This document shows, in pieces, positions 1 through 64,000 of a stretch of 64,000 bases of DNA. The stretch comes from Eledone cirrhosa (Eukaryota). A program made the translations under genes and the position numbers. Numbering within the stretch: position 1 is the stretch's first letter; every line of letters begins with the position of its first letter. The DNA lies in the NCBI GenBank assembly GCA_964016885.1, contig OZ024763.1, positions 19,902,001-19,966,000 of the forward strand. Reading direction: 5' to 3'. A model generated the notes under the pieces. That model saw only the letters and a list, made by a program, of their open reading frames with translations, did no database searches and had not been told where the DNA came from.

Positions 1-15441: not shown

Positions 15442-15510
15442 ATTTTATTATGCGCATTTCAAAAACAAACATCATCAAGCAATAATATTTGTGTTTTCAT
15501 CAGATAAAAC
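15442..15510 (-). ncRNA. Type I hammerhead, family H6 (left arm of fold-back 15404-15683)
   Basis: GTTTTAT CTGATGA AAACACAAAT...GTTTGTTTTT GAAA TGCGCA TA / ATAAAAT. Confidence 0.75.
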
Positions 15511-15576
15511 AGGAAAACATGATATGAAGGCTAAAAAAACACAAGTGCTTTTTTAGCCTTCATATCATGTTCTCCT

Positions 15577-15645
15577 GTTTTATCTGATGAAAACACAAAT
15601 ATTATTGCTTGATGATGTTTGTTTTTGAAATGCGCATAATAAAAT
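15577..15645 (+). ncRNA. Type I hammerhead, family H6 (right arm)
   Basis: CTGATGA 15584-15590, GAAA 15627-15630, palindromic TGCGCA, then TA and stem I. Confidence 0.75.
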
Positions 15646-15681
15646 ATATGGAACTCCTTTAACCATCTTTTGATCTTATAT

Positions 15682-17915
<2,234 letters not shown>

Positions 17916-18606
17916 TGTCAGGTCACCAGTTGGTGCTACTGGTAACATGTATCCCAGTACAACCTGTCTCATGGTCGGGTCGTTGGCGACTAAACTGGCA
18001 ACCCCACCAAGGTTTCTTGGTGAGGAGGGTGACTTTGGACATCCTGCAGGACTAAAAACAAAACCTGTCAAAGGGCAAAGGAGCTCTTAAGAGTCAATGG
18101 CCATCCAAAATCACCGGGAGAGATGACCCCTTAGCCTTTGTCAAGGCAGAATTCTAGGAGAAGGAAAACTCTGATATAACACCTGCAACCCTGATGGTAT
18201 CCAATGAGGTTGACTTGTTCTTCTTTTTGGTAAATATCATCTTGGTTAAGAGAGTGGGACTGGCTTTGTGCAGTGCCTTTGCTCACTATAAAAGCTTCAC
18301 AGCACAGGCATTGCTTTATATCTGGAGATCTCTCTGCACTTGTCGTCACATGGTACCATGGGCCCAGCACTATGTGTCAATTATTGTCACAAGTGTAGTG
18401 TTTGTACCAGAGTTTTCAAGTCGCTGGCTGGACTAAAAAGTCACACTCGTTCAGAGCATCAGTAGGGGTTCTCCTACATGGATATAAAGTAGTGGCCGTA
18501 CTCGAAAAACGAGTTGGTAGCCACCATATACATATATGTATATATATGTATATACATATATGTATATGTATGTATATATATGTATATATATGTATGTATA
18601 TATATG

Positions 18607-18665
<59 letters not shown>

Positions 18666-18688
18666 ATACATGTATGTATATATATATA

Positions 18689-19342
18689 ATCATCATCATC
18701 ATCATCAACGTTTAACGTCCGTGTTCCACGCTTGCATGGGTTTGGAGGGGGGTTTTCCCACTTGAGGCAAGAGTGATTGTCTTGCTTGCATAGGACTGTC
18801 TGGCGGGTTTTCTACAGCTGGATGCCCTTCCTAACACCAACCACATTTACAGTGTGGGGCTGGGAGGTTTTTACCGTGTTGCCTACACGGCCACATTACA
18901 GCGTGGACTGTGTGTTTTTTTTATCGTGACACCTACACGATCTAATTTGTTTCGGCCTGGATGTTGTGGCACCAACATAACTTTACATTGAAAGGGGCGG
19001 TGTGGATGGGGTGGGGGTGGTGGGACGGGGGTGTATTTAGCTAGAGATGCCTACTGACTGTAGTAGGTATTACTTTGTATTTAGGTAAGGCGGGTCTTCT
19101 CTATTACTGAGTACCGCCAAAGGTCTCGGTCCAGTGACATTGTCTTGGAGAGGTGTAAGTGTGTGAGGTCGGAATTTATCAGCTCGTCCCAGGTTTTTCT
19201 GGGTCTGCCTACTCCGTGGCTACCGTCTATCTTTATTGCCCTGCACTTTATTATACAGCTATCGTCTTTCATGCGCATCACGTGACCATACCAACGTAGC
19301 CTTCTCTCGAGTAAACAACATCTGATCCCTCTTATTTCTAAT

Positions 19343-19343
<1 letters not shown>
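18689..19343 (-). mobile_element. RTE LINE subfamily A, 5'-truncated 3' end
   Basis: Encodes ...[14 protein letters not shown]...GRPRKTW; 3' UTR and (GAT)n tail match the 26684-28810 copy. Confidence 0.9.
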
Positions 19344-19377
<34 letters not shown>

Positions 19378-19423
19378 GTATATATATGTATATATATGTA
19401 TATATATATATATATGTATATAT

Positions 19424-19921
19424 ATCATCATCATCATCATCATCATTTTACGTCCGCTTTTCCCTGCTTGCAAGGGTGGGACGGGTCTTATTCAGCACAG
19501 CATCTCTCCACTCGTCACGGTCCCTCGTCATCTCCACCGTGAGCTTCAATGATCTGAGGTCTGTTCTCACCACCTCCGCCCATGTTTTTCGTGGTCTACC
19601 TCTACCACGTCTTCCTTCAACTGTCAATTCCTGGCACTTCTTCACCCATCGGTCATCCTCCATGCGCATCACATGTCCATACCACCTCAGTCTCCTCTCC
19701 CGTACACTACATTCTATCCCTCTCAGACACAGTGTCTCTCTCAACACATTTATGCTGGGTCGTTCACGCACATTTACACTGCACATCCAACGGTGCATGC
19801 TTGCCTCATTTCTCTCCAGCTGTCGCATATCTTCTGCAGTTGCTGCCCATGTCTCACTACCATGCAGCATCGCGCTCCTCACACAGGCATCATACAACCG
19901 GCCTTTCGTACCTTTCCAATA
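19424..19921 (-). mobile_element. RTE LINE subfamily C, 5'-truncated
   Basis: [20 protein letters not shown]...RLRWYGHV...RGRPRKTW; the stop codon is directly followed by a (GAT)n tail. Confidence 0.9.
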
Positions 19922-21832
<1,911 letters not shown>

Positions 21833-21835
21833 GAG

Positions 21836-24064
21836 AGAGAGAGAAGCTAGGCGACAAGTATACTTACCTAGGAGGGAAGCAGAGGATAGAAAATTCAAGC
21901 ATGTTTTACAACGTGAGGACCAGAAACAGGAGGTGTTCAAGATTGCGAGGCAGTGTGTCAGAGATAGTTGTGATGTCGTTGGAGAGAAGTGTATCCGGAA
22001 TGATAAAGGTGAGCTTGCCCTCACAAGTGCTGAGAAGAAAGATGCATGGAAGAGTCATTATGATAGATTACTAAATGAGGAGAATGCATGGGAAGAAGAG
22101 ACCCTACCCCACGTAGACCCTATAGCGGGACCAGCAGTACAAGTCAGCAGCAGCGTAGTAAGTAAGGCAATCAAAGATATGAAGATGGGGAAGGCAACTG
22201 GTCCATCGGGTATAGCTGCCGAGATGCTGAAGGCATCTGTGTCTGTAGGTCACACTATAACCACACGTATTGTTAACCAGGTAATACTAGAAGGTGTCAT
22301 ACCAAAAGATTGGTGCAGTAGCATCATTGTCAACTGCTACAAAGGTAAAGGCGATGCACTAGATTGAGTAAACTATAGAGGTATAAAGTTGATGGACCAG
22401 GTCATGAAAGTAACAGAAAGAGTTATAGCACAGCTGATTAGGGACCGGGTGAAAATAGACGAGATGCAATTTGGGTTTGTACCAGGGAGAGGCACCACTG
22501 ATGCCCTCTTCCTTGTGAGGCAATTACAGGAAATGTACCTAGCTAAAAGTAAGCCACTCTACTTGGCATTTGTCGACCTTGAGAAAGCCTTTGACAGAGT
22601 TCCACGTGCTGTAATCTGGTGGGCTCTTAGAAAACTAGGAGTAGATGAATGGCTTGTGAAAGCGGTACAAGCCATGTATAGGGGAGCAGTCAGCAAAGTT
22701 AGGATTAGCAATGAGTATAGCGAGGAATTTAGCGTACAGGCTGGGGTCCACCAGGGCTCTGTTCTTAGCCCTCTCCTGTTCATCATAGTCCTGCAGACAA
22801 TAACGGAGGAGTTTAAGACCGGATGCCCATGGGAACTCCTGTATGCTGATGACCTCGCACTTATAGCTGAATCTATGGTAGAACTAGAGAAGAAATTCCA
22901 AACTTGGAAGCAGGGACTGGAAAGAAAAGGTCTCAAAGTCAACATGACAAAGACTAAGGTCCTTGTAAGTAGACGAGAAAACAGAACCCAGATCCCCTCA
23001 GGGAAATGGCCTTGCTCAGTATGTAGGAAAGGTGTAGGTAGCAACTCGATTCTCTGCCCCAAATGCAAACAATGGGTACACAAGAGATGTAGCGGGATCT
23101 CAGGAAGCTTAATTAAGAATGTAGGATTCACATGCAGCAAACAGCCACAGGAAACAAGTACCACCAATCTCTGGGAGGGCCCTGTAGAAACAGTAGACAG
23201 CTTCTTCTACCTAGGTGACCGAATTAGCAGCGGAGGTGGGTGTTCAGAAAGTACAATAACTAGGGTAAGAATGGGATGGAAGAAGTTTAGGGAACTACTA
23301 CCACTGCTAGCTGCAAAAGGCTTCTCCCTCAGAATGAAAGGCAGACTGTATGATGCGTGTATCCGAACAGCGATGTTGCATGGTAGTGAGACCTGGGCGC
23401 TGAAGGTGGAAGACTTATGTAGATTAGAGAGAAACAAAGCCTGTATGCTCCGATGGATGTGTAACAGTAATATACGTGAACGACAAAGAATAAATGAATT
23501 GAGAGAGAGACTGAGCATAAGAGGAATCAAGTGCTGTGTGCAGGAGAGGCGGTTGCACTGGTATGGACATGTGATGCGTATGAAGGATGACAGCTGCATA
23601 AAAAGGTGCAGAGCACTAGAAGTTGATGGAAACCGCGGAGTGGGGAGACCCAAGATGACCTGGGATGAGGTGATAAAAGCCGACCTTACCCAATTGCACC
23701 TCTCAAAGACAATGACTTCTGGCGTCACGCAGTAATACAGAGTACCCGACCTCCCATGGGTACAAGCTGAAACATATAGACAATATGCCCCCACACCCCC
23801 CACCGCAAGGTGGTCGTGGAGGTGCCACGGCAAAAAAGCACCCAGCCCACACTGTAAAGTGGACATGTAGGCGCCACGAAAAAGCACCCAGCACTCACTG
23901 TAAATGAGGTTGGTGTTAGGAAGGGCATCCAGCTGTAGAAATCAAGCCAAATCAGTTCCTGTATGAGCAAGGTATGGTCAGCCGACCAGACACTGCCCAC
24001 AACAGGACAACCCGTCTAACCCATGCTAGCGTGGAAGAACGGACGTAAAACGGTGATGATGATG

Positions 24065-24066
<2 letters not shown>
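21836..24066 (+). mobile_element. RTE LINE subfamily B, 5'-truncated and frameshifted (RT domain with PHD finger)
   Basis: ORFs 21933-22367 and 22389-23735 contain [41 protein letters not shown] and YLG. Frameshift near 22365 and small deletions; (GAT)n tail. Confidence 0.95.
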
Positions 24067-24108
<42 letters not shown>

Positions 24109-24287
24109 ATATATATATATATATATAAAATTTCAGGTTATCAATAATGTAGTGATAATATATCGTTACGTTAGAGATGAACAGCGTACGTGCAGGTTAG
24201 CTCAACGAGTATAAATTATATTCCGGAGAAAATCTAGAAAGGATGAATATAAAATGAAAGTGCTTTTTTTAAAAAGGAATTTATTAG

Positions 24288-24406
24288 GTATTGACATATG
24301 TTTTTGTAACAGACGGAATACCTATGTATCGCTGCTTGCGTAATCATATAATGTTAGCAAGTATTCGATAGCAAATGTATAATCAGTTGTCACTTCTTCA
24401 GAGATT
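24288..24406 (-). ncRNA. Degenerate long-stem-II hammerhead, family H7, in PLE-like fragment 24125-24578
   Basis: CTGAAGA a GTGACA...TGTTAC a AAAA CATATG TC; flanks resemble 38915-39455. Confidence 0.35.
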
Positions 24407-24582
24407 TTGGATAAATTGGATAAAATCAGAAAAATTGAAGTATTTATATTAGTAATAGAGGAAGGAAAAGGAGGGGATAGTATATGACAGATGGTAAATT
24501 AATTTACTGCTAAACAAGTATATAATGGGTTTCTAATGAGTAAATCTAAATAAGAATTTTGGGAGTGCCAATTTTAATATAT

Positions 24583-25989
24583 ATCATCATCATCATCATC
24601 ATCATCACCGTTTTACGTCCGTTCTTCCACGCTAGCATGGGTTAGACGGGTTGTCCTGTTGTGGGCAGTGTCTGGTCGGCTGACCATGCCTTGCTCATAC
24701 AGGAACTGATCTGGCTTGATTTCTACAGCTGGATGCCCTTCCTAACACCAACCTCATTTACAGTGAGTGCTGGGTGCTTTTTCGTGGCGCCTACACGTCC
24801 ACTTTACAGTGTGGGCTGGGTGCTTTTTTGCCGTGGCACCTCCACGACCACCTTGCGGTGGGGGGGGGGGGGGGGCATATTGTTTATATGCTTCAGCATG
24901 TACCCATGGGAGGTCGGGTACCCTGTATTACTGCGTGACGCCAGAAGTCACGGTCGTGTGTCATTGACTTTGAGAGGTGTAGTTGGGTAAGGTCGGCTTT
25001 TATCACCTCATCCCAAGTCATCTTGGGTCTCCCCACTCCGCGGTTTCCATCAACTTCTAGTGCTCTGCACCTTTTTATGCAGCTGTCATCCTTCATACGC
25101 ATCACATGTCCATACCAGCGTAACCGCCTCTCCTGCACGCAGCATTTGATTCCTCTTATGCTCAGTCTCTCTCTCAATTCATTTATGCTTTGTCGTTCAC
25201 GTATATTACTGTTACACATCCATCGGAGCATGCAGGCTTCGTTTCTCTCTAATCTACGTAAGTCTTCCACCTTCAGCGCCCAGGTCTCACTACCATGCAA
25301 CATCGCTGTTCGGATACACGCATCATACAGTCTGCCTTTCATTCTGAGGGAGAAGCCTTTTGCAGCTAGCAGTGGTAGTAGTTCCCTAAACTTCTTCCAT
25401 CCCGTTCTTACCCTAGTTATTGTACTTTCTGAGCACCCACCTCCGTTGCTAATTCGGTCACCTAGGTAGCAGAAGCTGTCTACTGTTTCTACAGGGCCCT
25501 CCCAGAGATTGGTGGTACTTGTTTCCTGTGGCTGTTTGCTTGCTGTTTCAGCACAGCTGCTGCATGTGAATCCTACATTCTTAATTAAGCTTCCTGAGAT
25601 CCCGCTACATCTCTTGTGTACCCATTGTTTGCATTTGGGGCAAAGAATGGAGTTCCTACCTACACCTTTCCTACATACTGAGCAAGGCCATTTCCCTGAG
25701 GGGATCTGGGTTCTGTTTTCTCGTCTACTTATAAGGACCTTAGTCTTTGTCATGTTGACTTTGAGGCCCTTTCTCTCTAGTCCCTGCTTCCAGGTTTGGA
25801 ATTTATTCTCTAGTTCTACCATAGATTCAGCTATGAGTGCGAGGTCATCAGCATACAGGAGTTCCCATGGGCATCCGGTCTTAAACTCCTCCGTTATTGC
25901 CTGCAGGACTATGATGAACAGGAGAGGGCTAAGAACAGAGCCCTGGTGGACCCCAACCTGTACGCTAAATTCCTCGCTATACTCGCTAT
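24583..25989 (-). mobile_element. RTE LINE subfamily B, 5'-truncated
   Basis: ORF 24893-25822 with an intact C4HC3 finger; reverse complement of ~22712-24066. Confidence 0.95.
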
Positions 25990-26044
25990 ATATATATATA
26001 TATACTCGCTATATATATATATATATATATATATACTCGCTATA

Positions 26045-26171
<127 letters not shown>

Positions 26172-26186
26172 GTGTTTATATACATA

Positions 26187-26532
26187 TCATTTCATCATCA
26201 TCATTTCATTTTACGTCCGCTTTTTCCCGGCTTGCAAGGGTGGGACGGAAACTGATGCTGGCTTGATTTCTACAGCTGGATGCCCTTCCTAACACCAACC
26301 TCATTTACAGTGAGTGCTGGGTGCTTTTTTGCCGTGGCACCTCCACGACCACTTTGCAGTGGAATGATATGGACCCCAGTCTTATCATCTCATTTCTACA
26401 GCTGAGTAAACTGGAGCAATGTGAAATAAAGTGTCTTACTCAAGGAAACAACACATCACCCGGTCTGAGAATTGAACTCACAACCTTTTGATTGCAAGGC
26501 CAATGCTCTAACCACTAAGCCATATGCCTCCA
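26187..26532 (-). mobile_element. tRNA-derived CORE-like SINE with an RTE subfamily C-type tail
   Basis: Head ggaggcatatggcttagtggttagagc (A box), gagttcaattc (B box); tail cccttgcaagccgggaaaaagcggacgtaaaatg. Confidence 0.85.
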
Positions 26533-26683
26533 TATATATTTATATATACATATATAAATGGAAAAAATGAAACGAAATTTCATTTCTCACTCTTAGTACG
26601 GCTGTTACTTAAATAGAAGTATACATACTTATATATACATACGTATACATACTTATATATACATATATATTTATATATAAATA

Positions 26684-28810
26684 TACGAAACGCTTCTAAA
26701 TGAGGAGAATAAATGGGAGAAAGACATTCTCCCCCACATCGACCCAATAGAGGGACCAGCAGTGTTAGTCGAAGGTAGTATAATAAGTAAGGCAATCAAA
26801 GATATGAAGACGGGTAAGGCGGCTGGGCCTTCGGAAATAGTTGCTGAGATGCTGAAAGCCTCTGGAACGGTGGGACACACCATGGTCACCCGGATAGTAA
26901 ACCAAGTCATACAGAATGGGGTTGTTCCGAAGGACTGGCGTAGCAGCATCATCATTAACTGTTACAAGGGTAAAGGAGATGCCCTAGATAGGAGTAACTA
27001 TAGAGGCATTAAATTAATCGACCAGGTCATGAAGGTCACGGAAAAAGTAATAGCGCAACTAATCAGAGAGAGAATTGATCTAGATGAAATGCAGTTCGGG
27101 TTTGTGTCAGGCAAAAGTACCACAGACGCTCTTTTCATTGTACGACAACTACAGGAGAAGTACCTAGCTAAAAGTAAACCACTATACTTAGCTTTTGTCG
27201 ACTTGGAGAAAGCCTTCGACAGAGTCCCCCATTCCATTATCTGGTGGGCTCTTAGAAAACTAGGTGTTGACGAATGGCTTGTGAGAGCTATACAAGCCAT
27301 GTATCAAGAAACAGTCAGCAAGGTTAGAATTAACAACGAATATAGTGAAGAGTTTAGTGTAAAAGTTGGTGTTCATCAGGGCTCTGTTCTTAGCCCCCTA
27401 CTATTTATTATTGCCCTTCAGGCTATAACAGGGGAGTTCAAGACCGGCTGCCCATGGGAACTCCTATACGCAGATGATCTAACGCTCATAGCTGAATCAA
27501 TGGCCGAGCTAGAGAAGAAATTCCAAACATGGAAGCACGGCCTAGAATCAAAAGGCCTTAAAATTAACCTGGCTAAGATTAAATTTCTAGTTTGTAGGAA
27601 AGAAAATAAGGTGCCGGTAGCTTCCGGGAAATGGCCATGCTCAGTGTGTAGGAAAGGCATAGGTAGAAACTCCATTTTATGTCCCAAATGCAAAGTATGG
27701 GTGCATAAAAGATGTAGTGGGATCACAGGTAAGCTAACTAAGAACATAGATTTTACATGTGGCCGGTGCTCTGGTGCAATAAGTAGCAGCAAGTGCCCAC
27801 AGAATACTAGCTCTTTCAATTGTGCAGAGGGTTCTATAGAAATAGTGGACACGTTCCGTTACCTGGGTGACAAAATCTGCAGTGGGGGAGGGTGCTCTGA
27901 AAGTACAGTAGCTAGAGTCAGAACTGAATGGAAAAAGTTCAGAGAGCTTATACCACTATTAGCTGCTAAAGGGTTCTCCCTAAAAATGAAAGGCAGGTTG
28001 TATGATGCCTGCATCCGAACAGCAATGATGCATGGTAGTGAGACCTGGGCATTGTGTGCAGAGGATATACGCAGACTAGAGAGCAACGAAGCTTGCATGC
28101 TCCGCTGGATGTGTAATAGTAATATACGTGAACGGCAAAGCATAAACAAACTAAGGGAAAAATTAGAAATAAGAGGGATCAGATGTTGTTTACTCGAGAG
28201 AAGGCTACGTTGGTATGGTCACGTGATGCGCATGAATGACGACAGCTGTATAAAAAAGTGCAGGGCAATAAAGATAGACTGTAGCCACGGAGTAGGCAGA
28301 CCCAGAAAAACCTGGGACGAGCTGATAAATTCCAACCACACACACTTACACCTCTCCAAGACAATGTCACTGGACCAAGATCTTTGGCGCTACTCAGTAA
28401 TAGAGAAGACCCGCCTTGCCTAAATACAAAGTAAACCTACTACAGTCAGTAGGCATCTCTAACAAAATACGCCCCCGTCACACCACCCCCAACTCATTCA
28501 CACCGCTCCTTTCAATGTAAAGTTATGTTGGTGCCACAACATCCAGGCCGAAACAAATGAGATCGTGTAGGTGTCACGACAAAAAAACACACAGTCCACG
28601 CTGTAATGTGGCCGTGTAGGTAACACGGTAAAAACCTCCCAGTCCCACACTGTAAATGTGGTTGGTGTTAGGAAGGGCATCCAGCCGTAGAAAACCCGTC
28701 AGATAGTCCTATGCGAGCAAGACAACCACTCTTGCCTCAAGTGGGAAAACTCCCGTCCAAACCCATGCAAGCGTGGAACATGGACGTTAAACGATGATGA
28801 TGATGATGAT
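26684..28810 (+). mobile_element. RTE LINE subfamily A, 5'-truncated, uninterrupted 553-aa RT/PHD/C-terminal ORF (26762-28423)
   Basis: All RT motifs present including LLYADD; no endonuclease domain; 3' UTR followed by (GAT)n. Confidence 0.95.
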
Positions 28811-28891
28811 ATATATAGATATGTAAATATAAATATATATATATATATATATATATCAATATATAAATATATATATAAATATATATAAATA

Positions 28892-29240
28892 TCATCATCA
28901 TTCATCATCATTTCATTTTACGTCCACTTTTCCCTGCTTGCAAGGGTGGTACGGGAACTGATTCTGGCTTGATTTCTACAGCTGGATGCCCTTCCTAACA
29001 CCAACCTCATTTACAGTGAGTGCTGGGTGCTTTTTTTTTGCCGTGGCACCTCCACGACCACTTTGCAGTGGAATGATATGGACCCCAGTCCCTATCATCT
29101 CATTTCTACAGCTGAGTAAACTGGAGCAATGTGAAATAAAGTGTCTTGCTCAAGGAAACAACACATCACCCGGTCTGAGAATTGAACTCACAACCTTTCG
29201 ATTGCAAGGCCAATGCTCTAACCATTAAGCCATGTGCCTC
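28892..29240 (-). mobile_element. tRNA-derived CORE-like SINE with C-type tail
   Basis: Near-identical to the copies at 26187-26532 and 35052-35387. Confidence 0.85.
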
Positions 29241-29834
29241 AATAAATATATATGTATATAATGATAGTGGTACTGTGACTGATGATGGTGGTGGTGGTGG
29301 TTCTGGTGATGGTACTACTACTAAACCACATGTGGCCTGTGTTTTTATCATTTTACATTAAGCCTATGATTTTTTGTCGAGATATATTTATACACACACA
29401 CACATACACACACAGTCGGGGAGCCTACAATTCTGAGTGGGGCCTTACGATTTTACCATTTCACACAGTGTCTACAAATTTAGTGCTCTACAAAGTTATC
29501 TGGTTTTCAGTGTTGGCCCTATTTATGGCCTGGAGTCTATGTTTTGTGTGAGGGCCTACTCCACTCAAGATTTAGTTCTTTTATTCTTTTCTGCTTCTTG
29601 TAAATACATCATGCATGCTTCTTTAGAGCCGTAAGTTGTAGTGACATAGGGTTTATTGTGTATCTGGGGCATTTAAAAAAAACCTAGTGAAGTCCATCCC
29701 CTCACCAAGTCTGAACACAGGCAATTTCTTCCAGAGCAGGTGAGAGACTGAGGGAGGAAGAATTGACCCCAGTACTTGACTGGTATTTTTTAAAACCTGG
29801 TGGACCCCATCCCCTCTCTATGTTTGAACACTGA

Positions 29835-30530
29835 GACAGGTTTTAACACTTTGATGGACTGGTGTCCTGTTCAGGGGGAAGTCTTGTACTCTCAGTCGCT
29901 TCACATGATTGAAACTGGGAGCAAGACCAGCTTGATGAGCCTCCTGGCTCACAACAGACTTTAATCCTTTGATGGACTGGTGTCATGTCCAGGGGAGAGC
30001 CTTGTACTCTGAGTCACTTAACGCTACTGAAACCAGGACAAGCACTGGCCTGATGAACCTCTGGACTTGAGACAGACTTTAACCCTGTGATAGACTGACG
30101 TCTTGTCCAAGGGGAGAGTCTTGTACTCTCAGTCTCTTTATGCCACAGAAACCAGGATAAGCACCAGCTTGATGAGCCTCCAAGTTTAACCCTGTGACGG
30201 ATTGGTGCCCTGTCCAAGGGGAAGTCTGTCCTCGCAGTTGCTTCATGCCATAGAAACAGGGACAAGCACCAGATCAGATGAGCCTCCAGGCTTGAGACAA
30301 ACTTTAACCCTCTGATGGATTGGTCTCCTTTTCAGTGGGGAGTCTTGTACTCTCAGTTTTTTTATTCCACAAAAACCTGAATAAGCACCGGTCTGTGACA
30401 GACTTTAACCCTGTGCTGGACTGGTGTCCTGTCCAGGGGGAAGTCTTGTACTCAATTGCTTCATGCCATGGAAAATGGGACCAGCGTCTGCCTGATAAGC
30501 CTTAGGGCTCAAGAGAGATTTTAGACTTTT
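29835..30530 (+). repeat. Tandem ~100-120-bp repeats (~6) of the V-like SINE 3' part
   Basis: Unit gactttaaccctgtgatggactggtgtcctgtccaggggga...; matches 12893-13018. Confidence 0.75.
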
Positions 30531-30930
30531 TAATGTGTGTGTATGTGTATGTGTTTGTATATTTAATGTGTGTGTATATGTTTGTGGAGGGGAGGAGGCA
30601 TGTTCCTTCTACATGTCACATCTGGCTTAAGGTCTGTTATCAGGACTGGAGGCTCACGTTTTACATCTAGACTTGGACAGATGGGAAATGTAAGATTACT
30701 CGTACAAAATAGATGTAATGTATTAAAAATAGCTGTTTTACACTGCAGGAGACTTTTGTATTTAATGGGTGAAGTATATCATTTAATTAATAGGTTGTGA
30801 GATTGGGGAGGGGCAGTTAAACCACATGTGTTTACTAAATATAGACAAAGTCTGTGGCTTGGTGGTTAATGTGTTCAGCTCATATTCATAGGTCGTGGGT
30901 TTGAATCCTGGTTGTGCGTTGTGTCCTTAA

Positions 30931-31133
30931 TCCTTTAGCATTTAAACCGCCCATATCCGTCCAGAATTCTCTCACCTCTTTCTGTTCAAACCGGCTGTAA
31001 CTGGCCACTCATACTTATGTTAAGGTATTGTTCTCAAACTAAATAATATCAAAATCTCGTAGATTCAATATTATGTGAGTTAAAAGCCTTTACCATGAAA
31101 ATACAATAGTAAATATAGAGTAATGCTGAAGGG
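30931..31133 (+). mobile_element. piggyBac-type MITE inserted into a SINE head
   Basis: TTAA|tcctttagcatt ... aatgctgaaggg|TTAA terminal inverted repeats with TTAA target duplication; second copy at 56162-56382. Confidence 0.75.
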
Positions 31134-31221
31134 TTAAAGTGTGAAATATGTGATTTAATTGGAGGATGTACTAGGAGAGGGCGTGGCTGTTAAACCACAC
31201 GTGTTTACTAAATATAGACAT

Positions 31222-31520
31222 CTGTGGCTTCGTGGTTAATGTGTTTGACTCATAATTGTAAGGTCGTGGGTTTGAATCCCGGTGGTGCATTGTGTCCTTG
31301 AGCAAGATATTTTATTTCACGCTGCTCCAGTCCACTGAGCTGGTAAGGTAAAGGTGAGTTGTACCAGTAATTCAAAGTGGCCAACTTTGTCACACACACT
31401 GTGACATGCTGAGTCTCCCTGAGAGATATGTTTAGGTTGTATGTGTCTATAGAATGCTCAGTCACTTGCATGTTAATTTCATGAACACTGTTCTGGTGAT
31501 TGTATCAACTGACTGAGGTC
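31222..31520 (+). mobile_element. tRNA-derived SINE of a different family
   Basis: gtggcttcgtggttaa, ggtttgaatccc, ttgtgtccttgagcaag; the head and its flank are duplicated at 30810-30930. Confidence 0.65.
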
Positions 31521-32149
31521 CAACACATACATACACACACACACAGTCCTCTATGTGAGCATCCACACACATATACATATACACACCCATACACAAATAC
31601 ACAGATATAAACATATACATACACATACACTCATACACAGTCACATACACTCATACATATTCCCATACACACATACTCTCATACACACTCTCTCTCACAT
31701 ATACATACACCCTCTCACACATGTACACACACATTCACAAACACACATATTCTCTCACATACTCACACATTCACACACACACACACATTCTCTCACATAC
31801 TCACATACTCACACATTCACACACACACACACATGCATTCTCTCATACATTCTCGCACACATATTCTCTCTCTCTCTCTCTTACACACACAAACACTCTC
31901 TCACACGCACAAACACTCTCTCTCTCACACTTTCACACACACATACTCTTTCTCACATACACACACACTAACAGACTAAATAAGGAAGATAAAGATAATG
32001 AGCAAATAATAGAAATACTCAGCAGATGGAGAAGAATTGAAGACTTGTGGTGAGATTGATAAGGATAAGAATAAACCTTACCAAAATGTTGAAAGGGAAG
32101 GAATTTAGGGGTATAGAGAGAAATATAGATAAAGCATTGAAATATGAGA

Positions 32150-48171: not shown

Positions 48172-48343
48172 GTATATATATATGTATATATATGTATATA
48201 GGAACGAGTAGGACCCCTACTCGTTCCTATTACCCACTCTACTACCCTAAGTATTGAGTACTTTGGTGCGTTATGGTCCACCTGGTTCCTTACCACATTT
48301 CCTTTGTTATCTCTATATATATATATATATGTATATATATATG

Positions 48344-48374
<31 letters not shown>

Positions 48375-48375
48375 G

Positions 48376-48428
<53 letters not shown>

Positions 48429-49390
48429 TTATATATATATATATGTATATATGTATATATATATATGTATATATGTATATATATATGTATATATATATAT
48501 GTATATATATATATGTATATATATATGTATATATGTATATATATGTATATATGTATATATATGTATATATGTATATATATATGTATATATGTATATATAT
48601 ATGTATATATGTATATATATATGTATATATATATATATGTGTATATATATGTATATATGTATATATGTATATATATATGTATATGTATATATATATATGT
48701 GTATATATATGTATATATGTATATATATGTGTATATATATATATATATGTGTATATATATGTATATAATATATGTGTATATATATGTATATATATATATG
48801 TGTATATATATATATGTGTATATATATGTATATATATATATGTGTATATATATGTATATATATATATGTGTATATATATGTATATATATATATGTATATA
48901 TATATGTATATATACGTATATATATATATATGTATATATATATATGTATATATATATATGTATATATATATGTATATATACGTATATATATATATGTATG
49001 TATAAATATATATATATGTATATATACGTATATATATATATGTATATATATATATGTATATATATATATGTATATACTATATTGTATATATATATATGTA
49101 TATATATATATGTATATATATGTATATATATCTCTATATATCTATCTATATATATACTGTATATATACTAATATTATATATATCATGTATATATACTATA
49201 TATGTATATATAGCTAATATATACTATATATACTATATATACTATATATATATATCTATATAATATATATATACTATATATATATACTATGTATATATAT
49301 ACTATGTATATAATATATATATATATACTATCGTATTTATATATATATATATGTTATATACTATATATATCTATATACTCTATATATATG

Positions 49391-49421
<31 letters not shown>

Positions 49422-49464
49422 GTACTATATATATTTTATATATATATATATGTATATATATGTG

Positions 49465-49535
<71 letters not shown>

Positions 49536-49594
49536 GTATATATATAAATATGTATATATATGTGTATATATATATATGTATATATATATGTATA

Positions 49595-49675
<81 letters not shown>
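47989..49675. repeat. Interrupted (TA)n arrays with a hairpin-bearing insert at 48199-48310
   Basis: Read directly. Confidence 0.9.
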
Positions 49676-49678
<3 letters not shown>

Positions 49679-49913
49679 AAAAAGTTACCCCGACGGCAGA
49701 GCTCAAGCTGTTTCGACGGCTATTATCACAAACGTTAAACTGATATATTTCTTCGTTGTACTGTGTTGTTTGCTTTGTTATTTCTGTTCGCTTTTTAATT
49801 ATTTATATGTCTAACCTATGCTAGCATGGAAAGTGGACGTTAAACGATGATTATGATATATAATATAATATATAAATTACAGAATAATCAAAACTATGTT
49901 CAAAACATTTTAT

Positions 49914-49960
49914 TGCTGACAATCGTTTCTTCCAAACTTTTGTTTGGAATCATTGGAGCA
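49914..49960 (-). ncRNA. Hammerhead family H10, left arm with a mutated core (CCAATGA)
   Basis: Inverse of 50348-50394, with the core mutated. Confidence 0.55.
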
Positions 49961-50347
49961 CTAGCAAAGTTTAGACATATAATGAAGACATATAATTTTT
50001 TAGACATATAATAATCCACAGAACAATTGTAAAGATACGTAGATGGACATTAGCGAGGACATTAGTGGTACATATGCAAACGTTTAGAAAGAGTGCAGAG
50101 GTATTAGGCATAATTCTATACGTTTGCATATGTACCGCTAATGTCTTTCGTTTTGCGAGTAACTTTCTTCTTTAATTCCTCTATAATTGTTGTATTATTC
50201 TTTTATAATCTTTGTTGCAACCACTGATACTGACCACATCATCTTCACTCTTTAAATATGACACTGTTAATGACAACACTAACACCTACGTATCTTTATG
50301 ATTGTTCTGTGGAATAGGAGGTTAATTATATGGCTAAACTTTGCTAG

Positions 50348-50394
50348 TGCTCTGATGATTCCAAACGAAAGTTTGGAAGAAACGATTGTCAGCA
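50348..50394 (+). ncRNA. Type I hammerhead ribozyme, family H10, canonical
   Basis: TGCT CTGATGA TTCCAAAC gaaa GTTTGGAA GAAA CGATTG TC / AGCA: 8-bp stem II with GNRA loop, GUC site after 50390. Lies in fold-back 49872-50437. Confidence 0.85.
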
Positions 50395-50815
50395 ATAACA
50401 TGTTTTGAACATAGTTTTGATTATTCTGTAATTTATATTCCGGCTCTGTAAAACATCTGATGTATTTACATTGAGCTATTTTTCTTACTGGTAATAAGGT
50501 GCTAATGAATTACTGACCTTTCCTGCTTATAATTATATATAGTGTATATATAAGTATAAATAATATTATTATTATTATTATATTGGCAGTATCGGTAGAA
50601 GGTTGGACAGGCTTTCCAGCATAGTTCCTTTATGATCTGAGTTCAAATCCCGCCGAGTTAACTTTGCCTCTCATCCTTACGGGGTCGATAAAATAAAGTA
50701 CCAGTAATGCACTGGGTAATTGCTGGCCTTGTGCCAAAAGTAGAAACAATTATTATTATAATATAATATATATGTATATATATATATACATATATATATA
50801 TATACATATATATAC

Positions 50816-50852
<37 letters not shown>

Positions 50853-50863
50853 TATATATACAT

Positions 50864-51597
50864 ACAGCCCCACACTGTAAATGTGGTTGGTGTTAGGAAG
50901 GGCATCCAGCTGTAGAAAACCCGCCAGACAGTCCACGCTGTAATGTGGCCGTGTAGGCAACACGGTAAAAACCTCCCAGCCCCACACTGTAAATGTGGTT
51001 GGTGTTAGGAAGGGCATCCAGCTGTAGAAAACCCGCCAGACAGTCCACGCTGTAATGTGGCCGTGTAGGCAACACGGTAAAAACCTCCCAGCCCCACACT
51101 GTAAATGTGGTTGGTGTTAGGAAGGGCATCCAGCTGTAGAAAACCCGCCAGACAGTCCACGCTGTAATGTGGCCGTGTAGGCAACACGGTAAAAACCTCC
51201 CAGCCCCACACTGTAAATGTCGTTGGTGTTAGGAAGGGCATCCAGCTGTAGAAAACCCGCCAGACAGTCCACGCTGTAATGTGGCCGTGTAGGCAACACG
51301 GTAAAATCCTCCCAGCCCCACACTGTAAATGTGGTTGGTGTTAGGAAGGGCATCCAGCTGTAGAAAACCCGCCAGACAGTCCACGCTGTAATGTGGCCGT
51401 GTAGGCAACACGGTAAAAACCTCCCAGCCCCACACTGTAAATGTGGTTGGTGTTAGGAAGGGCATCCAACTGTAGAAAACCCGCCAGACAGTCCTATGCG
51501 AGCAAGACAACCACTCTTGCCTCAAGTGGGAAAACCCCCATCCAAACCCATGCAAGCGTGGAACACGGACGCTCAACCTGATGATGATGATGATGAT
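50864..51597 (+). mobile_element. RTE subfamily A 3' UTR with a 112-bp tandem amplification (~5.5 units)
   Basis: Identical minus-strand ORF starts at 51017, 51129, 51241 and 51353; ends in (GAT)n. Confidence 0.9.
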
Positions 51598-51834
51598 ATA
51601 AACACACATACATACACACACACATATATATATGCACACACACACATATATATCTGGTGTCATGATAAAATGAACTTGGTAGAATTCATATGTAAGTGAT
51701 ATGCAGGTTACTGGCCATCTGAGAGGTCTGTTTGCGTATTGACTCGGTCAGTGAAGACCTGACCAATCCTTGCTAGCAGGGAAAACGGAGGTTAAATTAT
51801 AAAGATGTTGGTGATAATTATGATAATCTTTTTC

Positions 51835-52350
51835 TTTTTCTTCTTCACCCTCTTATTCCTGGGGGTATTGTGCGGCAGAGTCCTCAAACATTCCTTCCAG
51901 CAGGTCCTGTCAGAAGCAACCATCTCCAATTGATCTGGCTGGATCCCCAAACGAGACCCGTCGAGCTCATGGATGTTATCCAACCATCTTGTTCAGGGTC
52001 TACCCCTGGGTCTCCTGCTGGTTGGATTTGCCTGAAAATCTGTCCAGTGATTCTTTCCTGAGACATTTTAACCACAACCAGTTAAGCTCATGGGTTTTAT
52101 CCAACCATCTTGCTCAGGATCTCTACCCTTGGGTCTCCTGCTGGTTGGTTTTTGCCTTAAAATCTGTCCAATGATTCTTTCCTGAGACATTCTAAACACG
52201 TCTGTAATATCAGAGCTGGATCCTCAAATGCTACCAGCCGAGTTCATGAATGTTATCTAACCTTCTTCCTTGGGGTCTACCTCTGGGTCTCCTGCTGGTT
52301 GGTTTTACCCATAAAATCTATCCATTGATGTTTCCCTGTGACATTCTAAC
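51835..52350 (-). mobile_element. Old RTE-like LINE 3' remnant with a triplicated segment
   Basis: Minus strand reads RRPRGRP*TRWLDNIHELDGSRLGI...DRTCWK; the segment recurs at ~51976, 52097 and 52253. Confidence 0.6.
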
Positions 52351-52377
52351 CCTGTTTTTTTTTCTTCTTCTTTCTAG

Positions 52378-52545
52378 ACTACTATGGTTGTTGTTGGTGT
52401 TGCTGTGTCTTGGACTGATGTCCTACCAAATCATAGACCGTATCATCTATTACTACAGCTGGCCAGTGACCGTCAATGTGGATGTCAACTACAACAAAAC
52501 CCTCATCTTCCCATCTGTAACAATTTGTAATCAAAATGCTTTCAG
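52378..52545 (+). CDS. DEG/ENaC sodium channel, next coding exon (TM1 and post-M1 FPxVTICN motif)
   Basis: Polypyrimidine tract then TAG|A; encodes (K)LLWLLLVLLCLGLMSYQIIDRIIYYYSWPVTVNVDVNYNKTLIFPSVTICNQNAF(R); donor AG|GTAAGT. Confidence 0.92.
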
Positions 52546-53290
52546 GTAAGTTTCGACATACACATACATACACACACATACATACACACATACACATACA
52601 TGCATATTTACACAAACACTTATACACACACACATACACATACATACACATACATACAAACACACACATTACATACACACACTCTTACACACACATACAT
52701 ACACACATACACATACATGCATATTTACACAAACACTTATACACACACACATACACATACATACACATACATACACATACATACAAACACACACATTACA
52801 TACACACACTCTTACACACAGATACACACACACACACACACATTGCATACACACACACACACACATTACATACATGAATGTACATATATATGATGATGAT
52901 GATGATGATGGTGATGATATGCACATACATACAAACACATCACATAAACACATAGACACTTACACACACACACACACATATATACAGAGTGCATATATGC
53001 AGATACATAGTAATTCATAGGCATTCACATACATGCATACACACACACACATATACATGTGTAAATACACTCTAACACATATGCACACACACATACATAC
53101 AAATACAGACACTCACATACAAACACATAGACACACACACACACATATATGTTTAGGCACTTACATAGACATGTACACATACAGAAATACAAATACATGC
53201 ACACACATATGATATATACTAATGTAAATATAGATATTAATGTAAACATATATATTAAGCTAAATATATATTTACATATATAATAATAGA

Positions 53291-53640
53291 TTGGCAGAAT
53301 CGGTAGAGCATCGACAACATCGTTTGTGGTACAGAGTTACGGCCATTTTGTTTTGAGTTCAAGTCCTGCCGAGGTTAGCATTGCCTTTCATCTTTACCGG
53401 GTCAATAAAATAAAGTACCAGTAACACACAGGGATTGATTTGATCGACTTTCCCCCCTCCCAAAATTGGTGGCCTTGTGCCTAAATCAGAAGCCATTGAG
53501 TTACGGCCCTTTATGGTCTGAGTTCAAATCCCTCCGAGGTTAACTTTGCCTTTCATCCTTACGGGGTCGATAAAATAAAGTACCAGTAATGTACTGGGTA
53601 ATTGTTGGCTTTGTGCCAAAAGTAGAAACAATTATTATAA
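53291..53640 (+). mobile_element. Tandem pair of tRNA-derived SINEs
   Basis: Two consecutive gagttcaa...gcctttcatc...aaagtaccagtaa bodies. Confidence 0.75.
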
Positions 53641-53650
53641 TGTATATATT

Positions 53651-53731
53651 ATATAGAAATGGCTTCTACAGGACTAGAACTGTTTCATTCAAAGGAAAAA
53701 AGTTCTAGTCCTGTAGAAGCCATTTCTATAT
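53651..53731. repeat. Fold-back hairpin with ~31-bp arms
   Basis: atatagaaatggcttctacaggactagaact ... agttctagtcctgtagaagccatttctatat. Confidence 0.8.
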
Positions 53732-53942
53732 TAAATAATTATACTCTGCTATGTATTGAGTACCTTACTTACTGTGGTTACCCCCGATTCTACCTGGGAT
53801 ACACACACACACACATATATATATGATAATGTATATATGATACAGTGGTAAGAAACTCTCAAGAGAGTTGGATAGCAGAAGGTCTTCAGGGAAGAAACTA
53901 ATCTAGATATATATATATTTACATATATTCTAATGTAAATAT

Positions 53943-54751
53943 ATCATCATCATCATCATCAACGTTTAACATCCGTGTTCCACGCTTGCATGGGTTTGGA
54001 CGGGGGTAGTCCCACTTGAGGCAAGAGTGATTGTCTTGCTCGCATAGGACTGTCTGGCGGGTTTTCTACAGCTGGATGCACTTCCTAACACCAACCACAT
54101 TTACAGTGTGGGTCTGGGAGGTTTTTACCGTGTTGCCTACACGGCCACATTACAGCGTGGACTGTGTGTTTTTTTGTCGTGACACCTACACGATCTCATT
54201 TGTTTCGGCCTGGATGGCGCGGCACCAACATAACTTTACATAGAACGGGGTGGTGTGGATGGGGTGGGGGTTGTGGTGGTGGGACGTGGTGTATTTTGTT
54301 AGAGATGCCTACTGGCAAGGCGGGTCTTCTCTATTACTGAGTACCGCCAAAGGTCTCGGTCCAGTGACATTGTCTTGGTGAGGTGTAAGTGTGTGAGGTC
54401 GGTGTTTATCAGCTCGTCCCAGGTTTTTCTGGGTCTGCCTATTCCGTGGCTACCGTCTATCTTTATTGCCCTGCACTTTGTTATACAGCTATCATCCTTC
54501 ATGCGCATCACGTGACCATACCAACGTAGCCTTCTCTCTAGTAAACAACATCTGATCCCTCTTATTTCTAATTTTTTCCTTAGTTCGTTTATGCTTTGTC
54601 GTTCACGTATATTACTATTACACATCCAGCGGAGCATGCAAGCTTCGTTTCTCTCTAGTCTGCGTATATCCTCTGCACACAATGCCCAGGTCTCACTGCC
54701 ATGCAACATTGCTGTTCGTATGCAGGCATCGTACAGCCTGCCTTTCATTTT
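53943..54751 (-). mobile_element. RTE LINE subfamily A, 5'-truncated
   Basis: ORF 54299-54748, 3' UTR and (GAT)n tail. Confidence 0.9.
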
Positions 54752-54877
54752 GTAAATATATATCTATTTACATATATACTAATGTAAATATATATATATA
54801 TTAATGTAATTATATATCTATTTACATATATATTAATTTAAGTATATATATATTTACCTATATATTAATGTAAATAA

Positions 54878-55462
54878 TGATCAGATTAGAATGGGAAGGG
54901 GGTGTTCCGAGGCCTTAGTATCTAGAATAAGGACGGGTTGGAAGAAGTTTAGGGAGCTGCTTCCTCTGTTGACAAAGAAAGGTTTCTCCTTGCATACGAA
55001 AGGACGGTTATATGATGCCTGTGTGAGATGCACGATGCTGCATGGTAGTGAGACATGGACTGCAGAGGATATGTGATGGCTGGAGAGAAATGAAGCAAGT
55101 GTGCTCCTTTGGATGTGCAATGTCAATGTGCGTGAACGACGAAGCATGGACGAGTTGTGAAAGAAACTAAGTATAAGAGGGATAAGTTGTGGTGTGCAGG
55201 AGAGAAGGCTGAGATGGTATGGACATGTGATGCGCATGGAGGATAATTGCTGGGTAAAGAAGTGCCAGGAAGTCTAGTGGAGGGAAGACGCAGTAGAGGT
55301 AGACCATGAAAAACATAGGCGGAGGTGGTGAGAGCAGACTTCAGATCGCTGAGGCTCACCGAGGAGATGATGAAGGACCGTGACAAGTGCAGAGATGCTG
55401 TGCTGAATAGGACCCATCCAGCCCTTGCAAGCAGGGAAAAGCGGACGTAAAATGATGATGAT
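54878..55462 (+). mobile_element. RTE LINE subfamily C, degenerate
   Basis: [16 protein letters not shown]...GSETW with stop codons; C-type tail. Confidence 0.85.
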
Positions 55463-55941
55463 TTACATACATAATAATGTAAATATATATATATATATAT
55501 TTACCTATAATGAAGGAAGTATGGTAAGGAACCAGGTGGACCATAACGCACCAGAGTACTCGATACTTTCGGTAGTAGAGTGGGTAATAGGAAACTAGTC
55601 AGGACCCCAACGGCTGAGCTCTGGCCATTTAGACAGCTAGTTCTGAACTGGCTGTCTAAATGGCCAGAGCTCAACCGTCGGGGTCCTGACTCTTTTCCTA
55701 TATTTACCTATATATCAATGTAAATATATATATTTACATACATATTAATGTAAATATATATATATTTACCTATATATTAATGTATATATATATATACTAA
55801 AAAATAAATCACCACACAAAACGCCAGCACCAACAGTTTTGCAAGAGATGTCAACATGAATGGACCTGTTATTTTTATCTAAAGACATTTTTTCCAATTC
55901 CAACCCGCCTGTCCCCTCAATCAATCTTATTTTTCATTCTT

Positions 55942-55977
55942 TCTTCTGATGAAGGACTAGCGTTGGAAACGTTAAGA
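55942..55977 (+). ncRNA. Minimal hammerhead, family H4 (stem II disrupted)
   Basis: TCTT CTGATGA aggactagcgttg GAAA CG TT / AAGA. Confidence 0.5.
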
Positions 55978-56161
55978 CCCTCTGCCTGTTATTTCAAGCG
56001 TTAACCTAATATATCCCTTCCATATACTGTAGCGATTGTGTTGTTATTTCTGTTTACCTTTTACACACATATATATATATATATATATGGAAAAAATCTG
56101 AAAAATTAATAAGAGGTGGGGTGGATGATTATTTGATATCTGAGAGTACAATGTTTTTTAA

Positions 56162-56382
56162 CTCTTTAGCATTCACATTACTCTATATATACTATTGTAT
56201 TTTGGTAGTAAACACTTTATCTTACATAATTATCTCACATAATATCGAATCTATGAGATTTTGATGTTATTTATCTTGAGAATAATACCTTAACATCAGC
56301 ATGAGTGGCCAGTTACAGCTGATTTGAATAGAAAGAGGTGAGACATTTCTGGCCGGATATGGCCGGTTTGAATGCTAAAGGG
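56162..56382 (-). mobile_element. piggyBac-type MITE, copy 2
   Basis: TTAA|ctctttagcattca ... tgaatgctaaaggg|TTAA. Confidence 0.75.
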
Positions 56383-56856
56383 TTAATGTATAAAGAAAAT
56401 TAATTGCTGCAGGAAAACAAAATTTCGCTGGAGAGAGATGAGCAAAATTTGATAGGAAGTTGAGAAGAAGTAGGAGCAGATGTCTTGGTATCTAGAGGTT
56501 AAAAGTAAATAAAACTATTTAGACAGGAAAATGCAGAAGTATGGAATCTAATTCCAGGAAGAAATGGAAAGAGATGGAAACATGAAGAATTAAATTACAT
56601 TCTTCTTTCTTTTATCTTTTTTTTGGTCTTAAATTATCAAAAGATATCTTTCTGTTGCTATCAAATGATAATTTATATATTTCACATGATTTCTATAATA
56701 TAAAGAAGAATTTTATGATAAGGTTTCTTATTTTTTATATGTGTAATATATATAAATATATATATATGTATGTATATATTACACACATATATATGTATTG
56801 GAAATTAACCTATATATATATATATATATAGTGAAGGCGCGTGGCTGAGTGGTTAG

Positions 56857-57166
56857 AGGTATTTTTGTTAGAGGTGCCTACTGACTGTAGTAAGTTTCAC
56901 TTTGTACTTAGGTAAGGCGGGTCTTCTTTATTACTGTGTAGCGCCAAAGATCTCAGTCCAGTGACATTGTCTTGGAGAGGTGTAAGTGTGTGAGGTCAGA
57001 ATTTATCAAGTCGTCCCAGGTTTTTCTGGGTCTACCTACTCCGTGGCTACCATCTATTTTAATTGCCCTGCACTTTTTTATACAGCTGCCGTCTTTCATG
57101 CGCATCACGTGACCATACCAACGTAGTCTTCTCTCGAGTAAACAACATCTGAACCCTCTTATTTCT
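56857..57166 (-). mobile_element. RTE LINE subfamily A fragment
   Basis: [18 protein letters not shown]...GRPRKTW; lacks most of the 3' UTR. Confidence 0.85.
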
Positions 57167-57168
57167 CT

Positions 57169-57219
<51 letters not shown>

Positions 57220-57480
57220 GGAAAAAATGAAACGAAATTTCATTTCCCACTCTTAGTACGGCTGTTACTTAAATATAAGTATGTACACATACATACATAT
57301 AAGTATACAGACGTACAGTAGTATGTATATATATATACATACATGCACACATATATATATGTACGTATGGATTCACCGAACATTTATTATAATGCTCGGT
57401 GTGTTTGTAAACAAACATCCCGTATTAAGCCGTAGTGTCCAGCAACCATCGTTGCTCGTTTGTTCAACACTGACAAAGGA

Positions 57481-57523
57481 ACGCTGTACTAGTTTCAAGC
57501 TTATTAGCTATCGTCAGCAACGT
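57481..57523 (-). ncRNA. Minimal type I hammerhead, family H9, intact
   Basis: ACGTTG CTGACGA t AGCT aata AGCT t GAAA CTAG TA / CAGCGT. Confidence 0.8.
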
Positions 57524-58011
57524 ATACCTTCCTGCCAGATTGTTGAACGTATATACTTGTCCCTTATGCATATTAACGGCTGAGTAGCCCAATTTGCATA
57601 TCGAGTGGGTTAATCGGCCGGGTGCACCGAAAATGATAAACGGAAAAAATGAAACGAAATTTCATTTCCCACTCTTAGTATGGCTGTTAATATGCATAAG
57701 CCGTTAATATTCATAAGGTAAGTACACCGAAGTGTCACTGGGTACACTGTCATCATTGAAATATGTATCACAGCATTATCATTAAAGGACTTTAACATCT
57801 GAAACTACTTCGCATTTTCTTACTCTATATATAGGAAAATGTTCAAGACCCTGATGGCAGAGAAATAGCTGTCGAAACGGCTTGAACATTTTCGGGGTCT
57901 TGAACATTTTCCTATTACCCACTCTACTACCCTAAGTATTGAGTACTCTGGTGCGTTATGGTCCATCTGGTTCCTTACCACACTTCCTTTGTTATATACA
58001 CACACACATAT

Positions 58012-58729
<718 letters not shown>

Positions 58730-58800
58730 TAGATATATATATGACTACTTTGATTAAATCTTAACCTTTTAACATCTCAGGGTATGTCATGTATCATTAT

Positions 58801-58853
58801 ATTTTGTCTTATGAGGACGTACTGTTGTACCTCCGAAATATGTATAATAAAAT
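58801..58853 (+). ncRNA. Hammerhead family H11 with a mutated core (CTTATGA)
   Basis: ATTTTGT CTTATGA GGAcGTAC tgtt GTACcTCC GAAA TATGTA TA / ATAAAAT. Downstream sequence is the inverse of ~3104-3220. Confidence 0.6.
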
Positions 58854-59074
58854 TTAATTGATCAAAAGAACATCTATTTTATTAATATTTGTATTTTAAT
58901 ATTAATAACACTGGGAAATTATTTTCTGTAGAGTGCTTCCAATATACTGTAAAACTCATTCTTTGATATACTCATTGAATCTTGTTTAACTCTTTAATAT
59001 ATATATATGGAGGCACATGGCTTAGTGGTTAGAGCATTGGCCTTGCAATCGAAAGGTTATATATATACACACAC

Positions 59075-61034
59075 ATCATCATCATCATCATCATCAACGT
59101 TTAACGTCCGTGTTCCACGCTTGCATGGGTTTGGACGGGGGTAGTCCCACTTGAGGCAAGAGTGATTGTCTTGCTCGCATAGGACTGTCTGGCAGGTTTT
59201 CTACAGTTGGATGCCCTTCCTAACACCAACCACATTTACAGTGTGGGTCTGGGAGGTTTTTACCGTGTTGCCTACACGGCCACATTACAGCGTGGACTGT
59301 GTGTTTTTTTGTCGTGACACCTACACGATCTCATTTGTTTCGGCCTCGATGGCGCGGCACCAACATAACTTTACATAGAACGGGGTGGTGTGGATCGGGT
59401 GGGGGTGGTGGGACGGGGTGTATTTTGTTAGAGATGCCTACTGGCTGGAGTAGGTTTTACTATATATTTAGGTAAGGCGGGTCTTCTCTGTTACTGAGTA
59501 CCGCCAAAGGTCTCGGTCCAGTGACATTGTCTTGGAGAGGTGTAAGTGTGTGATGTCGGAGTTTATCAGCTCGTCCCAGGTTTTTCTAGGTCTGCCTATT
59601 CCGTGACTACCGTCTATCTTTATTGCCCTGCACTTTGTTATACAGCTATCGACTTTCATGCGCATCACGTGTCCATACCAACGTAGCCTTCTCTCGAGTA
59701 AACAACATCTGATCCCTCTTATCTCTAATTTATTCCTTAGTTCGTTTATGCTTTGCCGTTCACGTATATTACTGTTACACATCCAGCGGAGCATGCAAGC
59801 TTCGTTCCTCTCTAGTCTGCGTATATCCTCTGCACACAATGCCCAGGTCTCACTGCCATGCAGCATTGCTGTTCGTATGCAGGCATCGTACAACCTGCCT
59901 TTCATTTTTAGTGAGAACCCTTTAGCAGCTAATAGTGGTATAAGCTCTCTGAACTTTTTCCAACCAGTTCTGACTCTAGCTACAGTACTTTCAGAGCACC
60001 CTCCCCCACTGCTGATTTTATCGCCCAGGTAACGGAAGCTGTCCACTATTTCTATAGAACCCTCTGCGCAATTGAAAGAGCTAGTAGTTTGTGGGCACTT
60101 GCTGCTACTTATTGCACCAGAGCACCGGCCACATGTAAAATCTATGTTCTTAGTTAGCCTACCTGTGATCCCACTACATCTTTTATGCACCCATACTTTG
60201 CATTTAGGACATAAAATGGAGTTTCTACCTACGCCTTTCCTACACACCGAGCACGACCATTTCCCAGAAGGGACCGCCGCCTTGTTTTCTTTCCTACAAA
60301 CTAGTACTTTGGTCTTAGCCAGGTTAATTTTAAGTCCTTTTGACTCTAGGCCGTGCTTCCATGTTTGGAATTTCTTCTCTAGCTCGGCCATTGATTCCGC
60401 TATGAGTGTCAGGTCGTCTGCGTATAGGAGTTCCCATGGGCAGCCTGTCTTGAACTCCTCTGTTATGGCCTGAAGGGCAATAATAAATAGTAGTGGACTG
60501 AGAACAGAGCCCTGATGGACGCCGACTTTTACGCTAAACTCTTCACTATATTCGTTGTTAATTCTAACCTTGCTGACTGTTTCTTTATACATGGCTTGTA
60601 TAGCCCTCACAAGCCATTCGTCAACGCCTAGTTTTCTAAGAGCCCACCAGATAATGGAGCGGGGGACTCTGTCGAAGGCTTTCTCCAAGTCGACAAAAGC
60701 TAAGTAGAGGGGTTTACCTTTAGCTAGGTACTTCTCTTGTAGTTGTCGTACTATGAAAAGAGCGTCTGTGGTACTTTTGCCTGACACAAACCCGAACTGC
60801 ATTTCATCTAGGTCAATTCTCTCTCTGATTAGTTGCGCTATTACTCTTTCCGTGACCTTCATGACCTGGTCGATTAATTTAATGCCTCTATAGTTACTCC
60901 TATCTAGGGCGTCTCCTTTACCCTTATAACAGTTAACGATGATGCTGCTATGCCAGTCCTTCGGAACAACCCCGTTCTGTACGACTTGGTTAACTATGCG
61001 GGTGACCATGGTGTGTCCCACCGTGCCAGATGCC

Positions 61035-61037
<3 letters not shown>
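59075..61037 (-). mobile_element. RTE LINE subfamily A, 5'-truncated, uninterrupted RT/PHD ORF (stop at 59468)
   Basis: Full RT motif set; the ORF N-terminus in the track is microsatellite read-through. Confidence 0.95.
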
Positions 61038-61082
<45 letters not shown>

Positions 61083-61084
61083 TA

Positions 61085-61116
<32 letters not shown>

Positions 61117-61123
61117 CACACAC

Positions 61124-61199
<76 letters not shown>

Positions 61200-61227
61200 A
61201 TATATATATACATATATATATATACAC

Positions 61228-61333
<106 letters not shown>

Positions 61334-61398
61334 ATATATATAAATATATATATATATATATGTGTATATATATAAATATATATATATATATATGTGTA

Positions 61399-61439
<41 letters not shown>

Positions 61440-61498
61440 GTGTGTATATATATATAAATATATATATATATGTGTATACATATATATATATATATGTG

Positions 61499-61591
<93 letters not shown>

Positions 61592-61961
61592 CAGATAGGC
61601 AAATCAGAGAGGCCAGTGAAATAGAACTTAGAAGGCCAAGGCTAAACAGAAAGAATGAATGGAATAATAACAACACCCAAACAAACAACACTGTCCTGAG
61701 AGAAGTATAAATAAATAAATAATAGATAAATAAATAAATAAATACATACACAAGCACAATAACAACAAACACATATAAACACACACTAGTAAAGATAGAA
61801 TACATTAACCAATCCCGAACACACATCAAACAAAACACTATACACACACGCAAACGCATGCGCAAAGAAGACAAAATAAAATAAACAAATAAATAAATAT
61901 ATAAACAGACTAAATAAAGATGGCGTAGAAAATACAAAATACAATGTAACGGGAGGAAACA

Positions 61962-62015
61962 ATAGCACCACTGATGATGTTGCAGATGTGCAACGAAAGA
62001 ACTTTGATAAACTAT
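61962..62015 (+). ncRNA. Hammerhead-like motif, family H2 copy 2, in element ~61590-62218
   Basis: CTGATGA t GTTGCA gatg TGCAAC GAAA gaac TT. Confidence 0.5.
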
Positions 62016-62377
62016 ATATATGTGTTTGTGTCTATATTGTATCTGTATTATTTTTGACCGTTGGTCAGTCAATGACAACATTGAGGACCGAATAAATTAG
62101 ATTACCGATATAAAAGATACAGAAGCGAAAAGCGAAAACCAACCAAACAGTGAGTGTGTTCTGTTATAAATTCTGGCAATATTACACAAATATGACCCTC
62201 CCCAAGTATAACAATATATATACACACACACACATATATATATATATATATTAGGGTAAACATTGATGCAATTCAATTCAAGCACTCAACGTACTTTTTC
62301 CACATAGGAGTGACGGAGTAAATATCGAATAAGTAAAAGCGAAGTAGTTTCAGATGTTCAAGTCCTGTAATAATAAT

Positions 62378-62451
62378 GCTGTGATATATATTTCAATGAC
62401 GACACTGGTCACACTGTTCTGTGTGCGAGTGTCGTGACATCATCAGACAGC
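62378..62451 (-). ncRNA. Type I hammerhead, family H12
   Basis: GCTGT CTGATGA tGTcACGACAC...GTGTCGTcATt GAAA TATATA TC / ACAGC. Confidence 0.8.
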
Positions 62452-63652
62452 TTGTTACATAATAAGGTGGTTTCCGAGGCAATCCAAATTGAATCGACAT
62501 GGGAACGGATGAAGTTCGTGCTTTTGGGTTTTTCATCCGTTCCCTTGTGAGTACCAATTCACCCCCACCGGTCTGCGCAAGCGCATGTCCGAAGGAAGTT
62601 GACCATTAGCACCGCAGATTTCAATGAAATTCGCTGTCAGTGGCCCACCTATGCCTTGCTAAAGTTTACTGCTACCCATCGCTACTGTGGCAGTCAGCCG
62701 AAAGCCAGAGGGGATGGGAGGGTGTTAGTTTTTATAGGTCATAATACTACCTTTCACTAGGCGTTGACAGTAAGACTGACCATCAACTCATAAGGGAAAA
62801 TAAACTTAATTCTAGGTACTATGGTTTTACATAGTAAGTTAAGAGTGAGAGGTGGGAATAAAAATTAAAATTAAAAGTTAAAATCCTAAATCAAATATCA
62901 GAGATTATAAATTAAACAATAAAGAATTCAAAAATTCTAAATTTTAAAATTTTTTTCAAGTGATAATTCGGATTAAGTAAAGATATAGATTGAAGTGAGT
63001 AAATAATATGGAGAGAGATGTTTAAGTAATATGTTCTGGGAGGGATTCTAGTGTTACAGATATTGAACGGCAGTGTCGTACATTATAACGTAGGGCAAAC
63101 CACATGGTTCAAGGCATTAGTCAATCCGTTACACGGTCATACTTTCCATCACATGGAACAGAGTCAAAGAAAAACAGATATACAGTACACAAAAGAAAAG
63201 AAAAGGACAGAGACGATAGTGAATAAATGCAAAAACTCAGAGTACATATATGTAAAATGATCCATATGATTGTCCCTCTGTCCGTGTATAGATTGAATTG
63301 AGGGGGCCTCTGTTCAAAAGCGATTTGGTGCAGGAAAATAGGGGTTTATCTTATTTTTTGTTTCCGCGTATTTATCCTGCCGAAAGATACTATTACGCCC
63401 GTCCAGTGTCAGGGGTTTTTCATCCCCATGGTAGAGGGGATTTCCGGGGTAGCTCTTGGTTGGTTCCTCTCTTCTCCACCATATCGGTTACATCATAGAG
63501 CGCTCAACTAATCGGAGCTTAATTATTAGGGTAAACATTGATGCAATTCAATTCAAGCACTCAACGTACTTTTTCCACATAGGAGTGACGGAGTAAATAT
63601 CAAATAAGTAAAAGCGAAGTAGTTTCAGATGTTCAAGTCCTTTAATAATAAT

Positions 63653-63726
63653 GCTGTGATATATATTTCAATGACGACACTGGCCACACTGTTCTGTGTG
63701 CGAGTGTCGTGACATCATCAGACAGC
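63653..63726 (-). ncRNA. Type I hammerhead, family H12 copy 2
   Basis: Same motif, 1275 bp from copy 1. Confidence 0.8.
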
Positions 63727-63910
63727 TTGTTACATAATAAGGTTGTTTCCGAGGCAATCCAAATTGAATCGACACGGGAACGGATGAAGTTCGTGCTTTT
63801 GGGTTTTTCATCCGTTCTCTTGTGAGTACCAATTCACCCCCACCGGTCTTCATCCGTTCCCATGTCGATTCAATTTGGATTGCCTCGGAAACAACCTTAT
63901 TATGTAACAA

Positions 63911-63984
63911 GCTGTCTGATGATGTCACGACACTCGCACACAGAACAGTGTGGCCACTGTCGTCATTGAAATATATATCACAGC
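63911..63984 (+). ncRNA. Type I hammerhead, family H12 inverted copy
   Basis: CTGATGA 63916-63922, GAAA 63968-63971, ATC ending at 63979. Confidence 0.8.
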
Positions 63985-64000
63985 ATTATTATTAAAGGAC

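Follow-up and report, generated by a model that had tools for sequence, protein, structure and literature searches.

Penelope-like elements (PLEs) that carry an endonuclease insert according to a scheme in which a partial tandem with pseudo-LTRs is joined to an inverted copy (PMC8557442). Such a partial tandem with an inverted pseudo-LTR is shown by Pen2a_Av in PMC3846280, which also describes non-coding DNA between pseudo-LTRs; the captured spacers of the rotifer element Pen1_Av are 0.9–1.5 kb long and unique (PMC3846280). Putatively non-autonomous PLEs with pseudo-LTRs (MRC1) are known as well (PMC8557442). The published minimal hammerhead ribozymes (HHRs) of PLEs cleave poorly or depend on protein (PMC4209133, PMC11167929). 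For the anole Poseidon PLE, PMC11167929 reports an internal start of reverse transcription, HHR cleavage that is dispensable and protein-assisted, and unprocessed RNA as the main template. Animal retrozymes, with lengths of 51–972 bp and with minimal HHRs also admitted, have been argued to be non-autonomous derivatives of PLEs (bioRxiv 10.64898/2026.07.22.740005).

The locus described here occupies positions 62249–64000 of the window, a stretch of 64,000 nucleotides from Eledone cirrhosa. It probably represents a non-autonomous PLE, a multi-copy 1275-nt repeat that is copied in trans by a PLE reverse transcriptase/endonuclease from an uncut template. With the endonuclease-positive PLEs (Pen2a_Av, PMC3846280; PMC8557442) it shares two direct pseudo-LTRs, a shorter head-to-head inverted copy, 5′ truncation, an HHR in the pseudo-LTR and a microsatellite target. 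Unlike those elements it has no ORF that could be found between the repeats, and its unit measures 1275 nt instead of 2–4 kb. The Chlamys MRC1-type PLEs are likewise ORF-less, with pseudo-LTRs, head-to-tail insertions and the need for a PLE in trans, but they belong to a green alga, mostly lack canonical HHRs as described in PMC8557442, and commonly have (C)n or (CA)n targets. The animal non-LTR retrozymes (PMC7229834; bioRxiv 10.64898/2026.07.22.740005) resemble the locus in being non-coding and PLE-derived, with a GC content below 45%, one type I HHR per unit and two HHRs exactly one unit apart. They are typically about 300 nt long (51–972 bp reported, in a search confined to periods of up to 1000 bp), comprise two or more full units instead of 1.26, and carry canonical rather than minimal HHRs; the present element is known from DNA alone. 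The locus borders on the animal retrozymes. It is a new family but not a new kind of system, since its layout, its ribozyme and non-autonomous PLEs have all been described. In the open papers searched, no description of the 1275-nt family was found; it may already be catalogued elsewhere.

Architecture and surroundings of the locus

The features of the locus and of its older relative in the window are as follows.

57745..57833, plus strand: older 89-nt stump of the 1275-nt family, 87.6% identity, in which the 3′ half is all that is left of the HHR
62234..62248, no strand: (TA)n microsatellite, 3′ junction and target site, seen in the sequence; the 3′ ends of other copies enter TA at the equivalent position 63526 (3 contigs, run X4)
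62249..62574, minus strand: last 326 nt, at the 3′ end, of the complete 1275-nt unit (downstream pseudo-LTR), where the depth of the family in reads is greatest; the element terminates 134 nt beyond the HHR cut
62378..62451, minus strand: minimal type I hammerhead motif 1, predicted cut 62383/62382
62501..62544, no strand: 13-bp perfect hairpin (62501–62513 with 62532–62544); the inversion folds back at its copy, 63776–63819
62575..63523, minus strand: 949-nt non-coding body (the spacer), multi-copy, with a U-rich block at 62850–63249 (44% U in the RNA sense)
63524..63849, minus strand: 5′-truncated second unit (upstream pseudo-LTR), which makes the partial tandem
63653..63726, minus strand: hammerhead motif 2, predicted cut 63658/63657; in read-through RNA the inverted arm is expected to pair with all of it
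63848..64000, plus strand: inverted, further 5′-truncated copy, joined head-to-head via a 2-nt microhomology, crossing the window end
63911..63984, plus strand: hammerhead motif 3, in the inverted copy, predicted cut 63979/63980, with one additional stem II mismatch

The direct repeats R1 (62249–62574) and R2 (63524–63849) are 326 nt long each, have a spacing of 1275 nt and differ at 6 positions (98.2% identity). The inverted copy, which begins at 63848 and continues beyond the window end, corresponds to positions 62514 down to 62362 read in reverse, with 149 matches in 153 positions. An earlier reading of the DNA, made from its letters and termed here the sequence-only reading, had recognised both the near-identical repeats and the abutting inverted third copy, and the measurements agree with it. 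R2 and the inverted copy meet head-to-head at a 2-nt CT microhomology, and the inversion point is located at the inner edge of one arm of the 13-bp hairpin. The insertion comprises 1.26 head-to-tail units (1601 nt) of the 1275-nt element, which has a GC content of 39%, together with the inverted arm. The locus thus consists of one full unit, preceded by a 5′-truncated unit, which in turn is preceded by an inverted truncated copy. Measured from the predicted cut site of one HHR, the insertion ends 134 nt downstream, and at its other side it extends 192 nt upstream beyond the next HHR site. Within the 153 nt that all three copies have in common, each has differences of its own (3, 1 and 1). A decayed relative that had been placed at about 57745–57825 is indeed present, but its span, on the plus strand, reaches 57833, and over its 89 nt it lacks the CUGAUGA half of the core.

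The 326-nt repeat is a 5′-truncated second unit, i.e., a pseudo-LTR, and not an LTR of the kind found in plant retrozymes. Plant LTR retrozymes show a superficial likeness, with a repeat-spacer-repeat order and one HHR per repeat, and they are characterised by type III HHRs, a PBS, a PPT, 4-bp TSDs and Gypsy helpers (bioRxiv 10.64898/2026.07.22.740005). The testable ones of these characters are absent from the locus: its HHRs are of type I, no TGG-type PBS follows 63524, no purine run precedes 62574 and no TG..CA ends are present. The sequence-only reading had likened the locus to the plant forms with long repeats and a spacer; the contrast with plants does not apply, the layout being the partial tandem plus inverted copy that is usual for animal PLEs. 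The length of 326 nt appears to be specific to this copy.

The window is rich in microsatellites and contains LINEs with RT and PHD domains, which we take to be RTE-type elements. Among the repeats of octopuses, RTE-BovB is prominent (PMC8967140), which would fit an octopod host. On the plus strand, an exon of the DEG/ENaC type (Pfam ASC, profile positions 23–79 of 455) is located at 52379–52546, and none of the 73 plus-strand frames between this exon and position 62250 matches any Pfam family. It is therefore probable that the element sits in an intron and that R1 and R2 run antisense to the DEG/ENaC gene.

The hammerhead motifs

The HHR motif, composed of a 5-bp stem I, CUGAUGA, a long stem II, GAAA, the palindromic AUAUAUAU and a UC cut site, is present on the minus strand in R1 and R2 and on the plus strand in the inverted copy; the third motif had gone unmentioned in the sequence-only reading. 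The HHR pattern occurs 8 times in the 64-kb window, against 0.19 expected occurrences, and this number was reached in 0 of 100 shuffles. Two further families of the motif are found in the window, one at 13625–13841 and 46240–46289 and the other at 15449–15638. All three families have a U before GAAA and a C·pyrimidine mismatch at the fourth position of stem II. Stem III with its loop is self-complementary in all 8 motifs, while its sequence varies by family (AUAUAUAU, AUAUGUAU and AUGCGCAU). The palindromic stem III noted earlier is thus borne out across the three families, and the retention of self-complementarity despite different sequences argues for a real dimer-type ribozyme fold; the covariation points to a probable selection for dimeric folding.

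Stem I is an open helix, which makes the motif a type I HHR. From its base, stem II consists of a U·U, a G·U and a U-A pair, followed by a C·C mismatch and 8 pairs, and in the HHR of the 1275-nt unit the two core halves are separated by 45 nt. In agreement with the description of PLE-type HHRs in PMC4209133, helix I has a length within the 4–5 bp range, helix II is long, helix III is palindromic and the motif is located inside the pseudo-LTR. The motif departs from a canonical type I HHR (6-bp helix I, 4-bp helix II, loop-loop contacts) by its 5-bp helix I and its long, interrupted helix II. The hallmark of minimal HHRs, an extra nucleotide after A9 together with a G10.1-C11.1 pair, is missing; a U·U takes the place of the pair and no nucleotide is added. 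As judged from these sequence features, the motif fits the minimal type of PLE pseudo-LTRs, albeit without the usual G10.1-C11.1 pair. The U·U in that place is not a private defect, because the same mismatch, in a CUGAUGAU..UGAA core, occurs in 14 of the 26 Hydra-clade rows of the HHR table in PMC8557442 (File S2). The ribozymes had been described as intact, which holds for the core nucleotides, all of which are present, but not for the base of stem II (U·U instead of G-C) nor for the monomer, whose active fold is predicted in all three copies to lie 6 kcal/mol above the minimum-energy fold.

A search of Rfam gave no match at the gathering threshold and no hammerhead family at E-values up to 10; the matches in the E-value scan were exclusively hairpin-driven and of miRNA type, all below threshold. 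In a pattern scan of metagenomes the motif was found at 0 loci. The presence within 64 kb of three HHR families, all with a long stem II and none reported by Rfam, suggests that the genome carries a large unannotated ribozyme load.

The Hydra-clade PLEs (PMC8557442, Files S1 and S2) resemble the locus in several respects, including a sense HHR near the 3′ end, the CUGANGAU..UGAA core with U·U in those 14 of 26 rows, and a (TA)n target, which is listed for 20 of 21 Repbase families and for 6 of 6 new Hydra families. In contrast, stem II of the present motif, with its 45 nt, is much longer. One Hydra-clade family is listed from Octopus bimaculoides; no match to this element, Hydra-1_Obim, was seen, and the HHR of this sole octopus Hydra element in the table is different and has no U·U. 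A placement near the Hydra clade, made by HHR style and TA target and not by reverse transcriptase or endonuclease, would be a lead only. With regard to an autonomous partner with a matching pseudo-LTR, two 11-nt HHR motifs gave 0 matches in the consensus sequences of the PMC8557442 supplement. A comparison by eye, not by alignment, showed no likeness to Naiad_Obim, Naiad_Ovul, Naiad_Omin or the initial 2.2 kb of Hydra-1_Obim.

The spacer and its family in public reads

The longest stop-to-stop frames of the spacer are 76 and 74 amino acids long, both shorter when counted from ATG, and the number of stops as well as the longest frame match those of 1000 block shuffles. The sequence-only reading, which reported a spacer of about 950 bp with no ORF above 70 amino acids, was correct as to the non-coding nature and the size (949 nt), but not as to the limit on stop-to-stop frames. 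Read-through frames searched against Pfam and PHROGs gave nothing credible in any of the six frames. No match was obtained for one sense frame in a full HMMER search, nor, in word-seeded searches, for the two remaining sense frames and an antisense frame; two of the three large sense-frame searches covered targets of 257–821 amino acids. These protein negatives stand without a PLE positive control and are compatible with a very decayed remnant. Within these searches the 1275-nt unit appears to have no coding capacity for a reverse transcriptase or a GIY-YIG endonuclease. A GIY-YIG look-alike in the 76-aa plus-strand frame 63030–63260 was dismissed: it had no credible match in PDB, PHROGs or Atlas, and the positions of 4 of 15 listed variants at third codon positions (hand count) were counted against it.

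To place the spacer within its family, reads from 4 of 12 listed runs (three from organism A, one from organism B; X6–X9, with small shares, were not among them) were aligned to one repeat-free unit, 62350–63624. The spacer is covered and variable in 30/30, 27/30, 24/30 and 28/30 bins of the four runs, and among the pieces listed those of organism B show 84–97% identity. As it is covered with many variant letters in all four runs, the spacer is not single-copy flank. Neither of the origins that the sequence-only reading had set against its own proposal was thus found, the spacer being multi-copy in two organisms and containing no detectable decayed PLE ORF. The label 'young' given to the element holds in a relative sense: divergence is about 1% per copy, but the family is common to a second organism.

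Summed contig depth, which does not give a copy number, is 20-fold (X1) and 38-fold (X4) higher at the 3′ end than in the middle of the spacer, a shape expected from 5′ truncation. Single contigs have depths of 6–12 and the sums run into the thousands, from which hundreds of copies with a spacer, and a far larger number of 3′ stumps, may be very roughly estimated. Besides the 3′ ends at 63526, other copies show a truncation near 63428 into TA (111 reads), strand switches (inversions) at 62407/62460 and 62468/62551, and frameshifting indels. Among the loose ends listed, which are a small part of the total, no pile occurs at 62574, the boundary equivalent to the end of the upstream pseudo-LTR, and depth continues past this position. 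No contig among those listed spans the whole 1275-nt unit. Among the 40 of 268 variant rows listed, some are found as far as 63513 and 63520, which is within 4–11 nt of the junction; their depth, 29 and 14 contigs in X1, is like that of the spacer. These two rows, rather than an alignment, suggest that the junction 63524/63523 between pseudo-LTR and spacer is common to most copies.

Several apparent signals in the reads were discarded. In the RAD run X10, read ends or loose ends at 62490, 62556, 62631, 62811, 63296, 63545 and 63550, which could be taken for boundaries or for a 20-nt tail, all coincide with AATT sites and are library artefacts; the apparent second 3′ end at 63545 is one such restriction artefact. 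Read joints that go back by 1275 nt were not accepted as evidence of circles, as they are expected from any pseudo-LTR on a one-unit reference. An excess of T>C is present among the family variants; it is unpolarised, and a reading in terms of RNA editing or deaminase action is left as a note.

The multi-copy nature of the spacer bears on two other explanations of the locus. In size and layout it resembles the captured spacers of Pen1_Av (PMC3846280) and, superficially, LTR-spacer-LTR retrozymes, so that the locus could be a one-off capture of host DNA between two pseudo-LTRs, or an LTR-type retrozyme in the manner of plants. Both origins are highly improbable and largely refuted by the read data: Pen1_Av spacers are unique, whereas the present spacer exists in many variants and recurs in the second organism, and the LTR-type origin is further contradicted by the type I HHR, the absence of PBS, PPT and TG..CA ends, and the lack of a listed boundary pile at 62574. 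Improbable, but less so, is an origin from an autonomous PLE whose non-coding 3′ region is unusually long or whose ORF is badly decayed. The locus would then hold two or three 5′-truncated pieces of this PLE, and the 1275-nt unit would be no family of its own. The U-rich block, compared by eye, resembles the 3′ UTRs of PLE consensus sequences (PMC8557442 supplement), and in run X4 the depth drops sharply beyond about 62866, and a dominant variant differs between 62607 and 62665, so that related families with other upstream parts exist. However, the depth and the variant rows near the junction suggest a boundary shared by many copies, and none of the sense frames gave a protein similarity.

Copying of the element and nature of its template

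A non-autonomous PLE would account for the combination of 1.26 units with an inverted copy joined head-to-head, for the 3′ junction in (TA)n, for the 3′-biased depth and for the varied truncation and inversion points. Several characters of PLE insertions are present, namely pseudo-LTRs in partial tandem, an inverted 5′-truncated copy at the 5′ end, dispersed 5′-truncated copies and AT-rich or microsatellite targets. The sequence-only reading had proposed a non-autonomous, PLE-related element, a proposal strengthened by the multi-copy non-coding spacer and the minimal HHR.

Insertion would begin with a nick in the (TA)n target by a borrowed PLE endonuclease, followed by target-primed reverse transcription in trans. 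Reverse transcription would start internally, 134 nt downstream of the HHR site, copy one whole unit, pass through the next HHR site and stall 192 nt beyond it. The end of the new cDNA would then fold back at the 13-bp hairpin via the 2-nt match and copy itself, giving rise to the inverted arm. Because the inversion point lies at the inner edge of a hairpin arm, such fold-back and self-copying is suggested, in line with the self-priming idea put forward in PMC3846280.

The positions of the insertion ends constrain the template. Since they lie 134 nt past and 192 nt beyond the HHR cuts, a linear 1275-nt RNA running from cut to cut cannot have templated the insertion. Reverse transcription ran through an HHR site, and the template was therefore either an uncut transcript of more than one unit or a ligated circle that was read past its junction. 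Since no difference is shared by two of the three copies, the differences do not discriminate between a linear and a circular template.

A circular template would belong to the same non-autonomous PLE family, acting as a long retrozyme. Two HHRs would pair via their palindromic stem III and excise the 1275-nt monomer, whose possible circularisation the sequence-only reading had also put forward. Closure would be the work of a host ligase, and by travelling round the circle more than once the PLE reverse transcriptase would yield 1.26 units. This course of events is in keeping with HHR sites placed exactly one unit apart and with the loop III that stays self-complementary in 8 of 8 motifs despite its changing sequence, and it offers a simple explanation for cDNA of more than unit length, as proposed in PMC4209133. 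Short animal retrozymes do form circles (PMC7229834), and retrozyme consensus lengths extend up to 972 bp in a search that ended at a 1000-bp period (bioRxiv 10.64898/2026.07.22.740005). It is nevertheless judged unlikely. Minimal PLE HHRs cleave poorly even as dimers (PMC4209133), only 1 of 9 Xenopus retrozyme dimers was cleaved in vitro (bioRxiv 10.64898/2026.07.22.740005), and at the HHR site of the anole PLE no ending RNA-seq reads are reported in PMC11167929. The proven animal circles arise from canonical HHRs, with units of about 220–400 nt (PMC7229834), and little structure is predicted for the 1275-nt circle (z = −1.5 against 30 shuffles).

The inverted arm would present an additional obstacle to circle formation from this copy. 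For minus-strand RNA that includes the arm, the predicted fold is a hairpin of about 150 bp in which the whole upstream HHR is paired (−305 kcal/mol), and in plus-strand RNA the third HHR is predicted to be paired in the same hairpin (−291.5). According to these folds, the upstream HHR of this copy is predicted to be silenced in any RNA with the inverted arm, and the cut at 63658/63657 would need a transcription start within 63849–63727.

An uncut transcript of more than one unit, derived from a partial-tandem master, would thus be the most likely template of the non-autonomous PLE. It is favoured because in the anole element HHR cleavage is dispensable and protein-assisted and no RNA reads end at the cut, and because of the weak cleavage by minimal HHRs, the single active dimer among nine from Xenopus and the weak structure of the predicted circle. 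The HHR would then likely be a weak processing signal, dependent on dimers or on protein, that was inherited from a PLE pseudo-LTR.

Should the circular template apply after all, which we doubt, the locus would belong to a successful octopod family of ribozyme-cut circular RNAs of 1275 nt. It would be the longest retrozyme of an animal to date and a parasite of a TA-targeting PLE, with reverse transcription running round the circle. Such an element would have been overlooked because screens stop at 1 kb. With no protein in the unit and with ribozyme sites spaced by one unit length, the family would in that case allow the rolling-circle account of Penelope pseudo-LTRs to be tested cleanly in a natural setting. 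As a kilobase-sized, ORF-less and HHR-bearing unit that has continued to amplify and is common to at least two organisms, the element bridges the short animal retrozymes and the full PLEs. It bears on the regeneration of the PLE partial tandem and on the purpose of the HHR.

Variation among copies in the sequencing runs

When the four public sequencing runs were aligned to one unit of the element (62350-63624), T>C was more frequent than A>G among the plus-strand variant places in all four runs (p 0.002-0.006, for runs that are not independent and changes that are unpolarised), while G>A and C>T were balanced. The T>C excess could stem from RNA editing, cDNA deamination or reverse transcriptase bias. 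For runs X4 and X5, the segment 62607-62665 is occupied by other sequence in a dominant variant of run X4, and depth falls past 62866. Together, the variant segment and the fall in depth possibly reflect a sister subfamily or the 3′ region of the helper, the putative Penelope-like (PLE) partner that supplies proteins.

Other hammerhead families and LINE copies

The window contains two further families with hammerhead ribozyme (HHR) motifs, as well as LINE copies:

13635-13830: second family, fold-back pair; head-to-head arms with one HHR each (13674, minus; 13792, plus)
46251-46361: second family, lone stump; HHR at 46289, minus; (TA)n at its end
15427-15684: third family, fold-back pair; arms 97.7% identical; long (TA)n run at its end
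22071-23714, 24594-25984, 26681-28792 and 59099-61038: LINE copies with RT plus PHD

The second-family copies are likely truncated PLE ends. In the third family the stem III palindrome contains GC and is stronger, with a predicted duplex of -10.5 kcal/mol; as modelled, this family is the best candidate in the window for efficient dimeric cleavage. The RT frames of the LINE copies are open over 455-580 aa, and one pair of copies is 93% identical.

A short inverted repeat (57831-57915) adjoins the decayed relative of the element. It includes a CTGATGG...GAAA string that, judged by sequence, resembles a damaged HHR core.

The 3′ end and stem III of the element

The motif TTAGGGT occurs on the plus strand within the element's 3′ end (62251-62257 and 63526-63532), equivalent to a single telomere-repeat-like unit. 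Because the insertion target is (TA)n, this likeness is probably due to chance.

The stem III palindrome (63658-63666 and 62383-62391, minus strand) is by sequence a TATA-like box. If it serves as promoter, transcript starts would fall downstream of the upstream HHR cut site. For a rotifer pseudo-LTR, PMC3846280 notes a TATATATA element.

The probable host gene

Two exons of a DEG/ENaC channel gene, ∼42 kb apart, are considered here:

10321-10554, plus: candidate first exon, HG motif only
52379-52546, plus: second exon, Pfam ASC match

The former we take to be DEG/ENaC solely by its HG motif; Pfam gave no match on 10321-10554. The element probably sits in the intron following exon 52379-52546. 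If it is indeed intronic, the DEG/ENaC pre-mRNA would contain a 150-bp hairpin.
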